Assembly: GCA_910579785.1 (NCBI GenBank)
Contig: CAJTVJ010000003.1
Location: 3,702-67,701 of the forward strand
Source of the DNA: an uncultured Christensenella sp.
GTDB taxonomy: Bacteria > Bacillota > Clostridia > Christensenellales > UBA3700
Length of the DNA stretch: 64,000 nt
Direction of reading: 5' to 3'
In this document: in pieces, positions 1 to 64,000 of the stretch
Position numbering within the stretch: position 1 is the first letter of the stretch
Layout: every line of letters begins with the position of its first letter
The notes under the pieces: generated by a model
The model's input: only the letters and a program-made list of their open reading frames with translations
What the model was told of the DNA's origin: nothing
Databases searched by the model: none
Position numbers and translations under genes: made by a program

Positions 1-1
1 T

Positions 2-577
2 TATTTCAATATGAAAGACGTCAAGGACGTATACGGTTTTCTCAATCAAATAAGCTCTGTTGGGTATAAAGAAAATTTTTGGATGACAAGTAGCAATATA
101 GACGAGGTGCATACCGAAAATCTTTTGGCTACGTCAAACCTATGGAGCATGTGTGTCAATATGAGGTATATGGCATTCTTGCCTTTGATGTTGGTGTCAT
201 TCATTGGCTTAGCGGCATTGGGATACGTTTCTATCAGTTATCTCATATCTTCAAAGTCCAAGTCTTACAATATTTTGCGCTCGCTTGGCTTTGGGAAAAA
301 GAGTATTTTGTTGATACTGTTTATCCAAGTCATGACCGTCATAGTCGCCGAGTGTATTTTGGGAATTTCGTTTGGCGCGCTTTGTTGTCATCTGTTTGGT
401 AGAATATTTGCCGATTACGGCGTGCCGGCGGGCATTACTCCCGAAGTTCCTATGCCTATCGGATATGCGGCGCCTCTTATCGTAGTTGGACTTTCAATAC
501 TGATAGGCGGCGTAATAGTAATTGCGCATACACGTTCGATTTTTTCAAAATCTATTATAGAAAATAAGACGAAATAG
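2..577 (+). CDS. C-terminal part of a fused ABC ATPase / FtsX-type permease (5' end lies outside the window)
   Basis: The frame is open from base 2. The translation aligns along its length with the C-terminal ~190 aa (FtsX-type TM module) of the downstream 808-aa paralog at 608-3034. Confidence 0.8.
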   Translation, partial: YFNMKDVKDVYGFLNQISSVGYKENFWMTSSNIDEVHTENLLATSNLWSMCVNMRYMAFLPLMLVSFIGLAALGYVSISYLISSKSKSYNILRSLGFGKKSILLILFIQVMTVIVAECILGISFGALCCHLFGRIFADYGVPAGITPEVPMPIGYAAPLIVVGLSILIGGVIVIAHTRSIFSKSIIENKTK

Positions 578-607
578 AGGGATAGAGAAGTTGCAATATG
601 GAGAAAA

Positions 608-3034
608 TTGATGTTAAAGCTTAATGGGATAAGCAGGGCATATGATGACAAAATCGCGCTTAACGGCATAGACTTGACCTTTCCCGACAAAGGACTTGTA
701 ATAATCAAAGGGGAGAGCGGCAGCGGAAAGACCACTCTCCTCAACTTGCTTACAGCGCACGATTATCCTACGTCAGGCACAATGACGTTTGACGGAGTGG
801 AGATAAATCGAAAGAATAGCGAAAAGTATAGAAAGGCGTATTGCAGTAATATATATCAAGACTATATGCTTATTGAAGATATGACTGTGGGCGAGAATAT
901 AGAGCTGGCATTGCAGGCATACGGCAAGAGATATACTCAGGAAGACATAAAGACATTGCTTGCCAAAGTGGGAATATCCGAGGAGTATATGACCAAGCAG
1001 GCGTCAAAGCTGTCGGGCGGAGAGAAGCAAAGGGTGTCGATAGCGAGAGCGATAGCCAAGGATAAGGCAATGATATTTGCAGACGAGCCGACGGGCAATC
1101 TAGATTCGCAGAACGGCGAGATGGTGATGGAGATACTCAAAGAGATATCCAAAGAGAGATTAGTGGTAGTAGTTTCGCACAATGAGTCGTTTAATGCAAA
1201 GTATGCAGACTATACAGTAGAGCTTATAGACGGAGTGGTGGAGAGCAGTAACTTGCCGCAGATAGAAGAGGAGGCAGGGAAAGAGAAAGGCAAGCTGCTT
1301 AAAAGCAAGAGTAGATTAAAATTCAAAGAGTTGATAAAGCTATCTTCTTGGGGTTTTAAGAAGAATAGGGCTAAGGCAGTTATTTCTGTCGTAGCATTTG
1401 TTATGCTGAGTATTTTAAGTCTTATATTTACAGTATGTGCTTTATGCGACGTTAATTTGTCGTATTCCAAATCTTTAAGTAAATGCGATCGAAAAAATTT
1501 TATGGCAAATATAATAAACAGCACATGTAACGCTGGTGATATTGATAGATTTGAGAAAAGTTTAGACAACCGATGTTCGGAAGTTTATAACTGCCTCAAT
1601 AAGTTTAACATTGGAAAAATAGATTTGGAAGCGTCGGCTAAGTTTAGTGAAAGATATCAATTGCCCAACGAAAAGCACAGCTATACGGGAAATCTGCCTC
1701 AAAGATTCATCCCATATATATGTTACGGCATTGTTTATAATCCGCAAATAAGCGTTGACGTCGAAATTTTGCACGGTGAATTTCCCAAGGCTTACAACGA
1801 CATTATGTTGCCGTACTGTCTTGCATGGTATATGTCCGAGGCATGTGTAGATTATAAAACTGACGACGTAAGAAACTTGATAGGCAGAGAAATAAAATAT
1901 ATACATTTTGGAGGCGATATAGGATATAGGATTTGCGGAATTTTTGACGAAGGAATGTATTATACGGATTTTAAAACGCCGCAAAGCAAGAATATCGTAA
2001 AATATTATAATGATACAAATATTATGGGCATAAGCGTTATACTCGCACCTGATGTAAAGGAGTTTTGGTATAACAATGCATGTCGCAACGGATCGGTTGA
2101 ATTATACGGCAATAATTATATCGGAGATCGGGATGTTTTGGTATATGGTTACGACAAGTTCAGCGGATACGCAGTGAATTATGATCCGCTTGCCGATAAT
2201 GAAGTTTACATTGATAGGTCTGTCGCTCTGGCTCTCGGTATCAACGTGGGCGATATTCTTTCAAATACAAAGTATAGCGTTCTTAATTCTGACGATGGAA
2301 GACCTGTCGATAAGAACTTTGACGGATTGATAGTAAAAGGTATATTTGATTTGCCTGAGTATGGGAAGTTTGTAATCTTCTCTTCGAATTATTTTATCAA
2401 TAATTTTATAATGTATTCAAAAGTATCGGGACTCAACAGCTTTTATTTTAACTTAAAAGGAAATGACGATAATTATGGTTTTCTCAACAAAATTACAGCT
2501 GTCGGATATGAGGAAAATATTTGGCAGGGCAATGAGATAGATAATAATATAGACGGCGTTAATGCCGAAAATCTGTTTCTTACTACCGGACTTTATTCGG
2601 CGATTTCCGGATATAGAAATATTATATTTTTACCGCTTTGTATAATTGCAATGTTGGGGTTGGCAACTATGGGTTTTATATCAACAAATTTTTTGATTTC
2701 GTCAAAAGGTAATGCTTACAACATATTGCGCGCTCTTGGGTTTGGCAAATGGAATATTGCTCTTATACTTTCTATTCAAGTGTTTTTATTAATAGCGCTG
2801 GGATGTATATTGGGCATTACCGTCAGCGCCGTCGGATTGCATTCGTTTGGCAAAATATATGTCAAATCAAAGCTTGGCGTTGCCGCAAGGCTTTCAAGTG
2901 AAGTTATGTTGCCGATAGGATATACTGCGCCTTTAATAGCAATAGCAATATCGGTATTGATAGGAGTCCTATTGGTAGCTGAAAAGACATTTGCACTTTT
3001 TTTAAAATCTATCATGGCAAACAAGGCGGATTGA
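608..3034 (+). CDS. MacB-like fused ABC transporter: N-terminal ATPase, TM1, large extracytoplasmic domain, C-terminal FtsX TM bundle
   Basis: Walker A GESGSGKTT, signature LSGGEKQR and Walker B IFADEPT are present. A TM segment sits near aa 255-280 and 3 TM helices at the C-terminus. GGAG lies 7 nt upstream of the ATG. Confidence 0.85.
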   Translation: MMLKLNGISRAYDDKIALNGIDLTFPDKGLVIIKGESGSGKTTLLNLLTAHDYPTSGTMTFDGVEINRKNSEKYRKAYCSNIYQDYMLIEDMTVGENIELALQAYGKRYTQEDIKTLLAKVGISEEYMTKQASKLSGGEKQRVSIARAIAKDKAMIFADEPTGNLDSQNGEMVMEILKEISKERLVVVVSHNESFNAKYADYTVELIDGVVESSNLPQIEEEAGKEKGKLLKSKSRLKFKELIKLSSWGFKKNRAKAVISVVAFVMLSILSLIFTVCALCDVNLSYSKSLSKCDRKNFMANIINSTCNAGDIDRFEKSLDNRCSEVYNCLNKFNIGKIDLEASAKFSERYQLPNEKHSYTGNLPQRFIPYICYGIVYNPQISVDVEILHGEFPKAYNDIMLPYCLAWYMSEACVDYKTDDVRNLIGREIKYIHFGGDIGYRICGIFDEGMYYTDFKTPQSKNIVKYYNDTNIMGISVILAPDVKEFWYNNACRNGSVELYGNNYIGDRDVLVYGYDKFSGYAVNYDPLADNEVYIDRSVALALGINVGDILSNTKYSVLNSDDGRPVDKNFDGLIVKGIFDLPEYGKFVIFSSNYFINNFIMYSKVSGLNSFYFNLKGNDDNYGFLNKITAVGYEENIWQGNEIDNNIDGVNAENLFLTTGLYSAISGYRNIIFLPLCIIAMLGLATMGFISTNFLISSKGNAYNILRALGFGKWNIALILSIQVFLLIALGCILGITVSAVGLHSFGKIYVKSKLGVAARLSSEVMLPIGYTAPLIAIAISVLIGVLLVAEKTFALFLKSIMANKAD

Positions 3035-3225
3035 CAACAGCGCCGTGCGGAAATGCGGTGATGACGTCCCATTTGCGATATATTGTTTTTTTAAAAATAA
3101 AATTTAAAAAACTGCTTTAAAATTGTGGTATTATTTCAATTCATTTGATATAATACATTGGAGAAAAAAGATATCAAATTTTGAGCGCGCAAGTAATTTT
3201 ATTTGCAGAGGCTCGCAGAGGACAT

Positions 3226-4191
3226 ATGAGAAAAATCGGAGTATTGACAAGCGGCGGTGATTCGCCGGGCATGAACGCTTGCGTGAGAGCGGTAGTTCGT
3301 TATGCAATTTATCAAGGTTTGGACGTTTACGGCATAGAGCGCGGATATACCGGACTTATACGCAACAACATCAATGAGATGAATAAGCGTTCTGTATCTG
3401 ATATTATCCAAAGAGGCGGCACAATTTTAAAGACTGCAAGATGTCCCGAATTTGTCGAGGACAAGTATATGCAGATCGCCGTTGAGAATATGGAAGCTTA
3501 CGGTATCGACGGCTTGATAGTTATCGGCGGCGACGGAAGTTTTAGGGGTGCGCTTGATCTTTATCAGAAATTCGGCGTAAAGGTCGTGGGTATTCCCGGT
3601 ACGATTGACAATGATTTGGCTTACACCGACTATACGCTTGGATTTGACACCAGCGTAAATACAGTTGTGTCGGCTATCAACAACTTGCGCGATACCATGA
3701 CTTCGCACGACAGAGTGTGCATAATAGAAGTGATGGGCAGAAAGTGCGGCGATATAGCTCTTTATGCAGGACTGTGCGGCGGCGCTGAAATAATCTTGGT
3801 TCCGGAAGTTCAGCAAGATCTCAAACAAGTCGTCAAGAAGATATGTCTCAACCAAAGAGTGGGCAAGACGTCGGATATTATCGTACTTGCGGAAGGCGTA
3901 TGCAAGGCTGAGGACCTCAAACAACACCTTAAAGACAACGGTGTGACGGGATCAATAAAGACGACTACGCTGGGATATATTCAAAGAGGCGGCGCGCCTT
4001 CTATGGCGGACCGTGTGCTTGCGGCAAGATGCGCAGTCAAAGCAGTTGACTTGCTTATGGAAGAGAAGGGCGGCAGAGTCGTCGGCATAAAGCAAAATCA
4101 AATCATCGATGCCGATATAGAGGAAGCTCTTAAAGAGCCTCGCAAATTCGACGAAAAGCTTTACAATACCGCGATGATATTGGGATTGTAA
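3226..4191 (+). CDS. pfkA: ATP-dependent 6-phosphofructokinase
   Basis: Motifs IGVLTSGGDSPGMNA, GGDGS and PGTIDND are present. The ATG at 3226 is preceded by AGAGGA; the TTG at 3181 would add a non-conserved 15-aa extension. Confidence 0.93.
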   Translation: MRKIGVLTSGGDSPGMNACVRAVVRYAIYQGLDVYGIERGYTGLIRNNINEMNKRSVSDIIQRGGTILKTARCPEFVEDKYMQIAVENMEAYGIDGLIVIGGDGSFRGALDLYQKFGVKVVGIPGTIDNDLAYTDYTLGFDTSVNTVVSAINNLRDTMTSHDRVCIIEVMGRKCGDIALYAGLCGGAEIILVPEVQQDLKQVVKKICLNQRVGKTSDIIVLAEGVCKAEDLKQHLKDNGVTGSIKTTTLGYIQRGGAPSMADRVLAARCAVKAVDLLMEEKGGRVVGIKQNQIIDADIEEALKEPRKFDEKLYNTAMILGL

Positions 4192-4236
4192 TTTGCAAAA
4201 TCAGCAAAAAGGGAAACATTGATTGAATATTTCAAT

Positions 4237-4270
4237 AGCGCGTACTTGGCGGTGCGCGCTACTCGTTTTA
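4237..4270 (+). terminator. Intrinsic terminator after pfkA
   Basis: 9-bp stem AGCGCGTAC/GTGCGCGCT (one G-U pair) followed by a T-containing tail ACTCGTTTTA. Confidence 0.6.
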
Positions 4271-4344
4271 TATCATTTATAAGTCGATTTTAGTAGCTTT
4301 AAAATAATTTACATAAAATTTACATTCCTATTATATCCAATTAT

Positions 4345-4373
4345 TTGACTTAACGGTCTTATTAGTATAAACT
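4345..4373 (+). promoter_or_regulatory. Candidate sigma-A promoter of the S10 operon
   Basis: TTGACT (4345-4350), 17-nt spacer, TAAACT (4368-4373). It would give a ~185-nt leader before rpsJ. Confidence 0.45.
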
Positions 4374-4469
4374 AAACAAGCTTTCGTCTGTAAGGGACGA
4401 GACGGGAGGTTACCTTATATATAAGGAGAACTTTCGTTGACAAGAGTCCGACAATCGGGCGACTAACAT

Positions 4470-4492
4470 AAAGGCTGTGTGCAGGCCTTTTT
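4470..4492 (+). promoter_or_regulatory. Terminator-like hairpin plus U-run inside the rpsJ leader (possible attenuator)
   Basis: AAAGGC-loop-GCCTTT followed by TTT, about 70 nt upstream of the rpsJ ATG. Confidence 0.35.
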
Positions 4493-4561
4493 AAAAAAGA
4501 CGGAAGCGGAACGCACGGAAGTGCTATTAAAAAATAAGTTAGGTAAAAAGGAGACACAACA

Positions 4562-4870
4562 ATGGCAGCACAGACAATCAGAATCAAATTGAGAGCTTAC
4601 GATCACAACCTTATCGACGTAGCGGCAGACAAAATCGTTGAGACGGCAAAGAGAAGCGGCGTTCAGGTATCTGGACCTATCCCACTTCCTACGGAGAAAG
4701 AAGTTGTTACTATCATAAGAGCAGTCCATAAATATAAGGACAGCAGAGAGCAATTTGAGCTCAGAACACACAAGAGACTTATCGATATCATCAATCCTAC
4801 TTCTAAGGCAGTAGACGCGCTTATGAAATTGGACTTGCCGGCAGGCGTTGATATCCAAATCAAGCTCTAA
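4562..4870 (+). CDS. rpsJ: 30S ribosomal protein S10
   Basis: The translation [14 protein letters not shown]...SGPIPLPT is typical of S10. AAAGGAG RBS. Confidence 0.98.
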
Positions 4871-4937
4871 TCAAAATCAGTCGATTAAAATTGCATAAAA
4901 GCGATTTTTCAAAATAAATAGGAGGATGAACTTTATC

Positions 4938-5558
4938 ATGAATAAAGCAATCATTGGAAAAAAGTTGGCAATGAGTCAAATTTTTGCTCCCGACGGCACG
5001 GTGATACCTGTCACGATAGTACAGGCTGGACCTTGCCCGGTCGTGCAAAAGAAAACCCTTGACAATGACGGATACGAAGCAATTCAAATTGCTTTCGGCG
5101 AAATCAAAGAAAGAAACGTCACTAAACCTATCAAGGGTCACTACAAGAAGGCAGGCGTTACGCCGAGAAGAGTACTTCGCGAGTTTAAGACAGACGTGGC
5201 AAGCTATGAGCTTGGACAGGAACTCAAATGCGATCAATTCGCAGTAGGATCATTGGTAGACGTAAGCGGTACTTCAAAGGGACACGGTTTCACGGGCGCA
5301 GTAAAGAGATGGAATCATCACTGCGGACCTATGGCTCACGGCTCGGGTTATCACAGAGGCGTAGGCTCTATGGGCGCTTGTTCAACTCCTTCGAGAGTAT
5401 TTAAGAACAAGAAAATGTCGGGACATTGGGGGAACGAGAAAGTTACAGTCAAAAATCTCACGGTGGCAAAAGTCGATGCCGAGCGTAATCTTCTTTTCAT
5501 CAAGGGTGCAATCCCGGGTGCAAAGGGTAACGTTGTTGTTGTGAAACAAAACGGTTAA
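4938..5558 (+). CDS. rplC: 50S ribosomal protein L3
   Basis: GHGFTGAVKRWNH motif. The ATG at 4938 gives the usual MxKAIIGKK N-terminus; the ATG at 4926 overlaps the GGAGG RBS. Confidence 0.96.
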   Translation: MNKAIIGKKLAMSQIFAPDGTVIPVTIVQAGPCPVVQKKTLDNDGYEAIQIAFGEIKERNVTKPIKGHYKKAGVTPRRVLREFKTDVASYELGQELKCDQFAVGSLVDVSGTSKGHGFTGAVKRWNHHCGPMAHGSGYHRGVGSMGACSTPSRVFKNKKMSGHWGNEKVTVKNLTVAKVDAERNLLFIKGAIPGAKGNVVVVKQNG

Positions 5559-5572
5559 AGGAGTGAGCGAAA

Positions 5573-6199
5573 ATGAAAGTTAACGTTTTAGATATTAAGG
5601 CGAAGAAAGTCGGCGAGATAGAGCTCAGCGACAGCGTATTCGGCGTTGAATACAACGAGCCGCTTATTCACCAAGTTATAGTAGCTCAGTTGGCAAACAG
5701 AAGACAAGGCACCAAGTGCACTTTGACCCGTACGGAAGTCAGAGGCGGAGGCAAGAAGCCTTGGAGACAAAAGGGCACAGGCAGAGCAAGACAAGGCAGC
5801 ATTCGCAGCCCGCAATGGACAGGCGGCGGCGTGGTATTTGCTCCAAAGCCCAGAGATTTTTCTCAAAAAATCAACAAGAAGATGAAGAGCGCGGCAACTT
5901 TGTCGGCACTCAGCGCAAAGGTAAGCGACAACGACTTTATCGTTCTTGACAAACTCGTACTTGAAGAGGCAAAGACAAAGTACGTCGCTCAAATGCTCAA
6001 AGCCTTTGAGATAGATAAGAAAGTATTGTTGGTTGTAGGCAACGACGACGCAAACGTATTGAGAGCTTGCGCAAACATACCCAACCTCACGCTTATCAAC
6101 GCAGACCTCATCAACGTATACGATTTGGCGGCAAACGCAAAGTGCATCTTCACGGTTGACGCTGTAAACAAAATAGAGGAGGCATATAAGAATGAATAA
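5573..6199 (+). CDS. rplD: 50S ribosomal protein L4
   Basis: KPWRQKGTGRARQGS motif; operon position. Confidence 0.97.
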   Translation: MKVNVLDIKAKKVGEIELSDSVFGVEYNEPLIHQVIVAQLANRRQGTKCTLTRTEVRGGGKKPWRQKGTGRARQGSIRSPQWTGGGVVFAPKPRDFSQKINKKMKSAATLSALSAKVSDNDFIVLDKLVLEEAKTKYVAQMLKAFEIDKKVLLVVGNDDANVLRACANIPNLTLINADLINVYDLAANAKCIFTVDAVNKIEEAYKNE

Positions 6200-6482
6200 G
6201 TATGATATTATAATATCTCCTATCCTTACAGAAAAGAGTTATGACGGCATTGCGGCAAAGAGATATACTTTTAAAGTTGCTTGCGACGCTACTAAGACTC
6301 AGATAAAGGTGGCTGTCGAAGATATATTCGGCGTAAGCGTAGCAAAAGTAAACACCGTCAACGTAAACGGCAAGAAGAAGAGAATGGGCAGAAACGAAGG
6401 TATGACGTCCGCTTACAAGAAGGCAATAGTTACGTTGACAGAAGAAAGCAAGACGATCGAATTCTTTGAGAGTCTGGCATAA
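6192..6482 (+). CDS. rplW: 50S ribosomal protein L23
   Basis: L23-like sequence and position; overlaps the rplD stop by 8 nt. Confidence 0.96.
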   Translation: MNKYDIIISPILTEKSYDGIAAKRYTFKVACDATKTQIKVAVEDIFGVSVAKVNTVNVNGKKKRMGRNEGMTSAYKKAIVTLTEESKTIEFFESLA

Positions 6483-6498
6483 TCAGGAGGTAAGATAA

Positions 6499-7323
6499 AT
6501 GGCTATTAAGAGATATAAACCTACTTCCCCGGCCCGTCGTTTTATGACAGTGTCGGCTTACACCGAAATCACGACGACCAAGCCGCAAAAGGGATTGCTT
6601 CAATCGCTCAACAAAAGCGGCGGTAGAAATGCGACCGGTAGAATCACCGTAAGACACATCGGCGGCGGCAACAGACAGAAGTATAGAATAATTGACTTTA
6701 AGCGCAATAAGGACAACGTACCTGCAAAGGTAGCTTCGATAGAGTACGATCCAAACCGCAGCGCAAACATCGCTCTCCTCAATTATGCGGACGGCGAGAA
6801 GAGATACATCATCGCTCCGCTGGGATTGCAAAAGGGCGATACGGTAATGAGCGGCGAGAATGCAGACATCAAGACGGGCAACACGCTTCCTCTTGAAAAG
6901 ATACCGGTAGGTACTGTCATCCACAACATCGAGATGCACCCGGGCAAGGGCGGTCAGATAGCAAGATCGGCAGGCAATTCGGCACAGCTCATGGCAAAGG
7001 AAGGCAAATACGCAACGTTGAGACTTCCAAGCGGCGAAATGAGATACATTCCTATCAAATGCAGAGCTACGATCGGACAGGTCGGCAATCTCGAACACGA
7101 GATAGTTTCTTTGGGTAAGGCCGGACGTAAACGTCATATGGGCGTAAGACCTACCGTCCGCGGCGTAGTCATGAACCCTTGCGATCACCCGCACGGTGGT
7201 GGTGAAGGTAAGTCGCCGATAGGTATGCCGAGTCCTGTAACTCCTTGGGGTAAACCTGCTTTGGGTTACAAGACCAGAAAGAAGAACAAGAGCAATAAGT
7301 TCATCATCAAGCGTGTGAACTAG
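6499..7323 (+). CDS. rplB: 50S ribosomal protein L2
   Basis: [17 protein letters not shown] and HPHGGGEGK motifs. Confidence 0.98.
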
Positions 7324-7334
7324 GAGGATCAAAA

Positions 7335-7613
7335 ATGAGTAGATCAGTAAAGAAAGGACCTTTCGTCGAAGAAAGACTTATAAAGAGAATTATCGCAATG
7401 AACGAAGCCAACGAAAAGAAGGTTGTCAAGACTTGGTCAAGATCTTCCACAATCTTCCCTGAGATGGTAGGACACACGATAGCCGTACACGACGGCAGAA
7501 AGCACGTGCCTGTATACGTCACAGAAGATATGGTAGGCTGCAAGCTCGGCGAGTTTGCCCCCACGCGTACCTTCAAAGGACACGCAGGCGAGAAAACTAC
7601 GGGTAAGAGATAA
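7335..7613 (+). CDS. rpsS: 30S ribosomal protein S19
   Basis: [17 protein letters not shown] motif. Confidence 0.98.
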
Positions 7614-7624
7614 GGAGGCGTAAA

Positions 7625-8029
7625 ATGGCAAAGAGATTAAGAGAAAAAGCTGCTGCTCGCAAAGAGAATGCAGACAAGCGTCCAAGCGCAACTGCCAAGT
7701 ACGTAAGAATTTCTCCCGATAAGGTAAGAATCGTGCTTGACATAATAAGAGGAAAGAGCTATGAAGAAGCTTTGGCAATACTCAAATTTACGCGTAAAGC
7801 CGCATGCGAGCCGCTCATCAAACTTTTGAATTCGGCAGCTGCCAACGCAGAAAACAATTTGAATATGGACAAGACGTCGCTCTACGTAGCAGAATGTTTT
7901 GCCAACGCAGGTCCGATACTCAAACGTATCAGAGCAAGAGCTAAGGGCAGCGCGGCAAGAATCAACAAGCGTACCAGCCATATAACGATCATCTTAGATG
8001 ACGCGGCTGTTGCAAACAAGGCAGAATAA
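7625..8029 (+). CDS. rplV: 50S ribosomal protein L22
   Basis: L22-like sequence ([19 protein letters not shown]) and operon position. Confidence 0.96.
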
Positions 8030-8046
8030 TCAAGGAGGCAGAAAAA

Positions 8047-8727
8047 ATGGGTCAAAAAGTTAGTCCGCACGGATTGAGAGTGGGTGTAATAAAAGATTGG
8101 AACGCTCAGTGGTATGCTGACAAGAAGAACTTTTCCAAGAATCTCATTGAAGATCACAAGATTAGAACTTACTTGAAGAAGCAATATTATCAATGTTCTA
8201 TCTCCAAGATTACGATAAGCAGAATACTTTCGTCGGCAAACGATATCGTCATCGTTACGATATACACTGCAAAGCCGGGTATCATGATCGGCAAGGCAGG
8301 CGCAGGCGTAGAGCAGATCAAGAAAGAAGTAATGAAGCTTGCTCCCAAGAAGAGCGTAAGCATCAATATTATGGAAGTTAAGAGACCTGACACGGACGCT
8401 CAACTTATCGCAGAGAATATCGCAGTTCAGCTCGAAAAGCGTATCGCTTTCAGAAGAGCAATGAAGGGTTGCATATCTAAGGCTATGAAGGGCGGAGTCA
8501 AGGGTATCAAGACAATGGTATCTGGTCGTCTTAACGGAGCGGAAATCGCAAATTCCGAGAGCTATCACGAAGGTTCGATACCTCTTCAAACTTTGAGAGC
8601 AGATATCGACTACGGTACTGCTGAGGCTCACACCACGTTTGGTATAATCGGCGTTAAGGTATGGGTTTACAAAGGCGAAGTACTTGGAAAGAACGTAAAG
8701 GAAAATAAGGAAGGAGGTAATGCGTAA
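8047..8727 (+). CDS. rpsC: 30S ribosomal protein S3
   Basis: N-terminus [13 protein letters not shown]; KH and S3-C regions. Confidence 0.98.
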
Positions 8728-9158
8728 TGTTAATGCCTAAGAGAGTTAAAAGACGTCGCGTACACCGCGGCAGATTGACGGGACAGGCTAACAAAGGTAA
8801 TAAGGTGGCATACGGCGAGTTCGGTCTCGTTGCCTTGGAGCCGAGTTGGATTACCTCAAACCAAATAGAGGCTGCCCGTATAGCGATGACGCGTTATATA
8901 AAGAGAGGCGGTAAGGTATGGATCAACATATTCCCGCACAAGCCTATCACAAAGAAACCTGCCGAGACCAGAATGGGTAGCGGTAAAGGCAGCGTAGAGT
9001 ATTGGGTAGCAGTAGTCAAGCCAGGTCGCGTAATGTTTGAAATGGCAGGCGTAAGCGAAGAAGTCGCACGCGAAGCATTGAGACTTGCATCACACAAATT
9101 GCCTGTTAAATGCAAATTTGTAAAGAAAGAAGAGGTGAGCGCAGATGAAAGCAAGTAA
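8727..9158 (+). CDS. rplP: 50S ribosomal protein L16
   Basis: N-terminus [15 protein letters not shown]; the start overlaps the rpsC stop. Confidence 0.98.
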
Positions 9159-9387
9159 TTTTTTTGAAATGACAAACGAAGAACTTAATCTCAAATTGAA
9201 TTCTTTGAAAGAAGAGCTGTTCAATCTTCGCTTTAAGCACAAAGCAGGTCAACTTGAGAACGCTAATCAGCTTGCAATATGCAAAAAGGATATTGCAAGA
9301 GTCAAGACGATAATACGTCAAAGAGAACTCGGCATATCCGAAGAGCCTGCAAAGGCAGCTAAGAAAGCCGTTAAGAAGACTAAATAA
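9145..9387 (+). CDS. rpmC: 50S ribosomal protein L29
   Basis: [10 protein letters not shown] motif; operon position. It carries a K/A-rich C-terminal tail. Confidence 0.93.
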
Positions 9388-9401
9388 GGAGGATAAAGAA
9401 C

Positions 9402-9659
9402 ATGGAAGAGAGAAATCTTAGAAAAACCAGAGTTGGCGTAGTAGTTAGCAACAAGATGGATAAGACTGTTGTAATAGCTATCAAAGAGCGTGTTAAGCAT
9501 CCTCTTTACGGCAAGATCGTTAACAGAACAAAGACGTTCAAGGCTCATGACGAGCAGAATGAATGTGGCATTGGCGATACGGTACGTGTCGCAGAAACAA
9601 GACCGCTGTCCAAAGAAAAGCGTTGGAGAGTAGTCGAGATCATAGAGAAAGCTAAATAA
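9402..9659 (+). CDS. rpsQ: 30S ribosomal protein S17
   Basis: [21 protein letters not shown] motif. Confidence 0.97.
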
Positions 9660-9673
9660 GGAGGACCCCAAGT

Positions 9674-10042
9674 ATGATACAACCGGAAACAAGATTGGTC
9701 GTTGCTGACAATTCGGGAGCAAAAGAGATCAAATGTATTAGAGTAATGGGCGGTTCATTCCGTAGAAGCGGTAATATAGGCGACGTAATAGTTGCGTCAG
9801 TTCAGGCTGCTACCCCAGGCGGCGCAGTCAAGAAGGGCGACGTTGTCAAAGCGGTAATCGTAAGAACCAAGAAAGGTATCAGAAGAACCGACGGCTCGCA
9901 CATCAGATTTGACGACAATGCTGCTGTAATTATCGACAATCAAAAACAACCTAGGGGTACTCGTATCTTTGGACCTATCGCCAGAGAGTTGAGAGAAAAA
10001 GATTATATGAAGATAATCTCTCTTGCCCCAGAGGTAATCTAA
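9674..10042 (+). CDS. rplN: 50S ribosomal protein L14
   Basis: N-terminus [18 protein letters not shown]. Confidence 0.98.
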
Positions 10043-10057
10043 CGGAGGTAGACCAAT

Positions 10058-10483
10058 ATGAGTATGAATGTTAAGAAGGGCGACGCGGTCAAGATAATCG
10101 CAGGCGCCGATAAAGGTAAGACAGGTCAAGTATTGGCAGTTGATACAAAGGCTCAAAGAGTAGTTTTGCAGGGTTCTGATTTAAAGACGGTTAAGTGTTT
10201 TGTTAAACCGCGCAGCGCTCAGGAAAAGGGCGGCATCATCGAAAGAGAAGCGTCTGTCGACGTATCCAACGTGATGATAGTGTGCCCGTCGTGCCACGCA
10301 GCTACGAGAGTCGCTCACAGCATAAGCGTAGGCGAGGACGGCAAGAAAGTCAAGTCGCGTATATGCAAGAAGTGCGGCGGATCTTTGGACGTAACTGTCG
10401 CTAAGGCTGCAAAGGCTGCTAAGAAAGCAACGAAGAAGACTGCCACAAAGGCAAAGAAGACCACGCAAGTGGAAGAAAACTAA
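10058..10483 (+). CDS. rplX: 50S ribosomal protein L24 (long form with CxxC...CxxC and a K/A-rich tail)
   Basis: KOW motif VKKGDAVKIIAGADKGKTG. CPSC and CKKC lie in the C-terminal hairpin. Length is 141 aa. Confidence 0.95.
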   Translation: MSMNVKKGDAVKIIAGADKGKTGQVLAVDTKAQRVVLQGSDLKTVKCFVKPRSAQEKGGIIEREASVDVSNVMIVCPSCHAATRVAHSISVGEDGKKVKSRICKKCGGSLDVTVAKAAKAAKKATKKTATKAKKTTQVEEN

Positions 10484-10498
10484 TGGAGGATAACGACT

Positions 10499-11050
10499 GT
10501 GGAAACAAGAGAATACAGAATGCTTGAATACTATAAATCAACAGTAGTGCCTGCATTGATAAAGAAATTCAGTTATAAGAACGTCAACGAAGTTCCAAAG
10601 CTTGAAAAAGTAGTTCTCAACATGGGACTCGGCGACGTCAAAGATAACAGCAAGAGCCTTCAACAGGCAGTTGAAGAACTCAAATTGATTGCAGGTCAGG
10701 CTCCGGCAGAGTGCAAAGCTAAGAAGAGCGTTGCCAACTTTAAGGTAAGAGAAGGCATGACGATCGGCGCCAAGGTAACTTTGAGAGGCAAGAAGATGTA
10801 CGACTTTATGGATAAGCTCATATCTGTCGCTCTTCCTCGCGTAAGAGACTTCAAGGGCGTACCTAACGATTCTTTTGACGGACGCGGCAACTATGCTATG
10901 GGCGTAAAAGAACAAATCATATTCCCAGAAATCCAATACGACAAGGTTGAGAAAGTAAGAGGATTTGACATAATTGTCGTTACGACGGCAAAGACAGATG
11001 AAGAGGCTAAGGAGTTATTGACGCTCCTCGGTATGCCTTTTGTGAAATAG
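10499..11050 (+). CDS. rplE: 50S ribosomal protein L5
   Basis: L5-like sequence. A GTG start lies 9 nt after GGAGGA; the ATG at 10520 is an alternative start. Confidence 0.95.
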
Positions 11051-11061
11051 GAGATTGAATT

Positions 11062-11247
11062 ATGGCAAAGAAAGCAATGATCAACAAGCAGCAAAAAACT
11101 CCAAAGTACTCCACAAGAGCATACACGAGATGCCAAATTTGTGGAAGACCACACGCAGTTTTAAGAAAGTACGGAATTTGCAGAATTTGTTTCAGAGAAC
11201 TCGCATACAAGGGCGAGATACCTGGAATAAAGAAGGCAAGTTGGTAA
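11062..11247 (+). CDS. rpsZ: 30S ribosomal protein S14, type Z (zinc form)
   Basis: 61 aa with [23 protein letters not shown]. Confidence 0.97.
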
Positions 11248-11263
11248 TAGGAGGGTATTTACT

Positions 11264-11662
11264 ATGATGATAACTGATCCAATCGCAGATATGCTTACCC
11301 GTATTCGCAATGCTTTGGTTGCAAAGCACGACAGCGTCGAAGTACCGCTTTCCAAGATGAAGAAAGCTATTGCAGACATCTTGACGGAAGAGGGCTTTAT
11401 CAACGGATACGAAGTAGTTGAAGGCGAAGTTCAAAGTGTTATGAAGGTAAATTTGAAGTATGGACCTAACAATGAAAAGGTCATTTCGGGAATCAAGCGT
11501 ATATCCAAACCCGGTTTGAGAGTATATGCCAACTCAGAGAAGCTTCCTGTCGTTCTCAACGGTTTGGGAATTGCAATTATATCCACGTCAAAGGGTATAA
11601 TGACTGACAAGAAGGCTCGCGCAGCTCACGTCGGCGGCGAAGTGCTCGCTTACGTTTGGTAA
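11264..11662 (+). CDS. rpsH: 30S ribosomal protein S8
   Basis: [13 protein letters not shown] motif. Confidence 0.98.
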
Positions 11663-11680
11663 TAGGGAGGTATAAGGAAT

Positions 11681-12223
11681 ATGTCAAGAATAGGTAGACT
11701 TCCGGTAGCTATCCCACAAGGCGTAGAAGTTAGCGTATCCCCGGAGAATATAGTTACGGTAAAGGGCGCAAAGGGAACTTTGACGCTTAAAGTAAACAGC
11801 ATAATCACCGTCAACGTAGACGGCGGCGAAGTAAAGGTGACAAGACCCAACGACGACAAGGCAGTCAAGGCAATGCACGGTCTTTACAGAAAGCTCATCT
11901 TCAACATGGTCGAGGGCGTATCCAAGGGCTTTGAAAAGTCTTTGATACTCAACGGTGTAGGTTACAAGGCTGCTAAACAAGGCAAGAAGCTTGTGCTCAA
12001 CGTTGGCTATTCTCATCCAGTTGAGATAGAAGAAGTAACCGGCATCACTTACGAGTGCCCTTCCGCTACGGAAGTTGTCGTAAAGGGTATCGACAAAGAA
12101 TTGGTAGGTCAGATGGCTGCCAACATAAGAAAAGTTCGCAACCCGGATCCTTATCATGTATACGGTATACGTTATAAAGACGAAGTTATCGTACGTAAAG
12201 AAGGAAAGACGGGTAAGAAATAA
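11681..12223 (+). CDS. rplF: 50S ribosomal protein L6
   Basis: N-terminus [17 protein letters not shown]. Confidence 0.98.
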
Positions 12224-12236
12224 GGAGTGAGATAAT

Positions 12237-12605
12237 ATGATTAGTAAGATTGATAAGAATGCCATCAGGCAAAAGAGACATCAAAGAGTTAGATCTAAAA
12301 TCAGCGGCACAGCCGAGAGACCTCGCTTCAACGTATACAGAAGCACCAACAACGTCAACGTACAGATAATCGACGACGTAAAGGGCGCGACGCTTGTTTC
12401 TTGCTCGACTCTCGATAAGGATATGATAGCAAAGGTCAAAGGTATGACTAAGAGCGAAGCCGCAGCGGAAGTTGGCAAGGCAGTTGCTCAAAAGGCTTTG
12501 CAAGCAGGTATCACTCAGGTCGTATTCGACAGAGGAGGATATCTCTATACAGGACGCGTTAAGAGCGTTGCAGACGGCGCAAGAGAAGCCGGACTTAAAT
12601 TCTAA
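12237..12605 (+). CDS. rplR: 50S ribosomal protein L18
   Basis: RPRFNVYRS and [26 protein letters not shown] motifs. Confidence 0.97.
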
Positions 12606-12616
12606 GGAGATCCAAA

Positions 12617-13126
12617 ATGGCTAGAAAAGAGAGATTTAACAATCAAGAAGAAGAATTGCTCAACAAGCTCATCTGCGTCAACCGTGTAACCAAGGTTGTT
12701 AAGGGTGGTAGAACGATGAGATTTGCTGCTCTTATAGTAGTTGGTGACGGACAAGGCTCGATAGGTTACGGTATGGGCAAGGCAAACGAAGTGCCTGAGG
12801 CAATTCGTAAGGCAACCGCAGAGGCAAAGCGCAGCATGATAAAGATAGCAAAGCTCAACACTTCCGTTCCTCACGAGGCTATCGGTAATTTTGGAAGCTC
12901 CAAGGTAATCATAATGCCGGCTAGCGAAGGTACCGGTGTTATCGCCGGCGGTCCTGTCCGTGCAGTGCTCGAATGCGCAGGTATCAAAGACGTAAGAACG
13001 AAGTCTATGGGCAGCAACAATAAGATCAACTGCGTAAAGGCTACGTTTGACGGTCTTGCACAGATGAAGACGGCTGAGCAAATCGCCGCTTTGAGAGGCA
13101 AGAGCGTTGAGGAAATAATAGGCTAA
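12617..13126 (+). CDS. rpsE: 30S ribosomal protein S5
   Basis: [24 protein letters not shown] motif. Confidence 0.98.
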
Positions 13127-13139
13127 TAGGAGGCGACTG

Positions 13140-13319
13140 ATGGAAAAGATTAAAGTTACGCTTGTCAAGAGTACAATAGGTTGCTCTCAAAAGCAAAAAG
13201 ATACAATCAAGGCTTTGGGTCTTAAAAAGATCGGGAGCAGCAACGTTATCACATCTAATGCTTGTTCCGAGGGTATGCTCAAAGTAGTGGCTCATCTCGT
13301 AATGATAGAGCAGGCGTAA
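13140..13319 (+). CDS. rpmD: 50S ribosomal protein L30
   Basis: 59-aa ORF (below the ORF-track cutoff): MEKIKVTLVKSTIGCSQKQKDTIKALGLKKIGSSNV... GGAGG RBS; located between rpsE and rplO. Confidence 0.9.
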   Translation: MEKIKVTLVKSTIGCSQKQKDTIKALGLKKIGSSNVITSNACSEGMLKVVAHLVMIEQA

Positions 13320-13331
13320 GGAGGAGTAGAT

Positions 13332-13775
13332 ATGAAATTGAATAATATGGCTCCGGCAGAAGGAGCAAAGACTCAATCCAAAAGACTTGGCAGAGGTATC
13401 GGCTCTGGTCACGGTAAGACGTCTTGTAAAGGTCACAAAGGACAGTGGGCCCGTAGCGGCGGCGGCGTAAGACCGGGATTTGAAGGCGGACAGATGCCGC
13501 TCATAAGAAGAATTCCTAAGAGAGGCTTCAACAACGTCTTTAAGAAAGAGTATGCTATCGTCAACGTAAGCGATCTCGAAATTTTTGACGACGGCACAGA
13601 AGTTACGGCAGAACTTCTCATTGAGAAAGGTGTTCTTAGTAAGGTAGGATCTTACGGCGTTAAGGTTCTTGGCAATGGTACATTGACTAAAAAGCTTGAA
13701 GTTAAAGCAAACAAATTTACTAAGTCAGCTGCGCAAATAATCCAAAAAGCAGGTGGCAAAGCAGAGGTGCTATAA
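13332..13775 (+). CDS. rplO: 50S ribosomal protein L15
   Basis: [21 protein letters not shown] motif. Confidence 0.97.
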
Positions 13776-15103
13776 TGTGGCAAACTATCAAAAACGCATT
13801 TAGCGACAAAAGCATCAGAAGCAAGATGTTCGCGACGTTTGGATTGCTCCTTGCGTTTAGAATAGGTTGTTGGATACCGCTTCCGGGCATTGTGCCGGAT
13901 TTTTATGCAAATCAATTCGGCGGTACGGGCGATAACAACACGATATTCCAGCTTTTGAGTATGATGAGCGGCGGCTCTATGCAATACCTGACGTTTTTCG
14001 CGCTTGGTATATTGCCGTTTATCAACAGCTTTATCATAATGCAGTTGCTCACACTTATCATTCCACCGCTTGAAAGACTTTCAAAACAAGGTGATGAGGG
14101 GCGTGAAAAAATCACAATGATCACCAGATATGTCGCAATCGTATTGGCGCTCGTACAAGCTATCGGTATCGTAGTCGCTCACAAAGAGTATATAGACCCG
14201 ATGTTTGGCGAGAAAGACGGTTGGCTGACGGCGATAATGCTCATCGCATTGCTCATAGCGGGCAGTACGATAGTAATGTGGCTTGGCGAGAGAATAACTC
14301 AGCTTGGAATAGGCAACGGAACTTCGCTGATAATTTTCAGCGGTATCCTTTCCTCTTTCGGCTTATCGCTCGTCAACACAATACCGCAGATACAGGCAGA
14401 TGCGAATAAGCTTTGGAATTTGTTTGGATATATCTTGGTAGTGTTGTTCCTCTTTGCGTTTATCGTATTCGTAGACGGCGGCGAGAGAAAAATCAAAGTC
14501 AACTACGCAAAGCAAGTCAAGGGCAACAAGATGTACGGCGGACAGTCGACGTTCATACCTATCAAGGTCAACAGCTCGGGCGTTATGCCTATCATCTTCG
14601 CGTCGTCGTTTATGACGATACCTATGATGATATTCCAATTCGTAGGACAGGATTCGCAGGCGTATATCAATTATATGACGTTCTGCTATCCGGGCAACGG
14701 CACGTCGCAATGGCAGTGGGTAGGTTGGTTGTTCTACTATCTCGTAATGTTGGTGTTGATAATCTTCTTTGCATACTTCTATGCTCAGATACAGTTCAAT
14801 CCGCAAGACGTAGCGAGAAACCTGCAACAGTACGGCGGCTCTATCCAAGGCATCAGAAGCGGAAAACCTACAAGCGAATATCTGCAAAAAATCAACAACA
14901 GAATAGTTTTATTCGGCGCGTTGTTCCTCGGCTTTATAGCCATAGTGCCTGCGGCATTGTTCCAACTTATAGGCGCAGGACTCAATTTGAATAACGCAAT
15001 ATCCTCTACGGGTATGCTCATCGCGGTAAGCGTTGCGCTCGAATTTAACAAACAGCTTGAAGGACAGCTCATGATGAAGCATTATAAGGGCTTTTTGAGG
15101 TAA
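13775..15103 (+). CDS. secY: Preprotein translocase subunit SecY
   Basis: 442 aa, 10-TM pattern, conserved position after rplO. Confidence 0.97.
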   Translation: MWQTIKNAFSDKSIRSKMFATFGLLLAFRIGCWIPLPGIVPDFYANQFGGTGDNNTIFQLLSMMSGGSMQYLTFFALGILPFINSFIIMQLLTLIIPPLERLSKQGDEGREKITMITRYVAIVLALVQAIGIVVAHKEYIDPMFGEKDGWLTAIMLIALLIAGSTIVMWLGERITQLGIGNGTSLIIFSGILSSFGLSLVNTIPQIQADANKLWNLFGYILVVLFLFAFIVFVDGGERKIKVNYAKQVKGNKMYGGQSTFIPIKVNSSGVMPIIFASSFMTIPMMIFQFVGQDSQAYINYMTFCYPGNGTSQWQWVGWLFYYLVMLVLIIFFAYFYAQIQFNPQDVARNLQQYGGSIQGIRSGKPTSEYLQKINNRIVLFGALFLGFIAIVPAALFQLIGAGLNLNNAISSTGMLIAVSVALEFNKQLEGQLMMKHYKGFLR

Positions 15104-15108
15104 GGATA

Positions 15109-15732
15109 ATGTACTTGGTATTTTTAGGAGCTCCGGGCGCAGGCAAAGGCACCCAAGCTACGAGAGTATGCGAAAAGTATAATATACCTCATATCTCCAC
15201 GGGAGACATATTGAGGGCTAATATCAAAGCGGGTACGGCCTTGGGCGTGGAAGCCAAGAGCTACATCGACAAGGGCTTACTCGTGCCTGACGAGGTCGTG
15301 ATAGGTCTCGTCAAAGACAGACTTGCTCAGTCGGATTGCAAGAAGGGCTTTTTGCTCGACGGCTTTCCGAGGACGATAGAGCAGGCTAAGTCGCTTGACA
15401 AATTCGCAAAGATAAGCGCGGCGATAGACATATCCGTCGACGGCGCGCTTGTCGTAGAGAGAATAGCCGGGCGCAGAATGTGCAAATGCGGCGAGAGCTA
15501 TCATATTTCTTGGTATGACAAGGACGTGTGCGCTAAGTGCGGCGAAAAGTTGTATCAAAGAGACGACGATAAAGAAGAGACCGTCAAGTCGAGACTTGAA
15601 GTCTATAATGCGCAGACAGCGCCGCTTATCGAGTATTACAGAGATAAAGGCGTACTCAGACAGGTGGACGGCGCGCAGGAAATGACGAAAGTATTTGACG
15701 ATATAGTGAGGATACTCGATGATAAGCATTAA
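15109..15732 (+). CDS. adk: Adenylate kinase (Zn-lid form)
   Basis: GAPGAGKGTQ P-loop; lid with CKCG...CAKCG. Confidence 0.97.
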   Translation: MYLVFLGAPGAGKGTQATRVCEKYNIPHISTGDILRANIKAGTALGVEAKSYIDKGLLVPDEVVIGLVKDRLAQSDCKKGFLLDGFPRTIEQAKSLDKFAKISAAIDISVDGALVVERIAGRRMCKCGESYHISWYDKDVCAKCGEKLYQRDDDKEETVKSRLEVYNAQTAPLIEYYRDKGVLRQVDGAQEMTKVFDDIVRILDDKH

Positions 15733-16465
15733 GTCTCAATATGAAGTAGAATTGATGCGCAAGGCAAATCAAATCGTAAAAGACGCGCTCAATCTCATTG
15801 AAGACAATATCAAAGAGGGGATGACTACGGCTGCGCTCGACAAGTTGGCGCACGACTACATAGTGAAGTGCGACGCATATCCTTCCTTTTTGGGATACAA
15901 CGGATTTCCTGCGTCGATATGCACTTCGATAAACGAACAGGTCGTTCACGGTATACCTTCCGACAAGAGGGTGATAAAAGAGGGCGACATAGTCAGCGTA
16001 GATTGCGGAAGTATTTATAAAGGATACAACGGCGACGCTGCAAGGACGTTTATGATAGGCAAGGTCAGCGAGGAAAAGGCGAAACTAGTCGAAGTCACCA
16101 AACAAAGCTTTTTTGAGGGAGTGAAAATTCTCAAAGAGGGCGTGAGACTTGGAGATTTGGGAAATACGATACAATCGTACGCCGAATCTTTCGGATACGG
16201 AGTTGTCAGAAGTCTGGTAGGTCACGGAATAGGCAGGGATATGCACGAGGACCCCGAAGTACCTAATTACGGCAGAGCGGGACACGGCATGAGATTGCGC
16301 AAGAATATGACTATCGCAATCGAGCCTATGATAAATATCGGCACTTACGACGTGCGTATGCTGGACGACGGATGGACGATAGTGACTGCTGACGGATCGC
16401 CGTCGGCACATTACGAAAACACCGTATTGATAAAAGAAGACGGAGTAGAGATACTGTCACTGTGA
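15719..16465 (+). CDS. map: Type I methionine aminopeptidase
   Basis: Motifs VVHGIP, VDCG, GDAARTF, GHGIG and AIEPM. Confidence 0.96.
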   Translation: MISIKSQYEVELMRKANQIVKDALNLIEDNIKEGMTTAALDKLAHDYIVKCDAYPSFLGYNGFPASICTSINEQVVHGIPSDKRVIKEGDIVSVDCGSIYKGYNGDAARTFMIGKVSEEKAKLVEVTKQSFFEGVKILKEGVRLGDLGNTIQSYAESFGYGVVRSLVGHGIGRDMHEDPEVPNYGRAGHGMRLRKNMTIAIEPMINIGTYDVRMLDDGWTIVTADGSPSAHYENTVLIKEDGVEILSL

Positions 16466-16476
16466 GGTACAGACGT

Positions 16477-16725
16477 ATGACGCTTAAAGTCGGAGATATC
16501 GTACGCTCATTGAGCGGACATGACGCGGCGAAAAAGTATATGGTTATCGCTCAGCTCAACGAAAGATACGTGCTTTTGGCTGACGGAAAGTCGAGAAGCC
16601 TTGACAACCCAAAGCAAAAGAACGTAAGACATGTCGCGCTGATGCAAGAGTCAGACGATAGTCAAAAGTATGTCGACGACAAGTCCATAGCGGACGCAAT
16701 AGCAAAGCTTGATATTGTTGAATAG
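16477..16725 (+). CDS. Small KOW-domain protein conserved between map and infA
   Basis: LKVGDIVRSLSGHDAAKKYMVI resembles a KOW motif. GAGGT lies 8 nt upstream of the ATG at 16477; the GTG at 16462 is less likely. Confidence 0.7.
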   Translation: MTLKVGDIVRSLSGHDAAKKYMVIAQLNERYVLLADGKSRSLDNPKQKNVRHVALMQESDDSQKYVDDKSIADAIAKLDIVE

Positions 16726-16734
16726 GAGGTAAGT

Positions 16735-16956
16735 ATGTCCAAAGAAGACGTAATCGAAGCAGAGGGAAAGGTAATAGAAGTATTGCCAGGTACCAATTTT
16801 AGAGTAGAGTTGACCAACGGACACGTTATAGTAGCGTACCTGTCGGGAAAATTGAGAAAGAATTATATCAAGATTCTTGAAGGCGACGCGGTAAAAGTAG
16901 AATTAAGTCCATATGACCTGACCAAGGGCAGGATTGTATGGCGTAACAAAAACTAA
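16735..16956 (+). CDS. infA: Translation initiation factor IF-1
   Basis: [29 protein letters not shown]...GRIVWR. Confidence 0.98.
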
Positions 16957-16978
16957 GCAAAAAGCGGAGGATATAACA

Positions 16979-17095
16979 ATGAAAGTTAGACCATCAGTAA
17001 AGCCGATGTGCGACAAATGTAAGGTAATAAAGAGAAACGGAGCCGTGATGATCATTTGCTCCAAATATAAAAAGCATAAGCAGAAGCAAGGCTGA
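16979..17095 (+). CDS. rpmJ: 50S ribosomal protein L36 (zinc form)
   Basis: 38-aa [41 protein letters not shown] (below the ORF-track cutoff). GGAGG RBS. Confidence 0.93.
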
Positions 17096-17133
17096 TAAAA
17101 ATTTCTCTTAATTATAAAGAAAGGCAAAAAGGG

Positions 17134-17160
17134 TTATGGAGATTTCCATAATTCCTTTAT
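17134..17160 (+). terminator. Weak hairpin after rpmJ
   Basis: TTATGGA-gatt-TCCATAA followed by TTCCTTTATT. The stem is AT-rich, so it is at best a partial terminator. Confidence 0.3.
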
Positions 17161-17194
17161 TGCGTAAAAAATAAAAAAATATGTATTATAATGC

Positions 17195-17223
17195 TTGCAA
17201 GACTTATTAAATCGTGTTATAAT
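17195..17223 (+). promoter_or_regulatory. Sigma-A promoter of the alpha operon (rpsM-rpsK-rpsD-rpoA-rplQ)
   Basis: TTGCAA, 17-nt spacer, TGtTATAAT (extended -10). It predicts a ~125-nt 5' UTR. Confidence 0.7.
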
Positions 17224-17355
17224 ACCATAGCTAAATGACATTAATCGTTGGGGAGCGGCTAATAGGTTGTTTCATTCCAAACACAACAGACAATCTAACT
17301 TCTCATGGCGTTTAATAATATAATAAACATTTATTAAATTATTGGAGGTATTTTC

Positions 17356-17727
17356 ATGGCTCGTATTAGTGGCGTTGATTTGCCAAATGAGAAAAGAGTT
17401 GAGATAGGTCTTACCTATATCTACGGAATAGGTAGAGTTACGTCCAACAAAATTCTCGCTGATACAGGTATAAATCCTGACACAAGAGTCAGAGATTTGA
17501 CTGATGAAGAAGTAAACAAGATTCGTGAATACATCGACCGTCACAACATCATGGTTGAGGGCGATTTGAAGCGCGAAATCAAAATGAACATCAAGAGATT
17601 GCAGGAAATCGGTTGCTATCGCGGAGTTAGACACCGCAAAGGATTGCCGGTCCGCGGTCAGAGTACGAAACAAAACGCTCGTACAAGAAAGGGTCCAAAG
17701 AAGACCGTTAGCCGCAAGAAGAAATAA
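17356..17727 (+). CDS. rpsM: 30S ribosomal protein S13
   Basis: N-terminus [26 protein letters not shown]. Confidence 0.98.
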
Positions 17728-17740
17728 GGAGGGTTGAATA

Positions 17741-18136
17741 ATGGCAGTTGCTAAAAAAGTTACTAAAAAACGTACTGTAAACAAGCGCCGCGGAGAAAAC
17801 GGCTGCGCTCATATTCACGCTTCTTTCAACAACACCATCGTGACCATCACCGATACGCAGGGTAACGCTATCAGCTGGTCAAGTTCCGGTAAGCTTAATC
17901 TCAGAGGAAGCAAGAAATCTACTCCGTTTGCAGCGCAAATGGTAAGCGAAGACGCAGGCAAAGTAGCATACGACGCAGGCGTAAGAAACGTAGAAGTATA
18001 TGTAAAGGGTCCAGGTAGCGGCAGAGAGTCTGCTATCAGAGCTTTGCAAAACGTGGGATTGAACGTAACGCTCATCAAAGACGTATCGCCGATCCCCCAC
18101 AACGGATGCCGCCCGCCAAAGCGCAGAAGACTGTAA
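17741..18136 (+). CDS. rpsK: 30S ribosomal protein S11
   Basis: [16 protein letters not shown] and [12 protein letters not shown] motifs. Confidence 0.98.
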
Positions 18137-18154
18137 TAGGAGGTTTGTAATAAT

Positions 18155-18778
18155 ATGGCTAGATATACAGGTCCCGACTGTCGTCAATGCAGACGCGAGG
18201 GCGAAAAATTATTTTTGAAAGGCGAGAAGTGTTATTCGGAGAAGTGTCCTTTTGCAAAGAACCCTACTCCTCCCGGACAGCACGGCGCTGATCGTAAGAA
18301 GAACAGCGAGTATGCAACTCAGCTGAGAGAGAAACAAAAGACAAAGAGAATATACGGACTTTGCGAAAAGCAGTTCAGAGGTTATTATGACAAGGCCGAA
18401 AAGATGAGAGGTATCACCGGTGAAAACATGCTTATCCTTTTGGAAAGACGTCTTGACAACACCGTTTACCGTCTCGGATTGGCTTCGTCACGCTCGCAGG
18501 CAAGACAGATAGTCAACCACGGACTTATAACCGTCAACGGCAAGTGCGTAAATATTCCCTCTTTCCTTGTAAAGAAAGGCGACGTTATCGGTATCAAAGA
18601 AAACAAAGCCGACAAGAAGGTATTCAGTGGTATCAAGGAGGCAAAGACGCTCAATCTTCCAAAGTGGCTGACGTTTGACAACGCAGCTATGACCGGTACG
18701 GTTATAGCATTGCCGGAGAGAGCAGACGTAGAGCAAAAGATCGAAGAGCATATGATTGTCGAGTTGTATTCTAAATAA
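18155..18778 (+). CDS. rpsD: 30S ribosomal protein S4 (Zn-finger form)
   Basis: [32 protein letters not shown]; S4 domain. Confidence 0.98.
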
Positions 18779-18826
18779 TAATACCTTGGCATTCTGATCA
18801 TTGAACATTGAATAGGAGGCGTAACA

Positions 18827-19780
18827 ATGATAGAAATTCAAAAACCAAATATCATCAAAGAAGATATAGAATTGGGAATCAAGTCAAGATATTCCATCGA
18901 GCCGTTGGAGAGAGGTTTTGGTATAACGCTCGGCAACAGCCTTAGAAGAATACTTTTGGGCTCAATGCCAGGCGCAGCTCCGGTAGGTATTAGAATCAAC
19001 GGAGTACAGCACGAGTTTACCGCCATTCCTGGGATCAAGGAAGATGTGACTGATATCATCCTTAATATCAAAGGACTTGCTGTAAAGGCGAACACCGAAG
19101 ATAGAAACTTCAAACAGCTTTGCACTATCAACAAGTATACAGCAGGAGTTGTCACCGCCGCAGATATTTCGCACAGCGACGATATCGAAATACTCAATCC
19201 TGACCTTGAAATTTGCACTCTCGAAGAGGGCGTAGGTTTGGAGATGGAGATATATATTGGCGTGGGCAGAGGTTACGTCGGAGCAAGCGAGAATAAGGAC
19301 GAAAACCAAGGTGTGGGTTACATACCGGTAGATTCGATCTTTACTCCCGTCATCGCGGCAAGTTATCAGGTTGAGAGTACCAGAAAGGGACAGGATATCA
19401 ATTATGACAAGCTTACGATAGACGTTGAGACCGACGGTACCGCTACTCCCAACGAAGTGATAAGTTTGGCTGCAAAGATAATGAACGACCACCTTGGTAT
19501 CTTTGTAAAACTTGTTGACAATATGGCTGACAAGGAGATACTTATATCCCAAGACAACGAGTCGCAGGCTAAGATTTATGAGATGGCAATCGACGATTTG
19601 GATTTGTCAGTAAGATCTTACAACTGTCTTAGAAGAGCAGGTATCAACACTGTAAAAGATTTGACAGAAAAGACAGAGGACGACATGCTCAAAGTGAGAA
19701 ATCTCGGCAAGAAGTCTCTGGAAGAAGTGTTGAAGAAAATTAACGACCTTGGTCTTAAACTCAAAGACAAGGATGAATAA
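18827..19780 (+). CDS. rpoA: DNA-directed RNA polymerase subunit alpha
   Basis: N-terminal dimerisation domain plus a C-terminal HhH (LDLSVRSYNCLRRAGINTVKDL). Confidence 0.98.
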   Translation: MIEIQKPNIIKEDIELGIKSRYSIEPLERGFGITLGNSLRRILLGSMPGAAPVGIRINGVQHEFTAIPGIKEDVTDIILNIKGLAVKANTEDRNFKQLCTINKYTAGVVTAADISHSDDIEILNPDLEICTLEEGVGLEMEIYIGVGRGYVGASENKDENQGVGYIPVDSIFTPVIAASYQVESTRKGQDINYDKLTIDVETDGTATPNEVISLAAKIMNDHLGIFVKLVDNMADKEILISQDNESQAKIYEMAIDDLDLSVRSYNCLRRAGINTVKDLTEKTEDDMLKVRNLGKKSLEEVLKKINDLGLKLKDKDE

Positions 19781-19797
19781 TCAGGAGGTAAAGGACA

Positions 19798-20325
19798 ATG
19801 GCAAGAAAATTGGGTAGAACAGCCGAAGAAAGAATGGCCATAATCAGAAATCAAGCCTCAGAACTATTGTGGTACGGATCTATCGAGACCACAGTTGATA
19901 GAGCAAAAGAGGTAAGAAGTTATGCTGAGAGCATGTTGACTCTCGCTATAAATACTTATGAAGATACAGTTAAGGTAACCAAGACTGTTAAAAACGAAAA
20001 GGACGAAAAGGTGGAGATGGAATTCGTCAACGACGGTCCTAGAAAGCTTGCTGCAAGAAGAAAGCTTATGGGAAGCCTTAGAGACCTTAAAGAACTCAAA
20101 GCTGACGGAGAGAAGAAGTCCGATTTCAAGATGAGAACTAAGGACGTCAAGCATCCGCTCATAGAGAAAATTTTTAGAGAGCATGCAGTATTTTATGCAG
20201 ACAGAGCCAACAAGCTTGGTCAAAAAGGCGGCTATACGAGAATTATAAGACTTGGTCAAAGACGCGGCGACGGCGCAGAAATGGTTAAGTTGGAACTCGT
20301 AAGAAACACCGAGAAAAAGAAATAA
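19798..20325 (+). CDS. rplQ: 50S ribosomal protein L17 (long form, ~45-50 aa internal insertion)
   Basis: KLGRTAEER...GGYTRIIRLGQRRGDGAEMV. Length is 175 aa, against my recollection of 113-130 aa for typical L17. Confidence 0.95.
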   Translation: MARKLGRTAEERMAIIRNQASELLWYGSIETTVDRAKEVRSYAESMLTLAINTYEDTVKVTKTVKNEKDEKVEMEFVNDGPRKLAARRKLMGSLRDLKELKADGEKKSDFKMRTKDVKHPLIEKIFREHAVFYADRANKLGQKGGYTRIIRLGQRRGDGAEMVKLELVRNTEKKK

Positions 20326-20345
20326 TAGATAATTAAATTTGTCGG

Positions 20346-20379
20346 ATAAGCGCTCATAAATCGGGCGCTTATTTTTTTG
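20346..20379 (+). terminator. Intrinsic terminator of the alpha operon
   Basis: ATAAGCGC-loop-GCGCTTAT followed by TTTTTTT. Confidence 0.85.
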
Positions 20380-20419
20380 TATAAATCTGTAAATTTTTGC
20401 AATTAAATTTAATTAGGTA

Positions 20420-20448
20420 TTCACATTTTTAGTTGCGTATGCTATAAT
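20420..20448 (+). promoter_or_regulatory. Promoter in leaderless geometry for the hydrolase gene
   Basis: TTCACA, 17-nt spacer, TGcTATAAT. The -10 ends 6 nt before the ATG at 20455 and there is no SD. Confidence 0.6.
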
Positions 20449-20454
20449 GATTGT

Positions 20455-21540
20455 ATGAAAAAGAATAATAAGTTTTTAGAGTTTTTAATTGTTTTGATAT
20501 ACGGCGTTTTTGCGATTACTATCGTATTGCCTATGATAGTTACAGCAATAATTTTTAAATTTGTATTCGGCAGAAGAGTGCGCAAGACATTGCATCATCT
20601 GACGCTTGAAGATTATCCCAATCTAGACGCGTATCCCGTCAATTTTAAAAGCGGGAAAAACCAGCTTGCGGCATACTTTATTGTCGATAAGTCTGTCACG
20701 CAATATAAGGCTGTCATGATAGTGGCTCACGGTATAGGATGTTCAAGGGCAGGATATCTCAACAGATACGATTACTTTGCAAGACAAGGATATATCGTGT
20801 TCGGTTTTGACTGTACGGGCACTTTTGAAAGTCAAGGTAAGGGCTTAAAAGGTCTTACGCAATCGCAAGTCGATATGGACAACGCTATCAAATATCTTGA
20901 CACTCTTTCGCAGCTCAAAGAGTATAAACTGCTTGCTTACGGTCACAGTTGGGGCGGTTACGGACTTGCGACGGAGCTTAATTGTCCTAATGCGCAAAAG
21001 CTTACTGCCGCGGCGACTCTGTCGGGCTTCAACGATATATGGGGAATATGTAAATATCAGATGACGAGATACGCAGGCAAAGCCGTCGTATTGGTAAAAC
21101 CATGGACGTATCTGCATTATTTTTTGCTGTACGGCAAGAAGGCTATGTACAAGGGGATAAAGGGTGTAAGCGCATTTAATAAGCCTGTGCTTGTCATGCA
21201 CAGCACGGACGACAAGACGGTGCCGTATGAGAGTTCGGTTGCGATACATAAAGATAAAAACACCAATCCGTATGCGCGCTTTGTCATATACGACGACAGA
21301 GGGCATACACTTTCCCGTCCGCCTGAGGTTGAGCAAAAGATAAGGGAGTTGCACAACGGCAAGAAGACTAATCTTAAACTTGGGGACAGCAATATTTTTG
21401 AATACAACGTCAATGTGGGATATGAATATTGCGATAGACTGACCGTCTTTGAAATCGACGAAAAGTTTATGGACGAAGTCAATTCTTTCTTTGAAGAAGT
21501 GCTTGACAAGGAAAAAGCAGCGACCTTGCAAAATGAATAG
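20455..21540 (+). CDS. Membrane-anchored alpha/beta-fold serine hydrolase
   Basis: N-terminal TM helix, GHSWGG nucleophile elbow, and downstream HSTDD and GHT (candidate Asp/His). Confidence 0.75.
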   Translation: MKKNNKFLEFLIVLIYGVFAITIVLPMIVTAIIFKFVFGRRVRKTLHHLTLEDYPNLDAYPVNFKSGKNQLAAYFIVDKSVTQYKAVMIVAHGIGCSRAGYLNRYDYFARQGYIVFGFDCTGTFESQGKGLKGLTQSQVDMDNAIKYLDTLSQLKEYKLLAYGHSWGGYGLATELNCPNAQKLTAAATLSGFNDIWGICKYQMTRYAGKAVVLVKPWTYLHYFLLYGKKAMYKGIKGVSAFNKPVLVMHSTDDKTVPYESSVAIHKDKNTNPYARFVIYDDRGHTLSRPPEVEQKIRELHNGKKTNLKLGDSNIFEYNVNVGYEYCDRLTVFEIDEKFMDEVNSFFEEVLDKEKAATLQNE

Positions 21541-22003
21541 GCAAATTAAGATATATCTTATAGAATACGTTGATATTGCCAAGGCAAAGCAGGCGATATT
21601 GCAGACGTATTCGCAAGAGCACGACGGCATGCGATACAGCATTGACCATGCAGACAAAGGCAGACCGTTGCTTAAAAGGGAAGGTGAGAGATACGGAGAA
21701 ATATCCGTGAGTCATACTGCGAATATGCTGGCTATTGCATTTTCTGATATGCCGATAGGCATAGACTTGGAGAAAAGAGACAGAGAGATTGATAAAAGGG
21801 TGTGCGATAGTATAGAGCATTGGACAAGATACGAGGCATACGGCAAATGGTTGGGCGAGGGTATAAGCAGAAAACTTTTGAAAGGGCAGCTTCCGGATAA
21901 GTTATTGCGTACGCGTATTATCAATGGTTGTTATCTCAGCATTTGCAGCGAGTCGGACGAGCCCGACAGCATTACAATAATTGACAATAAAAAAATATTA
22001 TGA
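21533..22003 (+). CDS. Sfp-type 4'-phosphopantetheinyl transferase
   Basis: KGRPLL, SVSHT, GIDLE and WTRYEAYGKW motifs. The ATG overlaps the hydrolase stop (ATGAATAG). Confidence 0.75.
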   Translation: MNRQIKIYLIEYVDIAKAKQAILQTYSQEHDGMRYSIDHADKGRPLLKREGERYGEISVSHTANMLAIAFSDMPIGIDLEKRDREIDKRVCDSIEHWTRYEAYGKWLGEGISRKLLKGQLPDKLLRTRIINGCYLSICSESDEPDSITIIDNKKIL

Positions 22004-22052
22004 TATAATTAACAAAGAATTCAAGACGACTTAGGTCAAGGCGGAGGACAAT

Positions 22053-22280
22053 ATGATATTAGAAAAGTTGAGTAAAATAATAGCAGATCAGCTCAATATG
22101 GAGCAGAAAGAAATTACAGAGGCGACGTTGCTTAAAGAAGATTTGAATGCAGACTCGCTTGACATTGTGGAAATAATAATGTCGATTGAAGAAGAGTTCG
22201 GCGTTCAGGTAGACGACGATGACGCACTTGGATTTAAGACGGTCGGAGACGTAGTTGGATATATCGAAAAGTTGGTATAA
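22053..22280 (+). CDS. acpP: Acyl carrier protein
   Basis: 75 aa with the LNADSLDIVE phosphopantetheine-serine motif. GGAGGA RBS. Confidence 0.85.
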   Translation: MILEKLSKIIADQLNMEQKEITEATLLKEDLNADSLDIVEIIMSIEEEFGVQVDDDDALGFKTVGDVVGYIEKLV

Positions 22281-22285
22281 GATTA

Positions 22286-22322
22286 AAGGACGGCAATTGA
22301 ATTTTTACCGTCCTTATTTTTT
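22286..22322 (+). terminator. Intrinsic terminator after the ACP gene
   Basis: AAGGACGG-loop-CCGTCCTT followed by ATTTTTT. Confidence 0.85.
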
Positions 22323-22547
22323 AAATTCCAGCATATGAAAAATAAAGTCGGATACATTATATGTTGCGGCAATTGCAGTATTTATATTTTTGTTGGTAGG
22401 GTGGTTTTGATTTCTAATAATGACGTTTGAATTTTTCTTGAAGATGAAAACGGGAAATGTAGTGTATCAGATTATTTGCCTATTTGTGTCGAGGCTGTAA
22501 TCTAAAAAATATTATGTAAATCCATTTGGTTAAGAGGAATAGGTGTA

Positions 22548-23336
22548 ATGAAACAATACGTTGTCGACGTTTTTGCGGATCAAAATTTTAAAGGCAACCA
22601 AGCTGCGGTATGTATTTTTGATAGCTGGATTAGCGATGAGCTTATGCAAAATATAGCAAAAGAAAACAACTTTTCAGAGACGGCATTTGCAGTAATGAAT
22701 GGAGAAAATTACGAATTGCGTTGGTTTACGCCAAATGGGGAAATTGATTTTTGCGGACATGCTACGATAGGAACTGCTTATGTAATAAATAGATTTTATG
22801 ATACAAACCGCAATACCATCAAATTTATTACAGCGCATGGAGAATTGCTGCTAAATATAAAAGACGGAATAGTAAATATGACAGCTAAGGCATATCCGTT
22901 GAATGAGGTCGCGATTACATCTGAAATGATTGATGCAATAGGCGTAGTTCCGCAAGCGGCTTATAAGTCTAGGGATTTAATGTTTGTCTTAAAATCTCAG
23001 AATGAGGTGAAAAATCTCAATTTCAATACTCAACTACTTAAAAAACTAGATGCAGTATGTGTGGCAGTCACTGCAAAAGGGGATAGTTTTGACTGTGTAT
23101 CTCGGGTTTTTGCTCCTCAATTAGACGTCATTGAAGATTCGGTTACGGGCTCTACGCATTGTATGATTGCGCCTTATTGGGCAAATGTGTTGAATAAAAA
23201 TAAATTGATAGCTTATCAAGCGTCTGATAGAAGCGGAATAATATATGCCAAAGTTGAAGGTGACATAGTAAATATTGCGGGAAAAGTCGTATTGTATAGC
23301 ATTGCGGATATATTGCCAGACGGTAAGTTGTTCTAA
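22548..23336 (+). CDS. PhzF-family isomerase-like protein
   Basis: VDVFADQNFKGNQAAV...NFSETAF...FCGHATIG pattern; 262 aa. Confidence 0.8.
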   Translation: MKQYVVDVFADQNFKGNQAAVCIFDSWISDELMQNIAKENNFSETAFAVMNGENYELRWFTPNGEIDFCGHATIGTAYVINRFYDTNRNTIKFITAHGELLLNIKDGIVNMTAKAYPLNEVAITSEMIDAIGVVPQAAYKSRDLMFVLKSQNEVKNLNFNTQLLKKLDAVCVAVTAKGDSFDCVSRVFAPQLDVIEDSVTGSTHCMIAPYWANVLNKNKLIAYQASDRSGIIYAKVEGDIVNIAGKVVLYSIADILPDGKLF

Positions 23337-23373
23337 CAGCATAGTCTAACATACGTAAATAATAATCAAAAAT

Positions 23374-23955
23374 TTAATTCAGCGGGAGTGCGCCTTTTCC
23401 CGTACCGGAATCGAATAAAGTCCCAATGACAGCAAGTGCAAATAAAAGTATAACGAATAACAATAAGAACGCATCCTTTATTTTGTCTTCTTTTGTTGGT
23501 TTTTTTCTGCGACTGTTTTTTTGCGTAGCATTTTTGTAGCTTATAAAGATATGGCTTGAAGCAAACAAAATTGAAAAAGCTATCAATGGCACGTATGCCA
23601 ATACTATTGCGCTGAATAAAAATATGCATGACGGAATTATCGAAAGCGATAATGCTTTTAATTTTCCGTTTTGTCTCCAACATATTATCCAAAAAATTAA
23701 ATATGCAAGACACAGACTGCCGTTGACGGACAGATATACGATAAGCGCGCTATCAAACCAAAAATTAAAATACGTATATGGGATATTGAATATCATCAGA
23801 ATAAAACAACCGTATCTCCCTATTTGTTCGGCAATGACGATTTTTTTGTTTGTATAGGTGGGCGCGACGTCATTTTTGTGCTTTATGGCGTATATTATAT
23901 TGGGTATCAATATTATTGCCATAATGGCAAGTCCGTAATAGTTAAACCAACTCAT
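23374..23955 (-). CDS. Integral membrane protein of unknown function (5-6 TM)
   Basis: Hydrophobic segments run throughout. I recognise no motif. Confidence 0.6.
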   Translation of the reverse strand: MSWFNYYGLAIMAIILIPNIIYAIKHKNDVAPTYTNKKIVIAEQIGRYGCFILMIFNIPYTYFNFWFDSALIVYLSVNGSLCLAYLIFWIICWRQNGKLKALSLSIIPSCIFLFSAIVLAYVPLIAFSILFASSHIFISYKNATQKNSRRKKPTKEDKIKDAFLLLFVILLFALAVIGTLFDSGTGKGALPLN

Positions 23956-23961
23956 AGAGAT

Positions 23962-23990
23962 ATTATATCAAAGACGTATTACTTTTTCAA
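23962..23990 (-). promoter_or_regulatory. Near-consensus promoter in leaderless geometry
   Basis: On the minus strand: TTGAAA, 17-nt spacer, TGaTATAAT. The -10 ends 6 nt before the ATG at 23955 and there is no SD. Confidence 0.65.
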
Positions 23991-24023
23991 CCATATAAAT
24001 TCAAATCAATGTGAAATATAAAT

Positions 24024-24054
24024 ACGCGCCGCTGAAATTCATTCGGCGGCGCGT
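24024..24054 (-). terminator. Intrinsic terminator after leuB
   Basis: GC-rich stem ACGCGCCGC(C/T)GAA / TTC(A/G)GCGGCGCGT with T-rich tails on both strands. Confidence 0.7.
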
Positions 24055-24065
24055 GTGTTTTTAAG

Positions 24066-25130
24066 TTAGATGTTTTTGATTATCAAATCCGTCATTTCCC
24101 TGGTGCCAAGCACTTCTTTGCCCTCTTCTTTTAGGTCTGCCGTTCTTGCTCCGCTATTCAAAGCTTTTTCGACAGCGTTCTCTATTGCGTCGCCCTCTTC
24201 CATAAGGTTGAAGGCATATTTAAGCATCATAGCAGCCGACAGGATAGTTGCTATCGGATTGGCGATATTCTTACCTGCGATTGTCGGGGCAGAGCCGTGG
24301 ATAGGCTCGTATAGACCTCTCGTTGTCTCATTGATAGAAGCCGACGGAAGTATTCCGATACTTCCCACGCATTGGGAGGCAAGGTCAGAGAGTATGTCGC
24401 CGAATAAGTTGCCTGTGACCACCACGTCAAACTGCGACGGCTCTCTTACGAGTTGCATCGCCATATTGTCGACGAGTACGTCTTCCAATTCCACGTCGGG
24501 ATAGTCTTCGTGTATGCTGTGCACTACCTGTCTCCATACGCCCGAAGTTTTCAGCACGTTGGCTTTGTCTACGGAAGACACCTTACCGCGTCTCTTTTGC
24601 GCAAGTTCAAATGCGGTGCGGCATATTCTCTCTATCTCCAATTCGCCGTAAGCCATCACGTCGTAGCCCTCTCTTCCCATCTTGCCGTTGCGCACGCCTT
24701 TTTCGCCGAAATATATTCCGCCGATAAGTTCTCTCACGACCATGATATCGATATTCTTTGGATTTTTGAGCGGACACACGCTTTTGAGCGCGTCAAACAT
24801 CTTTGCCGGACGAAGGTTGGCATACAGTTCCATAGCCTTTCTCACGCCCAACAACGCTCTTTCAGGGCGTAATTCATACGGCAGATTGTCATACTGCGGA
24901 CCGCCAACTGCGCCGAGCAATACGCTGTCGCTTGCAAGACATATGTCAAGGCTCTCCTTTGGCAAAGGCTCGCCGTATTTGTCGTATGCGCAGCCGCCGC
25001 ATATGCTTTGAGTGAAGTTGAATTTGTGTCCGTATCTCTCGCCAATTTTTGTCAACACGTTCATTGCAGCCGTCGTGACTTCGGGACCAATGCCGTCGCC
25101 CTGAATGACCGCTATATTAAAGGTACTCAT
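24066..25130 (-). CDS. leuB: 3-isopropylmalate dehydrogenase
   Basis: IAVIQGDGIGPEV, NLFGDILSD and HGSAP motifs. Confidence 0.95.
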   Translation of the reverse strand: MSTFNIAVIQGDGIGPEVTTAAMNVLTKIGERYGHKFNFTQSICGGCAYDKYGEPLPKESLDICLASDSVLLGAVGGPQYDNLPYELRPERALLGVRKAMELYANLRPAKMFDALKSVCPLKNPKNIDIMVVRELIGGIYFGEKGVRNGKMGREGYDVMAYGELEIERICRTAFELAQKRRGKVSSVDKANVLKTSGVWRQVVHSIHEDYPDVELEDVLVDNMAMQLVREPSQFDVVVTGNLFGDILSDLASQCVGSIGILPSASINETTRGLYEPIHGSAPTIAGKNIANPIATILSAAMMLKYAFNLMEEGDAIENAVEKALNSGARTADLKEEGKEVLGTREMTDLIIKNI

Positions 25131-25144
25131 TTTGTTTACTCCTA

Positions 25145-25633
25145 TTATATCTTATTTGCTTTGATTGCGTTGATAAGTCCGCCGCATTCAATTATGTTTT
25201 GTATAAATTTGGGGAAGGGCTGCGCCTTGTACGTTGCGCCGCTCGTCACATTGGTTATGACGCCAGTGTCTACGTCTACGCTCACTTCGTCGCCCTGATT
25301 TATGCCGTCGACTGCGTCGGGGCATTCCAATATATACAGACCTATGTTGAGGGCATTGCGGTAGAATATTCTTGCAAAAGACTTGGCTATTACGATAGAC
25401 ACGCCGCATCCTTTGATGGCAATAGGCGCGTGTTCTCTTGAAGAGCCGCACCCAAAATTCTTGCCTGCGACGACGATGTCGCCGGGTTTGACTTCGTCAT
25501 AAAATTCCGGATTGGTGTATTCCATGCAATGCTTTGCAAGTTGTTTTTCGTCAAAAGTGGACAGATACGTTGCCGGTACAATTATATCTGTATCTATGTC
25601 GTCTCCGAATTTAAATACTTTTCCTTTAAGCAT
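25145..25633 (-). CDS. leuD: 3-isopropylmalate dehydratase small subunit (short type)
   Basis: 162 aa with [13 protein letters not shown]. Confidence 0.9.
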
Positions 25634-25636
25634 AAA

Positions 25637-26914
25637 TCAAATCTCCTTTTCGCACGCAAGTTTTCCTGCGATTGCGCTTGCCATAGCAGTTGCAGGTGAC
25701 GCTAGGTATATATAGCTGTCCTTTGCTCCCATTCTGCCGATGAAGTTACGGTTGGTGGTCGTCACTGCGACTTCGCCGCTTGCGAGAATGCCCATATGTC
25801 CGCCAAGACAAGGTCCGCAAGTCGGGGTAGATACGATCGCGCCGCCTTCGATAAAGGTCTTGATATATCCCTTTTCCATTGCCTCTAAATATATTTTGTT
25901 GGTCGCGGGAATGATTATGGTGCGCACGTTGGGGTCTACCTTCTTGCCTTTAAGCACTCTTGCCGCTGCTTCTAAGTCGCTGAGTCTGCCGTTGGTGCAA
26001 GACCCTATTATGACTTGGTCTATCTTTATTTCTTCTTTTACGTCTTCGACAGCTTTTGTATTGGAAGGCAAATGCGGAAAAGCCACGGTGGGCTTGATTT
26101 GCGAAAGGTCGATATCTATCACCTGTTCGTACGCCTCGTCTTCGCCTGCCTGCATAGTGTCAAAAGTCATGCCGCAGGTATCTTTGACGTAAGCCTGTGT
26201 GATTTCGTCGACGGGGAACACTCCGTTTTTTGCGCCGCATTCTATTGCCATATTGCATATGGTAAATCTGTCGTCCATCGTCATATATTTGATACCTTCA
26301 CCGTCAAATTCGATAGACTTATAAAGCGCGCCGTCCACGCCTATCATGCCGATTATATGAAGTATGACGTCTTTGCCCGATATGTATTTGCTGGGTTTGC
26401 CGATTAGATTGAACTTGATTGCAGAGGGCACTTTGAGCCATACTTTGCCAGACAGCATTATGCCTGCGATGTCTGTGCTTCCCACGCCCGTGGAGAAAGC
26501 TCCGAGTGCGCCGTAAGTGCACGTATGCGAGTCTGCGCCTATTATCACCGACCAAGGCTTGGCAATACCTTTTTCCGGCAAAAGCGCGTGTTCGATGCCC
26601 ATGCTGCCCACGTCAAAGAAATTTTTGACGCCCTCTTTTCTTGCGAATGCGCGTACGCATTTGCATTGTTCCGCCGATTTGATATCCCTGTTGGGGGTGA
26701 AGTGATCGAGTACGAAGGTCACTTTGTCGGCGTCGTAAAGCTTACCGCCGCTCTTATTGAATACGTCGATAGCCACCGGTGCGGTGACATCGTTAGAAAG
26801 TGCGGTGTCCACTTCCACAAGTGTAAGCGTGCCGGCTGACAAAGAAGCGACGGCGTCCTCATAGGACATGCCGAGTTTTTTTGCCAAAATTTTTTGAGTC
26901 ATTGTCAATTTCAT
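25637..26914 (-). CDS. leuC: 3-isopropylmalate dehydratase large subunit (aconitase family, short type)
   Basis: GADSHT, GSCTNGR and CGPCLG Fe-S ligand motifs. GGAGGA RBS. Confidence 0.9.
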
Positions 26915-26992
26915 AGCAAATCCTCCTATATGCGTTAAAATAAATTTCGATAGATAGTTGCGGCGATACGTTGGTACTATGACCGCCGTACG

Positions 26993-28744
26993 TCAATGTC
27001 TGTATGCGTTCTTTTTGTTTTTTGCCACAGTTATTATGACGACTGTCGCAATGATAGCCAGCACCACGAAAGGCACGGTTATCGCCAATGCGAGCTGCCA
27101 TGAAGTGAGGCTTGACGCGTCGACGTTTTCCGTCCTTACGTATGCCGTCTTGCCTTGATAATATACGGCGGTCCATTGACTTTTTTTGTTGAATTTCTCT
27201 CTTAGATACACGCTGCTGCCTTCGGGAAGTTCTGCGACTTTGATAGCGTCCTCTTGGTTTTCAAAAGGCAGGGCATACAGAGTTATGTATTCTCCCAGCT
27301 TTTTGTTGGTCAACTTGACCGACTTTGACAGAGAAGGAGCGGTGAGCTGAGTATAAGGCGCGAGGTTTTGCTGTCTCACGTATCCATATTGAGTCACGCC
27401 GTTTTCGTCAACGAAGCCCACTTTATACCAGCCCCAAGAAAAGTCGCCGTCCTGTCCGACGTTGTCTATCACGACAAGTTGGTCAAATACAGTCGCGTCG
27501 GTGAGCTTGATATTATTCTTATCGTTGTTGTTGATGAAGGGATATTTGTATATCGGCGTATTTTGGTGCAATACTCCTGCATATTCGCCCAGCGCGCCGT
27601 TGTCGGCAGGACATAGCACTACGGAAGATTCCGCTTTGATATATCCGTATATTTTTTTGCCGTCGGCATTATTCTCATAATATACGTAGATAAAGTTGTC
27701 GTGCTGGCTTAGCGCAATAAAGTATGAATTTGCAGGTAGAACGTTGACTCTTTGCAGATGTCTCGGAGAAGAATACATTGTCACGTCGGACAGGCTCTTA
27801 TAGAGTTTGACAAGGTCGTATTCGGACGGATGTTGATATACCGTGTCGTCAAAACAGCCGTAATATTCCAGCTTGCCGTCGACGTATTCATAGAGATTGA
27901 CAGAGTTGACGGCTGACTTGGCATATACGTAGTTGAGACCTGCCTTTTCGTCATATGCCGAGCAAATTCTGCCGTTGCCGTTAAGTCCTTCGGATAGAAG
28001 CTGTGACGCAGTGCCGTTTTGGTATTTATAGATGCCGCTTGCGCTCATAAGCAGCACGTCGCCGTTTACTTCGCTTATTCCTATGTATTCTCCGCTGAGT
28101 TTAAAGAACTTTGAAAGGTCTGAATAATAAAAATTCTGTTCGTCAATGGCGTATAGGTCGCCGTCGATGAGACAATATAGCGTAGATGACGTGACTGCAA
28201 AATCCTGCACGTCTTTATATGCGCCGTTGTCAAGACCTGTGTTGGAGTTGAAATACGACGGAGCTTTATCAGTGCTGCCTATCATGATGGAGTTGACTTT
28301 GTTGGAATCTATCGCAAAGAAATCTCCGTTGTCATCGGCATACAGACCCACGAGATGTTTTAAAATGTTGCTGTCGGAAGAATAGCTGTAATTTATCTTA
28401 GCGATACGCATGTCGTTGTATTCGTATGCCCAGACAAATTTATCTTCGCCTTTTCTCCCAAGGAGCAAAATATGCGACGCGTTGACGGCGATGTCTATAA
28501 ATTCGTCGAATTGACTTTTTTCTTCATAGCTGAGAAGTTTGTTGTTTTTGGCAAGAAATACCGTTTTGCCGTTGGTGTATGCAAATACGTCGCCGTATGC
28601 CGCAAGCAGACTTGCGTCGTTGAGCGAGACCTGTACGTCTACATTCTCGGCGTATGCAGGCGCATGCGAATGAAAAATACCCACGCAAGCGAGTACCGAT
28701 ACTATGCAAATTATCAACAATAAACACTGCCAACTCTTTTTCAT
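26993..28744 (-). CDS. Secreted, C-terminally membrane-anchored protein with two SH3b-like repeats
   Basis: Signal peptide MKKSWQCLLLIICIVSVLACVG...AYA. Two ~65-aa repeats end in GYVRQQNL and AYVRTENV. A C-terminal TM helix is followed by KNKKNAYRH. Confidence 0.65.
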   Translation of the reverse strand: MKKSWQCLLLIICIVSVLACVGIFHSHAPAYAENVDVQVSLNDASLLAAYGDVFAYTNGKTVFLAKNNKLLSYEEKSQFDEFIDIAVNASHILLLGRKGEDKFVWAYEYNDMRIAKINYSYSSDSNILKHLVGLYADDNGDFFAIDSNKVNSIMIGSTDKAPSYFNSNTGLDNGAYKDVQDFAVTSSTLYCLIDGDLYAIDEQNFYYSDLSKFFKLSGEYIGISEVNGDVLLMSASGIYKYQNGTASQLLSEGLNGNGRICSAYDEKAGLNYVYAKSAVNSVNLYEYVDGKLEYYGCFDDTVYQHPSEYDLVKLYKSLSDVTMYSSPRHLQRVNVLPANSYFIALSQHDNFIYVYYENNADGKKIYGYIKAESSVVLCPADNGALGEYAGVLHQNTPIYKYPFINNNDKNNIKLTDATVFDQLVVIDNVGQDGDFSWGWYKVGFVDENGVTQYGYVRQQNLAPYTQLTAPSLSKSVKLTNKKLGEYITLYALPFENQEDAIKVAELPEGSSVYLREKFNKKSQWTAVYYQGKTAYVRTENVDASSLTSWQLALAITVPFVVLAIIATVVIITVAKNKKNAYRH

Positions 28745-28750
28745 AAGAGT

Positions 28751-28759
28751 ATTATAGCA
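28751..28759 (-). promoter_or_regulatory. Extended -10 box in leaderless geometry
   Basis: On the minus strand: TGcTATAAT, ending 6 nt before the ATG at 28744. There is no SD and the -35 is weak. Confidence 0.5.
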
Positions 28760-28821
28760 CACTATAATAAAAAAATAAAACAAAAAAATATAGCTTTGTT
28801 AATAAATATAATGGATAAAGA

Positions 28822-28850
28822 TTGAAAAAATCAAACGAATATGCTAGAAT
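28822..28850 (+). promoter_or_regulatory. Promoter of the WG-repeat gene and cdd
   Basis: TTGAAA, 17-nt spacer, TGcTAGAAT. The TTG used as the ORF-track start is this -35 box. Confidence 0.6.
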
Positions 28851-28881
28851 ATATTTGAAAATCACATTACGCAAGGAATTT

Positions 28882-29841
28882 ATGTCAAAAAACAAGCCTT
28901 ATTATAGGAACAGAAACAAAAATAGAAACGAGGACTTTGCTCAAAAGCAAGCCGCAGTCTTAGCAAGCGGCGCTAAGAGCGAAGACTTGTTGCGCCCGAT
29001 AGAAGATCTTCAATTAAGCGAAGCTACGTATAATGCGCTTAAAGCAGGCAGGGTGTCGAAGATAGCCGACCTTGCTTGCAGGACTTTCCGTCAGATGTAC
29101 AAGATACAGAATATCGGCAAGAAGAATTGCATAGAGATATCAAAGGCTATGGCAAAGTTTGGGGCATCTTTTGCGCCTGACGCAGAGGACAACGCGCCCA
29201 AGAATAACAATGCGGACAGAAATGCCAAAGAAAACAACGGACAGGGCGGCAATCAGAAAAATTGGCAAAACCAAAACCAAAGAGCAGGTCAAAAGGGCGA
29301 GCGCAGAGAAGAACGCAATAAATGCAAAAAGAATGAGAATGACAATCTCAACGATTATCTGTCAAGACAGTATGCAGGTATGAGTTTGGCAGAGATACTC
29401 ATGGGCAGAAGAGAGAGACCTGCCGTTGAGAAGATAGAAAGACCGCCTCTCACGGAGAAGAGCCTTGTCAAGTTTTGCAGAAAAGGCAAATGGGGCTATA
29501 AGGATTGGAAGGGCAACGTAATAGTGCCGCCGTCTTATGAAGAGGCGTTCGGCTTTTTTGAAGAGAGAGCGTGTGTAGAGAAAGACGGCAAATTGGGATA
29601 TATCGACAGGGAGAACAATCTCGTAATTGATTATAAGTACGATTGCGCAACGTCGTTTGCAGAGGGACTTGCGTCTGTCACCGTGGGAGAGAAGACGGGG
29701 TATATAGACCAAGACGGCAATCAGGTAGTAGATTTTATATACGACATTGCCACGCCTTTTTCCGACGGCAAGGCGATAGTCAAGCTTGACGGCAGATGGG
29801 GAGTGTTGAGCAGAGAAGACCTCAGCGTCTTTTGGAGATAA
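28882..29841 (+). CDS. Protein with an RNAP-alpha-CTD-like HhH domain, a low-complexity N/Q/K/E linker and C-terminal WG (KWG-type) repeats
   Basis: IEDLQLSEATYNALKAGRVSKIADL...IQNIGKKNCIEI parallels the rpoA CTD in this same window. It has 4 repeats of the form G(Y/K)ID..G..V(I/V)...Y. Confidence 0.7.
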   Translation: MSKNKPYYRNRNKNRNEDFAQKQAAVLASGAKSEDLLRPIEDLQLSEATYNALKAGRVSKIADLACRTFRQMYKIQNIGKKNCIEISKAMAKFGASFAPDAEDNAPKNNNADRNAKENNGQGGNQKNWQNQNQRAGQKGERREERNKCKKNENDNLNDYLSRQYAGMSLAEILMGRRERPAVEKIERPPLTEKSLVKFCRKGKWGYKDWKGNVIVPPSYEEAFGFFEERACVEKDGKLGYIDRENNLVIDYKYDCATSFAEGLASVTVGEKTGYIDQDGNQVVDFIYDIATPFSDGKAIVKLDGRWGVLSREDLSVFWR

Positions 29842-29861
29842 CAAAACGGAGGAATAACACT

Positions 29862-30257
29862 ATGATGCAAAGACAAAGATTGCTTGAAAACGCATTGCTT
29901 GTAATGAAGAATGCGCACGCGCCTTATTCCGGATATAAGATAGGTTGCGCGGTAATGGGCGAAAGCGGCAAGATATACGTCGGCTGTAATATCGAGAACG
30001 TAAGCTACGGCGCGACCATATGTGCAGAGCAGGTTGCCATGGGCACTGCGATAGCAGGCAGCGAAAAGGGCTTTATGGCAATGGCGATAGTCAGTTCTGG
30101 CGAGGCGATGCCATATCCTTGCGGTATAGTCAGACAGTTTATCAAAGAGTTTTGCAACGACCTGGTGATATTCGTGTCCAACAACACCGGCGAAGTCGTC
30201 ACTACCAACATAAGCGAGCTCTATCCCGACAGCTTTGATATGAAGCCTAAGCAGTGA
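29862..30257 (+). CDS. cdd: Cytidine deaminase, homotetrameric type (variant zinc site)
   Basis: APYSGYKIG...CAEQVA...PCGIVRQ. GGAGGA RBS. Confidence 0.85.
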   Translation: MMQRQRLLENALLVMKNAHAPYSGYKIGCAVMGESGKIYVGCNIENVSYGATICAEQVAMGTAIAGSEKGFMAMAIVSSGEAMPYPCGIVRQFIKEFCNDLVIFVSNNTGEVVTTNISELYPDSFDMKPKQ

Positions 30258-30282
30258 TTTAATATTTTTAGATAAACAAAAT

Positions 30283-30330
30283 GCCTGAGAGTAAAAGCGT
30301 ATAGCGGTTACTTTCGGGCTTTTATTTTTT
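30283..30330 (+). terminator. Intrinsic terminator after cdd
   Basis: 12-bp stem GCCTGAGAGTAA/TTACTTTCGGGC (2 G-U pairs, plus-strand specific) followed by TTTTATTTTTT. Confidence 0.8.
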
Positions 30331-30427
30331 ATGTTTGATGATATTTCTATTGTGTTTTTGTAAAAATGACTTTAAGTATGGTTTTCTATAAGCAATATGC
30401 GTTCGTCGCGACTTTAAAAATAGTGAT

Positions 30428-30819
30428 GTCATTTCGACCGAAACGTAGTGAAGCGGAGAAATCGCATCCGCTTATTTTTCAACTTGTTGAGACCTCTCCG
30501 CTACGGTCGAGGTGACTATATAATGGTTAAAGTTAATCAAGCTATGGTCATTTCGACCGAAGCGTAAGCGTAGCGGAGAAATCTAATCAAGTTGAATAAG
30601 TACCGACAAAATGTAGCGTAAGCGTGCATTTTCGTTTGGTCGGTAAGGACGGAACCCGACTGTATGTTTAGCAATCACTTTGCTTTGCTAAGTGATTGTG
30701 TATTACAAAGTCGTGGTGAACGCCCAGGTCATTGACGCTCGCCCAAGACGCACATGCTGGCTCGCTATGCCGTCGCTTTCGCTCCTTACGACTGTAACGC
30801 AGTGGAATGGAGAAAAATC
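30428..30819. repeat. Mosaic hairpin-repeat cluster 1
   Basis: Units at 30428-30463 (fwd, ATTTC/GAAAT), 30489-30516 (rev, ACCTC/GAGGT) and 30547-30584 (fwd). A 68-nt module B sits at 30595-30662, a unique hairpin at 30669-30700, and a long-arm C-type unit at 30728-30819. Confidence 0.9.
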
Positions 30820-30938
30820 CTTTTAATATAACTCAACAAAAATCTATCAAAATATAAAATTATCAAAAGTTTTATACAACAATATTGATTGCAGCGAAAA
30901 TATATGATAAAATATAGAAAAGGATGTGTAGATATATT

Positions 30939-31484
30939 ATGAAAAATATTACTAAAAAGATAAGCTTGATATTGTTGTTAACTGTGATATTATCGTTGGC
31001 ATGTTTATGCGCTTGCGATAATGATTTGGATAGCGATTGTCCACCAAAGATAAAATATCCTAAATATGAGACCTTTTATTGCAATTTAAAACGTATTTAT
31101 ATAAATGACGGCATGCATCAGCTTGAAGGCGATATAGTAATAGCAAAGTCGGTATCCGACTTGCAGTATTATGATATTTTGGATACCAAATATACGGATG
31201 AATTTTTTGAAAGTAATGTAATTTTGTTGATAGCTTTTAAATATGACACTGCGGAAGGAAATATTGAGTTTAAAAATTTAGCTTTGAAAGACGGTAAGTT
31301 CTATCCTATATTTGAATTAGATACTCAGGAAATTCTTTGTGAAGAAGAAAATAGAAATTTATATTTAATTGAATGCGGCAAGAGTATTTTAGATTATGAT
31401 TATGCAGAAGTTTTGACAGTCAACAGATTGGATATGGGAATCAAGAGTGCATATTATGACAGTATCACAGAGGTATTTAAATAA
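30939..31484 (+). CDS. Lipoprotein of unknown function
   Basis: MKNITKKISLILLLTVILSLACLCAC lipobox. The ATG at 30924 is an alternative start. Confidence 0.65.
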   Translation: MKNITKKISLILLLTVILSLACLCACDNDLDSDCPPKIKYPKYETFYCNLKRIYINDGMHQLEGDIVIAKSVSDLQYYDILDTKYTDEFFESNVILLIAFKYDTAEGNIEFKNLALKDGKFYPIFELDTQEILCEEENRNLYLIECGKSILDYDYAEVLTVNRLDMGIKSAYYDSITEVFK

Positions 31485-31530
31485 GCGTTAAACTCATAGT
31501 TGAACGTTTATAAACCCATATTACACAGCA

Positions 31531-31560
31531 AAAAGACCTCCCGAAAGAGGTCTTTTATAT
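31531..31560. terminator. Bidirectional terminator between convergent lipoprotein genes
   Basis: AAAAGACCTC-ccgaaa-GAGGTCTTTT, a perfect 10-bp stem with A/T runs on both sides. Confidence 0.85.
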
Positions 31561-31576
31561 TGTTTTATATCGGATA

Positions 31577-32632
31577 TCACGTTTCTTTCATTTTGTCTTT
31601 GAGTTCTTGCGGGATATTCATTTCTACAAGCTTAGACTTGTCGTAAGTAAATCTTTGTTCATAGAAGTTGTCGCTGCTTCCCGATATATTCAAAATCATT
31701 TCTGCTTTCCACACGTTGCTATTGATATAGTTTTTGATAAGACCGCACTCCCAAATTTCGATGATAAGATGTTTTTTAGCATAGACAAATTTTTTTATCG
31801 CGCTGTTGCTCAACATATCGGCGACTGAGAGTTCAAGGGTATTGTTTTCGCAGTTGACGTCAAATTCAAGGGTATAGATGCCGTTTGTCTCGTCATACTT
31901 CAAAGAGCCTGACAGAATAGGCAAATCGTTGTCGTAATTGTCCGTCGTATAGCTCTTATAGCTGTCTCTTGAATACGTATATTTATTAAACTGTTCCAAA
32001 GTTTGTTTTTGTGATTTCGGACGATTGTAAGTCACTGCGTTATAACTTGGGAAGAGCGTTATCGTCGATTTGCTGGTGCCGCCTTTGTTGGACACGTAAA
32101 AGGTCTCGCCGTCTGGGGAATACGCTCTCTTTGCATAGTTGAGTGCAGAGGAGATTACGCTGGATACCGCGCTGTTGACTTTGCCGCGCTTGCCCTTTTT
32201 AAGGCTGTACGCGTCGACTATAAGTCCGTATGCGTCATACCAATATTCGCCGTTGTCATATACTCTTACGTCGCGGGTATCCATTGCGCCGACGATAGTT
32301 CCGCCGTTGATGGTAGCAACGCCCGAGCCGTAAGAAGCTGCTGCAAAGAAATCGCAGTCAATAAGATTTTGATTGGACGTGACAAGTATGTATTTGATAG
32401 AGTCCAACACGGCTTTATCTGTCGATATCGTATCGCTTAAAGTCAATCTGCTCTTGTCGATATGCGTTGCTTTGGCGGCAGCTTCTGCCGTTGGAGCCGA
32501 GCCGAGACCGTCGAAGTCAAGGCTTGCCTCTGCCGATTGCGCTCTGCCGTCGTCGCACCCTGCAAAGAGACATATTGCCGCTATCAAAATGACAAGTATG
32601 AGTATAGCTGAAATCTTTTTGAATTTATTCAT
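31577..32632 (-). CDS. Lipoprotein of unknown function
   Basis: Signal peptide with an LFAGC lipobox. AGGAGC RBS. Confidence 0.7.
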   Translation of the reverse strand: MNKFKKISAILILVILIAAICLFAGCDDGRAQSAEASLDFDGLGSAPTAEAAAKATHIDKSRLTLSDTISTDKAVLDSIKYILVTSNQNLIDCDFFAAASYGSGVATINGGTIVGAMDTRDVRVYDNGEYWYDAYGLIVDAYSLKKGKRGKVNSAVSSVISSALNYAKRAYSPDGETFYVSNKGGTSKSTITLFPSYNAVTYNRPKSQKQTLEQFNKYTYSRDSYKSYTTDNYDNDLPILSGSLKYDETNGIYTLEFDVNCENNTLELSVADMLSNSAIKKFVYAKKHLIIEIWECGLIKNYINSNVWKAEMILNISGSSDNFYEQRFTYDKSKLVEMNIPQELKDKMKET

Positions 32633-32667
32633 TAAATTGCTCCTATTTATTTTTCACTTGTATATAA

Positions 32668-32696
32668 AGTATAAATGAGCTATGTCGATATGTCAA
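32668..32696 (-). promoter_or_regulatory. Sigma-A promoter
   Basis: On the minus strand: TTGACA, 17-nt spacer, TATACT. Confidence 0.65.
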
Positions 32697-32915
32697 CCCT
32701 AATTATCTCGATAGAAGTATTTTGGCGGTGATATATTAAAGTAGGATTAAATGTGCTTTTAAGGTATGTCGGGTTATTTTTATCTAAAAACTATAAAAAA
32801 CGGCATAAATGATGCAAAATAACGTTATTTGATAAAATAATAACTGCACTCAAAAAGTTGTATTTATTTAATATTTATGTTAAAATAATGGCAAAGAAAA
32901 GTTGTAGAGGGAAAA

Positions 32916-33674
32916 ATGTTGGTCTGGAAGATAATTGCCGCAATCGCCGCATATTTTGTAGGAGCGATAAATATGGCGACGATAGTGGGCAAATTGAAGG
33001 GGAAAAACATTAAAAAGATGGGCAGCGGCAATCCCGGCACTATGAACGTTCTGCGGAGCGTAGGCAAGCTGTGGGGAGCTTTGACATTTGCATTTGACTG
33101 CGCCAAGGGAGTTGCGTTTGCGCTGATAGGCAGATTTGCTATCGACGGCGGCTCCACCGATTGGATGATGATACTCGGTACGATATGCGTTATAGGACAC
33201 ATTTTCCCTATATATACCAAATTGAGAGGCGGCAAGGGCGTAGCGACGTCTTTGGGCGTATTCATGGTGGCGATACCCATCGTGGGGGCATGCGTACTTG
33301 TCGGACTTATCATATATTTATTGCTTTGCAAGATAGGCTTTATCGGCTCATATCTTGCGATCACCGCGCTTACTATTGCCAACTGCGTTTGGTATAGAGA
33401 CAGCGTGATAGTAATAGTAATGAGCCTTGTCATATGGACGCTTGTCGTCATACGTCATAAAGACAACGTGATAAGACTGTTAAAGGGCAAAGAAAACACT
33501 CTTTCGCTTGTCGGTAAAAACAAAGCGGCGGATGCCGACGCAGAAGCGCAGCCAGAAGATATAAAAGATATCGACGGCAATAATGACGGAGAAAATGCCG
33601 TCAAAGAGCAGACTGCCGACGTCGAAGATAACGTCAAGACAGAGTCTAGTGAAAATTTAGAAAAAGATAATTAA
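32916..33674 (+). CDS. plsY: Glycerol-3-phosphate acyltransferase PlsY with a ~55-aa acidic C-terminal tail
   Basis: GSGNPGTMNV motif, 5-6 TM helices, and a D/E-rich tail. Confidence 0.88.
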   Translation: MLVWKIIAAIAAYFVGAINMATIVGKLKGKNIKKMGSGNPGTMNVLRSVGKLWGALTFAFDCAKGVAFALIGRFAIDGGSTDWMMILGTICVIGHIFPIYTKLRGGKGVATSLGVFMVAIPIVGACVLVGLIIYLLLCKIGFIGSYLAITALTIANCVWYRDSVIVIVMSLVIWTLVVIRHKDNVIRLLKGKENTLSLVGKNKAADADAEAQPEDIKDIDGNNDGENAVKEQTADVEDNVKTESSENLEKDN

Positions 33675-33723
33675 GATTGATTTGCGAATGCCCGTATGGA
33701 GCGCGCAATAATTGGAGCTGTAT

Positions 33724-34815
33724 ATGAAACTTGGAGTGGTAGGACTTCCCAACGTGGGAAAAAGCACGCTTTTTAATGCAATAACGCAAGCTGGTGCAGA
33801 GAGCGCCAACTATCCTTTCTGCACGATAGAGCCCAACGTGGGCGTTGTGGCTGTGCCGGACGAGAGGCTTGACTTGCTTGCCAAGCTTTACAACAGCAAG
33901 AAGGTCACTCCGACCGCGCTTGAATTCGTCGACATTGCCGGACTTGTCAAGGGCGCGTCAAAGGGCGAGGGATTGGGCAACAAGTTCTTGTCCCACATAC
34001 GCGAAGTCGATGCGATAGTGCACGTCGTGAGATGCTTTGAGGATTCCAATATCACTCACGTAGACGGCAGCGTAGACCCTTTGAGAGACATCGAGACGAT
34101 AGAGTTTGAATTGATATTTGCCGATATGGAGAGCGTGCAGAAGCGCGCCAACAAGGCAAGAGTATCCGCAAAGGGCGGAGATAAAAAATATCTTGTCGAG
34201 GCAGATCTTATGGACATGATATATGCCGAGTTGGAAAAGGGCATACCCGCGCGACTTATTCAGATGAGCGACGACGAAAAGGAGATGGCGAGAGATTTGT
34301 TTTTGCTGACGGCAAAGCCTGTGATATATGCGGCTAATATCGGCGAAGACGAGGTAGCGCTGGGCGGCAACGAATACGTTCGCAAAGTAGAAGAATTTGC
34401 TGCAAAGCAGGGAGCTAAGGTCGTCACCATATGCGCAAAACTCGAAGAGGAACTTGCAGGATTGGACGAGGACGACAAGGCGCTTTTCAGAGAAGAATAC
34501 GGCATAAAGAAGAGCGGCCTTGACCAGTTGGTGTCGGCTTGTTACGACCTTTTGGGACTTATTAGTTATCTCACTGCCGGAGAGAAAGAGACGAGAGCTT
34601 GGACGATCACCAAAGGCACCAAGGCTCCGCAGGCGGCAGGCAAGATACACAGCGATTTTGAGAGAGGTTTTATCCGCGCGGAAATAGTAGATTGGCAGGT
34701 GCTGTTGGAATGCGGCTCTTACGTCGCGGCAAAGGAAAAGGGCAAGGTGCGCAGCGAAGGCAAGGAGTACGTGATAAAAGACGGCGACGTGGTATTGTTC
34801 CGCTTCAACGTTTGA
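33724..34815 (+). CDS. ychF: Ribosome-binding ATPase YchF
   Basis: [20 protein letters not shown]-loop; TGS-like C-terminus. Confidence 0.95.
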
Positions 34816-34858
34816 TATGCCGCGGGAATAGTATTGATTTCACGTTTAAGGAATAGAT

Positions 34859-36547
34859 ATGGATTACAAACAACTTATTATCGACAGCATAAATATTGAG
34901 GGCGTAGACAAGAGCGAACTGCTTGCGCTTGTCGCGATACCCAAAGACAGCGCAATGGGCGATCTCTGCATCCCGTGCTTTAAGCTTGCCAAGGAGATGA
35001 AGAAATCTCCTATGGCGATCGCAGACGAAATCGCGAAGAGCGTGACAAAGAGCGAGATGATAGAAGAAGTCACGTCGGTTGCCGGATTTGTCAACTTCAA
35101 ATTCAACAAAATAGCGTTTGCCAAGCAGACTCTGCAAGATGTGCTTGCTAAGGGCGAGGATTACGGCAAGAGCAATGAGGGCAACGGCAAGACTGTCTGC
35201 ATCGACTATTCTTCCGTCAATATAGCAAAGCCGTTCCATATGGGGCATTTGCTCAATACTGCGCTGGGCGGTGCAATCTATCGCATATATACTGCGCTTG
35301 GCTACAACGTAGTGGGTATCAATCACCTCGGCGATTGGGGTACGCAGTTTGGCAAACTTATAGTTGCATTCAAGCGTTGGGGCAGCAAGCAAGAGGTCGA
35401 GAAGAGAGGCGTGCGCGCGCTTGTAGACATATACGTCAGATTCCATAAAGAAGAAGAGTCCGATCCCAATCTTGGCGATGAGGCAAGAGCTTGGTTTAAG
35501 GCTATCGAAGACGGCAACGCAGAAGCTTTGGAATTGTTTGAATATTTCAAGGGCGTTACGCTCAAAGAGGTCGATAGGATATATAAGAGACTGCACGTAA
35601 AATTTGACAGCTATGCGGGAGAGTCTTTTTATAACGACAAGATGCAACCTGTGCTTGACGAGTTGACTGCAAAGGGACTTTTGCAAGAGAGTGACGGGGC
35701 TAAGGTTGTCAAGTTTGAAGATGAGAATATGGCGCCCTGCCTGCTTCAACGCTCCGACGGAGCCACGCTGTATGCGACGAGAGATATGGCGGCGGCATTT
35801 TACAGAAAGAATACTTACGACTTCTATAAGTGTCTGTACGTCGTGGCATACCAGCAAAATTTGCACTTCCAACAAGTGTTCAAGGTATTGGATATGATGG
35901 GATGCGAGTGGTCAAAGGATATGGTGCACGTGGCGCACGGTATGGTGTCGTTGGAGAACGGCGCGATGTCGACGAGAGAGGGCAACGTCGTATTTTTGGA
36001 AGACGTACTCAACACTGTCGTAGAAAAAGCGCTGAGAGTAATTGAAGAAAAGAATCCTCACCTTGCGGACAAGGAAAAGATTGCAGAGCAGATAGGCGTG
36101 GGCGCGACGTTGTTTGGAGTGCTTTACAACAGCAGAATAAAGGATATGGTCTTTTCCATAGACAAGGTGCTCAACTTTGAGGGAGAGACGGGACCGTACG
36201 TTCAGTATACCTATGCAAGATGCAACAGCTTGTTTGATAAGTGCGGAGAGATAGGCAGTGAGATAGACTATAAGGGGCTTGACAACGAAGTCAGCAAAGC
36301 TATCGTCGCGCTTCTCGACAGATATCCGCAGATATTGCAAGAGAGCGCAAAGAAATACGAGCCTAGCGTCGTCACCAGATATGCGATAGATTTGGCTCAG
36401 GCTTTCAACAAATTTTACTTCGAGTGCAAGATAGGCACCGAGGCGGAAGAAATAAAAAATTCGCGATTATTATTGACTAAGGCGGTCAGGCAGGTGCTTG
36501 GCAATGCGCTTGGGTTGCTTGGTATAGAAACTCCGCAGAAGATGTAA
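34859..36547 (+). CDS. argS: Arginine--tRNA ligase
   Basis: 562 aa with an HMGH (HIGH) motif and a class I anticodon-binding C-terminus. Confidence 0.93.
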   Translation: MDYKQLIIDSINIEGVDKSELLALVAIPKDSAMGDLCIPCFKLAKEMKKSPMAIADEIAKSVTKSEMIEEVTSVAGFVNFKFNKIAFAKQTLQDVLAKGEDYGKSNEGNGKTVCIDYSSVNIAKPFHMGHLLNTALGGAIYRIYTALGYNVVGINHLGDWGTQFGKLIVAFKRWGSKQEVEKRGVRALVDIYVRFHKEEESDPNLGDEARAWFKAIEDGNAEALELFEYFKGVTLKEVDRIYKRLHVKFDSYAGESFYNDKMQPVLDELTAKGLLQESDGAKVVKFEDENMAPCLLQRSDGATLYATRDMAAAFYRKNTYDFYKCLYVVAYQQNLHFQQVFKVLDMMGCEWSKDMVHVAHGMVSLENGAMSTREGNVVFLEDVLNTVVEKALRVIEEKNPHLADKEKIAEQIGVGATLFGVLYNSRIKDMVFSIDKVLNFEGETGPYVQYTYARCNSLFDKCGEIGSEIDYKGLDNEVSKAIVALLDRYPQILQESAKKYEPSVVTRYAIDLAQAFNKFYFECKIGTEAEEIKNSRLLLTKAVRQVLGNALGLLGIETPQKM

Positions 36548-36554
36548 GGTCACA

Positions 36555-36582
36555 AAAAGTCGCAACAAGGTTGCGGCTTTTT
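36555..36582 (+). terminator. Intrinsic terminator after argS
   Basis: GTCGCAAC-aag-GTTGCGGC (one G-U pair) followed by TTTTT. Confidence 0.75.
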
Positions 36583-36677
36583 AAATATCCCGGCAATTCA
36601 GTTTGTTATAGGCGCATATTTAATAAAAAAATTACTTTATAATGATACTATTGCACAGGCAACAATCGGCAAATTTG

Positions 36678-36705
36678 TTGACATAAATATTTATAATGAT
36701 ATAAT
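36678..36705 (+). promoter_or_regulatory. Sigma-A promoter of the ABC exporter pair
   Basis: TTGACA, 16-nt spacer, TGaTATAAT. Confidence 0.7.
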
Positions 36706-36744
36706 ACCTATTATATATAGGAGATGGATTAAAAGGAGGACAAA

Positions 36745-38511
36745 GTGAATACGTTAAAAAAATTGATGAAGAGTATCAGACAATACAAATTGCATTCGAT
36801 ACTTTCGCCTGTGTGCGTTACGGTCGAAGTGGCATTGGAGTGTATAATACCGCTATATATGATAGAGATGTTGAAGAAGATAGAGGAAGATATTTCCATA
36901 CGCAACATATTGTTTTACGGAGGCATACTCTTGGTGCTTTCGGCATTTTCTCTCGTATTTGGAATACTCGCAGGCAAGTTTGCGGCGACGGCGTCGACGG
37001 GATTTGCAAAGAATTTAAGACAGGATATGTATTACCGTATACAAGGTTTTGCATTTTCCAACATCGACAAGTTTTCGGCGCCGAGTTTGGTGACACGAAT
37101 GACCACTGACGTTGCCAACGTGCAGATGGCGTATATGATGATAGTCAGGATTGCCGTACGTTCGCCGATAATGTTGATATTTTCGCTGATAATGGCGTTT
37201 GTAATCAACGTCAAGATTGCGTTTGTATTCGTGGCTGTCATACCTGTGTTGGGAATAGGCTTGTTTGTCATGTTCAGACTTGTCGATCCGATATTCACCA
37301 GGGTATTTAAGAAGTATGACGCGATGAACGAGTCTATACAGGAAAATATAAAAGGTATAAGAGTAGTAAAATCTTACGTGCGCGACGAATATGAGAACGA
37401 CAAGTTCAAAAAGACGTCCAACGACGTGCGTTACGACTTCTTAAAGGGAGAAAAGATAATCGCGCTTGCAAATCCGCTGTTGCAGTTTTGCATGTGGTTT
37501 TCAATATTGATGATATGTTTTCTAGTGCCTATGTTCGGCGTCAAAGAGGGGGTGGGCAGATCAAGCGAAATGTCGTCTCTTATAGTCTATGCGTCGCAGA
37601 TACTTTCGTCTCTTATGATGCTCAGCATGGTAATGATTATGATATCTATGTCCAATACGTCGTCAAAACGTATCGTTGAGGTTTTGAGCGAAGAGAGCGA
37701 TTTGCATGCTCCCGCTCAGCCTATATACGAAGTTGCAGACGGCAGCGTGCGTTTTGAAGACGTTGATTTCAAGTATGACGTCAAGGCAGAACGTCGCGCG
37801 CTCAAAGGCGTCAATCTCGACATCAAGTCGGGCGAGACGATAGGCATATTGGGCGGTACGGGAAGCAGTAAGACTTCGCTTGTCAATCTCATACCGAGAC
37901 TTTATGACGCTACCAGCGGTCACGTATACGTCGGCGGACACAACGTCAAGCAATACGACTTGGATACGCTGCGCAACGAGGTTGCGGTGGTGTTGCAAAA
38001 GAACGTGTTATTTTCTGGTACTATTAAGCAAAATTTGCGTTGGGGCGATCCCAATGCCAGCGACGAGGAGTTGGAGAGAGTGTGCAAGCTTGCTCAGGCG
38101 CACGAGTTTATAATGGGCTTCCCCGATAAATACGACACTTATATCGAGCAGGGAGGCAGCAACGTGTCGGGCGGACAAAAGCAGAGACTTTGTATCGCCA
38201 GAGCATTGCTTAAAAAACCAAAGATACTCATACTTGACGACTCGACCAGCGCGGTCGACACCAAGACGGACGCGCTTATCCGCAAGGCGTTTGCCGAGGA
38301 GATACCCGATACGACCAAGTTTATAATCGCGCAGAGAGTCGCTTCGGTGCAGGATGCCGACAAAATAATAATAATGGACAACGGCAGTATTGCCGACGTG
38401 GGTACGCACGAGCAGTTGCTTGCGCGAAATGCGATATATCAAGAGGTATATTATTCCCAAAATAAGAGCAGCGACGGTGAGGAGGTGACGGCAGATGGCA
38501 AGAAAAACTAA
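36745..38511 (+). CDS. ABC exporter half-transporter (TMD-NBD), subunit 1
   Basis: 6 TM helices plus an NBD with GGTGSSKTS, SGGQKQR and ILILDDSTS. GTG start after AAAGGAGGA. Confidence 0.9.
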   Translation: MNTLKKLMKSIRQYKLHSILSPVCVTVEVALECIIPLYMIEMLKKIEEDISIRNILFYGGILLVLSAFSLVFGILAGKFAATASTGFAKNLRQDMYYRIQGFAFSNIDKFSAPSLVTRMTTDVANVQMAYMMIVRIAVRSPIMLIFSLIMAFVINVKIAFVFVAVIPVLGIGLFVMFRLVDPIFTRVFKKYDAMNESIQENIKGIRVVKSYVRDEYENDKFKKTSNDVRYDFLKGEKIIALANPLLQFCMWFSILMICFLVPMFGVKEGVGRSSEMSSLIVYASQILSSLMMLSMVMIMISMSNTSSKRIVEVLSEESDLHAPAQPIYEVADGSVRFEDVDFKYDVKAERRALKGVNLDIKSGETIGILGGTGSSKTSLVNLIPRLYDATSGHVYVGGHNVKQYDLDTLRNEVAVVLQKNVLFSGTIKQNLRWGDPNASDEELERVCKLAQAHEFIMGFPDKYDTYIEQGGSNVSGGQKQRLCIARALLKKPKILILDDSTSAVDTKTDALIRKAFAEEIPDTTKFIIAQRVASVQDADKIIIMDNGSIADVGTHEQLLARNAIYQEVYYSQNKSSDGEEVTADGKKN

Positions 38512-40414
38512 AAACGGCAAAGGTGTAATGAGCATACTTGCAAGACTTGTGGGCTATATGTTCAAATACTATAAGCTTCAACTTATCGTCGTACTTATAT
38601 GTATCACTCTCAACTCCATCGCGGCGATAAGCTCTTCGATATTCATTGAGAGGATAGTCGACGACGTGATAAAGCCGGGTATTGACGGCGGTCTTGGCTG
38701 GGACGGAGTAAAGGATAAACTTTTGACCATCATCGCGATAATGAGCGGGATATACGTCGTGGGACTTATCGCATCTTTTGTATACAACAGAATAATGGCG
38801 CACGTCACGCAGGGATTTTTATTCCATATCCGCAACGATATGTTCAAGCAGATGCAGTCGCTGCCGATCAAGTTTTTTGATACGCACACTCACGGCGACG
38901 TCATGAGCGTATATACCAACGATACAGACGCAATACGTCAGTTGGTATCGCAAAGCATACCGCAGGGCTATGCGTCGTTTGTCGCAATAATCACGCTGCT
39001 TGTTGCTATGCTTATGTCCAGCATATGGATGACGTTGGTCGTGCTTGCAGGCGTTGGCGTAATGTTGATCACGATACGTCTTATCGGCGGCAAGAGCGCG
39101 AAATACTTTATGCGTCAGCAGATGGCGATAGGCAAGACCGAAGGCTTTATAGAAGAGATGATGCACGGACAGAAGGTCGTCAAGGTCTTTTGTCACGAAG
39201 AGAGCGCGAAAGCGGATTTTGACGAGATAAACGATTCGCTTTTCAAGTACAGCGAAAAGGCGAATAAGTACGCCAATATCCTTATGCCTACGCTTGGCAA
39301 TATCGGACACGTGCTTTACGTTGTCGTTGCGATAGTCGGCGGCTCGTTGGTGCTTGCAGGCGCGCGCAATCTCACGTTGACGGGACTTGCCGTCGGCAGT
39401 ATTGAGATGGGCGCTATAATAGCGTTTTTGAATATGAGCAGACAGTTTACGTTCAATATATCGCAGGTATCCACTCAGCTCAATGCGGTTGTAATGGCTA
39501 CGGCAGGCGCTGAGAGAGTATTTAAGCTGCTTGACGAAACGCCTGAAACAGACGAGGGATACGTCACGCTCGTCAATGCGGAAGAAAGAGACGGTCAGCT
39601 CGTCGAGTGCGACCGCCGCACGGGAATATGGGCGTGGAAACATCCTCACAAGGCAGAGGGAACTACGACGTACAAGAGACTTACCGGCGAGATAGAACTC
39701 AACGAGGTCGACTTTGGATACGTCGAGGATAAACTTGTCCTTCACGACGTCACCATACACGCTTCTCAGGGACAAAAGATAGCGTTTGTCGGCGCAACGG
39801 GAGCAGGTAAGACGACGATAACCAATCTTATCAACAGATTTTACGACATTGCCGACGGCAAGATACGCTATGACGGTATAAATATAAATAAGATAAAAAA
39901 AGACGACTTGCGTAGGTCTCTCGGCATCGTCCTGCAAGATACCAATTTGTTTACGGGGACAATAATGGACAACATTCGTTACGGCAGACTTGACGCGACT
40001 GACGAAGAGTGTATCGCCGCGGCAAAGCTTGCAAATGCTCACGATTTTATCACAAGGTTGCCGGGAGGTTATGACACTATGCTTACGAGCGACGGGTCCA
40101 ACCTTTCGCAGGGACAAAAGCAGTTGCTGTCTATTGCAAGAGCTGCCGTAGCCGACGCTCCTGTCATGATACTCGACGAGGCGACCTCGTCGATAGACAC
40201 TCGTACCGAGGCTCTTGTTCAGCAAGGTATGGATAGACTTATGGAAGGTAGGACGGTATTCGTTATCGCGCATAGGCTCTCCACCGTACGTAATTCCAAT
40301 ATGATAATCGTGCTTGACCATGGCAGGATAATTGAGCGCGGCAGTCATGAAGAACTTATTAGGCAGGGCGGACAGTATTATCAGCTGTATACCGGCGCAT
40401 TTGAGTTGGAATAA
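38495..40414 (+). CDS. ABC exporter half-transporter (TMD-NBD), subunit 2
   Basis: GATGAGKTT, SQGQKQL and ILDEATSS motifs. Overlaps subunit 1 by 17 nt. Confidence 0.9.
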   Translation: MARKTKNGKGVMSILARLVGYMFKYYKLQLIVVLICITLNSIAAISSSIFIERIVDDVIKPGIDGGLGWDGVKDKLLTIIAIMSGIYVVGLIASFVYNRIMAHVTQGFLFHIRNDMFKQMQSLPIKFFDTHTHGDVMSVYTNDTDAIRQLVSQSIPQGYASFVAIITLLVAMLMSSIWMTLVVLAGVGVMLITIRLIGGKSAKYFMRQQMAIGKTEGFIEEMMHGQKVVKVFCHEESAKADFDEINDSLFKYSEKANKYANILMPTLGNIGHVLYVVVAIVGGSLVLAGARNLTLTGLAVGSIEMGAIIAFLNMSRQFTFNISQVSTQLNAVVMATAGAERVFKLLDETPETDEGYVTLVNAEERDGQLVECDRRTGIWAWKHPHKAEGTTTYKRLTGEIELNEVDFGYVEDKLVLHDVTIHASQGQKIAFVGATGAGKTTITNLINRFYDIADGKIRYDGININKIKKDDLRRSLGIVLQDTNLFTGTIMDNIRYGRLDATDEECIAAAKLANAHDFITRLPGGYDTMLTSDGSNLSQGQKQLLSIARAAVADAPVMILDEATSSIDTRTEALVQQGMDRLMEGRTVFVIAHRLSTVRNSNMIIVLDHGRIIERGSHEELIRQGGQYYQLYTGAFELE

Positions 40415-40461
40415 TCGAGTAAAGGATAGATTGTCTCCTCATGGGAGAAATTTTATCAAAT

Positions 40462-40504
40462 AAATAGGACTGTACTTTATTAGAAGTACGGTCCTATTTA
40501 TTTA
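40462..40504 (+). terminator. Intrinsic terminator after the ABC exporter
   Basis: 16-bp stem AAATAGGACTGTACTT/AAGTACGGTCCTATTT (one G-U pair) followed by ATTT. Confidence 0.8.
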
Positions 40505-40512
40505 ATTCGATT

Positions 40513-40718
40513 AGACCTCTCCGCGTTGGTCGAGGTGACTAAATATTGCTTATAGCTAATCAAGCTAAGGTCATTTCGACCGTAGTGGAGAAATCTAATC
40601 CTTTTATTTTTTAATACGTTGAGACTTCTCGACTACGCTCGAAGTGACCGGATATGGCTTATTGTCAATCAAGCTTTCGCTCCTTACGACACTGTAACGC
40701 AGTGGAATGGAAAATCTC
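40513..40718. repeat. Mosaic hairpin-repeat cluster 2
   Basis: Units at 40513-40539 (rev, ACCTC/GAGGT), 40570-40596 (fwd, ATTTC/GAAAT) and 40621-40648 (rev, ACTTC/GAAGT). A truncated C-type unit sits at 40666-40718. Confidence 0.9.
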
Positions 40719-40731
40719 GACCTTGTAAATA

Positions 40732-40764
40732 AATAGGCAGATTACATTACGCTCACTGCCTATT
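40732..40764 (-). terminator. Terminator after the thiT-like gene
   Basis: AATAGGCAG-loop-CTGCCTATT with T-rich flanks. Confidence 0.65.
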
Positions 40765-40792
40765 CTTTTATTTAACGTTATCAATTCTTTTT

Positions 40793-41823
40793 TTAATCGT
40801 CGTTTCTTGGAGTATCCGTACTATCGCTTTTTTCATTGTCAGTTGGGTCGATACCTACTTTTGAATTGCTATCTGTGCTTGCGTTTGCCGAAGTCACAGT
40901 TGCAAGTCGAGCTTTCTGTTTGTTTACTATTTCTTTTACAAATGCCTTGGAGGAGAAAAGCACCATGCCGACGGCTATCGTAATTGCAATGTCGACGAAT
41001 ACAAAGGAGTTGTATCCCAAGCTGTATATGCCTACGTTGCTTTGTCCTGCTTCGTTGGCATATGCGCCAAAGGCAAAGACTCCCGACAGGAAGTGCGCCA
41101 TAAATCTAAATACGCCTACCAATAAGCCGCCCAAAAGCAACGGTATCTGCGGACATTTCTTAAAAGCTTTTATTTCAGAAAATATACCGCCCAATCCCAC
41201 GGTTGAGAATGCTATTGGATAGTCGAGTAAGAATTGCGCAGGATGGATTATAAACGGGTCCTGTATAGCTTGCAGCACTCCGTATATAGCGCCGATAAGC
41301 ACGCCTTTTTTTATGCCGAATATATATGAGAATATCAAAAGGGGCAGCAGTGATACAAGCGTCACGCTTCCGCCTTGTGGCAGTTTGAATAATCTTACGT
41401 ATGACAGGGCAAAGCTCATTGCTATACATATAGCGCCGAATGCTATCGTGCGCGAATCGAATGCAAAGCTTTGCTTTGAGCCGAGTATAAGCGTCATGGC
41501 GACAATCGTGCCGACCAAGACGACTGCGCTTATATACAGCGGAGCTTTTTTGAGGAAAGGGGAATAGTAATCGTCGCCCTTTATGTTGTCTAAGTAATAT
41601 TTGCCTAGCAGTGCAAGGCAGGCTATTGCAGCGACTGCGCAAAGAATCATTGCGACGTATATGATTATCTGCATAGTCTTTGAAGAGCGCTTTCGCAAAA
41701 ATATTAAAAACATCAGTGCAAACAGCGCGGCGAATAATGCGGTGATAGGCCAAAAGACAAGATCCGGCAAGACGTCGCCGCCAGGAGTCTTTACAGCCAA
41801 AAGCGTAAAGTGGTTGTTCATTT
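40793..41823 (-). CDS. thiT: ThiT-like ECF-transporter S component with an extra ~125-aa N-terminal 3-TM region
   Basis: The C-terminal 200 aa resemble ThiT (LPQGGSVTL...HPAQFLLDYP). The gene sits directly downstream of a TPP riboswitch. AAGGAG RBS before the ATG at 41823. Confidence 0.7.
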
Positions 41824-41848
41824 TTTGCTCCTTCTTCGCCGACAAATG

Positions 41849-41976
41849 AAAATAAAAAAACACCATGCCAAAGCCGGCAGGGTGCATAGATACTCTCGAC
41901 GCTCTTTCGTTCAAGCATTACCTTGTCCGATTCAAGTGGTATGATCTCAGCTTTTTACAGCACCCACGGCGAATAT
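41849..41976 (-). promoter_or_regulatory. TPP (THI-box) riboswitch with an intrinsic terminator expression platform
   Basis: On the minus strand: GGGUGC...GCUGAGA...ACCACUUGAAUCGGACAAGGUAAUGCUUGAACG. P1 is AUAUUC/GAGUAU. The terminator is CACCCUGCC-loop-GGCAUGGUG plus U7. GCACCC can alternatively pair with the aptamer GGGUGC as an anti-terminator. Confidence 0.85.
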
Positions 41977-42107
41977 TTAATTTTTCTATCTATAATATAT
42001 ACTGCTTTTGTCAAATTGTCAAACAAACCAACGCAATTTATAAAAATAACGGGTCGCATAAGCGACCCGTCGGTTGTTGCTTTTGACCTAATAGGTTAAG
42101 TCACGGC

Positions 42108-44093
42108 TTATTTGCAAGCGCCGTATTTGAACTCTGTCAATTTGAGTACCAAATCAACGTCGATACCGCCAAGTACGTTGAGTGGCTTGCCCTCTTCTGA
42201 TTTAGCAGTAAGAGTTACGCCGTTGGAATTAGCGGTGATTTTAGCAGTTATCGAAGAAGCTTTTCCGTCAAGGATCATGTTCTTGATAGCAGCGTCGACA
42301 GTCAAGCCGTTCTTGTCTGCCTCAACCTTTGCGTCAAGAGTGGTGTCGCCATTGTCTTTTACGACAGTCTCACCGTCTTCGCCATATTCTTTGTTTTCAG
42401 CAACAGAGAAGTTTTTGAGATCTACTGTAAGCTTGCCTGCGTTAGCTACTATGGACATATTCTTGATGACGCTGCCTATTGTTGCAATAAGCTGTGCTTT
42501 GTTATCCGCTTCGGTTTTGCTGTCAGCACTTGGTTTAATGAAACCTTTAATCGATTCTATAAATGCTCCAAGTTCCATTGGATCTTCTGCAAGCGGTTTA
42601 AGGAAAACGCCAAAGGCTTCCATAAGAGTTCCACTCAACAGGGAAGTGTCCGCAGTAAGCATTATGCTTTCATCTTCTTTGTATATGTCAATAAGAAGCT
42701 TCTTATCAGAATTCTTATCAGAGATTTCGATTTTCAATTTGTACACTACATTATTCAATACTTGTGATACAACTTCAAGTATTTTATCTGCGCTTGCGCC
42801 TTTGAGATTGGTGAAGTCGATGCCGATAAGCTGCGTAGGATCGAGATTTGCAGCAAGATTGATATTGTAATCGCCTGCCGGTATGATAAGAGACTTCTCG
42901 CCGCCGAGATTGATATTCAATTCGATGCATTTGTTAAGTTTCAATTCGCCCTTAGCGGTGAAGTTGATAGCGTTGATAGCTTTGTAGTTGCCTTGTACAG
43001 GTGTGTTTACAGGCACTTGAACGGCGTCACCGTATGCAAAGCTGAACATTACGTCAGCAGTGAAGTCTTTTGCAATATTTATTCTGATGAATTCTGTACC
43101 GTCAGTCTTATTGATTTTGAAATCTTTCTTCTTAGCGTCGAGTTTTACACCTACGCCAGAAATAGTAGCAGATTCATAAGGATTTTCTGCGCCTTTGTCT
43201 ACGCCAGCGAAGTTGAAAGTAAGATCAGCTTTCAAAGTAGGAAGGATCTCTTTAAGTTTTGTAAGGTCAAGATCAAGACCAAGTCCTTTAATGATTGTAT
43301 TGAACTCACCGGCAGCTTCGTTAATTACGCTTTCAAAATCTTTAAGAATCTTTGCAAGGTCGATTCTAAGTATGATGCTGTCTTTATTCTTTGACTCAAA
43401 TACTCTGCATGCGCCAGAAATCGTATCAACATAGCTAAATATCTTATCAAGCTCAGTTGATATGGTGTCGCTGATGCCGTTGGCAGCTTCTTCGTCAATA
43501 GAAGGATGTACTTTCTCTGGCAAGTCAGAACCAACTTTATAGTCTGGATTTGGCATATATTGAGTTCTCAAAACAGACTTGATGCTGAGGGCTTTGATTT
43601 TGAAGTATTGAGCGTTAGATCCGCTGCCGATTGCAACGTAAACGTCGCCGTTGCCGATTTGAGTAGGATCAACTTCCTCTCCCTCTGGCTTGTATTCAGC
43701 CATGTCTTTGCTATCTTCTTTATAGAAAACTGTCAAGATATTGGCATTGTCAGCAGCCTTGTCGAGTACTTGGAAACAGAAGGTGTTGGTGTTGTTGTCT
43801 TTGATGTTGAATGCGAGTTGCGCGTTCATCTTGATCAAATACGATTTTTTAACATCTCCGTATTTTGTGTCGACAGTCAATTCTGTTCCAAATTTGAGAT
43901 TGTCAAGACCGTTTTCCATAACTGTGTTATAGAGAGCCTCAGACAAAGGACTTTGAACACTGTATTCATCTTTGTTCTTTATTTCGCGATAGCCCTTCGG
44001 TACGTCGCTACAACCAGCCAAAGCTGTGACGCAAACGGTGAGGACCATTACTGCGATGAGAGCAAAAATGACAAGTTTCTTTTTGTTCTTCAT
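42108..44093 (-). CDS. Large lipoprotein (661 aa) of unknown function
   Basis: Signal peptide with an LAGC lipobox. AGGAGG RBS. I recognise no catalytic motif. Confidence 0.7.
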   Translation of the reverse strand: MKNKKKLVIFALIAVMVLTVCVTALAGCSDVPKGYREIKNKDEYSVQSPLSEALYNTVMENGLDNLKFGTELTVDTKYGDVKKSYLIKMNAQLAFNIKDNNTNTFCFQVLDKAADNANILTVFYKEDSKDMAEYKPEGEEVDPTQIGNGDVYVAIGSGSNAQYFKIKALSIKSVLRTQYMPNPDYKVGSDLPEKVHPSIDEEAANGISDTISTELDKIFSYVDTISGACRVFESKNKDSIILRIDLAKILKDFESVINEAAGEFNTIIKGLGLDLDLTKLKEILPTLKADLTFNFAGVDKGAENPYESATISGVGVKLDAKKKDFKINKTDGTEFIRINIAKDFTADVMFSFAYGDAVQVPVNTPVQGNYKAINAINFTAKGELKLNKCIELNINLGGEKSLIIPAGDYNINLAANLDPTQLIGIDFTNLKGASADKILEVVSQVLNNVVYKLKIEISDKNSDKKLLIDIYKEDESIMLTADTSLLSGTLMEAFGVFLKPLAEDPMELGAFIESIKGFIKPSADSKTEADNKAQLIATIGSVIKNMSIVANAGKLTVDLKNFSVAENKEYGEDGETVVKDNGDTTLDAKVEADKNGLTVDAAIKNMILDGKASSITAKITANSNGVTLTAKSEEGKPLNVLGGIDVDLVLKLTEFKYGACK

Positions 44094-44131
44094 AATAACC
44101 TCCTAAGTTATTTATATATTTTATTAACTTA

Positions 44132-44160
44132 ATTATATAAAACTTTTTTTATACTGTCAA
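44132..44160 (-). promoter_or_regulatory. Perfect-consensus sigma-A promoter
   Basis: On the minus strand: TTGACA, 17-nt spacer, TATAAT. Confidence 0.75.
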
Positions 44161-44228
44161 TAATTTTTTTGTTTTTTTCATCTTAAAAATCATTTTGACC
44201 TTGCTTTTTTCTGACTTATAAACTTTTG

Positions 44229-44310
44229 GTAATTAAAAGTAAATTGACTTTTAATGAATGTCAACGTAAAATTGTCGTAAATTGTCAGTAAATTAAAAGG
44301 TAATTTTTAT
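44229..44310 (+). repeat. Phased GTAAATT(G) direct repeats upstream of the Cys-rich HTH gene
   Basis: Copies start at 44229, 44239, 44266, 44277, 44288 and 44300 (period 10-12 nt). The run ends at the -35 box. Confidence 0.7.
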
Positions 44311-44338
44311 TGATATAACAGATATTATATGTTATAAT
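44310..44338 (+). promoter_or_regulatory. Sigma-A promoter
   Basis: TTGATA, 17-nt spacer, TGtTATAAT. Confidence 0.65.
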
Positions 44339-44370
44339 ATTTTCGACAAAGCGATTTGAGGAGATGATAA

Positions 44371-44715
44371 ATGGAACAAATTTGCGGAAAGAGCATTGAT
44401 TGGGTAAGAACGGGAAAAAACCTTGAATATCTGCGCAGACACAACGTTAAACTTATAAAGAAGGTGTGCGCTTATTGCAGGAGCCGAGAGGACAGCAAGA
44501 CCTATTGCGAGGGAGGTAAAAAGTGCGACACCTGCACTTTTGATATGGACAATCACATATCCCGCAGCGAACTTGCAAGGACGGTGGTAGGCTGGTCCGA
44601 TTCGCAAGTTGCAAATTGGGAAGACGCAAGGTCGGTCATATCCATCGAAGATTTATTTATCTACTGTCAGCTTTGTGAAATCACCTTAGAGGATATTCTC
44701 ATTTTTGACAAATAA
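44371..44715 (+). CDS. XRE-like HTH protein interrupted by a Cys-rich (putative Zn-binding) insertion
   Basis: ISRSELARTVVGWSDSQVANWEDARSVISIEDL matches XRE helices 2-5. The insertion is CAYC-x9-C-x5-C-x2-C. GAGGAG RBS. Confidence 0.6.
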   Translation: MEQICGKSIDWVRTGKNLEYLRRHNVKLIKKVCAYCRSREDSKTYCEGGKKCDTCTFDMDNHISRSELARTVVGWSDSQVANWEDARSVISIEDLFIYCQLCEITLEDILIFDK

Positions 44716-44720
44716 GCAAA

Positions 44721-45938
44721 TCAATAATGAGTATTTTCATTGAGTAGGGCGGGGCTTTTGCTTCCGTCCTTTTTTAGCAATATCATTGAAGATATGAAGA
44801 ATAATACCGCGAATATACTTGCGGTAGCTATGCCGCCTTTGAGTTGGAATTTAGACGCGTCGGAGACAAATCCCACTATACTGGGACCCAGCGTGCATCC
44901 TATATCGCCGCCCAGCGCCAGCAGGGCAAACATTGCAGTGCCGCCTTGCGGCAGGTTTTTTGACGCCGAATCCAAAGTGCCGGGCCAAGTTATGCTGACT
45001 GTAAAGCCGCACATAGCGCACGCAATGAGCGATACTACGGCATTGTTGCTAACTACGGCGACGATATAACATATCAAGGTGCTTGCGCCGGCTATCGGCA
45101 ACATCTTTTTAATATGTATTTTATATCCAAAAAGTCCATATAATAATCTTCCAAGTCCCATCAGCAGGGCAAAGCTGAACGGACCTATGAGATCGCCTGT
45201 CGCTTTGCTAAGTCCAAGACCTTTTTCCGCAAAGTATGACACCCACTGACTTATAGCCTGTTCGCAGGCGCCTGCGCACATGATGAGTATGATAAAGAGA
45301 TAGAGCATTTTGTTTTTAAACAAAGCTTTGAGACTCATGCTTTCTCCGCGTTGTTCGGCAAGACTTGTGCATGGAACGAAGAGGAAAAATATTCCGTTTA
45401 TTATTGGGAATATAGCAACTATATACAATAAATAGTGCCATTGAGACCTGTCAAAGAGCAAAAAGTATACGACGCTTAAAGTGACAGTCGCAAGAAAGCC
45501 AAAGCTGTAAAATGAGTGCAGCAGCGACATCTTTCCACCCTTTTGGTCGGGTATGGCTTCGACTATCGGCGAGGTTATGACTTCAATAATGCCTCCGCCT
45601 ATCGCGGTGATTATTATTGATATTATCAGCGCAGGATAAGGAGCCATTATATATGGCAGTACGCCCATTGCAATAAGCCCGACGGCAACAAATGCGTGAG
45701 ACGCTACCATTGCCGCGCGATAACCTATTTTGTCCATAAGCTTGGTGCATGCCGCGTCCATAAGAAGTTGGACTATAAACGTAAGTGTCACCAGCGCGGT
45801 AAGTTGAGTTAGGGAGATGTCAAAGCAGTCTTGAAAACTTGCAAATAAAAGCGGCGGAAGATTGATTTCCAACGCCTGGATTCCGCTTGCAACGCAACAG
45901 GAATTAAATGTATGTTTATAGCTTTTAAGTCTATTCAT
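44721..45938 (-). CDS. MFS transporter
   Basis: 405 aa with a 12-TM pattern. Confidence 0.8.
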   Translation of the reverse strand: MNRLKSYKHTFNSCCVASGIQALEINLPPLLFASFQDCFDISLTQLTALVTLTFIVQLLMDAACTKLMDKIGYRAAMVASHAFVAVGLIAMGVLPYIMAPYPALIISIIITAIGGGIIEVITSPIVEAIPDQKGGKMSLLHSFYSFGFLATVTLSVVYFLLFDRSQWHYLLYIVAIFPIINGIFFLFVPCTSLAEQRGESMSLKALFKNKMLYLFIILIMCAGACEQAISQWVSYFAEKGLGLSKATGDLIGPFSFALLMGLGRLLYGLFGYKIHIKKMLPIAGASTLICYIVAVVSNNAVVSLIACAMCGFTVSITWPGTLDSASKNLPQGGTAMFALLALGGDIGCTLGPSIVGFVSDASKFQLKGGIATASIFAVLFFISSMILLKKDGSKSPALLNENTHY

Positions 45939-46020
45939 TTATGTATTTCTCTTTTTGGCGATATTCTTTTGCTTTTCGCTTATAATATGAAATTTCCTTT
46001 TGCGTTGTTACTTGGCAAAG

Positions 46021-46529
46021 GTTGCAGGGTGTCGTGACTTTCTCCCAGACTTGTAGGTATATATTTAGTCGCCTCGACCGAAGCGGAGAGGTATCATCCT
46101 TTTATTTTTTTAATTCGTTGAGATTTCTCCGCTGCACTTCGTTTCGGTCGAAATGACTATATTTTTTGCTATGCTACAAACCATATCCAGTCACCTCGAC
46201 CGCAGTGGAGAGGTCTAATCGAGTTAAATAAGTACCGACAAAATGTAGCGTAAGCATGCATTTTCGTTTGGTCGGTAAGGGCGGAACCCGACTGCTAGAT
46301 TTTTAATCTGATGAGATTTCTCCACGCGTTACACTTCGGTCGAAATGACTTTACTATATATTAGTACCATTGTTACCTAGGATATGTTGCATTGGGAGAA
46401 GGCTCAAAGTTCCATATCCCCTACAATCTGCAACACTACGTAAGCTATGTCATTTCGACCGTAGCGGAGAAATCTCATCCGCTTATTTTTATTTACTTGT
46501 TGAGACCTCTCCGCGTTGGTCAAAATGAC
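46021..46529. repeat. Mosaic hairpin-repeat cluster 3 (largest)
   Basis: Units at 46068-46092 (fwd), 46120-46157 (rev), 46190-46216 (fwd), 46313-46349 (rev), 46449-46476 (fwd) and 46502-46529 (rev, hybrid arms). Module B sits at 46227-46294. Linker-family copies sit at 46021-46060 and 46388-46408. Confidence 0.9.
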
Positions 46530-46551
46530 TTAAAATATATTTGAGTCTACC

Positions 46552-47280
46552 TCAAAATCCGCCGCCGTTGACGGAGATAACCGCTCCGTTGACGTAACTT
46601 GACTTATCGCTTATCAGCCACACTGCGGCATTCGCCACGTCTTGCGGAGTACCTATTCTGCCAAGCGGTATGCTGTCTGTAATATCTTTTACGTCTTCTT
46701 TTGACAGGTGTGCGTTGATATCTGTATCTATAAAGCCGGGCGATATGCAGTTGACTCTTATTCCGTTGGGAGCCAATTCTTTGGATAGAGCTTTTGTAAA
46801 GGAGATTATTCCGCCTTTTGCCGCGGAGTATACGCTTTCGCAGCTTCCGCCTACTTCGCCCCATATAGAGGATACTGTCACTATATTGCCGTATTTTTGC
46901 TGCAACATTACCTTAGCGGCTTCTCTGCACAGAGTGATACAGCCTACTAAATCTGTCATTATGACTTTTTGTATGTCGCTGTCGCTGTGGTCAATGAGTA
47001 GTCCGTATGCGCCTATACCTGCGTTGGCGACGACGGCGTCGACAGATTTGTACTTTTCTTTGACGTACGTCACCGCCGATTTGATTTCGCCGGCATTAGA
47101 GACGTCGAATTTGACTGCTTCGGCAATACCTCCGTTGTTTGCAATGCTTGCGCATACTTCTTTTGCCTTTTCTTGGTTGTTGCAATAGCCTACTATGACC
47201 GCATATCCCTCTTTTGCCAGAGATATTGCAGTAGCTTTGCCTATTCCTCTTGATGCTCCCGATATAATTGCCGTTTTCAT
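46552..47280 (-). CDS. Short-chain dehydrogenase/reductase (FabG-like)
   Basis: SGASRGIGKA, NAG and YSAAK motifs; 242 aa. Confidence 0.88.
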   Translation of the reverse strand: MKTAIISGASRGIGKATAISLAKEGYAVIVGYCNNQEKAKEVCASIANNGGIAEAVKFDVSNAGEIKSAVTYVKEKYKSVDAVVANAGIGAYGLLIDHSDSDIQKVIMTDLVGCITLCREAAKVMLQQKYGNIVTVSSIWGEVGGSCESVYSAAKGGIISFTKALSKELAPNGIRVNCISPGFIDTDINAHLSKEDVKDITDSIPLGRIGTPQDVANAAVWLISDKSSYVNGAVISVNGGGF

Positions 47281-47286
47281 ACAACT

Positions 47287-47315
47287 ATTATATCCAATCG
47301 GTTGGAGAAAATCAA
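47287..47315 (-). promoter_or_regulatory. Leaderless-geometry promoter of the SDR gene
   Basis: On the minus strand: TTGATT, 17-nt spacer, TATAAT. The -10 ends 6 nt before the ATG at 47280 and there is no SD. Confidence 0.6.
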
Positions 47316-47330
47316 CTTTTGCTGTATACT
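47302..47330 (+). promoter_or_regulatory. Leaderless-geometry promoter of the helicase gene
   Basis: TTGGAG, 17-nt spacer, TATACT. The -10 ends 6 nt before the ATG at 47337 and there is no SD. It interdigitates with the SDR promoter. Confidence 0.5.
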
Positions 47331-47336
47331 TAAAAT

Positions 47337-49013
47337 ATGGATAATAATTTTAAAGACAATACAACATGGGATTTGCCTGTCGAAGTACTAAAAGGTTTGG
47401 AAGAGCAAGGCGTAGTAGAACCCACCGACATACAAAGAGAAGTGATACCTATCGCTCTTGGGCATGGAGATATCGTAGCTCAGGCTCCCACCGGCACGGG
47501 TAAGACGCTGGCATTCGTCCTGCCCATGCTTGCAAAGATAGATAGGGATTCTTCAAAAGTTCAGGCGCTTGTACTTTGCCCGACGAGAGAACTTGTCATT
47601 CAGATATGCGAGGTAATACAAAATGCCTGCAAATATTACGAGCGCGTCAGAGTCGCTGGACTTTACGGCGGTCAGAATATTCAAAGACAATTATTTTGTC
47701 TTAGGAAAAAACCTCAGATAGTCGTCGGCACTCCCGGCAGACTTTTAGACCATATCGACAGGCGCACGTTGAAATTGAGCGACGTCAATTATTTTGTGCT
47801 TGACGAGTGCGACGAGATGCTTGATATGGGATTTAGAGGCGATATCGAAAAGATAGACGCCAATATATCCAAGTCCTGCCAACGGCTGTGCTTTTCGGCT
47901 ACGATACCCAAGGCAATAAAGGGACTTATAGAAAAACTGCTCAAAACCCCTGCATACGTCAAGACGAGTTTGGACGGAGAGGATACGCCTAAGATAAAAC
48001 AGTATTACAGTATTATCAAGGATTCCCAAAGGGTGGGCGCGCTGCTCAAAGTCATTGACGAAAATTCATATAAATTTGTCATAGCATTTTGTAATACCAA
48101 GACGAGAGCCGACAAACTTTTTGCCGCGCTTAAAGCAAAGGGAAGACGCGTCGCGATGTTGCACGGAGATTTGAGACAGAGCGAGCGTACGCAGATACTC
48201 AAAAGATTTAAGGCAAGGGAATTGGATATACTTGTCGCGACTGACGTGGCGTCGCGCGGCATAGATATAGACGGAGTGGAAGCAATATTCAACTTTGATC
48301 CGCCGACAGACGAAGACTTTTACGTTCACCGTATCGGTAGGACTGCAAGGGCAAGCAAGGACGGCACTGCTTATACCTTTATAGATTCCAATCAAGTGGG
48401 ATATATACCGAGTTATCAGCGCAAAGTCGGCAATGCTTTGGAGTTTATCGACTTAGGTGTTATCTCCGACAGCTTTACTCTGCCGAAAGACGGATCAAAC
48501 AAACTCAAAGACGTGCACGACAATCAAAGCAGGTTTTTCCTCAACGTGGGCAAGCGCGACTTGCTTGACAAGGACAGCTTGGTCAAACTGTTGATCAAAT
48601 TTACGCCTCTCAAAATCTATGATATTGCAGACGTAAAGATAAGAGACACATATTCTTTTGTGTCTGTCATAAAGGGAAAAGAGGGAGGAATATTCAAGCT
48701 CAAAGGCACCGTGCTCGGCAAGAGAGAAGTGACTGTGCAAGAGGCAAAGGAAGAAGAAAAACCAGCCTACAAAGATAAAAGCGCACCTAGCGGCGTTAAG
48801 CAAAAGGATAGGACATTTGATAAAAATGGCAAGAAGCCGAGACCTGCCGATAAAAATTCAAAAGCGCGCTCAGACAAGGCAGGCAAGGCAAAAAATGGCG
48901 GAGCGAAGAAGGATAAAAAATCTCAGCCCAAGTCGCGCAAAGGCAAACTCAGCGCAATGTTTGAAGACGAACTCAATAATTCTTATAAGATAAATAATAA
49001 TCGCAGAAAGTAA
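47337..49013 (+). CDS. DEAD-box (DECD) RNA helicase with a DbpA-like C-terminal domain and a K-rich tail
   Basis: PTDIQ (Q motif), AQAPTGTGKT, DECD, SAT and HRIGRTAR motifs. Confidence 0.92.
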   Translation: MDNNFKDNTTWDLPVEVLKGLEEQGVVEPTDIQREVIPIALGHGDIVAQAPTGTGKTLAFVLPMLAKIDRDSSKVQALVLCPTRELVIQICEVIQNACKYYERVRVAGLYGGQNIQRQLFCLRKKPQIVVGTPGRLLDHIDRRTLKLSDVNYFVLDECDEMLDMGFRGDIEKIDANISKSCQRLCFSATIPKAIKGLIEKLLKTPAYVKTSLDGEDTPKIKQYYSIIKDSQRVGALLKVIDENSYKFVIAFCNTKTRADKLFAALKAKGRRVAMLHGDLRQSERTQILKRFKARELDILVATDVASRGIDIDGVEAIFNFDPPTDEDFYVHRIGRTARASKDGTAYTFIDSNQVGYIPSYQRKVGNALEFIDLGVISDSFTLPKDGSNKLKDVHDNQSRFFLNVGKRDLLDKDSLVKLLIKFTPLKIYDIADVKIRDTYSFVSVIKGKEGGIFKLKGTVLGKREVTVQEAKEEEKPAYKDKSAPSGVKQKDRTFDKNGKKPRPADKNSKARSDKAGKAKNGGAKKDKKSQPKSRKGKLSAMFEDELNNSYKINNNRRK

Positions 49014-49032
49014 ATACAACTACTGTATAACT

Positions 49033-49066
49033 AAAAAACTCCGACTGATAAAAGTCGGAGTTTTTC
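49033..49066. terminator. Bidirectional terminator between the helicase and the pot operon
   Basis: AAAAACTCCGACT-gataaa-AGTCGGAGTTTTT. Confidence 0.85.
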
Positions 49067-49081
49067 ATTATCTGCAAGCCG

Positions 49082-50431
49082 TTACGCTTTGACGTTTCGC
49101 CACATTCTGTTCATTGCCCGAGTTTGCTCGCCGTAATCTTTCATTACCGCGCAGCGTTTGATTATTTCAAGGGAAGGGAACTGAGCTTCAAAGGCGTTAA
49201 AGTCTTCTTCCGATACGTATATGACAGGATCAAATTCGCTGTCCTTTCCAAAGAAGTGCGACATATCCACAAAGAACTCAGTCTCTTCTTCGCTTGCCCA
49301 ATTTTCAACTATATAATCATATACTTCCTGACAAATCACTCCCGACGTATAACCTATATAATCCATGTTTTCCACTGCAATATCGCCTCTGCACATAAAG
49401 TTTATCCAAAGGTTGGCGGCGTCAGTGTTGCGCGCATACTTGGGGATACACCAAGCGTCGCTGAATAAATTCGATCCTTCGTATGGCACGAAATAAGACA
49501 TATCTCTTTCTTTCGACAGCTCTTCTTGCAAATATCCCATTGCGTATACTGCGTCGCCCGCCCATTGCAGAGTAAGGTCGATTCCGCCTTGTATTATCAC
49601 CTCTTTGCCTTCGTCATTCTCATAACCGCTGAGCAAAGCCTTTTGAGCTATCAATTTCTTTTCGATTTTCGCCACGTTGGTCGGGTCGGTAGCATTAAGC
49701 GCAAGCTCAGGCGTCATTGTCGGCAGAAGCATATCCGAACGCTCGTTGAGCAGGGTATATATCGCTCCTATCGCATAGGTATCGCGCACGGAATTTTTCA
49801 TCATTATCTTTTGGTCATACGCCTTATCCCACATCACAGCCCAGCCGTTGGCTTCTACGTATTCCTGCATTGAAGAGTATTTGCCGTAATTTGACTTTTG
49901 GTATGCGGTAGAGTCGTTGGCATAGAGAATGCCGAGTGTGCCCATCGTGTAGGTGCGGCTGTATACGTTGTATTCGCCGCTTTCCTCGTCATAGTCGTAA
50001 TCAAAGTAATATCCGTCTTTTGCATCGCCGGAGAGAAGTAAAGGAGATATATTGTCTCTGTAATCTTCGATTTCGCCGTAGCCCATGTCGCTTAGATTTT
50101 TCTCCAATTTCAAAAGCAACTTTTCCTTCACCATTTTTTCCACCATATAATCTGACGGGCATATGACGTCGTAATCGGCTTTTGTCGTCTTTATTTGCGA
50201 ATACATCATTTCGTTTTCATCAAAGAGATCGTATTTGACGGTGATACTTCTGCCCGTGATCTCTTGATAATATTCCTCAAATTTTTCTATAACGTCTTCG
50301 CCGATATACTCAGACCAATTATATACCTTTAATATCTCGTTTCTCGGTTGGCATCCGCACAGCAAAAGCGGAAGCGCGAGCGAAATAACTATGGCAAGCA
50401 GTATAGCTGCCGAAAATAACTTTTTCTTCAT
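49082..50431 (-). CDS. potD: Polyamine-type ABC substrate-binding lipoprotein
   Basis: LLLCGC lipobox; PotD/PotF-like and last gene of a potABCD-ordered operon. At 449 aa it is longer than the ~350 aa I recall for PotD. Confidence 0.7.
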   Translation of the reverse strand: MKKKLFSAAILLAIVISLALPLLLCGCQPRNEILKVYNWSEYIGEDVIEKFEEYYQEITGRSITVKYDLFDENEMMYSQIKTTKADYDVICPSDYMVEKMVKEKLLLKLEKNLSDMGYGEIEDYRDNISPLLLSGDAKDGYYFDYDYDEESGEYNVYSRTYTMGTLGILYANDSTAYQKSNYGKYSSMQEYVEANGWAVMWDKAYDQKIMMKNSVRDTYAIGAIYTLLNERSDMLLPTMTPELALNATDPTNVAKIEKKLIAQKALLSGYENDEGKEVIIQGGIDLTLQWAGDAVYAMGYLQEELSKERDMSYFVPYEGSNLFSDAWCIPKYARNTDAANLWINFMCRGDIAVENMDYIGYTSGVICQEVYDYIVENWASEEETEFFVDMSHFFGKDSEFDPVIYVSEEDFNAFEAQFPSLEIIKRCAVMKDYGEQTRAMNRMWRNVKA

Positions 50432-50447
50432 TTCTTCCTCCTTTGCG

Positions 50448-51272
50448 TCAGTGTTTTTCCTTTGCCGTCTTTGGTTTATACAGTATCATCATCAGCGCGA
50501 AGACGATAAAGAATATTATCGTAAACAATGCGCGTATATCTGCCGGCAGCGGATGCTTGCCGTTTTTCAATCCGTAGAGCAGTGTCGACAGCGTCTCAAA
50601 AGACGTCACGTTGACCTTGGTGATTACGAAGTCGTCTATCGACAGCGTAAACGAAAGCAGCGCGCCGACCACAACTCCCGGCAGTATGTCGGGGAGTACG
50701 ACTTTGAACATGGCTTTTGCAGGCGTGCAGCCCAGATCCAACGCGGCTTCGTAAATCTTATTGTCGCTCTTTTGCAATCTAGGCAAGACGTTGAGAAGTA
50801 CGTACGGCGCGCAGAAGGTCGTCTGCGCAAGTATTAGTTTGAGCGCGGTCACGCCCCAGCTTCCGTCGTTGATTCTAAACATCGACGCAAAGATATTGAA
50901 TACCAGCGCCAATGCGATAGCGGTGACTATTTCGCTGTTGAGCAGCGGTATTTGATTGACGGTGCTGTAAGTCGCTTTGATACGCTTGTTGTGCATCGCG
51001 TGCAGTCCGATCGCGCCCAACGTGCCGAGCACTGTCGACAGCAAACTTACAAAAAAGCCTACGAAGAGCGTGTTGACAAGCGCCTCCTGTATCTTGTCGG
51101 CATTTGGGCCGTTGCCGCTAAACAGATTGATATAGTTGTTGAAAGAAAATCCGCTCCAATCGCTGAAAGAAGGCGTTTCGGTGAATGAAAAGACTATCAT
51201 CCATACGATAGGCAGATACAATATGATAAGTATGATACTTATAAAGGTTTTGACAAGTATTTTTCTCAGCAT
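50448..51272 (-). CDS. potC: ABC permease (PotC-like)
   Basis: 6 TM helices and an EAA-loop region (EAALDLGCTPAKAMFKVVLP). Confidence 0.8.
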   Translation of the reverse strand: MLRKILVKTFISIILIILYLPIVWMIVFSFTETPSFSDWSGFSFNNYINLFSGNGPNADKIQEALVNTLFVGFFVSLLSTVLGTLGAIGLHAMHNKRIKATYSTVNQIPLLNSEIVTAIALALVFNIFASMFRINDGSWGVTALKLILAQTTFCAPYVLLNVLPRLQKSDNKIYEAALDLGCTPAKAMFKVVLPDILPGVVVGALLSFTLSIDDFVITKVNVTSFETLSTLLYGLKNGKHPLPADIRALFTIIFFIVFALMMILYKPKTAKEKH

Positions 51273-52042
51273 ATTCCGCCTCCTTTGCTGCCGCCGTCAG
51301 CATATTTGTTGGATATAAACATCGATATACCCATAAATATCAACAGTACGAAAGATATAGCCGCCGCCATATTGAGACTGTCTGCTTTGAGCGAATATAT
51401 AAAGTCGCCGAGCAACATCATTTTGCCGTTGCTCATTATCTCTGTGACGGCAAAAGTCGTGATAGACGGTATCAGCACCATTGTCAGACCGCTTATTATT
51501 CCCGGCATTGAGAGAGGCAGCGTTATTTTCCAAAAGGCTCTTGTAGGAGTCGCGCCGAGGTCGCTCGCGCCTTCGATATAGCTCTTGTCGATTTTGAGTA
51601 TGGTGTTGTAAAGCGGCATTATCATAAAGGGAAGATACTCATACGTCAATCCGAATATCACCGCGCCCATACCCATTTTAAAGCCGAGTACGTTGAACAC
51701 CGCTTTGGTCGCCATCATACGCAAGAGGAAGTTGACCCACATCGGCGCAAGGAAAAGACCTATCATGACGCCTTTGCGGTTGAATTCCGGTTTGGTCAGG
51801 AAATATGCGATTGGGTAGCCTATCAAAAGACATAGCGCGCTTGTCGAAAGTCCCGCGATAAGCGAGTTGGATATGACTTTGCCAAGAGCCTGTTCTTTTG
51901 CAAGTTCCTTAAAATTCGCTATCATATCAAAAGAGCCGTCGCTCGCGTCTATAAATGCAAAGACAAGCACAAGCGCAAGCGGAAGCAGTACGAAGAGCGC
52001 CATAAAGAGCGCGTAGGGGATAGCCATACATTTTTTAAACAT
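51266..52042 (-). CDS. potB: ABC permease (PotB-like)
   Basis: 6 TM helices and an EAA loop ([20 protein letters not shown]). Confidence 0.8.
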
Positions 52043-53804
52043 TTTCGTCCCCCTTTACGTCTTCATTTTTGGCAGATATGCCGTCGCCGTCAGTCTTGAT
52101 GTCGGCGGCTTCTTCTTTTACTATCTCGAATTTATCCGGGTCTATCTTTATGCCGACTCTGTCGCCCTTATCCCACAGGTATTCCGTATCGGCGTAAATG
52201 TGGTGATTGTCGTCAGTCTTGATGTCGACGATATAGTTTTTGCCCTTATAGATCATGCTGTCGACGTTGCCTGCAAGCGGAGCGGCGTACTCATCGTCCG
52301 TCATATCTACGTCTGCAAAGCCAAACCTTATCTTTGCGCTGCTGCCTTTGAGCGCTGTCTCAACGCCGTCGATAGTGAGTATATCCTGGTCGGCGTCGTA
52401 GGAGCAGTCCTTCCAAAGCGCAGTCGGGGTAAAGTCGTATGTGCCGCCGTACATATCGAACGTGGTATTGGACGTAAAGGTAACTTCGACGGTGTTGTCG
52501 ACGTGTTCTTTGTGCATTATCTGAATATTTTCAGGCGCGACATACAGCCCCACTTCCTTGCCTATCGGCGCTTCGATAGTACTGTGTATGATAAATTCAA
52601 ATCCGTTGCACTCGCACATCATCTCGTAGTGTACGCCTCTGAACATACTCGACTTTATCACTCCGGTAATGATACCTTTTTCCTTTGATTTTACTTCGAT
52701 ATCTTCGGGACGTATGACGATATCCACCGGTTTATTTTGTCCAAATCCTGCGTCTACACAGGCAAATTCCGTGCCGACTATGTTTACCTTATAATCATCT
52801 ATCATGATTCCGTCAAGTATGTTGGATTCGCCGATAAAGTCGGCTACGTATGCGGTGAGAGGCTCGTTGTAGATATCTATCGGAGTACCTTCTTGGCATA
52901 TCACGCCGTCTTTCATAACTACGACGGTGTCGCTCATCGTCAACGCCTCTTCCTGATCGTGCGTTACGTAGATAAATGTTATTCCCAAAGTCTTGTGCAT
53001 TTCTTTGAGTTCAATTTGCATTTCTTGGCGCATTTTGAGGTCAAGAGCGCCCAAAGGCTCGTCGAGTAGCAGCACTTTCGGCTCGTTGACGATAGCTCTT
53101 GCTATTGCAACTCTCTGTTGCTGTCCGCCGGATAGCGAGTTGACGTCTCTCGTCTCATAGTCGCTGAGTCCGACGATTTTGAGCGCACGGCGTACCTTTT
53201 CGTCAATATAATATTTATATCCGTTGACTTCTTTTTGCACGCGGCCCTTTTTGGTCATCTTGTTGACGTATTTCTTTATCTTTTTGAGCTTGACGTATCC
53301 CTTTTCAACATAAGAATAATAGTCCTTTGCCGCGATAGAGAAGTCGGGCTTTCCCGTGTTAGGGTCGACGAGGAAGTCTTTGAGCTTGACTTGCTTTACG
53401 CCTGCTTCGCCGTTAGCCTTTTGATAATTGACCTCTATCCTTTTGAGTTTGAGACCGAATGCAATGTTGTTGAATACGTTGAGGTGTGGGAACAGCGCAT
53501 ACTTTTGAAAGACCGTATTGACGGGGCGTTTGTGCGGAGGAAGTTTTGCGATATCTTCGCCGCCGAAGAGCACCTTGCCTTGCGTGGGTATTTCAAATCC
53601 CGCAATCATTCTCAAAGTCGTCGTCTTTCCGCAGCCGCTAGGTCCCAAGAATGTGACGAATTCTCCCTTTTTGATATTGAGATTTATGTCGTTGACAACG
53701 CACTTGTTGCCGTATTGCTTAGTAAGTCCTTTGAGTTGAATTATGTATTCGCTTTCTTCTATTTTTGCGTTTTTCTTTTGCTTTGCCTTATCTTTATTAT
53801 CCAT
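52035..53804 (-). CDS. potA: Polyamine-type ABC ATPase (PotA-like) with a ~70-aa insertion and a ~155-aa C-terminal extension
   Basis: [24 protein letters not shown] and a TOBE-like region. Length is 589 aa. Confidence 0.85.
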
Positions 53805-53819
53805 TGTGATCTCCTGCTA

Positions 53820-54353
53820 TCAGAATGTGGGTGGGCTTGATACCCAAAGTATTTTTGTTACTTCCTGTGTGTCGTTTTCTATATAATGTCGTTTTTTACT
53901 TGTGAAATAAAATGAATTACCTGCGTCTATCCTATATGATTTTTTGCCCAGGTGCAGCACCGCGCTGCCTTGAAGTACGTATCCGAATTCCTCGCCTTCG
54001 TGCGGCATATCCTCGGTCGTGCTAATACTCGGTTGAAGAGTCAGCAGTATCGGCTCCATCTCGTTTTTCAAAGAATTGGGGACGAGCCACGTTATCAATT
54101 CTCCCTCGTCCTGTTTTTCAAAAAAGTCGTTTTCAGTGAATACTATCTGTTCGTCGACTTCTTCGTTAAAAAATGATTTGAGGTCGCTTCCCAACACCGC
54201 AAGTATATCCATCAGCGTAGTTATCGAGGGGGACGTGAGATTGTTTTCAAGTTGGGATATATATCCCTTTGTCAATTCGCACCTGTCCGCAAGCTCTTCC
54301 TGAGTGAGTCCGCATTGCAGTCGCAGTCGTTTTATCTTTACTCCAAGATCCAT
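53820..54353 (-). CDS. XRE-HTH / cupin transcriptional regulator (PuuR-like architecture)
   Basis: N-terminal LRLQCGLTQEELADRCELTKGYISQLE and a C-terminal cupin. It lies 15 nt upstream of potA. Confidence 0.85.
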   Translation of the reverse strand: MDLGVKIKRLRLQCGLTQEELADRCELTKGYISQLENNLTSPSITTLMDILAVLGSDLKSFFNEEVDEQIVFTENDFFEKQDEGELITWLVPNSLKNEMEPILLTLQPSISTTEDMPHEGEEFGYVLQGSAVLHLGKKSYRIDAGNSFYFTSKKRHYIENDTQEVTKILWVSSPPTF

Positions 54354-54405
54354 TTTATTCTCCTCTGACTTTGCTCTGATTTGCGGTGGCGAGAGCGAAA
54401 AAGTC

Positions 54406-54422
54406 GGTTTAGTAATTCTAAA
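54406..54422. promoter_or_regulatory. Palindromic 17-mer operator candidate, site 1
   Basis: GTTTAGTAATTCTAAAC. Confidence 0.5.
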
Positions 54423-54458
54423 CTATTTTTTTATTAGGTTTTGTTAAGATAAACAAAA

Positions 54459-54475
54459 AGTTTAGAATTATTAAA
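54459..54475. promoter_or_regulatory. Palindromic 17-mer operator candidate, site 2
   Basis: GTTTAGAATTATTAAAC. It equals the reverse complement of site 1 with one mismatch; the centres are 53 bp apart. Confidence 0.5.
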
Positions 54476-54684
54476 CAAGTTGATTATAGTGGATATGTAT
54501 TTCATTGTCAAATAATATGATGGTATTTTTTGAAAATTTTTAATGAATATATATCAAGAAGTTTTCGATAGGTTTTTGATGGGATTTTCAAGGCGCTTTG
54601 CCGTAAATATAAATATATTAAATGTATAGACAAAGGCAAATAAGTGTGATAAAATAAATTCATTAAGACAACGGATATATTTAT

Positions 54685-56268
54685 ATGAAAGATAAGCAAC
54701 AAAAGGACAATAAATACAAATATAAATTTTCTAGAATGAGAGCGTTGTTGATCACACTGCTGGGAGTGCTGATGATATCTGTGATAATAGGCACGTCTTT
54801 CGGTTTATATGCGGTCGGCGTCAATTTTGCAATGACGGAGATCACGCTTGATAAGGATATAGTATTTCAGACAATGGAGGGTTTCGGCGCGTCGTCGGCA
54901 TGGACGTATCAAGCTCTCGGACTTCATGAGGACGAAAAGTTAAAAGACAATGCCATGCACATGCTATACGGCGAGAGCGGACTTGCGCTCAGCAATTTCA
55001 GATACAATATAGGCGCCGGCGGAGCAGAGAGCGGCGGTTATAAGGATACGTTGCGAGGCGCGCAGTCTTTCTTTATGGCGGACAGATTTAACGGCGATTA
55101 TTCGGTATTTGCCGACGTCGACAACTATGACTTTACAAAAGACAGCGGAGTAATTGACCTATTTGAAAGGGCGCTTGCGCTGAACAATATAAAAGAGATA
55201 GTCTTTTTTGCCAATTCTCCGCATTATCTTATGACAAAGAACGGCAAGACGCACGCGAATGAGAAAGGCAAGAGTAATTTAAAAGAAGAGTGTTATGACG
55301 CTTTTGCAGATTATCTGCTTGTCATCACTCAATATCTGTATGAGAATATCGTAAAGAAGTATGACGGCAATATAGAGATTCATATTTCTCCCGTCAACGA
55401 GCCTCAATGGGATTGGGGCGGAGCAGGCGCGTCGCAAGAGGGCTGTCACTACGAGCCAAATGAACTTGCTAAATTTTACGACGTATTTTATAACAAGCTG
55501 ACGGCGCACAACGAAAAGTATTCGACTCAATTCAAGATGGATATATTTGAAAGCGGCAATTATAAGTTCAACGAACGTAAAGCTAAGTTAAGAGACTATC
55601 TCAACGCGTTTAGACAGTACGAATGGTTTGAAGGGATAGACAGCATATCTGTGCATTCTTACGACGCTGAGTTGGATACCAACTTGCGCAGGACATTCCG
55701 CAATTACGTCAGAAGTAATTGCGAGGGAAAGAGGATAGTTATGAGCGAAGTCTGCGTACAGAAAGAAGGCGTAGACAACGGCATAGACATGGGCGTCTAT
55801 TCGGCAAGAATGATAATGAGAGATTTGAATTGGCTTGACGTCACGTCTTGGAATTATTGGCTGTCGGTATCGGTATATAATTATGAAGACGGACTTATTT
55901 ATTGGGATCAATCCAATTCTTTGTCTGTGACAAAAAGATACTACACGATGGGACACTTTACCAAGTTTATTCCGCAGGGAAGTATGCGTATTAAATCCAG
56001 ATACAGCGATTCTTTCGGCATCAACGGAATAAACTACGTCGCGTTTTTAAGACCTGACGGCAGTATTGTTATCGTCGTCGTCAACAACAGCAAAAATAGC
56101 AGACAGATAAAAGTGCGCGGCGCGTACGACGACGTAAGAGAGACGTTGACTACCGCGGACGTAAATTGGCAATCGCAGGAATATCAATACGGCGGATACC
56201 TGAGCGTGCCGGCAAAGTCGGTCGTGACATATGAATTTATGCCGCCGTTAGAGAACGTGGAGGAGTGA
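54685..56268 (+). CDS. Glycoside hydrolase family 30-like protein, N-terminal membrane anchor
   Basis: GFGASSAW, SPVNEPQW (acid/base Glu) and MSEVC (candidate nucleophile Glu) motifs. Confidence 0.65.
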   Translation: MKDKQQKDNKYKYKFSRMRALLITLLGVLMISVIIGTSFGLYAVGVNFAMTEITLDKDIVFQTMEGFGASSAWTYQALGLHEDEKLKDNAMHMLYGESGLALSNFRYNIGAGGAESGGYKDTLRGAQSFFMADRFNGDYSVFADVDNYDFTKDSGVIDLFERALALNNIKEIVFFANSPHYLMTKNGKTHANEKGKSNLKEECYDAFADYLLVITQYLYENIVKKYDGNIEIHISPVNEPQWDWGGAGASQEGCHYEPNELAKFYDVFYNKLTAHNEKYSTQFKMDIFESGNYKFNERKAKLRDYLNAFRQYEWFEGIDSISVHSYDAELDTNLRRTFRNYVRSNCEGKRIVMSEVCVQKEGVDNGIDMGVYSARMIMRDLNWLDVTSWNYWLSVSVYNYEDGLIYWDQSNSLSVTKRYYTMGHFTKFIPQGSMRIKSRYSDSFGINGINYVAFLRPDGSIVIVVVNNSKNSRQIKVRGAYDDVRETLTTADVNWQSQEYQYGGYLSVPAKSVVTYEFMPPLENVEE

Positions 56269-56272
56269 TATA

Positions 56273-57820
56273 ATGAAGGGCAGAATGATAAAAGTAGCGG
56301 CAGCGCTTTTGACGTGCGTGGTGCTGACGTGTTGCGTATTGGGCATATTCGCTGTTTCAGCGCTTTTGGGTAAGACTACGCTGAGGATAGATACGAATGA
56401 AAAATTGCAGACAATGCAAGGTTTCGGCGCGTCGTCGGCATGGGTATATCAAGACTTAGGGCTTGAAGATCTAGCTACTAAGAACACTGCCATACAGATG
56501 CTTTACGGAAATGACGGTTTGCAGCTCAATACGTTTAGATACAACGTGGGCGCCGGCGGCGTGGAGAGCGACAACTACAAAGATCCTCTTAGAGGCGCGC
56601 AATCGTTTTTTATCGCAGAGAGATTTACAGGCGATTATTCGGTATTTGCCGACGCCGACAATTACGACTTCACGAGAGACGGCGCAGTGCTTGATTTATT
56701 TAAACGCGCGCTTGCCACAGGCAATATAGATAAGGTGATTTTCTTTGCCAATTCTCCGCACTATCTCATGACGAAAAACGGCAAGACGCACGGCGACGTT
56801 CCTTACGACAACAATTTAAAAGAGGAATGTTACGTTGCCTTTTCGCAATATATGCTCGTCATAGTCAACTATATCTATCAAAATATAATAAGTCAGTATG
56901 ACAAGGACATTCAAATATATATTTCTCCCGTCAACGAGCCTCAATGGAAATGGGGCGACGACGCGACGCAGGAGGATGGCGAAGCTACGCAAGAAGGCTG
57001 TCACTACGACCCCAAGCCGCTTGCAAAATTCTACGATACCTTTTACAGTCAGCTAGACGTATTCAATGACGAAAATTCCACAGACTTTAATATGGATATA
57101 TTCGAGAGCGGCAACTATAAGATGCTCAATTCGACGCGTACTAAGTTCAATGAATATATGCGCGAGTTTGAAAAATACGACTTTTTTGACGAGATTACGC
57201 ACATTTCTCTTCATTCGTACGGCGCGGATAAATCGATATTTTATAGGGAGATTTTTGCAGATTATATGTCTAAGAATTTTCCGCATATCAGCATAAGCAT
57301 GAGCGAGTACTGCACTATGGAATGGAACGTGGACGAGAGCATAGACATGGGGCTTTGGTGCGGCAAAGTTATGATGCGCGACATCGCTATATTGGGCGTG
57401 ACGGATTGGAGCTATTGGCTGTCTGTTGCCAAAGGCGGATATGAAGACGCTCTTGTATATTGGAAGAAAGACAACGGATACAATTCTTTTGAAGTCACCA
57501 AGAGATATTACGTATTCGGTCAGTTTTCCAAGTATATATCCAACGGCAGCGTGAGAGTATCTGCCGATTACAGCGACTTTTTGGGCGTCAACGGAATTGA
57601 GACGGCGGCGTTTAAAAATCCTGACGGCAGCGTAACCGTAATTGTATTGAATGACAGCGAGAAGTCGCATACCATTGCGCTTAAAGGCGTCGATAAATAT
57701 AAGAACGTCAAAGAGATAATGACTGACAGCGACGTAAATTGGCAGACGCGAGAGTATGCGTTTGACGGCAACGTAAAAGTGGCTGCCAAGTCAATGACTA
57801 CTTTTGTATTGACAAAGTGA
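56273..57820 (+). CDS. Glycoside hydrolase family 30-like protein, paralog of the preceding gene
   Basis: Same motifs (GFGASSAW, SPVNEPQW, MSEYC). Collinear similarity to 54685-56268. Confidence 0.65.
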   Translation: MKGRMIKVAAALLTCVVLTCCVLGIFAVSALLGKTTLRIDTNEKLQTMQGFGASSAWVYQDLGLEDLATKNTAIQMLYGNDGLQLNTFRYNVGAGGVESDNYKDPLRGAQSFFIAERFTGDYSVFADADNYDFTRDGAVLDLFKRALATGNIDKVIFFANSPHYLMTKNGKTHGDVPYDNNLKEECYVAFSQYMLVIVNYIYQNIISQYDKDIQIYISPVNEPQWKWGDDATQEDGEATQEGCHYDPKPLAKFYDTFYSQLDVFNDENSTDFNMDIFESGNYKMLNSTRTKFNEYMREFEKYDFFDEITHISLHSYGADKSIFYREIFADYMSKNFPHISISMSEYCTMEWNVDESIDMGLWCGKVMMRDIAILGVTDWSYWLSVAKGGYEDALVYWKKDNGYNSFEVTKRYYVFGQFSKYISNGSVRVSADYSDFLGVNGIETAAFKNPDGSVTVIVLNDSEKSHTIALKGVDKYKNVKEIMTDSDVNWQTREYAFDGNVKVAAKSMTTFVLTK

Positions 57821-57927
57821 CGCAGATTTTTTAAGTTTTTAACTTGTATGTTGTAAAACTTATGCAATAGTGGTAGAATAGATAAGTAATTAGAAAAAAC
57901 GCAACAACGATTTATGAGAGGTGAAAT

Positions 57928-59013
57928 ATGTTGAAGATAGATATCATATCGGGATTTTTAGGCGCAGGTAAGACGACTTTGATAAAGAAGCTTTTGTCGT
58001 CTGCATTGAAAGGACAAAAAATCGTATTGATAGAAAATGAGTTTGGCGACATTGGCATAGACGGCGGATTTTTAAAAGAATCTGGCATTCAGATAAACGA
58101 AATGAACAGCGGATGTATATGTTGTTCGCTTGTGGGCGATTTCAAAAAGGCGTTAAATCAAGTGTATGAGCAATATGCGCCTGACAGAATAATCATTGAG
58201 CCGTCGGGCGTGGGAAAACTCAGCGACGTATTGCAGGCAGTGTTGTCTGCTCAGCTTCCTGACAGCGAAATATCTTCGCTTACGGCGGTGGTCGACGCAA
58301 AGAAGTGCAAGATGTATATCAAGAACTTCGGAGAGTTTTATAAAAATCAAATAGAGCAGGCTAAATGCGTCGTGCTCTCGCATACGTCAAATATAGACGA
58401 TGCCAAGTTGCAATACTGTCTCGATACCGTCAAGTCGCTCAATAAAGACGCAGTGATAGTGACTACGCCTTGGGATGAGATAGACGGCGAAAAGATTTTT
58501 GCCGCTATGACAAACGTATCTTCACTTGCCAATGATTTGCAACATCTTCACGAAGAAGAAGTATGTCCCGTATGCGGAGGACATCACCATCACCACGGCG
58601 AGGACGAAGAATGCGGCTGCGGACATCACCATCATCACCATGAGGACGAAGAGTGCAGTTGCGGACACCACCATCACCACGACGAAGACGAAGAGTGCGG
58701 CTGCGGTCATCACCATCACCACGGACACGATGCCGACGAAGTATTTTCTAGTTGGGGAGTGGAGACGGCAGGAAAATACGGCGCGGAGCAGATAAAGGAG
58801 TTGCTTTCAAGTTTAGATAGCGGAGAGTACGGCGTGATATTGAGAGCAAAGGGCATCGTGCCTAGCGCAGACGGCAAATGGATACATTTTGACTACGTAC
58901 CGGAAGAGGTAGACGTACGCTTTGGAAGCAGCGAAGTAATAGGAAGAATTTGCGTGATAGGCAGCAAGATAGACGAGGGCAAGCTTGCAAAGCTCTTTGA
59001 GATAAAGGCTTGA
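57928..59013 (+). CDS. COG0523/CobW-family G3E GTPase metallochaperone with a His-rich repeat
   Basis: GFLGAGKTT Walker A and GCICCS metal motif. Four H5-6 runs separated by EDEEC(G/S)C. CobW_C-like C-terminus. Confidence 0.88.
   Translation: MLKIDIISGFLGAGKTTLIKKLLSSALKGQKIVLIENEFGDIGIDGGFLKESGIQINEMNSGCICCSLVGDFKKALNQVYEQYAPDRIIIEPSGVGKLSDVLQAVLSAQLPDSEISSLTAVVDAKKCKMYIKNFGEFYKNQIEQAKCVVLSHTSNIDDAKLQYCLDTVKSLNKDAVIVTTPWDEIDGEKIFAAMTNVSSLANDLQHLHEEEVCPVCGGHHHHHGEDEECGCGHHHHHHEDEECSCGHHHHHDEDEECGCGHHHHHGHDADEVFSSWGVETAGKYGAEQIKELLSSLDSGEYGVILRAKGIVPSADGKWIHFDYVPEEVDVRFGSSEVIGRICVIGSKIDEGKLAKLFEIKA
58579..58731 (+). repeat. In-frame 42-nt tandem repeat (3.6 copies) encoding GHHHHH(G/H/D)EDEEC(G/S)C
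   Basis: Copies at 58579-58620, 58621-58662 and 58663-58704, plus a partial copy at 58705-58731. Confidence 0.9.
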
Positions 59014-59028
59014 TATTGAGGAGATAAA

Positions 59029-59967
59029 ATGGAGATACCTGTATATTTATTCACGGGATTTTTGGAGAGCGGAAAGACCAAGTTCATACAAGAGATGATG
59101 ACCGACGACAGATTTAACGAGGGCGAAAAGACGTTGCTGTTGGTCTTTGAGGAGGGCGAAGAGGAATACAAGCCTCAGTATTTTGCGTCTCCCAACGTGC
59201 ATATCGAATACGTCGAGGATATCGACGATATCAACGATTCTCTGCTTTCCGCGATAGAAAAAAAGCATGGGATACAGAGAGTAATTATAGAATACAACGG
59301 CATGTACGAAGTGGGTAAGCTGCTTGACGTGATGCCTGATAATTGGACTTTGGCGCAAGTGCTTATGATAGCGGACAGCAATACATTTATGAATTTCAAC
59401 GCCAATATGAGGCAGTTGACTTTTGATAAAATGCAGAGCAGCGAAGCGGTGATATTCAATAGATTTGACGACAAAAAAGACAAGATGGAATATCACAAGA
59501 TAGTGCGCGCGGCAGGCAGAAAGATAGACATACTTTATGAATATACCGACGGACACGTCGAGCCCGACAGGATACCAGACCCGCTGCCGTATGATATCGA
59601 CGCCGATATAGTTGAGATTAAGGACGAGGACTATGCGGAGTTTTACAGAGATATCTGCGAAGAGGGCAGCAAGTATGACGGCAAGATACTTTCATTTAAA
59701 GGTATAGTAGCGGTGGACGACACTTTGCCTAAGAATACCTTTGTGCTTGGCAGACATATTATGACGTGTTGCGAAGCCGATATATTTTACGGCGCGTTTG
59801 TATGCGAACACAGACAGGTCATCGACCTCAAAAAGCGCGATTGGGTGAAGATAACTGCAAAGATAAAGTTTAGAAAACACGAAGTTTATGACGGCGAGGG
59901 ACCTGTGTTTGAAGCCATATCTGTGGAGAAGACGGACAAGCCGCTGCAAGAGTTGGCAACGTTTTAA
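59029..59967 (+). CDS. CobW-like P-loop domain lacking CxCC, fused to a DUF1980-like C-terminal domain (MTCCEAD motif)
   Basis: FTGFLESGKT Walker A with no GCxCC. The C-terminal GRHIMTCCEADIFYGAFVC resembles the conserved CC motif of YcgQ/DUF1980-type proteins (assigned from memory). Confidence 0.6.
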   Translation: MEIPVYLFTGFLESGKTKFIQEMMTDDRFNEGEKTLLLVFEEGEEEYKPQYFASPNVHIEYVEDIDDINDSLLSAIEKKHGIQRVIIEYNGMYEVGKLLDVMPDNWTLAQVLMIADSNTFMNFNANMRQLTFDKMQSSEAVIFNRFDDKKDKMEYHKIVRAAGRKIDILYEYTDGHVEPDRIPDPLPYDIDADIVEIKDEDYAEFYRDICEEGSKYDGKILSFKGIVAVDDTLPKNTFVLGRHIMTCCEADIFYGAFVCEHRQVIDLKKRDWVKITAKIKFRKHEVYDGEGPVFEAISVEKTDKPLQELATF

Positions 59968-59981
59968 TTTTGTCCTTTGAT

Positions 59982-60000
59982 CGTCGCAAGCGACGTTTTA
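59982..60000 (+). terminator. Weak terminator after the CobW pair
   Basis: CGTCG-caag-CGACG followed by TTTTA. Confidence 0.4.
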
Positions 60001-60056
60001 CCCATACGGAGAAATATCATAAATAAATACACAAACAAATATTAGGAGATATACAT

Positions 60057-60566
60057 ATGCAAAGAATAGCAAAATTCCACAAGGTGTCGTTTGAGCAGTT
60101 TAGCAAAGATTGGATAGATACCTTTGGCGATAGCGATAATATCAAGGAGATATACGACAATATCAAGCTTCCTAAAAGAGCTACGACAGGATCTGCCGGC
60201 TACGACTTTTTCGCTCCCATTAAGATAGAGCTTGCGCCTAATCAAACGGTGAAGATACCCACGGGCATAAGAGTTGAGATAGATGAAAATTGGGTGCTCA
60301 AATGCTATCCGAGAAGCGGTCTGGGCTTTAAATTCAGATTGCAGCTCAACAACACTGTCGGCATAATCGACAGCGACTATTTCCATTCTTCCAATGAAGG
60401 ACATATATTCTGCAAACTCACCAATGCGACCAACGAGGGCAAGACGGCGGTCGTAAACGAAGGCGACGGATTTATTCAAGGCATCTTTATCGAGTACGGC
60501 ATAACCGTTGACGACGAGGTCAGCGCAAAACGCGACGGCGGATTTGGCTCGACAACTAAAAAATAA
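60057..60566 (+). CDS. dut: dUTP diphosphatase (trimeric dUTPase family)
   Basis: GSAGYDF, GIIDSDY and GGFGST motifs. Confidence 0.88.
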   Translation: MQRIAKFHKVSFEQFSKDWIDTFGDSDNIKEIYDNIKLPKRATTGSAGYDFFAPIKIELAPNQTVKIPTGIRVEIDENWVLKCYPRSGLGFKFRLQLNNTVGIIDSDYFHSSNEGHIFCKLTNATNEGKTAVVNEGDGFIQGIFIEYGITVDDEVSAKRDGGFGSTTKK

Positions 60567-60593
60567 TGTTTGATAAGGTTTATCAATACTTGA

Positions 60594-60625
60594 TCACGGC
60601 GAAGCGTTTCGCCGTGATTTCTTAT
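60594..60625 (+). terminator. Intrinsic terminator after dut
   Basis: TCACGGCGAA-gcgt-TTCGCCGTGA followed by TTTCTT. Confidence 0.75.
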
Positions 60626-60635
60626 ACATAAAATC

Positions 60636-60660
60636 ACGGGAGCAGACAGCTCCCGTTTTG
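60636..60660. terminator. Second hairpin between convergent dut and nrdG
   Basis: ACGGGAGC-agaca-GCTCCCGT followed by TTTT on the plus strand and ATTTTA on the minus strand. Confidence 0.6.
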
Positions 60661-60748
60661 TCATTGGTACCTAAAAGTCATTTGTATTTATGTAATATCA
60701 TTTGTGCTTGTTAAATCTTTGGTACTTATATATTTCATTGGTAGCACA

Positions 60749-61237
60749 TTATGAATGCAATACTATGTTGCCGCTTTTCAGCGTATTTTGTACGTCTATA
60801 ACGCGCTGGTTGGAAGAGCCTTTCCAAAAAAGTTTTGGGTCAAAAAGTTCTATCTTAAATTTGCCGTCGACCATTACGTCGAGGTATTTCACGATTTCCC
60901 AATCCAGGACTTCTTCCCATTCATATCCGCTATATAGCCATATCGTCTTATTGGGATATTTCTCTCTTATTTCTTTGGCAAGAGCCGTCACACAGTCTCT
61001 GTTGGCAGGGTGGAGAGGATCTCCGCCTGAAAAGGTGATGCCAGATACGTATGACTTGTCAAGTTCGTCAAATATCTCTTTTCTTTCGCTCTCGCCGAAT
61101 TCCAGTCCGCCGTTGACGTCCCAAGTGATGGGGTTTTGGCATTCTTTGCAGTGATGGTTGCAACCTGCGACCCACAGTACTACTCTCAGTCCGTCGCCGT
61201 TGAGCATATCGTCTTTTGTGATATTGTGGTAACGCAT
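60749..61237 (-). CDS. nrdG: Anaerobic ribonucleotide reductase activating protein (radical SAM)
   Basis: CNHHCKECQN cluster motif; directly downstream of nrdD. Confidence 0.92.
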   Translation of the reverse strand: MRYHNITKDDMLNGDGLRVVLWVAGCNHHCKECQNPITWDVNGGLEFGESERKEIFDELDKSYVSGITFSGGDPLHPANRDCVTALAKEIREKYPNKTIWLYSGYEWEEVLDWEIVKYLDVMVDGKFKIELFDPKLFWKGSSNQRVIDVQNTLKSGNIVLHS

Positions 61238-61238
61238 A

Positions 61239-63356
61239 TTACATACTCTTCCTATCTTTTATTTCTGCCATTTTCGCTTCGTTGAGACGGGTGTCACCCT
61301 TGACTCTTGAATACGAAAGATATCCGTTCATTCTCTCTATCTTGGTGAGATTTTTGCTGCCGCACTTGGGGCATACGTCCATGTTGAGTTCTTGATGTCC
61401 GCAGTCGTCGCAGTATGCCAGCGAGAGATTGACGCCCTCATAAAATCCCATTGCCATAGCTCTTCTTATAAGAGTGCGGATGGCTTCTTTGTTGTAATCA
61501 ATCGGATATTTGACGTACTGTATCTTGCCGCCGTTAAGCAAATCCCAAAATCTGTTTTCAAGGTTTTGTTTTTGTATCGGCGAGAGTTCTTCTGTCACGT
61601 GACAGTGGAAAGAGTTGGTGACGTAAGGTCTGTCGCTGACGTTTTCCACAATGCCGTATATCTTTCTGAACTGTTCTACCTGCAATCCGCAAAGGCTCTC
61701 TGCCGGCGTGCCGTACATAGCGTACAATACGTGGTCCTCTTCTTTGAACTCGTTTATCTTTTTATTGATATATTCCATTACCTCTAAGGCAAACTGACCG
61801 TCCTGGGCAATAGACTTTTTGTTGTGAAGCTCTTGAAGTTCATTGAGCGCGGTGATACCGAAAGACGCCGTTGACGCTTTGAGAAGGGGAGCTATCCTGT
61901 CGCTGTATTTGAGATGACCGCCATAGAATCCGCCTTCGCAGTATGCGAGAGGATTGGTAGACGCTCTCATCTGTCCCAAATATTCATAGGTACGCAAATG
62001 AAGTTTGCGTATGAGTTCAAGATAATAATCAAGCACTTGATAAAAGTCCTGTGATTCCTGTTTTGCCTTGGCGTATATCATAGGCAAGTGCAGACTTACC
62101 GCGCCTATATTGAATCTGCCGACGAATATAGGTTTGTCATTCTCATCCGCAGGGTACATTCCGCCTTTCTCATACCAGGGAGAGAGGAAAGCTCTGCAAC
62201 CCATAGGCGATATGACTTCGCCGTACTTTTTGTATATGCTTGCAACGTATCCGTCGCCCGTCAATGACAGCCAATCGGGATACATAGTCTTAGAAGAGCA
62301 GTCTACTCCTGCTTCGAATATGTCTTCGAGTTCTTTTCCCGGTCCGTGAAGATTTTCGTCATAAAGGAATACTATTTTTGGGAAGAGCACAGGCTTTTTG
62401 CATTCCTTTTTGCCCTGTCCGCCTTTGCGTACTTCCAGCATACACATATTTGCCATCTTGGCAAATCTCGATCTGCCCAAGCCGCCTGTGATTGTTATAA
62501 AGGGGTAGTCGCCTCTTGAAGACGCAACGGTGTTGAATTTATATTCCCAGCCTTGGAAGCCCTGCATCATATCTTTGCGTACGTCTTTGATTGCCTCTTC
62601 TTCCGCCTTTTCTTTGCTAAGACCCATGCCGACATATCTGTCGTATTGTTTTTGGAAAGACTTTTCTGCATACGGCTCCAAGATTTTGTCGACTTGCGGT
62701 ACGGTAAAACCGCCGTATTGCTGACTTGCAGCAGAGAGGACGATATCGCCGATTACGTCAAAAGCTACGTCCAAAGTCTTTGGCTCGTTGTACCAAATGT
62801 TGCCCATTTCAAAGCCGCCTTTGAGTACGGTCGCCACGTCAAAGAGACAGCAGTTCATCGTGTCTCTTCTCGCCGACATATCGTGGATATAGATATATCC
62901 GTCGCGGCATGCCTGCAATTCGTCTTTTGTCAAGAAAAACTTTTGATAAAGCTCTTTGTTGAGTTGGTTGAAAATAAGACTTCTCTTGGTGGATACCAAA
63001 GCCGAATCGGAGTTGGAATTTTCCTTGTCTCCTATATACATAATTGCTTGGCTCTTCTTGTATACTTCGTCAAGCATATGTACGAAATCTTGCTTGTAGT
63101 TGCGATAGTCCTTATAGCTTTTTGCAACGGAGGGGTTGAGCGATTCAAGCGCATACTCAACGACGTTGTGCATTTCGCTTATGGTAATAAAATCTTTGTT
63201 CATAGAAGCGACCTTTTTGTTTACGAAGTCGCATATAAACTCAATGTCCTCATCGCTGAACTTCACGAGGGCTCTGTAAGCTGACTTGTTGACTGCGGTT
63301 ACTACTTTCTGGACGTTATACTCTTCTTTCGTTCCGTCTTTTTTGATTACGTACAT
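61239..63356 (-). CDS. nrdD: Anaerobic ribonucleoside-triphosphate reductase
   Basis: ATP-cone N-terminus, C-terminal CDDCGH...CPKCGS Zn site and MNGYLSYSR glycyl-radical region. The ATG at 63356 is preceded by AGGAGAGA. Confidence 0.95.
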   Translation of the reverse strand: MYVIKKDGTKEEYNVQKVVTAVNKSAYRALVKFSDEDIEFICDFVNKKVASMNKDFITISEMHNVVEYALESLNPSVAKSYKDYRNYKQDFVHMLDEVYKKSQAIMYIGDKENSNSDSALVSTKRSLIFNQLNKELYQKFFLTKDELQACRDGYIYIHDMSARRDTMNCCLFDVATVLKGGFEMGNIWYNEPKTLDVAFDVIGDIVLSAASQQYGGFTVPQVDKILEPYAEKSFQKQYDRYVGMGLSKEKAEEEAIKDVRKDMMQGFQGWEYKFNTVASSRGDYPFITITGGLGRSRFAKMANMCMLEVRKGGQGKKECKKPVLFPKIVFLYDENLHGPGKELEDIFEAGVDCSSKTMYPDWLSLTGDGYVASIYKKYGEVISPMGCRAFLSPWYEKGGMYPADENDKPIFVGRFNIGAVSLHLPMIYAKAKQESQDFYQVLDYYLELIRKLHLRTYEYLGQMRASTNPLAYCEGGFYGGHLKYSDRIAPLLKASTASFGITALNELQELHNKKSIAQDGQFALEVMEYINKKINEFKEEDHVLYAMYGTPAESLCGLQVEQFRKIYGIVENVSDRPYVTNSFHCHVTEELSPIQKQNLENRFWDLLNGGKIQYVKYPIDYNKEAIRTLIRRAMAMGFYEGVNLSLAYCDDCGHQELNMDVCPKCGSKNLTKIERMNGYLSYSRVKGDTRLNEAKMAEIKDRKSM

Positions 63357-63467
63357 ATTTTCTCTCCTATTCATTCGTTGCAGAAATGATTATAGCATAT
63401 TGATATGTCAAAGGCAATATAATAATGCAAAAAAAATTAAAAAAATTTAAAAAGTTTTGCTTGACAA

Positions 63468-63512
63468 CCACAATATATTGTGATATGGATTTAAAATTTA
63501 TCTATATAGTGT
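63468..63512. promoter_or_regulatory. Candidate NrdR boxes upstream of nrdD
   Basis: CACAATATATTGTG (a perfect palindrome, 63468-63481) and ATCTATATAGTGTA (63499-63512), about three helical turns apart. Confidence 0.55.
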
Positions 63513-63640
63513 ATATTTGACTGCATATCCATTGATTATAATCAACATATACATGGCTTTTATTTTTTTATGATAATTAAGGGATATGCAAGCGTATAAA
63601 TTTGACTTGGAAGAGTGTAAATGAGCATACATTGCTTACA

Positions 63641-64000
63641 GTCAATCAAGCTTTAAGTCATTTCGACCGAAGTGCAACGAAGCGGAGAAATCTCAACAAA
63701 TTAAAATAATGAAGTCACTTCGAGCGTAGTGGAGAAGTCTCAACCTTTTATTTAACTCGATTAGACCTCTCCGCGTTGGTCGAGGTGACCAAATGTGAAT
63801 CTTACAAGCTTGGGAGGAAATCGTCATTGACGCTCGCCCAAGACGCACCTGCTGGCTCGCTATGCTAGTGCTTTCGCTCCTTACGACCGAAGTGGAGAAA
63901 TCTCATCCTTTTATCTTTTAATAAGTTGAGACTTCTCGACTGTGCTCGAAGTGACCGAATATAAATCTTACTAGCATTGGAGGAAATCGTCATTGCCGCT
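63641..64000. repeat. Mosaic hairpin-repeat cluster 4 (continues past the window end)
   Basis: Units at 63657-63694 (fwd), 63714-63741 (fwd, ACTTC/GAAGT), 63763-63789 (rev) and 63928-63955 (rev). A C-type unit sits at 63823-63904 and a second C-type unit starts at 63989. Confidence 0.9.

What the first reader, a model, noticed from the sequence alone, without database searches (positions are those of the whole stretch)
30428..30819. Cluster 1 carries a 68-nt module B found again 15.6 kb away with only 2 mismatches
Three hairpin units lie downstream of the cdd terminator. They are followed by AATAAGTACCGACAAAATGTAGCGTAAGCGTGCATTTTCGTTTGGTCGGTAAGGACGGAACCCGACTG at 30595-30662.

The same 68-mer recurs at 46227-46294 with two substitutions. 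In both places it follows a forward unit plus the sequence TAATC(A/G)AGTT(G/A).

The module folds on itself: TACCGAC pairs with GTCGGTA and AAAATG pairs with CATTTT, around a 13-nt loop. Near-identity of a non-coding module at two unlinked loci points to recent copying or strong constraint. It could be a mobile cargo, a small RNA, or a protein-binding site. A unique hairpin (CAATCACTT/AAGTGATTG, 30669-30700) and a long-arm C-type unit follow it.
Basis: seen in the sequence. Interest (0 to 1): 0.6.

Follow-up and report, generated by a model that had tools for sequence, protein, structure and literature searches.

The report
High-copy bulged hairpin repeat module
The 68-base "module B" is not a two-copy oddity: it is one of an estimated several dozen near-identical copies of a small non-coding hairpin repeat that is widespread in gut Clostridia, probably folds as single-stranded DNA, and in relatives sits right behind tRNA genes, with the enzyme that copies it unknown.

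Summary
In detail: the 68-mer stands at 30595-30662 and 46227-46294 with 2 mismatches. Its boundaries are arbitrary, though. It consists of a linker tail, a bulged hairpin I call H1 (AGT tag, 7-bp clamp, inner helix, GCGTAAGC tip, 3' bulge CGTTTG) and the 5' strand of a second long hairpin. Cluster 2 holds a truncated copy in the loop of a hairpin-unit palindrome.

Summed DNA contig depth over H1 is 76-98 times the flanks, which suggests tens of copies. RNA depth is not enriched, and no promoter precedes the module.

Pattern scans found the same design in many Christensenellales-type and other gut Clostridia MAGs. Both helices covary. The tag and bulge stay fixed, although the scans required the bulge. 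Tips are often the DNA mini-hairpin motif GCGN(N)AGC, on one strand only. In relatives the module starts 0-1 nt after the CCA end of many different tRNA genes.

Best reading (about 50%): a non-autonomous repeat that folds as single-stranded DNA, copied by an unidentified structure-specific enzyme. A structured RNA is the main rival. It is not in Rfam.

The parts
30428..30516 (+). Palindromic pair of hairpin units: a forward unit at 30428-30463 (ATTTC type), a loop, and a reverse unit at 30481-30516 (ACCTC type).
   Evidence: These are unit matches GTCATTTCGACCG / GCGGAGARRTC, far above shuffle expectation.
30547..30583 (+). Forward hairpin unit that precedes the module in cluster 1.
30584..30598 (+). 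Linker TAATCAAGTTGAATA.
   Evidence: The same linker type, T(A/C)A(T/A)C..TT.AA(T/A)A, precedes H1 in copies from other contigs.
30599..30645 (+). H1 hairpin. It consists of the tag AGT (30599-30601), clamp TACCGAC/GTCGGTA (30601-30607 / 30639-30645), inner helix AAAATG/CATTTT (30608-30613 / 30627-30632), tip with GCGTAAGC (30616-30623), and 3' bulge CGTTTG (30633-30638).
   Evidence: Fold. Model R1 scores 83.8 bits. Covariation of the clamp is shown and of the inner helix. The tip motif is counted.
30647..30725 (+). Second long hairpin (LH). Outer helix P2 pairs 30647-30662 with 30707-30725.
   Evidence: Folds. The LH recurs with H1 in L006, L008, L009 and L012. Four compensatory pairs in P2 between two subfamilies are shown. 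Summed depth is about 31 times the flanks.
30728..30819 (+). Long-arm 'C-type' unit that follows the module. Related copies stand at 40680-40718 and 63810-63870.
   Evidence: A similar GCCGTCGCT.TGCTCCTT.CGA stretch adjoins a tRNA-tail copy in L219.
46190..46230 (+). Cluster 2: forward unit (46190-46215, ACCTC type) plus linker TAATCGAGTTAAATA.
46231..46277 (+). Cluster 2 copy of H1 (AGT tag 46231-46233; bulge CGTTTG 46265-46270).
   Evidence: Model R1 scores 81.0 bits.
46279..46294 (+). Cluster 2: only the 5' strand of P2 (GGGCGGAACCCGACTG). The rest of the long hairpin is missing.
   Evidence: The same truncation is seen in L010.
46295..46349 (+). Right half of the unit-pair loop plus the reverse unit (46315-46349). 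This closes the palindrome around the nested module.
   Evidence: The DNA fold of 46190-46349 gives -28.7 kcal/mol, z = -4.1.

Best explanation
Module B is the conserved core of a non-coding repeat module of about 127 nt. The module has two parts: the bulged hairpin H1 and a second long hairpin.

It is present in this mouse-gut Christensenellales-type genome in probably several dozen near-identical copies. It belongs to a family spread through gut Clostridia.

I think it acts as folded single-stranded DNA, for three reasons:
- Both helices of H1 are kept by compensatory changes.
- Only the 5' AGT tag and the CGTTTG bulge keep their sequence.
- The tip is often the DNA mini-hairpin motif GCGN(N)AGC, on one strand only.

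Inferred mechanism: a trans-acting, structure-specific single-strand DNA enzyme recognises the tag and bulge and copies the module next to other hairpins. The logic would resemble RAYT/IS200-type Y1 transposases, Ssn nucleases or integron integrases. In this genome the targets are the loops of the GTCAYYTCGACCG...GAGARRTC unit palindromes. In relatives the targets are terminator-like hairpins directly behind tRNA genes. Recombination or template switching between repeats then produces mosaics and truncated copies such as cluster 2.

Shown here: the anatomy, a high copy number, the wide distribution, the covariation, the strand-specific tips, the tRNA-end linkage in relatives, and the strain-level variability.

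Inferred only: that the folded strand is DNA, that the module is mobile, and that a dedicated enzyme exists.
For: 1. Copy number. Summed DNA contig depth over H1 is 76-92x (run X1) and 80-98x (X5) the unique flanks at 95% likeness or more, and 60-100x in four runs at 90% or more. This fits 2 copies per 64 kb.

2. The same composite recurs in 10 metagenome copies. It is forward unit, linker, H1, then either the long hairpin or a truncation.

3. Clamp covariation. Six of 7 clamp pairs show compensatory changes in 47 cells. 95.6% of cells are paired, against 83% in shuffles and 38-47% when partners are slid.

4. Inner-helix covariation. All 7 pairs show compensatory changes in 84 cells, and 91% of helix cells are paired. 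P2 of the long hairpin has 4 compensatory pairs.

5. Several helix variants coexist in one MAG, so pairing is what is kept, not a protein half-site.

6. Within-genome homogeneity with genome-specific helices points to bursts or concerted evolution.

7. Seventeen of 78 distinct tips carry GCGNAGC or GCGNNAGC on the H1 strand. Only 1 carries the motif on the complement, and shuffles give a mean of 0.25. As DNA, GCGTAAGC melts at 71.5 C and GCGAAGC at 76.5 C, whereas r(GCGAAAGC) melts at 39 C (PMC13037366).

8. No sigma-70 promoter precedes the module. Orientation relative to genes is mixed. RNA depth is only 23-46x the flanks, which is 0.3-0.5 of the DNA ratio.

9. Strain polymorphism. One metagenome allele (L002) has a single unit of about 100 nt in place of the 490-nt mosaic.

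10. Hairpin units are found nested inside the P3 loop in L063, L066, L104 and L114.

11. tRNA linkage. Twenty-three of 25 tRNA-linked copies share one configuration, 13 of them at 75-83 nt, across eight tRNA identities. The module starts 0-1 nt after CCA, and tRNA-tail copies accompany repeated modules.
Against: - No enzyme was found.
- No clean empty-versus-filled site for the module alone was seen, and no target-site duplication.
- Covariation and GNRA-like tips (GTAA, GCAA) fit RNA as well as DNA.
- G-T and A-C mismatches in the helices show no strand bias.
- Related copies were retrieved with patterns that fixed the bulge and one helix. The 'invariance' of the bulge is therefore partly built in, although it is the only recurrent 6-nt bulge among AGT- or GT-tagged hairpins in the fetched DNA.
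- The depth-based copy number sums all organisms in each sample, so it is an estimate.
- The module is present in metatranscriptome contigs, so it is transcribed at least passively.
Confidence: 0.5

Rival explanations
1. The module is a structured RNA element. It could be a small RNA, or a cis element in read-through or tRNA co-transcripts that acts as a stabiliser, processing signal or terminator. H1 would be a protein-binding RNA hairpin, and the long hairpin would be a terminator-like 3' domain.
For: - All three helices covary strongly and the bulge is conserved.
- Some tips are GNRA tetraloops (GTAA, GCAA).
- In the tRNA-linked subfamilies the long hairpin is an A-run, a GC hairpin and a T-run, like a bidirectional terminator. 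It starts right after the tRNA CCA end.
- The module is present in metatranscriptome contigs.
I did not check that claim.
Against: - No promoter lies before the window copies, and no conserved promoter lies before the tRNA-linked copies.
- Cluster 2 is antisense to both neighbouring genes, and orientation is mixed overall (25 same, 20 opposite, 28 mixed).
- RNA depth relative to flanks is lower than DNA depth relative to flanks.
- Triloop tips GCGAAGC and GCGTAGC are stable as DNA, not as RNA.
- In tRNA-linked copies the tip motif lies on the strand opposite to the tRNA transcript.
- Tens of near-identical copies with genome-specific helices look like repeat amplification.
- There is no Rfam match.
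Confidence: 0.22
2. The module is a single-strand initiation or priming signal, like sso or ssi elements. The folded top strand would recruit RNA polymerase or primase to start complementary-strand synthesis on exposed or incoming single-stranded DNA.
For: - The window copies read TACCGACAAAATG-TAGCGT. This resembles the ssoA boxes RSB (TTATGCCGAGAAAATTT, 11 of 17 matches) and CS-6 (TAGCGT), with CS-6 in the loop as in ssoA (PMC4598088; pT181 and pE194 folds).
- Mini-hairpin tips are typical of phage G4, St-1 and alpha3 origins and of RSF1010 ssiA (PMC13037366).
- The tip motif is strand-specific.
Against: - The inner helix that carries the RSB-like letters is freely replaced in relatives.
- TAGCG(T/A) is absent from most family members.
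- There is no BLAST similarity to any plasmid, and only one 19-base chance-level match (E = 5) among phages.
- No copies were found in viral contigs.
- ssoA elements are about 160 nt long and lie on rolling-circle plasmids.
- There is no obvious use for tens of chromosomal copies.
Confidence: 0.08
3. The module is a double-stranded or cruciform binding site for a nucleoid or architectural protein, analogous to the IHF-binding L motif inside E. coli BIMEs. It would spread passively with the neighbouring hairpin units.
For: - The mosaic architecture resembles BIME: units in alternating orientation with a conserved extra motif between them.
- The module lies preferentially near gene 3' ends (113 against 67 gene ends within 500 nt).
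Against: - Compensatory changes in both helices, with several variants inside one genome, show that pairing is selected and not two identical half-sites.
- The two arms are asymmetric because of the 6-nt bulge.
- The one-strand tip motif has no meaning in duplex DNA.
Confidence: 0.05

Closest known systems
REP / BIME mosaics and REPINs with RAYT (Y1) transposases (PMC2817692, PMC3116915, PMC3733652)
   Same: Both are high-copy, intergenic, hairpin-forming repeats. Both form mosaics with other motifs and are homogeneous within a genome. Both show helix covariation, carry a short conserved tag next to the stem, and lie near gene 3' ends.
   Different: - The tag is AGT(A/C), not GTAG or CGTC.
- The hairpin has two helices split by a fixed 6-nt bulge, and it is followed by a second long hairpin.
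- Neighbouring copies are direct tandem repeats 145-170 nt apart, not inverted pairs.
- No RAYT was found, though one could not be searched for genome-wide.
- The host lineage is Clostridia.
- Relatives are tied to tRNA 3' ends.
NTS / SRM hairpins cut as ssDNA by the GIY-YIG nuclease Ssn (Chenal et al. 2025, PMC11893778)
   Same: Both are short hairpin repeats thought to act as single-stranded DNA, dense in intergenic clusters. The neighbouring units here start GTCAT... and end ...AATC, like NTS. Extra DNA in the loop is tolerated by Ssn in vitro.
   Different: The published SRM search pattern matches neither the units nor module B in this window. Module B has a different design, with a tag, a bulge and two helices. 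No ssn-like ORF lies in the window.
Integron attC sites (from my own knowledge of the family)
   Same: Both are recognised as a folded single strand. Both have two helices separated by unpaired bases and a variable terminal structure. In both, the sequence is free apart from a few fixed bases, and one strand is the active one.
   Different: There is no RYYYAAC/GTTRRRY core (the 3' clamp here is GTCGGTA and varies). There are no cassette ORFs, no integron integrase is known in this setting, and the unpaired bases lie on one side only.
Single-strand origins and initiation signals with mini-hairpin tips (ssoA of pT181/pE194/pMV158; G4 origin; RSF1010 ssiA; PMC4598088, PMC5703833, PMC13037366)
   Same: Both have strand-specific ssDNA hairpins tipped by GCGN(N)AGC-type mini-hairpins. 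The window copies also carry RSB-like and CS-6-like letters.
   Different: The RSB- and CS-6-like letters are not conserved in the family. The element here is chromosomal and high-copy. It shows no sequence similarity to plasmids or phages beyond a single chance-level match.
tRNA-end repeat modules noted earlier in this scan in other gut Clostridia (e1-2330445, e1-4880485, e1-2130647, e1-4631459; AI notes, not literature)
   Same: Both have the CAAACG/CGTTTG bulge with a covarying inner stem and a position just behind tRNA genes. Both come with tRNA-tail copies and are reshuffled between strains.
   Different: In the window's genome the module has left the tRNA context. It is dispersed in high copy inside mosaics of another hairpin-unit family.

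Membership tests
REP / REPIN (RAYT-mobilised) | A 20-40 nt imperfect palindrome with a conserved GTAG or CGTC tag at one end (PMC3733652). | tested here: not met
   H1 is a palindrome with a tag, but the tag is AGT followed by A or C. AGT precedes the clamp in 135 of 144 copies. It is neither GTAG nor CGTC.
REP / REPIN (RAYT-mobilised) | Two REPs in inverted orientation form the mobile unit (REPIN). | tested here: not met
   All close H1 pairs in the fetched loci are direct repeats 145-170 nt apart. Only two distant inverted pairs were seen.
REP / REPIN (RAYT-mobilised) | A cognate RAYT (Y1 transposase) gene in the genome, usually flanked by the repeats. | not testable with these tools
No recurrent ORF family lies near H1 in 55 loci.
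BIME-type mosaic | Palindromic units in alternating orientation, separated by a small set of conserved extra motifs. | tested here: met
   In clusters 1 and 2, forward and reverse units alternate, with loops or the H1 module between them. The same composites occur in other contigs. This is an architectural likeness only, with no sequence relation to E. coli BIMEs.
SRM / NTS-Ssn | A match to the published degenerate SRM pattern HGTCWYN(0-2)YYVSBRHN(0-5)WNVSBRGN(0-2)RNCYNB. | tested here: not met
   There is one unrelated match in 64 kb (59647-59680) and none at the units or at module B.
SRM / NTS-Ssn | A small GIY-YIG ssn gene flanked by the repeats. | not testable with these tools
The only match to a GIY..YIG-type motif in the window's six frames lies in a low-complexity 86-residue ORF that does not look like a nuclease.
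ssoA single-strand origin | Conserved RSB and CS-6 boxes in a hairpin of about 160 nt on a rolling-circle replicon. | tested here: not met
   The window copies match RSB at 11 of 17 positions and carry TAGCGT in the loop. Both features are lost in relatives. No plasmid similarity was found.
Any Rfam RNA family | A covariance-model match at the gathering score. | tested here: not met
   There are 0 matches in the window. Only chance-level miRNA or snoRNA hits appear at E up to 10 in 30380-30860. Related loci give only tRNAs and one SAM riboswitch, away from the modules.
Independent small-RNA gene | Its own promoter, a terminator, and a discrete abundant transcript. | tested here: inconclusive
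   No promoter was found. RNA depth relative to flanks is below the DNA ratio. Only assembled contigs without strand were available, so ends and strand cannot be read.
MITE | Terminal inverted repeats and target-site duplications. | tested here: not met
   The left flank is always a unit plus linker. The right end varies: the full long hairpin, half of P2, or nothing after H1. No terminal inverted repeat or duplication is visible around the window copies.
Integron attC | R and L boxes with the RYYYAAC / GTTRRRY core, next to cassette ORFs. | tested here: not met
   The clamp is TACCGAC/GTCGGTA and varies freely. No cassette ORFs are present.

The most novel reading that the evidence does not exclude
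H1 (AGT tag, clamp, CGTTTG bulge and mini-hairpin tip, followed by a long hairpin) could be the recognition site of an undescribed mobility system in gut Clostridia. That system would be structure-specific and act on single-stranded DNA, or through a reverse-transcribed RNA intermediate. It would home to the 3' end of tRNA genes of any identity, right after CCA, and to the loops of other hairpins. In Christensenellales it would have escaped the tRNA context and amplified to tens of copies per genome.
Probability: 0.3. Interest if true: 0.8.

Novelty: new variant of a known kind. Interest (0 to 1): 0.55.

Why it matters
Interspersed hairpin repeats such as REP, BIME, REPIN and NTS are well studied in Proteobacteria, where each was eventually tied to an enzyme (RAYT, Ssn). 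Gut Clostridia, which are mostly uncultured, have no such map.

This family has a simple, searchable signature: AGT, a clamp, any helix, the CGTTTG bulge, and the closing clamp. It shows unusually clean covariation in every helix. Its tip motif points to a single active strand. In relatives it is strikingly exact in its position behind tRNA genes.

That combination makes three questions testable:
- Which enzyme recognises it.
- Whether it moves through single-stranded DNA.
- Whether it affects tRNA gene ends, termination or genome rearrangement.

It also warns annotators that near-identical "orphan" non-coding modules in these MAGs are repeat-family members, not locus-specific regulators.

Tried and rejected
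Copy number therefore had to be estimated from contig depth.
- Rfam at gathering and at permissive thresholds gave nothing relevant.
- Two exact patterns taken from the window copy found nothing in the species-representative genomes. The window's own species seems absent from that collection.
- Viral contigs gave 0 hits. Plasmids gave 0 BLAST hits. Phages gave one chance 19-mer.
- The ssoA idea (RSB and CS-6) fits the window copies but not the family.
- The published SRM pattern did not match.
- Promoter and terminator scans found nothing at the module.
- A search for a recurrent neighbouring protein found none. Pfam on ORFs next to the bin.7 and E21/BRZ copies was uninformative.
- A second allele at the cdd locus was not found. 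All retrieved contigs have the same spacer length.
- RNA runs for a tRNA-linked relative (L213) gave almost no data.
- Considered but not pursued for lack of a test: an IS110 bridge- or seek-RNA-like module inserted into REP-like hairpins (lead from PMC12288879), and a likeness of the long hairpin's internal loop to hairpin-ribozyme loop B (no Rfam hit).
- Orientation relative to local gene strand, used as a proxy for replication direction, showed no bias.
Full report
OBSERVATION

The 68-mer stands at 30595-30662 and again at 46227-46294 on the same strand. There are two substitutions (G30624/A46256 and A30649/G46281), and no such match occurs in shuffled sequence. In both places it follows a forward hairpin unit and the linker TAATC(A/G)AGTT(G/A).

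ANATOMY

The 68-nt limits do not mark a natural unit. The stretch is a composite of three pieces:
- the last bases of the linker;
- a bulged hairpin that I call H1;
- the 5' strand of a second, long hairpin.

In window coordinates, H1 has these parts:
- tag AGT at 30599-30601;
- clamp TACCGAC/GTCGGTA at 30601-30607 and 30639-30645;
- inner helix AAAATG/CATTTT at 30608-30613 and 30627-30632;
- a tip that closes as GC-GTAA-GC;
- a 6-nt bulge CGTTTG at 30633-30638, on the 3' side only.

In cluster 1 the long hairpin is complete. P2 pairs 30647-30662 with 30707-30725, and P3 occupies 30669-30698.

In cluster 2 only the 5' strand of P2 is present. It is followed by the right half of a unit-pair loop and a reverse unit. 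H1 therefore sits nested between the arms of a unit palindrome. The DNA fold of 46190-46349 gives -28.7 kcal/mol, z = -4.1.

COPY NUMBER AND EXPRESSION

| Run | Type | Flank depth | H1 depth (95% likeness or more) | Ratio to flanks |
|---|---|---|---|---|
| X1 | DNA | 14.5-15.1 | 1106-1329 | 76-92x |
| X5 | DNA | 26-36 | 2469-3048 | 80-98x |
| X25 | RNA | 15.4-18.1 | 389-449 | 23-27x |
| X28 | RNA | 10.5-13.2 | 389-542 | 33-46x |

- The P3 hairpin is at about 31 times the flanks in X1.
- Four DNA runs at 90% likeness or more give 60-100 times the flanks.
- These sums include every organism in the sample, so they are estimates. They do agree with 2 copies per 64 kb in a genome of a few megabases.
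- Per copy, the module is no more abundant in RNA than the neighbouring genes. It is about 0.3-0.5 of their level.
- The contigs carry no strand and no read ends, so a discrete transcript cannot be excluded. There is, however, no sign of an abundant one.
- No sigma-70-type promoter precedes either copy.
- Cluster 1 is sense to its neighbours, while cluster 2 is antisense to both of its neighbours.

OTHER COPIES AND STRAIN VARIATION

A metagenome scan returned ten more copies with the same build: forward unit, linker, then H1. After H1 they continue in one of three ways:
- the full long hairpin (L006, L008, L009, L011, L012);
- the cluster-2-type truncation (L010);
- nothing after H1 (second copy in L009, and L013).

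At the SDR-MFS spacer, most public contigs are identical to the window. One allele (L002) has a single unit of about 100 nt instead of the 490-nt mosaic. The mosaics therefore differ between strains. The cdd spacer showed no second allele.

THE WIDER FAMILY

Three scans of species-representative genomes found the H1 design in many MAGs. The organisms are labelled:
- Christensenella, Christensenellaceae and Candidatus Caccopulliclostridium;
- uncultured Clostridia, Eubacteriales and Firmicutes, including UMGS808, UMGS1429 and HGM11346.

Covariation is clear in every helix:
- Clamp. With the inner helix and bulge fixed by the pattern, the clamp varies. Examples are TACCGAC/GTCGGTA, TCACGGC/GCCGTGA, TCGCGAC/GTCGCGA and TAAGCGC/GCGCTTA. 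Six of 7 pairs show compensatory changes in 47 cells. 95.6% of cells are paired, against 83% in shuffles and 38-47% when partners are slid.
- Inner helix. With the clamp and bulge fixed, the inner helix varies completely. Examples are AAAATG/CATTTT, AAACGGT/ACCGTTT, CAAGTTCC/GGAACTTG and CGAAATTG/CAATTTCG. All 7 pairs are compensatory in 84 cells.
- P2 of the long hairpin has four compensatory pairs between the window type and a second subfamily.

Further points on the family:
- Several helix variants coexist in single MAGs, and each genome has its own one or two types.
- A generic finder recovers 144 H1 in 1.58 Mb of fetched DNA, against 0-3 for control bulges. AGT precedes the clamp in 135 of those copies.
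- Because every retrieval pattern contained the bulge, its invariance is partly by construction. An earlier first-reader note from another genome (e1-2330445) had independently singled out the same bulge.

WHICH STRAND, AND DNA OR RNA

Seventeen of 78 distinct H1 tips carry GCGNAGC or GCGNNAGC on the H1 strand. Only one carries the motif on the complement, and shuffles average 0.25.

These are the 'mini-hairpin DNA' sequences:
- d(GCGAAGC) melts at 76.5 C.
- d(GCGTAAGC), the window's tip, melts at 71.5 C.
- r(GCGAAAGC) melts at only 39 C (PMC13037366).

This singles out one active strand and leans towards DNA. The tetraloop versions (GTAA, GCAA) would also suit RNA. G-T and A-C mismatches in the helices show no strand bias.

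LINK TO tRNA GENES IN RELATIVES

Of 137 H1 in the fetched loci, 25 lie within 400 nt of a tRNA gene. Of those, 23 share one configuration: read on the tRNA strand, the order is tRNA, long hairpin, H1. Thirteen of them lie at 75-83 nt. The tRNAs involved are Gln, Arg, Ser, Leu, Trp, Val, Glu and Pro.

Other features of these copies:
- The long hairpin starts 0-1 nt after the CCA end.
- It looks like a bidirectional terminator, with an A-run, a GC hairpin and a T-run.
- Repeated modules are each preceded by a copy of the tRNA's last 18-21 nt.
- Overall, H1 lies nearer to gene 3' ends than to 5' ends (113 against 67).
- Close copies are direct tandem repeats 145-170 nt apart.
- Hairpin units are sometimes inserted into the P3 loop.
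- No protein family recurs next to the modules.

INTERPRETATION

The module is a member of a structured, non-coding repeat family. The evidence points to a repeat that is amplified within genomes and works as a folded single strand:
- high copy number;
- within-genome homogeneity with between-genome helix turnover;
- pairing kept in every helix;
- a fixed tag and bulge;
- one-strand mini-hairpin tips;
- mosaic and truncated forms;
- strain polymorphism;
- no promoter and no RNA excess.

I put about 50% on the following model. A non-autonomous single-strand DNA element is copied by an unidentified structure-specific enzyme that reads the AGT tag and the bulge. It is deposited next to other hairpins, and recombination between repeats generates the mosaics.

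Shown here: the anatomy, abundance, distribution, covariation, strand-specific tips, tRNA linkage and polymorphism. Inferred only: mobility, the DNA nature of the active form, and the enzyme.

The rivals are:
- a structured RNA, about 22%;
- an sso- or ssi-like priming signal, about 8% (the window copies resemble the RSB and CS-6 boxes, but the family does not);
- a duplex protein-binding site, about 5%.

COMPARISON WITH KNOWN KINDS

- REP/BIME/REPIN. The mosaic architecture is BIME-like, but the REP/REPIN criteria are not met. The tag is different and copies are direct rather than inverted. A RAYT gene could not be searched for.
- SRM/NTS-Ssn. The neighbouring GTCAT...AATC units resemble NTS/SRM hairpins. 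The published SRM pattern matches nothing relevant in the window, and the window encodes no convincing GIY-YIG protein.
- attC. Sites of this kind are the nearest analogue in logic, but the core sequence is absent.
- Rfam has no family for it.
- Two literature searches found no description of such tRNA-end or Christensenellales repeats. This is weak negative evidence.
- Earlier AI notes of this scan describe what seem to be relatives in other gut Clostridia. They are leads, not support.

VERDICT

The finding is real but ordinary in kind: an interspersed hairpin repeat. It is unusual in design and apparently undescribed.

- Recent copying: supported.
- A discrete small RNA: unlikely.
- 'Unique hairpin': wrong.
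- 'Two unlinked loci': really two copies out of dozens.

Noticed in passing
window 45939-46551 compared with L002:4730-4951: The SDR-MFS spacer is polymorphic between strains. One metagenome contig has a single hairpin unit with a different right arm (CTCCATGCGATACGCATAGTTGTTATGAC) instead of the 490-nt mosaic. The flanks are the same on both sides.
   Followed up: partly
L016, L017, L018, L021, L023, L024 (uncultured Clostridia MAGs E21_bin298, BRZ_AD_bin10, BRZ_FE_bin27): H1 here lies inside a conserved element of about 330 nt. The element begins GACTGCCGAAAAAC and ends GTTTTTAGGCAGTC, which look like inverted ends. It has a conserved AT-rich stretch before H1 and a terminator-like tail. A partial copy of the 5' segment follows the 3' end.
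   Followed up: partly
L213:7520-8000; L219:6140-6920; L105: Copies of the last 18-21 nt of a tRNA (from the T-loop to CCA) precede each repeated module. This gives tandem blocks of tail, long hairpin and H1 behind tRNA-Gln, tRNA-Val and tRNA-Leu. In L219 the blocks are about 330 nt long and 98% identical.
   Followed up: partly
window 30741-30800; L219:6380-6413: The 'C-type' long-arm unit (GCTCGCTATGCCGTCGCTTTCGCTCCTTACGAC) resembles a stretch in L219. That stretch runs straight into a tRNA-Val tail copy and carries a D-arm-like TAGCTCA. The C-type units may therefore be tRNA-derived.
   Followed up: no
L063, L066, L104, L114, L007/L022: A reverse hairpin unit with half a unit-pair loop is inserted in the apical loop of the P3 hairpin of the module. 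This shows hairpin units nested in loops of other repeats.
   Followed up: no
L015:2239-3001, L020:2865-3625, L019 (MAG SRR14920976_bin.7): A block that is 96% identical and at least 760 bp long is repeated on different contigs. It contains hairpin units, an H1 module and the 3' part of an ORF without Pfam match (370 or more residues, repetitive and charged).
   Followed up: partly
L033, L041, L075, L085, L097, L111 (Deinococcales MAGs); L050, L053, L078 (Verrucomicrobia): The scan pattern also hit a recurrent, unrelated conserved sequence in Deinococcales (..CTTTTTCAAAATGCGCGACCACAATATTTTCGTTTGGCGCGTGAAC..) and another in Chthoniobacterales. Neither has the clamp pairing, and both probably lie in conserved genes.
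   Followed up: no
window 30559-30578: The loop of the forward unit before module B (GAAGCGTAAGCGTAGCGGAG) itself holds two mini-hairpin DNA motifs, GCGTAAGC and GCGTAGC.
   Followed up: no

Follow-up and report, generated by a model that had tools for sequence, protein, structure and literature searches.

The array at 46021-46529, between an MFS transporter gene and a short-chain dehydrogenase (SDR) gene, is built from one short hairpin unit, and the question that this locus raises is what kind of element the unit is and in what form it works. In the window, by which we mean the whole 64-kb stretch of DNA that was analysed, there are four intergenic clusters of hairpin units with 16 complete units, eight on each strand. 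A search for GTCAYYTCGACCG with at most one mismatch gave 16 window matches, where 100 shuffles averaged 0.13 and never exceeded 1, and a covariance model made from 84 units and run with its filters off recovered these 16 as full units (E 9e-9 to 4e-4), together with one half unit. At least three further variant or half units exist beside these (40676-40725, 63873-63905 and around 30770-30815), so that the original prediction of at least 17 copies was fair. About 1.5 kb of the window, or 2.3%, belongs to the arrays, where about 3% had been estimated.

We suggest, with a probability of roughly 60%, that the units form a family of REP-type extragenic palindromes arranged in a BIME/NIME-like mosaic, and that they act as single-stranded DNA that would be read by a dedicated, putative protein. 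The six units at 46068-46529 follow each other in a strict +,-,+,-,+,- order with two recurring linkers, as had been claimed for this array, and their coordinates are now fixed. The features of the array, its flanking genes and the other clusters are as follows.

44721..45938, minus strand: MFS transporter gene, with its start codon towards the array
46021..46067, no strand assigned: array-proximal segment, alike in three alleles; it holds GTGACTTTCTCCCAGAC, which may be a decayed unit, as well as the ATAT-rich leader 5' of unit 1
46068..46093, plus strand: unit 1, GTCG-CCTC-GA-C-CGAAG-C-G-GA-GAGG-TA; 30.8 bits
46094..46121, plus strand: linker between 3'-facing units (ATCATCC, T-run, CGTTGAGA), directional, T-rich on the plus strand
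46122..46157, minus strand: unit 2, of TTTC type; its apex is long, with 22 nt in the inner part; 36.7 bits
46158..46189, no strand assigned: linker of 32 nt, ATAT-rich, between units whose GTCA tags face each other
46190..46215, plus strand: unit 3, CCTC type, GTCA-CCTC-GA-C-CGCAG-T-G-GA-GAGG-TC; 43.6 bits
46216..46295, plus strand: TAATCGAGTTAAATAAG, then a hairpin module in its own right, about 65 nt long (TACCGACAAAATG...CATTTTCGTTTGGTCGGTA...GGAACCCGACTG); 91% identity to 30569-30662
46315..46349, minus strand: unit 4, TTTC type, with a long and degenerate apex; 36.6 bits
46350..46448, no strand assigned: 99-nt spacer with its own inverted repeat (GGATATGTTGCA ... TGCAAC/CATATCC); its final AAGCTAT is a partial AATCAAGCT linker
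46449..46474, plus strand: unit 5, canonical TTTC type, GTCA-TTTC-GA-C-CGTAG-C-G-GA-GAAA-TC; 48.3 bits, the top model match in the window
46475..46503, plus strand: linker between 3'-facing units, TCATCCGCTTATTTTTATTTACTTGTTGAGA
46504..46529, minus strand: unit 6, a hybrid whose arms, ATTTT on the left and GAGGT on the right, form three G·T wobbles; apex CAACG; 27.5 bits
46552..47280, minus strand: SDR gene, with its stop codon towards the array
30428..30815, no strand assigned: cluster 1, with units at 30428-30463 (plus), 30491-30516 (minus) and 30547-30583 (plus), the 65-nt module at 30597-30662 and another, about 90 nt long, at 30728-30815
40510..40730, no strand assigned: cluster 2, with units at 40514-40539 (minus), 40570-40595 (plus) and 40623-40648 (minus) and a variant half unit at 40676-40725
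63640..64000, no strand assigned: cluster 4, with units at 63657-63692 (plus), 63714-63739 (plus), 63764-63789 (minus) and 63930-63955 (minus) and a variant unit at 63873-63905 (plus); it continues past the window end, and the whole array is visible in locus L125

All three stem types that had been described are present (ATTTC/GAAAT, ACCTC/GAGGT and ACTTC/GAAGT), and the two copies said to break the stem rule do so. These are unit 6, with its ATTTT/GAGGT arms, and the degenerate unit 1, which has the tag GTCG for GTCA and the tail TA; two other alleles have GTCA at the same position. Every 3'-facing pair of units in the window is heterotypic, and both conserved linkers were found ('T[AC]ATCC, T-run, GTTGAGA' and AATCAAGCT). 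Between units, the modules of 65 nt and of about 90 nt turn up repeatedly. With two or three stem types of one hairpin, alternating orientation and two fixed linkers, the description of the locus as a REP/BIME-like mosaic holds.

A consistent model of the fold would give each unit a GTC tag, a 5-bp stem that opens with A·T, a GA opposite a GA, one co-varying pair and a C-GNA-G apex. We aligned 84 distinct units, from the window and from many phyla, that were picked without requiring complementary stems. Double-sided changes at the four variable stem pairs number 16, 39, 9 and 3, and an extra pair at columns 15-22 is CG in 50 units, GC in 26 and AU in two. Under this fold 96.6% of cells are paired, against 83.8% under the fold proposed originally. 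It has a covariation score of 0.516, where shuffles give 0.218 and none of 500 reaches 0.516, and any slid register scores 0.24 or less. The predicted stem covariation is upheld across many phyla as well as in the source genome. The first stem pair is A-T in 82 of the 84 units, and the second is T-A in 64 and C-G in 16, the ACCTC and ACTTC types being those that deviate from T·A there. The tag GTC is invariant and is followed by A in 82/84; the base before it is mostly T or C in other phyla and A or G in the window. The 3' tail has the consensus CTN, a C and then mostly T, and the units are 26-37 nt long with a one-base 3' bulge near the apex.

The invariance of GA/GA in this alignment is partly a product of unit selection. 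In a set of hairpins defined by GTCA, a 4-bp complement and TC alone, 274 have GA at the start and GA at the end. The pair that follows GA/GA is Watson-Crick in 265 of them, and in 79 of these 265 it is G-C, A-T or T-A, alternatives that were not built into the scan pattern. The apex is C-GNA-G in 200 of the 274; GTA, GAA, GCA and GGA variants were all seen, and long-apex units carry nested repeats of CGAG and GCGAAGC modules. A general inner CCG/CGG helix, as first proposed, was rejected: it fails in about one third of units, and the C-GNA-G model pairs better. The report of GTAG in about half of the loops is right as to number (7/16), but GTAG is only one allele of the C-GNA-G apex, where it sits as C-GTA-G, the N=T case, and its reading as a REP/RAYT foot tetranucleotide was also rejected.

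Two published DNA structures match the unit letter for letter. The mini-hairpin d(GCGNAGC), which has a Tm of 76.5 C and is far stabler as DNA than as RNA (PMC13037366), corresponds to the C-GNA-G apex, and the CGAG block, with an NMR structure in DNA (PMC10085684), to C-GA-G/C-GA-G in units of the GAGCG...TCGAG type. Both are structural motifs and not a repeat family, and in nature they are known from phage or plasmid origins and from a human promoter, not from dispersed repeats in bacteria. By analogy with the CGAG block, we infer that GA opposite GA would adopt its tandem sheared G·A geometry. Nearest-neighbour DNA folding of single units is weak (-2 to -5 kcal/mol, with non-significant z-scores), and the predicted high stability of the unit hairpins would follow from the published special motifs. 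Motifs of this kind are exceptionally stable as DNA but far less stable as RNA, which makes single-stranded DNA the most likely working form of the unit.

The unit family was not recognised in the original prediction, but it shares its GTC tag, A·T-first stem, C tail and inverted-dimer habit with the CGTC-tagged REPs, a superfamily of four families in five phyla that includes Neisseria dRS3 and Rickettsia RPE-4 and RPE-6 (Di Nocera et al. 2013; PMC3733652). In both, the unpaired 5' tag has a GTC core (CGTC/TGTC, also CCTC, in the published families), the stem opens with A·T and then T·A and has about eight paired positions, and the 3' tail starts with C; both occur in several phyla, mostly as inverted dimers, often heterodimers, without an adjacent transposase. 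Exact dRS3-like units (GTCATTCCCGCGCAGGCGGGAATC) were also found beside window-type units in the same loci of other phyla. The two differ at stem positions 6-7, where the window units have the invariant GA/GA and the published families are Watson-Crick. Theirs is an uninterrupted stem of 8-9 bp with at most one mismatch and a 4-5 nt loop, whereas window-type units have the C-GNA-G apex and the one-base bulge, or nested long versions. The tail is CTN in window-type units and CCA in theirs, the base before GTC is A or G in the source genome and C or T in theirs, and the window-type range of 13 or more phyla is much wider than the published five. The window-type branch lies outside the four published families because the pipeline used there dropped palindromes with more than one stem mismatch (PMC3733652). 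By its sequence features we place the family, as a branch with a bulge and G·A pairs, within the CGTC-tagged REPs, the superfamily to which Neisseria dRS3 belongs.

The comparison with BIMEs made originally stands for the alternating unit types and the fixed linkers, although the arrays are at least equally like the NIMEs of Neisseria. In NIME arrays, too, short palindromes bracket several unrelated spacer modules of 50-150 bp, the place in the gene order is fixed while repeat number and content vary by strain, and the spacers are A/T-rich where the units have a higher G+C content (PMC1797815). Organism and unit sequence are different, and in the window two short linkers dominate with larger modules only occasional. 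The NIME palindrome is dRS3 (ATTCCC-N8-GGGAAT), the site of the Nf phages, whereas the window units are ATTTC...GAAAT and similar, and NIMEs were published as Neisseria-specific (PMC1797815). The window family also resembles the enterobacterial REP/BIME and RAYT systems and REPINs: the palindromes are extragenic, imperfect and numerous (here 16 units within 64 kb), some of their unpaired bases are conserved, and they share stem covariation and presumed recognition as single-stranded DNA hairpins; BIME-2 likewise alternates two unit types with fixed linkers. In enterobacteria, BIME-1 linkers bind IHF and BIME-2 arrays bind gyrase. However, the window units lack the GT[AG]G foot and any sequence similarity to Y/Z1/Z2, and REPIN arms are near identical whereas the window doublets are heterotypic.

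The hairpin design is present in at least 13 bacterial phyla, the genome-reduced Patescibacteria among them. A scan of genome collections, with two stem positions per arm left free, gave more than 118 stretches among the matches listed, against an estimated 13 or so expected by chance in 596 Gb, and nearly all of the matches listed (at least about 126) are complementary in the free positions, where chance would give 25%. Matches from other phyla are mostly in metagenome-assembled genomes, and the isolates include Pedobacter, Fodinibius, Aliifodinibius and Flagellimonas. Closer to the source, a stretch of 20.7 kb in L006 (GCA_948837595.1) shows 100% identity, and the linker family is shared by an 'uncultured Clostridia' genome (L008). 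A metagenome scan with the species-specific linker plus unit returned 61 stretches, about 54 of them chance matches in genes and seven true arrays, one of which is a third allele of the 46021-46529 locus. A full-text search of the literature for the unit sequence returned unrelated primers alone.

Strains differ in their arrays, and this is seen at clusters 1 and 2, with at least two alleles each, and at 46021-46529, where alleles of 613, 222 and about 300 bp occur in strains whose flanks are about 99% identical. In one strain cluster 2 has a 174-bp module with GGTCA at either border. The allele in L157 joins GTCA directly to CCTCTCC, and, read from its sequence, this junction can be explained by slippage on the 5-nt microhomology ACCTC, which would need no enzyme. 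Neither a target-site duplication nor a clean empty site was seen among the alleles examined.

The search for an enzyme that might move the units gave negative results at each range covered. The 64-kb window has no HUH/Y1, IS110 or other transposase gene, in agreement with the original prediction, and in the 10 kb beyond it no transposase is linked to the units. When the 2757 ORFs of 118 unit-bearing loci in other genomes were clustered all against all, the families that recurred were housekeeping only, with no recurrent gene family within about 4 kb of the units, and the genes bracketed by inverted units encode housekeeping or unknown proteins, none transposase-like by eye. The proposed link to an IS200/IS605-type, RAYT-like enzyme has no support in any sequence reached (the window, the 10 kb beyond it and the 118 loci). 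To our knowledge, a mobilising enzyme is known for the GTAG class of REPs alone (the RAYTs), and we know of no mobilising enzyme or mechanism for the CGTC class since its description in 2013. The unit motifs are absent from the tables of RAYT-associated REPs, in which the 'atypical' subclass 2.6 REPs are other sequences (Quentin et al. 2018).

Among the alternatives we weighed one, which we consider unlikely, in which the units are recombinase sites like Neisseria dRS3 and the arrays a by-product of repeated recombination with incoming DNA. Neisseria dRS3 serves as the integration site of Nf filamentous phages through an IS110/Piv-type enzyme, and the kinship of the unit with dRS3 and the NIME-like arrays (PMC1797815, PMC3733652) agree with this idea, as do alleles that differ by whole modules with borders at unit edges and an array that, in one strain, is located at a gene-order break. 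However, neither an IS110/Piv-type nor any other recombinase lies near the units in the window or the 118 loci, only seven pattern matches were found in 2.9 million viral contigs, and no phage junctions were seen at window-type units. Moreover, a crossover site used as duplex would keep its sequence, and would have no need of co-varying arms, G·A blocks or a mini-hairpin apex.

It seems to us improbable that the units act as RNA, as hairpins that protect 3' ends, as terminators or as processing sites, in the SDR-MFS transcript and elsewhere. RNA roles of this kind have been proposed for many REPs. The cluster at 46021-46529 does lie between two co-oriented genes, T-runs occur in the linkers, and GCGGA...TCCGC followed by TTATTTTT could give weak terminator-like hairpins. 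Placement is also strongly intergenic, 79% of units being intergenic where 16.5% of the sequence is. Orientation is at odds with such a role: in tandem gene contexts 61 units run along the genes and 49 against them, which is no bias, 28 of 180 units lie between divergent genes, and the T-runs of the 46021-46529 cluster (cluster 3) are on the strand opposite transcription. A terminator scan gave two sites where 0.9 were expected, neither on a unit hairpin, and the linker T-runs begin at least 8 nt past the stem. Nor is G·U (G·T) favoured over A·C in the stems, and the apex and G·A motifs are of the kind that is stable in DNA. Rfam, searched at the gathering threshold for the window as a whole, gave no match; for 45940-46560, where E values up to 10 were admitted, it gave chance miRNA-like matches alone (E of at least 0.08).

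We regard as very unlikely the idea that the doublets are MITEs, deletion derivatives of an ordinary IS with the units as terminal inverted repeats and the transposase elsewhere in the genome. Such doublets, 80-110 bp long, do recur, with inverted ends around a conserved linker, and a doublet folds as one long hairpin (-16 kcal/mol, z = -5); against this, the six doublets show no consistent target-site duplication and the two ends of a doublet carry different stem types. Elsewhere, doublets are matched in frequency by single units and by tag-facing pairs; unit pairs in other genomes are 3'-facing in 61 cases, tag-facing in 37 and same-direction in 23, and 33 of the 61 3'-facing pairs are heterotypic, where in the window all are. 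Nor would the two halves of an IS end stay complementary to each other through 13 phyla, and no IS with such ends was seen.

There is equally little chance that the hairpins are single-strand initiation, priming or other replisome signals that the host keeps for lagging-strand or restart priming. The apex motif is common to ssiA (CCGAAGG) and G4-type phage origins (PMC13037366), and the design is kept across phyla, even in genome-reduced ones; yet copy number varies widely between close strains, which weakens this explanation because such variation is not expected of an essential signal, the strands are equal in the window (8 and 8), and no tie of the units to primases was found. Hammerhead, K-turn, attC, CRISPR-repeat and CsrA-site interpretations were dropped by eye, since their conserved cores or spacings do not fit.

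We return to the reading of the units as REP-type palindromes that work in single-stranded DNA. The unit would be an oriented hairpin with an unpaired 5' GTC tag, a 5-bp stem, GA/GA, the co-varying pair, the bulge, the apex and a C tail, most likely exposed as a single strand at replication forks or in repair. A putative trans-acting protein would read tag and hairpin together, much as RAYT/IS200-type enzymes do on REPs and by other sequence rules; both the single-stranded state and a dedicated enzyme are what we infer. Units may be laid down as inverted doublets with the two fixed linkers. Afterwards the arrays would lengthen, shorten and exchange modules at the borders of units, and this would turn these intergenic sites into recombination hot spots.

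REPs are among the commonest non-coding elements of bacteria. The CGTC class gains a branch with an exact structural grammar of tandem G·A, one co-varying pair and a mini-hairpin apex, which argues for a single-stranded DNA substrate, and this grammar is conserved in many more phyla than reported before. NIME-like mosaics are found also in gut Clostridia-like and Balneolales genomes, with fast turnover between strains, and in metagenome-assembled genomes such arrays break assemblies and mark recombination hot spots. The motif is a precise search key, with which unit counts compared against protein families could point to the missing enzyme, and a defined oligonucleotide for biophysics and pull-downs, for example d(GTCATTTCGACCGTAGCGGAGAAATC) and d(GTCACTTCGAGCGTAGTCGAGAAGTC). 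A wider idea, which we hold only tentatively and think more doubtful than not, is that tag, stem, CGAG block and C-GNA-G hairpin are the recognition module of one single-stranded DNA-processing system in at least 13 phyla. If so, that system would be either a new family of mobilising enzymes distinct from the RAYTs or a universal replisome or repair protein, and the CGTC REPs, the dRS3/NIME arrays and the window family would all be its products.

A 613-bp gap, bordered on one side by an MFS transporter gene at its start codon and on the other by a short-chain dehydrogenase (SDR) gene at its stop codon, holds one hairpin unit, present six times in strictly alternating orientation.

Units and bordering genes of the gap, and the four unit clusters of the window
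44721-45938, minus strand, MFS transporter gene, start codon bordering the gap
46068-46093, plus strand, unit 1
46122-46157, minus strand, unit 2
46190-46215, plus strand, unit 3
46315-46349, minus strand, unit 4
46449-46474, plus strand, unit 5
46504-46529, minus strand, unit 6
46552-47280, minus strand, short-chain dehydrogenase gene, stop codon bordering the gap
30428-30815, cluster 1, intergenic
40510-40730, cluster 2, intergenic
46021-46533, cluster 3, intergenic
63640 to window end, fourth cluster, intergenic

The hairpin repeat is real. The 13-mer GTCAYYTCGACCG, with at most one mismatch, has 16 matches in the window, whereas shuffled sequence gave 0.13 on average and never more than 1, and an unfiltered covariance model run on the window returned the identical 16 full units (E 9e-9 to 4e-4) together with one half unit. 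When the window was compared with itself, all four clusters were seen to consist of one common set of modules. The three stem variants, two exceptional copies, heterotypic unit pairs and two linkers of the original prediction are present as described, and in general it was right to read the region as a REP/BIME-like mosaic whose stem co-varies.

The fold had been given as a 5-bp outer stem enclosing an inner CCG/CGG helix, and only the outer stem stands. In a set of 84 different units of 26 nt, drawn from the window and other genomes without demanding complementarity of the stem positions, the four variable pairs of the outer stem show 16, 39, 9 and 3 two-sided changes, and that stem is unpaired in only three of the 84 rows, which are likely false positives. 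The CCG/CGG helix is rejected as a general model, as about one third of the 84 units do not form it. A model that fits every type places a G-A on the 5' side and a G-A on the 3' side of the inner part, next to the stem, and the pair inward of this GA/GA is Watson-Crick and co-varies (C-G in 50 units, G-C in 26, A-U in 2). Under this model, 96.6% of cells are paired across the 84 units and the covariation score is 0.516 versus 0.218 in shuffles, a score reached by none of 500 shuffles; all slid registers of the unit alignment score 0.24 or less.

A second hairpin search, with no fixed parts other than GTCA, a 4-mer with its complement, and TC, found 274 hairpins with GA at both the start and the end of the inner part. 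The next pair is Watson-Crick in 265 of them, and in 79 of these 265 it is G-C, A-T or T-A, pairs that cannot stem from the pattern of the original scan. The apex is C-GNA-G in 200 of the GA/GA hairpins (N being A in 79, G in 43, T in 40 and C in 39), and units with a longer apex carry a nested version of the same grammar, for example C-GA-G-C-GAA-G-C-GA-G. From the pairing, covariation and apex counts, therefore, the unit layout is GTC / A-N4 / G·A A·G / N-N' / C-GNA-G, with a one-base 3' bulge / N4'-T / C. The meaning of the 'GTAG' first noticed in the loop needs correction accordingly: it belongs to the apex, of which C-GTA-G is one allele.

Parts of the unit match two published DNA structures letter for letter. 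One is the d(GCGNAGC) 'mini-hairpin', two G-C pairs with a sheared G·A, which has a melting temperature of 76.5 °C, withstands both 7 M urea and nucleases, is far more stable as DNA than as RNA, and is found in ssiA and single-stranded phage origins (PMC13037366). The other is the 'CGAG block', C-GA-G opposite C-GA-G, in which tandem sheared G·A pairs lie between C:G and G:C, as solved by NMR in DNA hairpins (PMC10085684); the exact block is present in GAGCG...TCGAG-type units. Standard nearest-neighbour folding gives these motifs no credit. By that method, single units are weak (-2 to -5 kcal/mol, with non-significant z-scores), and an inverted doublet forms one long hairpin of -16 kcal/mol (z = -5).

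Tests for an RNA role of the unit were negative. Units are intergenic in 79% of cases, versus 16.5% of the sequence, show no preferred orientation towards the neighbouring genes (61 parallel to them, 49 antiparallel), and lie between divergent genes in 28 of 180 cases. Imperfect stems do not favour G·T over A·C, the T-runs of the cluster 3 linkers are on the non-transcribed strand, a terminator scan gave no site built upon a unit hairpin, and Rfam holds no match to the units. The unit would, we infer, act in the form of single-stranded DNA.

The unit is widespread. A scan of one genome per species (596 Gb), with both variable stem positions left free on each arm, found at least 118 stretches, with about 13 chance matches estimated. 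Stems are complementary in nearly all of the approximately 126 matches listed, versus 25% by chance, and the non-complementary exceptions include the sole archaeal match among those listed, which is probably due to chance. By record title, the matches listed come from Clostridia and other Bacillota, Bacteroidota, Acidobacteriota, Chloroflexota, Alpha- and Gammaproteobacteria, Desulfobacterota, Planctomycetota, Verrucomicrobiota (Kiritimatiellia), Spirochaetota, Ignavibacteriota, Balneolales, Cloacimonadota and Patescibacteria, with Pedobacter, Fodinibius, Aliifodinibius and Flagellimonas as cultured isolates. The scan pattern is rare in viral contigs (7 matches). Further stem types in unit-bearing loci (TTCC, TCCC, TCCT, CCCC, TATC, TGTC and others) are all complementary.

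Adjacent pairs in other genomes are mostly inverted (61 3'-facing, 37 tag-facing, 23 in the same direction), and roughly every second 3'-facing pair is heterotypic. An Aliifodinibius isolate (L045, 3500-4530) has a tandem array of modules of about 284 bp, each with one tag-facing pair of units about 70 nt apart, which looks like a NIME-type array in Balneolales. A Patescibacteria locus (L067, 744-841 and 2053-2148) has two arrays, each of three head-to-tail units with a 36-nt period (26-nt unit plus 10-nt spacer), in opposite orientation about 1.2 kb apart, a layout unlike the inverted doublets elsewhere. Unit-bearing loci also hold plain palindromes like dRS3, the CGTC-tagged REP palindrome of Neisseria; in the Planctomycetota loci L080 (~1384-1410), L073 and L089, perfect-stem dRS3-type units (GTCATTCCCGCGCAGGCGGGAATC, GTCATACCCGCGAAAGCGGGTATC) sit beside G·A-type units. 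Their presence in the same loci therefore suggests that both types belong to one system.

Comparison with related strains showed rapid turnover. L006 (GCA_948837595.1) is identical to the window across 20.7 kb. In L002, where the flanking genes are 99.2% identical, the gap is 222 bp with two units, versus 613 bp and six in the window. In L157, the third allele, three units share roughly 300 bp, one of them fused as GTCA|CCTCTCC..., and the outermost unit on each side is kept in all three alleles. Cluster 2 of L002 has an extra 174-bp block (unit, linker, variant unit and longer module) with GGTCA at both borders, though longer identical stretches offered crossover. The first doublet of cluster 1 differs in L126, and in L127 (3430-3700 versus window 30580-30930) cluster 1 has extra units followed by a different downstream gene, the gene order breaking at the array. 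Whole modules are therefore gained or lost, with junctions at unit borders or close to them, at a pace well above that of substitutions in the flanking genes. Slippage can account for the L157 junction, since the 5-nt ACCTC is common to a left arm and a right arm's complement, so an enzyme is not needed for every event.

The arrays contain other repeats. A second repeat family, a separate hairpin module of about 65 nt (TACCGACAAAATG...CATTTTCGTTTGGTCGGTA...GGAACCCGACTG), always preceded by a unit and TAATCRAGTTRAATAAG, occurs at 30597-30662 and 46228-46295, in L127 and in the 'uncultured Clostridia' genome L008; the two window copies are 91% identical across 94-nt stretches (30569-30662 and 46201-46294). 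A third module of about 90-105 nt (GGTCATTGACGCTCGCCCAAGACGCAC.TGCTGGCTCGCTATGC...GCTTTCGCTCCTTACGAC...GGAGAAATC) lies at 30728-30815, 63806-63905 and 40668-40730, and in L002 at 16170-16300. At its end is a variant half unit with TTTCGCTCC in place of the left arm, and the module is a component of the 174-bp block that one strain has and another lacks. Abutting the first unit of cluster 2, between convergent genes, a 52-bp near-perfect palindrome (40455-40506; AATAAATAGGAC.GTACTT...AAGTAC.GTCCTATTTATTT) looks like a bidirectional terminator. Elsewhere in the window, two adjacent glycoside hydrolase family 30 genes (54864-55670 and 56404-57228) share 71% DNA identity, which indicates a tandem duplication, and a CobW-like gene (57928-59013) has an internal 60-nt direct repeat (58579-58638 and 58663-58722, 90% identity).

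The 64-kb window encodes no Y1/HUH, IS110 or other transposase, in agreement with the original prediction. In the 10 kb past its right end, the sole recombinase is a resolvase-family (PF00239) gene of 198 aa, about 8 kb from the array (L125, 1154-1750); a small HTH gene adjoins it, and no hairpin units were seen beside it. Clustering of 2757 ORFs from 118 unit loci gave housekeeping families only, and genes bracketed by inverted units encode housekeeping or unknown proteins, none transposase-like by eye.

A MITE is rejected, as the six doublets of the window lack a consistent target-site duplication and no parent IS was found in the sequence searched. By sequence, a BIME or RAYT-type REP is likewise rejected, because the GT[AG]G foot is missing; none of the unit motifs appears among the RAYT-associated REPs tabulated in the literature. 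The arrays do resemble BIME-2 in their strictly alternating unit types and two fixed linkers. They also fit what has been described for Neisseria NIMEs, with unrelated repeat modules of several kinds enclosed by short palindromes and arrays that vary among strains; NIMEs were reported not to exist outside Neisseria (PMC1797815). The family, at first not recognised, shares several traits with CGTC-type REPs: a GTC core in the tag, an A·T-first stem, about eight paired positions, a tail starting with C, and inverted dimers that are often heterodimers. The base before this GTC is mostly T or C in other phyla, but A or G in the window. The two also agree in the search for an adjacent transposase, none having been found with CGTC REPs either (PMC3733652). 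The unit departs from the CGTC REP definition in three ways, as its stem is interrupted, its loop is not 4-5 nt and its tail is not CCA. That study dropped palindromes with more than one stem mismatch (PMC3733652), and the G·A-type branch was therefore beyond its reach. We place the family among the CGTC-type REPs, as a structurally new variant in NIME/BIME-like arrays. Its wider interest lies in the finding of no enzyme for it in the loci covered, and in an exact DNA-type hairpin grammar conserved across at least 13 phyla.

Follow-up and report, generated by a model that had tools for sequence, protein, structure and literature searches.

Leaderless genes and divergent promoters in other bacteria

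Leaderless translation is generally associated with Actinobacteria, Deinococcus and archaea and is regarded as marginal in Firmicutes. In leaderless genes the Pribnow box is found 6-8 nt from the start codon, and in the genomes that GeneMarkS-2 places in its group C (Actinobacteria, Deinococcus-Thermus) 25-50% of the operons are predicted to be leaderless; 3.4% of the Firmicutes were assigned to this group (PMC6028130). The locus described here is a short gap between two divergent genes of an uncultured Christensenella sp., which encode a short-chain dehydrogenase/reductase (SDR) and a DEAD-box RNA helicase. Its geometry is like that of group C, with -10 boxes 6-7 nt before the ATG start codon, no Shine-Dalgarno (SD) sequence and genes that stand first in their operons. 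The host is unlike the group C genomes in that only ~2-3% of its genes belong to this class, and it is otherwise an SD-dominated Firmicute.

Within the Clostridia, about 2-3% of the transcripts of solventogenic species are leaderless (PMC9045289), and in C. phytofermentans 4% were termed 'potentially leaderless', generally with an RBS and a second upstream start (PMC5171806). The genome studied here shares with these SD-using Clostridia a low, in this case predicted, proportion of leaderless genes. It differs from C. phytofermentans in that the SDR and helicase genes have neither an SD nor room for one, and in that their geometry is conserved across the family. The earlier note on this DNA had described leaderless mRNAs as only sporadic in Firmicutes, which agrees with the published surveys (PMC6028130; PMC9045289).

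A divergent pair in which both mRNAs are leaderless is formed by prpD (Rv1130) and Rv1129c of Mycobacterium tuberculosis, where the starts have been mapped experimentally (PMC3898074). The present locus has the same closely juxtaposed divergent promoters with starts on the start codons, the latter being predicted here. However, the mycobacterial pair consists of a regulator and its target, while an SDR and an RNA helicase have no evident regulatory link, and the host belongs to the Clostridia.

Back-to-back promoters of which one side is leaderless are found in phage lambda PRM/PR, where the cI mRNA lacks a leader, and at tetR of Tn1721; both act as switches under operator control. Like these, the locus has divergent back-to-back promoters and a predicted transcript start at the AUG, but both of its sides are of the leaderless type and no operator-like dyad is seen. 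The symmetry-driven bidirectional promoters of Warman et al. 2021 are said to have common -10 regions and starts about 18 bp apart. Divergent transcription is predicted from one short region here too. A promoter of the symmetry type was nevertheless rejected for this locus, as the -10 boxes (47287-47292 and 47325-47330) lie 32 bp apart without overlap; the common element is the -35 region and the predicted starts are 57 bp apart.

The two genes and their start codons

The window, that is the whole stretch of DNA that was analysed, is 64,000 nt long. The features of the locus are as follows.

46552..47280, - strand: SDR gene (FabG-like short-chain dehydrogenase/reductase), 242 aa, ATG at 47280-47278 (ORF, Pfam)
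47337..49013, + strand: DEAD-box RNA helicase gene, 558 aa (ORF, Pfam)
47281-47336, both strands: intergenic gap, 56 bp between the SDR and helicase ATGs
47302-47307, + strand: TTGGAG, -35 box belonging to the helicase promoter and falling within the SDR promoter's spacer (sequence, promoter scan)
47308-47324, + strand: 17-nt spacer of the helicase promoter (sequence)
47325-47330, + strand: -10 box TATACT of the helicase promoter (sequence, promoter scan)
47331-47336, + strand: TAAAAT, the 6 nt that separate the -10 box from the helicase ATG (sequence)
47337, + strand: predicted transcription start of the helicase gene, A of the ATG (from promoter geometry)
47315-47310, - strand: TTGATT, -35 box belonging to the SDR promoter and falling within the helicase promoter's spacer (sequence, promoter scan)
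47309-47293, - strand: 17-nt spacer of the SDR promoter (sequence)
47292-47287, - strand: -10 box TATAAT of the SDR promoter (sequence, promoter scan)
47286-47281, - strand: AGTTGT, the 6 nt that separate the -10 box from the SDR ATG (sequence)
47280, - strand: predicted transcription start of the SDR gene, A of the ATG (from promoter geometry)

The SDR protein matches Pfam adh_short_C2 at 8.4e-62, and its residue 2 is aligned to position 1 of the Pfam adh_short profile. Its reading frame contains no alternative ATG, GTG or TTG between the ATG and the upstream stop at 47350-47352. The helicase matches DEAD (2.6e-50), Helicase_C (6e-30) and the C-terminal DbpA RNA-binding domain (4.3e-09), and ends in a lysine-rich tail; a TAA stop is found two codons 5' of its ATG. 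Both start codons are thus forced by the upstream stops and by the domain boundary of the SDR, and public gene callers give the same two products, including the 242-aa SDR. Since the genes are divergent, each is the first gene of its transcription unit. A search for transcript-derived contigs ending at the ATGs gave none, the matching public contigs all being long DNA contigs, and a metagenome scan using the first 38 nt after the helicase ATG returned one 1.2-kb DNA contig only.

The host assembly comprises 1.85 Mb in 86 contigs with 43% G+C, and the genomes nearest to it are MAGs that carry the labels Clostridia or "uncultured Christensenella sp.". The 3' end of its 16S rRNA carries the canonical anti-SD CACCTCCTTT, and there is a strong genome-wide SD peak at -11/-10 before the gene starts. 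No SD word (at least 4 nt complementary to the anti-SD) is found 3-12 nt before either ATG of the locus, and the sole GGAG (47304-47307) is situated 29 nt upstream of the helicase ATG, within the -35 box. The earlier claim that both genes lack an SD sequence is accordingly upheld, there being no usable SD-like word near either ATG. As the host genome does use SD sequences, these two genes are exceptions in it.

Promoter layout of the 56-bp gap

The earlier note had proposed back-to-back promoters with 17-nt spacers, 6 nt between each -10 box and its ATG and a gap of 56 bp, and every one of these elements proved correct to the base. A distance of 2 bp separates the two -35 hexamers, and neither these nor the -10 hexamers overlap. 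The promoters have 14 bp in common (47302-47315), and the coordinates bear out the interdigitation that had been described, each -35 box lying within the spacer of the opposite promoter. The predicted starts at 47280 (-) and 47337 (+) are 57 bp apart and would give divergent, non-overlapping transcripts.

In a promoter scan the SDR promoter on the - strand matches the consensus at 10/12 positions and is the best within 3.5 kb, while the helicase promoter on the + strand reaches only 9/12, the scan reading it as TGGAGA-16-TATACT. Seven promoter-like matches were found in this 3.5-kb region and 6.2 were expected from shuffled sequences, that is, there is no excess, and the hexamers alone therefore prove nothing. 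What is above chance is the exact position of the promoters relative to both ATGs, not the hexamers themselves.

Inspection of the sequence showed that the TG at -15/-14 of an extended -10 element (TGn) is absent from both promoters of the locus; this element is present in many other members of the genome-wide class treated below. The shared -35 core TTGGAGAAAATCAA was also considered as a regulator-binding dyad. This candidate was rejected, as the symmetry is limited to the outer TTG/CAA, which are the two -35 triplets. No structured RNA, riboswitch or leader RNA matched Rfam at the gathering threshold anywhere in the 64,000 nt, and there is thus no such element competing with a leaderless reading. 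The first 40 nt of the two expected mRNAs are predicted to be unstructured (0.0 and -0.8 kcal/mol).

Conservation of the gap in related genomes

About 30 genomes of the family carry the SDR and helicase genes in this divergent arrangement, with helicase identities ranging from 44 to 78%. Among 27 distinct intergenic sequences the gap is 56 bp long in 19 and 57 bp in 4, and the column statistics given here were taken from the 19 distinct orthologous gaps of 56 bp. The SDR -10 box is TATAAT in 19/19, while the helicase -10 box is invariant as TAT..T and reads TATAAT, TATACT, TATGAT, TATTAT or TATATT in the relatives. The TTG triplets of both -35 boxes are invariant; the helicase -35 box is TTGGAA or TTGAAA in the relatives, and the SDR -35 box has a mean column conservation of 0.965. 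The base at -1 of the helicase ATG is T in all 19 sequences, and that before the SDR ATG is T in 17/19 and C in 2/19.

Taken as a whole the gap equals the SDR second codon positions in conservation (0.83) and far exceeds the third positions (0.55), and 36% of its columns are invariant, compared with 1.7% of the SDR third codon positions. Of the 6 nt before the helicase ATG, however, the five that precede the T at -1 change almost without restriction, and the majority frequency of this stretch is 0.60, near the 0.55 of the SDR third codon positions. The six read taaaat, tgaatt, tgagct, tatatt, ggaatt, atccgt and others, and despite this the distance between the -10 box and the ATG is kept at 6, sometimes 7 nt. 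The N-terminus of the helicase itself varies in both length and sequence (MDNNFKDNTTW..., MENNNQNQLGGF..., MEFQSMG...), and still the ATG is found 6-7 nt after the -10 box. A fixed distance combined with a free sequence is what a constraint on the transcription start predicts.

Two exceptions were seen. The L009/L043 lineage has a 43-nt insertion between the conserved promoter and the helicase ATG, and in L057 a leader of ~24 nt with a GGAG has been acquired by the SDR gene. The leaderless state is consequently not obligatory for either gene.

Genes of the same geometry across the host genome

Our own crude ORF heuristic, applied to the host genome, gave 1211 ORFs that do not overlap and encode at least 150 aa, and 242 of these have no SD at any candidate start. 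A TATAAT-like hexamer starting exactly at -12 was found in 22 of the 242 SD-less ORFs, compared with ~3 at other offsets. With a full promoter defined as a -10 box of at least 4/6 with TA...T and a -35 box of at least 4/6 at 16-18 nt, the -10 box starts at -12 in 30 of the 1211 ORFs, compared with 1-4 at each offset from -8 to -15, and the peak is thus about 10-fold above background.

The 30 members of this class all start with ATG. An SD was scored in only one of them, and this is a spurious word match. Of the 30, 27 have T and 3 have C at -1, while a pyrimidine is found at this position in 60% of the SD genes; a pyrimidine at -1 followed by a purine at +1 is a preference of transcription starts and not a feature of translation. 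The spacing is also seen from exact matches to TTG-N20-TATAAT-Nk-ATG, where an ORF of at least 100 aa begins at the ATG in 16/21 cases for k=6 and 6/6 for k=7, but in 0/19 for k=4-5.

A cruder gene call, which used ORFs of at least 80 aa, gave 36 class genes, all of them first in their operons and none internal, and the class as a whole comprises ~30-40 genes, or about 2-3% of the total. It includes dnaA, recF, uvrC, mnmA, tadA, a ttcA-like gene, ispE, NAD kinase and a Xer-like recombinase. The start codons of these named members are confirmed by NCBIfam profiles, which begin at residues 1-8 of each protein. Divergent pairs with this geometry on both sides are found twice (SDR/helicase and recF/dnaA) where ~0.4 would be expected from 202 pairs, numbers too small to speak of an enrichment.

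Predicted transcription and translation starts

RNA polymerase usually takes as its first base a purine that follows a pyrimidine, 7 nt downstream of the -10 box. A -10 box that ends 6 nt before the ATG would thus place the transcript start at the A, or within a base of it, and the gap would constitute a compact bidirectional cassette of two housekeeping-sigma promoters placed back to back. The mRNAs of the SDR and the helicase would then have no 5' leader and no SD, and would be translated through binding of the ribosome to the 5'-terminal AUG. The conserved pair of leaderless-type promoters is real, as seen from its anatomy, its conservation and the genome-wide class; the start sites and translation from the 5' AUG are what we infer from it. 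Judged from the sequences we consider it probable that the gap holds two SigA/sigma-70-type promoters, each giving a leaderless mRNA that starts on the A of the ATG. This is supported by the genome-wide offset peak, by the constancy of the boxes and of their 6-nt spacing to the ATG, and by the pyrimidine(-1)/A(+1) context together with the exclusive use of ATG. The leaderless geometry that the earlier note had pointed out at both genes thus gains support from the genome-wide peak, from conservation in ~30 genomes and from the -1/+1 context, the starts themselves being deduced from it.

Among the alternatives, the one closest to this explanation is that the transcripts are nearly leaderless, with starts displaced from the A by a few bases in either direction, so that they carry leaders of 1-5 nt or have their 5' ends inside the ATG. 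Translation efficiency would in that case depend on the start used. The choice of start site by RNA polymerase commonly shifts by +/-1 nt, and the relatives as well as the genome-wide class contain spacings of 7 nt besides those of 6 nt, which would fit such transcripts. The invariant T(-1)/A(+1) context, however, favours the A as start, and the genome-wide peak is concentrated at one offset. Near-leaderless transcripts are therefore rated as unlikely, and they represent a variant of the main explanation rather than a contradiction of it.

It is also conceivable that both genes are transcribed from promoters inside the neighbouring gene, giving long leaders without an SD, and that the A/T-rich hexamers act as unstructured AU-rich enhancers of translation. 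A weak 9/12 site, TCGACA-16-TATTGT (47383-47356, - strand), is indeed present within the helicase gene upstream of the SDR ATG as the sole candidate of this kind, and the helicase of the L009/L043 lineage evidently works with a leader of ~43 nt that lacks a clear SD. The weak site, however, is located in the N-terminal codons of the helicase, and these codons are not conserved in the relatives. The hexamers, moreover, retain the TA...T signature of -10 boxes and have conserved TTG triplets of -35 boxes exactly 17 nt away, and the peak of complete promoters is found at a single offset and is limited to operon-first genes. The pyrimidine rule at -1 likewise belongs to transcription starts and not to translation. 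Long leaders are for these reasons considered very improbable.

That the arrangement is a coincidence or results from mis-called start codons is hardly credible, for although promoter-like matches in the 3.5-kb region are as frequent as in shuffles, stop codons and domain boundaries allow no other starts, and the conservation of the geometry in orthologs from about 30 genomes and the ~10-fold genome-wide offset peak effectively refute this reading.

Distribution of the geometry in the lineage

The occurrence of the pattern TTG-N20-TATAAT-N6-ATG in other genomes was compared with that of a spacing control in which N6 is replaced by N9. The counts below are raw counts of exact patterns and depend on promoter strength and base composition.

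Host genome: N6 21, N9 2, ratio 10.5
37 genomes of the family, host included: N6 627, N9 110, ratio 5.7
24 other families of the order, heterogeneous: N6 170, N9 63, ratio 2.7
78 Clostridia genomes from other orders: N6 369, N9 293, ratio 1.26

From these figures the leaderless class looks like a trait of the family and of parts of its order, and not of Clostridia generally. A literature search found no paper linking Christensenellales with leaderless mRNAs. As a tentative proposal, which we hold to be possible without calling it likely, ~35-40 housekeeping genes may form a lineage-specific leaderless regulon that is fixed in this gut Christensenellales-type family and largely absent from other orders of Clostridia; the SDR/helicase locus would, as part of the same proposal, be one instance of it. 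Should such a regulon exist, a changed handling of 5'-terminal AUGs by ribosomes or initiation factors would be implied. In that case the rigid 56-bp cassette would represent the most compact form of it, and promoter interference might couple the two genes.

Possible interplay between the two promoters

The earlier note had suggested that the interdigitated promoters compete for RNA polymerase, which is only a possibility. In its strict form this would mean mutual exclusion, with one RNA polymerase at a time on the cassette and the SDR and the helicase expressed in competition. The dimensions of the gap would allow it: with the predicted starts 57 bp apart, 14 bp common to the promoters and the -35 boxes 2 bp apart, each promoter lies within the upstream contact zone of the other, and the length of 56 bp is rigidly conserved. 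E. coli divergent promoters with starts 64 bp apart have been called partly overlapping, and competition between them was discussed (PMC4469952). On the other hand, there is no overlap between the actual -35 and -10 hexamers, and two 35-bp promoter-to-ATG modules that share 14 bp account fully for the fixed length. Back-to-back promoters can also stimulate each other via negative supercoiling, as for instance ilvY/ilvC, and mutual activation of this kind is an equally documented outcome (PMC4469952). Mutual exclusion at this locus is therefore regarded as doubtful.

Significance of the locus

Leaderless gene starts and doubly leaderless divergent pairs are already known, and no general principle is altered by the present finding. 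What is notable is the compactness of the locus, its conservation throughout the family and its place in an apparently lineage-specific set of leaderless genes. For the annotation of gut MAGs it means that start finders relying on SD sequences can mis-call such genes. For promoter models the class provides ~30 exact promoter-to-start alignments from an uncultured lineage.

The locus represents a clean and evolutionarily fixed example of a predicted doubly leaderless pair in an uncultured family of gut Clostridia. The survey suggests that this family has a small and precise set of leaderless genes, including dnaA and recF, and the set points to a way in which housekeeping proteins of low abundance may be expressed in the family.

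Other Leaderless-Type Promoters in the Genome

A second divergent pair with leaderless geometry on both sides lies outside the window, between recF and dnaA on contig C6 of the assembly. The two are spaced by 121 bp, and the identities of both RecF and DnaA were confirmed by NCBIfam. The genome-wide scan also gave two further leaderless-type promoters within the window.

Contig C6, 19046, minus strand: recF, TTGAGA-17-TAAAAT-6-ATG
Contig C6, 19168, plus strand: dnaA, TTGAAA-17-TATAAT-6-ATG
Window 20420-20457, plus strand, ATG at 20455: TTCACA-17-TATAAT-gattgt-ATG
Window 23953-23990, minus strand, ATG at 23955: TTGAAA-17-TATAAT-atctct-ATG

When it comes to spacing, the pattern TTG-N20-TATAAT-N4-ATG is found 12 times in the whole genome, which is more than the counts for N3, N5, N8 or N9, and none of the ATGs of these 12 matches opens an ORF of more than 40 codons. 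Sequence preferences at and near the transcription start, with the ATG overlapping +1, may account for the N4 excess, or else it may be noise.

Hairpin Repeats and Structured RNAs

Between the stop codon of the SDR gene and the MFS transporter gene is a gap of 614 bp, which contains an imperfect hairpin repeat with the core AGTCGCCTCGACCGAAGCGGAGAGG ... CTCCGCTTCGTTTCGGTCGAAATGACT.

Window 46054-46540: three copies of the repeat, about 100 nt each

In the near-identical strain represented by L063 the same gap is only 223 bp, and the copy number of the repeat is thus variable. The repeat has the look of a small MITE/REP-like element, and it has no match in Rfam. At the gathering score, Rfam found no families in window positions 1-64000, tRNAs, riboswitches and all other known RNAs included.

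Exceptions among Related Genomes

Departures from the leaderless geometry are found for each gene of the SDR/helicase pair.

L009 2878-2976 (contig shared with L043), one species of the genus: 43-nt insertion, aatataggtcaacggctttaccgtcgattgacgcattggatttaactat, separating the conserved promoter of the helicase from its ATG
L057, about 1393-1470, a more distant genus: SDR leader of about 24 nt 3' of the conserved TATAAT, carrying GGAG 6 nt upstream of the ATG

The insertion is in part self-complementary and gives the helicase gene a leader without a clear SD. L057 retains TATGAT-6-ATG on the helicase side, while its SDR gene looks like a natural change from leaderless to SD-led.

Follow-up and report, generated by a model that had tools for sequence, protein, structure and literature searches.

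Four intergenic mosaic clusters of short palindromic units lie in the window, by which we mean the whole 64,000-nt stretch of DNA analysed here; it belongs to an uncultured member of the Clostridia that is common in assemblies from the mouse gut. The orientation of the units alternates, and a few recurrent types of spacer stand between them. REP-type repeats are abundant in genomes, and their spread and the constraints acting on them are poorly understood. Cluster 4, which runs into the right-hand end of the window, lies between the divergent nrdD and CLC-channel genes and outside their promoter-like sites, and a promoter and terminator scan returned none inside the array; clusters 1–3 lie between other gene pairs, some of them after terminators. 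Upstream of nrdD there are two palindromic boxes, CACAATATATTGTG (63469–63482) and ATCTATATAGTGTA (about 63501–63514), which we take to resemble tandem NrdR operator boxes, and an AT-rich inverted repeat with 30-nt arms that are 80% complementary (63522–63551 and 63561–63590) sits between the nrdD promoter region and the array.

A split repeat unit in the nrdD-adjacent array

Cluster 4 has three canonical units ahead of its long unit, each recognized by R1, a covariance model built exclusively from units outside Clostridia: a forward-strand unit of the TT/AA subtype with a 15-nt loop (63655–63695; 32 bits, E = 1.7e-5), a forward-strand unit of the CT/AG subtype, GTCACTTCGAGC..GGAGAAGTCTC (63712–63742; E = 4.5e-4), and a reverse-strand unit of the CC/GG subtype (63761–63791; E = 1.1e-6). 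These are followed, on the forward strand, by a 22-nt spacer that we term L2, here CTTACAAGCTTGGGAGGAAATC (63801–63822), of a type seen solely before long units, and by the long unit itself. The latter consists of a 6-nt head, GTCATT (63823–63828), which together with the preceding C makes a CGTC tag and whose two pyrimidines co-vary with the two purines of the right arm across copies; of a 55-nt intervening segment, hereafter S55 (63829–63883), with a GC content of 60% compared to 43.7% in the window; and of the rest of the unit, CGACCGAAGTGGAGAAATCTC (63884–63904), which reads CGACC, the loop GAAGT and GGAGAAATCTC and is matched by R1 in part, at model positions 10–22.

Downstream, an AT-rich tail-to-tail spacer on the same strand, ATCCTTTTATCTTTTAATAAGTT (63905–63927), of a type that also occurs at 40595–40619, 46094–46121 and elsewhere, separates the long unit from its inverted partner, a reverse-strand canonical unit of the CT/AG subtype (63928–63955; R1 E = 1.4e-4), and the two are predicted to form a doublet hairpin with a z-score of −1.5. 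A second forward L2 spacer, CTTACTAGCATTGGAGGAAATC (63967–63988), is a direct repeat of the first at a distance of 166 nt and leads into a stub of another long unit, GTCATTGCCGCT (63989–64000, forward strand), with which the array ends. We used the MAG contig JAAWIM010000017.1 (GCA_022796355.1; L001) to read past the window edge, where one further C brings the stub to 13 nt (GTCATTGCCGCTC) before unique AT-rich DNA sets in. An earlier note on this DNA had taken position 63989 as the start of a further copy of S55 behind the same linker; the linker is there, but the copy amounts to this stub.

That note had described 63823–63904 as a canonical unit split after its sixth base, and this can be read directly from GTCATT, the 55 nt and CGACCGAAGTGGAGAAATCTC. 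Alignment with the canonical unit GTCATTTCGACCGTAGTGGAGAAATCT at 40570 places the split after base 6, with an imperfect join, as T7 of the canonical unit is gone and the last base of the segment is an A. In the window, the 55-mer has one match at up to three mismatches (0 expected) and its 3′ 17-mer three occurrences (0.02 expected). A second long unit, in cluster 1 (30728–30826, forward strand), is composed of GTCATT, S55 and CGAC..GGAGAAAAATCC; it is kept in L022–L025 and L031, and a second repeat, the X element, lies directly before it. The segment at 30734–30788 had been called the same 55-mer, and its position and the preceding GTCATT hold, but the two are identical at 50 of 55 positions and so are not the same. 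A variant unit at 40673–40722 (forward strand), identical in five other strains, has just the last 18 nt of S55 (40673–40690, noted earlier as 17 nt at 40674–40690) joined to an ordinary spacer, CAATCAAGCT.

The units are of a REP type found in many phyla

The units share the layout NGTC-A-YY-TC-GA-CC-loop-GG-AG-A-RR-T-CT, in which the nine stem positions correspond to five Watson–Crick pairs, with A–T first, two G.A mismatches and two C–G pairs. In the 5-bp outer stem, A-YY-T-C is paired with G-A-RR-T, and the second pair is T–A or C–G, not uniformly A–T. R1 finds 16 units in the window (E values from 4e-9 to 0.14), all 16 of them within the four clusters. Every one of the 16 carries GTC, preceded mostly by A or G in short units and by C in the L2-linked long units. 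Loops are made of one to three GNAGY pentamers, the commonest being GAAG, GCAG, GGAG, GAAGT and GTAGC, with expanded forms of 13–17 nt, and the units end in a CT(C/A)A tail (GGAGAAAT-CTCA or -CTAA), close to, but not identical with, the published REP tail CCA. Within the clusters of the window, both tail-to-tail and head-to-head spacer families recur.

To look beyond this lineage, we scanned one genome per species with the degenerate pattern GTCAYYTCGACC-N4-17-GGAGARRTCT. This gave at least 150 matches at at least 120 loci in many phyla, where about 15 matches would be expected by chance according to our own calculation, and they include Acidobacteria, Bacteroidota, Chloroflexi, Desulfobacterota, Nitrospirota and Verrucomicrobiota, as well as a CPR genome, a Bathyarchaeota MAG, Bifidobacterium and several cultured isolates. 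Of the 150 matches listed, 148 are complementary at both variable stem positions, compared to 80 expected, and, also among those listed, 88% of the 146 members from other taxa have a T before GTC. Inverted doublets occur in the window and in other phyla alike. That loops vary in units of GNAGY across phyla and, as described below, by 10 nt between strains suggests expansion of a slippage type.

No recurrent ORF family was found within about 4 kb of units in an all-against-all comparison of ORFs from the 120 loci listed, and the idea of an associated gene was rejected, as the comparison returned just generic ABC ATPase, kinase and TonB families. Against Rfam, the whole window was without a match at gathering score, and when clusters 1 and 4 and a doublet-rich viral contig were scanned permissively, the sole matches were miRNA and snoRNA hairpins far below threshold; literature searches with the literal unit sequence and its spurious translations were equally without result. 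Other resemblances were considered and dropped: a hammerhead-like reading of CTGATGAG at 46306 concerns a single spacer variant that has no conserved core, and likenesses to the inverted repeats of Tn402/Tn3, to SRP RNA and to the sarcin–ricin loop extend over 8–12 nt.

Two further observations concern the units themselves. Besides the genome loci (L039–L158), the unit is present on 25 viral contigs from IMG/VR (L161–L185), two of which (L172 and L184) have TGTCA...TGACA inverted doublets in which the arm and about 11 nt of flank are partly duplicated symmetrically on both sides. In the reverse-strand unit at 46501–46531, a single case, the left arm ATTTT lies opposite GAGGT, so that three pairs become G–T; such pairs would be tolerated as G.U in RNA and are weak in DNA, and the unit may be decaying.

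Taken together, the units are not specific to one species and, judged by the published description, they fit the CGTC/TGTC-tagged REP superfamily that includes dRS3 of Neisseria.

S55 occupies one fixed position within units

Complete S55 long units are present at nine loci, in ten sequence versions; in L034 the contig stops within S55, and this additional copy is left out of the ten-version set. A metagenome scan with a 20-mer from inside S55 yielded seven true copies and six high-GC chance matches, and local searches added a second, inverted copy in strain L025, one in strain L190 (cluster 3) and one in a Clostridia MAG of GTDB (L052). S55 measures 54–55 nt in each of the ten versions and lies between GTCAYY and CG(A/C)NC, running from GACGCTCG... 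(start GACGCTCGC) to ...CTCCTTA, with sharp boundaries and a conservation of 90–98%, which is above that of the neighbouring loops. The incomplete copy in L034 is consistent with this, and the segment is thus always at the same position in the unit, as the earlier note had proposed to check. Aberrant copies exist as well: in L030 two 5′ parts of S55 are fused head to head as a palindrome, and L035 has a decayed copy.

Each of the three unit subtypes has S55 copies, TT/AA (five loci), CT/AG (L028) and CC/GG (L190), and differences in the 6-nt head go together with differences in the right arm on the far side of the segment, with one head/right-arm mismatch in L036. A fixed position and halves that co-vary as TT/AA, CT/AG and CC/GG mean that the description as a unit split at a fixed position holds. 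Co-variation over a 55-nt interruption further suggests that the two arms are kept pairing at the hairpin foot, through selection or through correction of one arm to the other, and it offers a usable handle on whatever recognizes these repeats.

By the earlier note, the insertion model would fall if the segment lay mostly outside units or at variable positions, or if its boundary were gradual; none of this is the case, and none of the copies found lies outside a unit context. Among 185,579 species genomes none contains the exact 20-mer, other phyla yielded no S55, searches of viral contigs with a degenerate S55 gave chance matches alone, and cluster 4 has no match among plasmid and phage records. 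Nor did the roughly 150 loci listed contain any other kind of split unit or any other insert at that position. Within these searches, S55 is restricted to this lineage.

Long units are gained and lost in larger blocks

Spacers like L2 (ACAAGCTTGGGAGGAAATC-like, 22 nt) stand before long units or their stubs in eight cases and before a short unit in none. The long units that have no clear L2 are those of cluster 1, where the end of the X element takes its place, and of L052. Cluster 3 of L190 has a block composed of unit, X element, L2 and long unit that is paralogous to cluster 1, with 82% identity over 234 nt. The X element is a second repeat of 143 nt with two predicted hairpins and no Rfam match; it is complete at 30585–30727, represented by its first 78 nt at 46217–46294, and found elsewhere in L028 (1545–1678), L190 (about 14600–14735) and L052 (about 2225–2330). 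Its start always comes directly after a unit tail, and it often adjoins long units.

We compared these clusters between strains. At cluster 4, 10 of 11 strains have S55, and L008 lacks a block of exactly 166 nt (63813–63978) that is bounded by two direct repeats of about 35 nt, each L2 plus GTCATTG. The junction in L008 is recombinant, with the spacer of the left copy and the stub of the right one, which argues for deletion by unequal recombination and not for excision of S55. In L002–L007, modules upstream are swapped and the loop of the long unit is 10 nt longer (at 63897, GCAACGAAGC). Cluster 1 is filled in six of six sequences and cluster 2 is invariant among strains. When cluster 3 (46068–46531) is compared with L190 (14560–14880), the flanks are 99.7% (upstream) and 98.5% (downstream) identical, and about 250 nt of the array between them are replaced wholesale, with one doublet missing and a long unit where the strain of the window has none. 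In L025 (7690–8320), compared with cluster 1 (about 30570), a histidine-biosynthesis operon replaces the cdd gene on one side, the break falls within a unit, and the junction carries an additional long unit, inverted and with S55 of type B.

The differences at clusters 4, 1 and 3 thus fall between flanks that are otherwise 99% identical, and the REP arrays are hot spots of recombination that act as breakpoints between strains. S55 shows no sign of independent mobility: it is gained and lost in whole blocks only, and no orthologous pair of empty and filled S55 sites is found in 11 (cluster 4), 6 (cluster 1) and 6 further strain sequences. In related species, whose NrdD is 97% and 92% identical, there are no units in 22 kb around nrdD, so that an empty site across species is not scorable. 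S55 has no terminal inverted repeats, its ends not being complementary, and no target duplication, as its flanks GTCAYY and CGAC are unduplicated. Neither a full-length parent element nor a cognate recombinase for S55 was seen in about 0.2 Mb of this lineage, a negative that weighs little given the size of the sample. The earlier suggestion that the hairpin is itself the target of a small element therefore stands in part: the fixed position, the sharp boundaries and the precedent of insertion into REPs (PMC1525189) agree with it, but S55 shows no movement of its own and no empty or filled site, and it is linked to L2.

Apart from the arrays, L189 (about 5230–5340; about 36745 in the window) has an extra stretch of about 109 nt, unrelated to the units, at the 5′ end of an ABC-transporter gene, which appears to be a tandem duplication.

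S55 is unlikely to be a functional longer stem arm

Besides insertion, the earlier note had considered a longer left-arm allele in which CTCC pairs with GGAG. In a wider form of this idea, S55 would be a functional long left-arm allele whose 3′ end, GCTTTCGCTCC, pairs either with the GGAGAAA right arm or with GGAGGAAA of L2, giving alternative RNA or single-stranded DNA structures. The CTCC/GGAG pairing does appear in the consensus fold, and, by inspection, GGAGGAAA and TTTC(G)CTCC could make 8 bp in cluster 4. The 3′ end of S55 is moreover in register with a canonical spacer tail and left arm, at 80% (family D3), and cluster 2 has the 3′ arm of S55 without the remaining segment.

The comparison between copies speaks against it. 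CTCC/GGAG never varies, with one pair broken and uncompensated in L028, and there are no compensatory pairs inside S55 in the consensus fold; it is the distant 6-nt head, not the 3′ end of S55, that co-varies with the right arm. Pairing between L2 and S55 (CTTGGG/CCCAAG or GGAGGAAA/TTTCGCTCC) was rejected as it is not kept in other copies, being lost in L025b, L028 and L036. Folded as DNA, the long unit has a z-score of +0.77, with 152 of 200 shuffles at least as stable, and S55 as a stable structure was likewise rejected, its stability being no better than that of shuffles and covariation not being convincing. There is no Rfam match either. The long-arm allele of the earlier note is thus without support from covariation, and we regard its functional version as very unlikely.

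Origin and spread of S55

The reading that we prefer, at a probability of roughly 55%, is that S55 is a lineage-restricted variant module of one or few origins that has since been co-inherited with, and copied in, REP arrays undergoing recombination. Cluster 4 is one of four intergenic mosaic arrays of a small, imperfectly palindromic repeat of the REP kind with a CGTC or TGTC tag, and S55 interrupts the 5′ arm of some of its units where the 6-nt head gives way to the inner stem. It may have originated, once or rarely, by insertion at a specific site or by rearrangement within a unit, after which it would have been copied and inherited together with the upstream L2 in larger array blocks, by the same homologous recombination, conversion and slippage that reshuffle the arrays. 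Pairing at the hairpin foot would be kept by selection or arm-to-arm correction, and S55 itself would probably have no function. We favour this account over mobility because S55 is linked to L2 and is gained and lost solely within larger blocks.

It has its difficulties, however. A head that matches the right arm in three subtypes is most simply obtained by three independent insertions into intact units, whereas a single origin needs compensatory change on both sides of S55, with at least six substitutions. Two long units (cluster 1 and L052) have no clear L2, the boundaries are sharp and S55 is conserved above the adjacent loops, as would be expected of a young mobile sequence, and a lineage sample of about 0.2 Mb could miss rare empty sites or a parent element. 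Co-inheritance also leaves the origin of S55 unexplained; derivation from reverse-complemented loop pentamers was rejected, as the sharing of 5-mers with the loops is just marginal (p about 0.06).

These difficulties make a serious rival of repeated insertion, which is the simplest account of the matching halves even if we consider it unlikely overall. S55 would here be a tiny non-autonomous mobile element, active now or recently, or the fused ends of one, inserted again and again by a recombinase or transposase that targets REPs. The same position, length and sharp boundaries at nine loci and the presence of S55 with matching halves in three subtypes agree with this, as does a contrast between paralogues, in which the unit that comes after the X element is short in L028 and long in cluster 1. 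There are precedents in IS110 and other elements that insert into REPs (PMC1525189), in ssr9 (PMC12288879) and in phage integrating into dRS3 (PMC1797815), and as IS110-type elements have neither inverted repeats nor target duplications, their absence at S55 is not decisive. What counts against repeated insertion is that no orthologous empty site occurs among the 11 + 6 + 6 strain sequences, that the tight linkage to the 22-nt L2 is unlike insertion into arbitrary units, and that T7 of the canonical unit is lost at the junction. Neither a transposase nor a recurrent gene lies near units at the 120 loci listed, no full-length element with S55 ends and no S55 in viral contigs, plasmids or phages was found, and 55 nt is very small as a donor for known recombinases.

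In a stronger version, which we hold to be quite improbable, the REP hairpin would be a live integration site and S55 a minimal hitchhiking module or pair of fused ends, inserted independently into the three subtypes by a putative REP-targeting recombinase; head and arm would match across 55 nt because each insertion struck an intact unit. We give practically no credence to the pattern being a chance resemblance or an artefact of MAG assembly: the window does come from a MAG, repeats often break or mis-join assemblies, and many family members lie at contig ends, but 10 strains at cluster 4 and 5 at cluster 1, all assembled independently, have an identical structure, further copies come from unrelated metagenome assemblies and a GTDB MAG, and the chance expectation is about 0.

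Should S55 be mobile, it would reveal a recombination system that targets REPs in Firmicutes, and, if the live-integration reading were true, no REP-targeted insert smaller than S55 would be known, and the system would be the first of its kind in Firmicutes. To our knowledge, no enzyme that mobilizes CGTC-tagged REPs is known.

Comparison with known systems

CGTC-REPs, as described by Di Nocera et al. (2013, PMC3733652), have an unpaired CGTC tag, often TGTC or CCTC, a stem of 8–9 positions starting from A–T, a loop of 4–5 nt that is longer in some taxa, and a short tail with the consensus CCA. They occur in many intergenic copies, often as inverted dimers, without a dedicated transposase and in several phyla, with dRS3 as a member. 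Our units resemble those so described in tag, A–T-first stem, 4–5-nt loop, intergenic location and opposite orientations, in having similar members across phyla and in the absence of an associated transposase gene, and their short tail is similar to CCA but not the same; the likeness is one to the published description, and the units may belong to one of the families CGTC-1 to CGTC-4 or form a further one. They differ from what that text gives in that the base before GTC in the window is mostly A or G, with C solely before long units, in the tandem G.A mismatch of the stem and in loops that grow to 13–17 nt by GNAGY pentamers. PMC3733652 includes neither Firmicutes or Clostridia nor most of the phyla matched here, nor a conserved 55-nt segment inside a unit.

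The BIMEs of Escherichia coli and the REPIN/RAYT systems (PMC6006769, PMC3116915) similarly have alternating palindromic units with few head-side and tail-side spacer motifs, inverted doublets able to make one long hairpin and a tetranucleotide tag at the foot. BIME motifs, however, lie between units and not within them, and the tag here is NGTC, not the GTAG of REPIN/RAYT. There is no RAYT gene in the 64-kb window or the neighbouring loci, and no Y1_Tnp among Pfam matches near nrdD and clusters 1 and 2.

REPs are known as position-specific insertion targets for elements of the IS110 family and others (PMC1525189), and ssr9, a small non-coding module of ISPpu9, forms circles and occurs and inserts alone (PMC12288879). 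S55 is like these in its one fixed position in a REP and the two recognizable halves around it, and a small module acting alone is possible. Those elements, however, are far larger than 55 nt, need a cognate transposase and show insertion polymorphism, none of which was found for S55. S55 also fails as a MITE, having neither terminal inverted repeats nor a target-site duplication.

The organization of the clusters is also paralleled by the NIMEs of Neisseria (PMC1797815), in which short palindromic repeats are separated by families of AT-richer spacers and have been proposed as recombination substrates; they keep a fixed chromosomal position, vary between strains in unit number and content, and were unknown outside Neisseria in 2007, and their dRS3 is an integration site for the recombinase of filamentous phages. 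The RS elements of NIMEs separate one dRS3 copy from the next, whereas S55 interrupts a single unit, in a Clostridia host and with no recombinase known for it, and REP units split by a conserved segment in NIME-like arrays of Clostridia are not described in the REP literature surveyed. The two nonetheless share palindromic units, a limited set of spacer families and variation between strains at a fixed position, and, on the sequence matches reported here, REPs of apparent CGTC type in NIME-like, strain-variable arrays now extend to gut Clostridia and many phyla.
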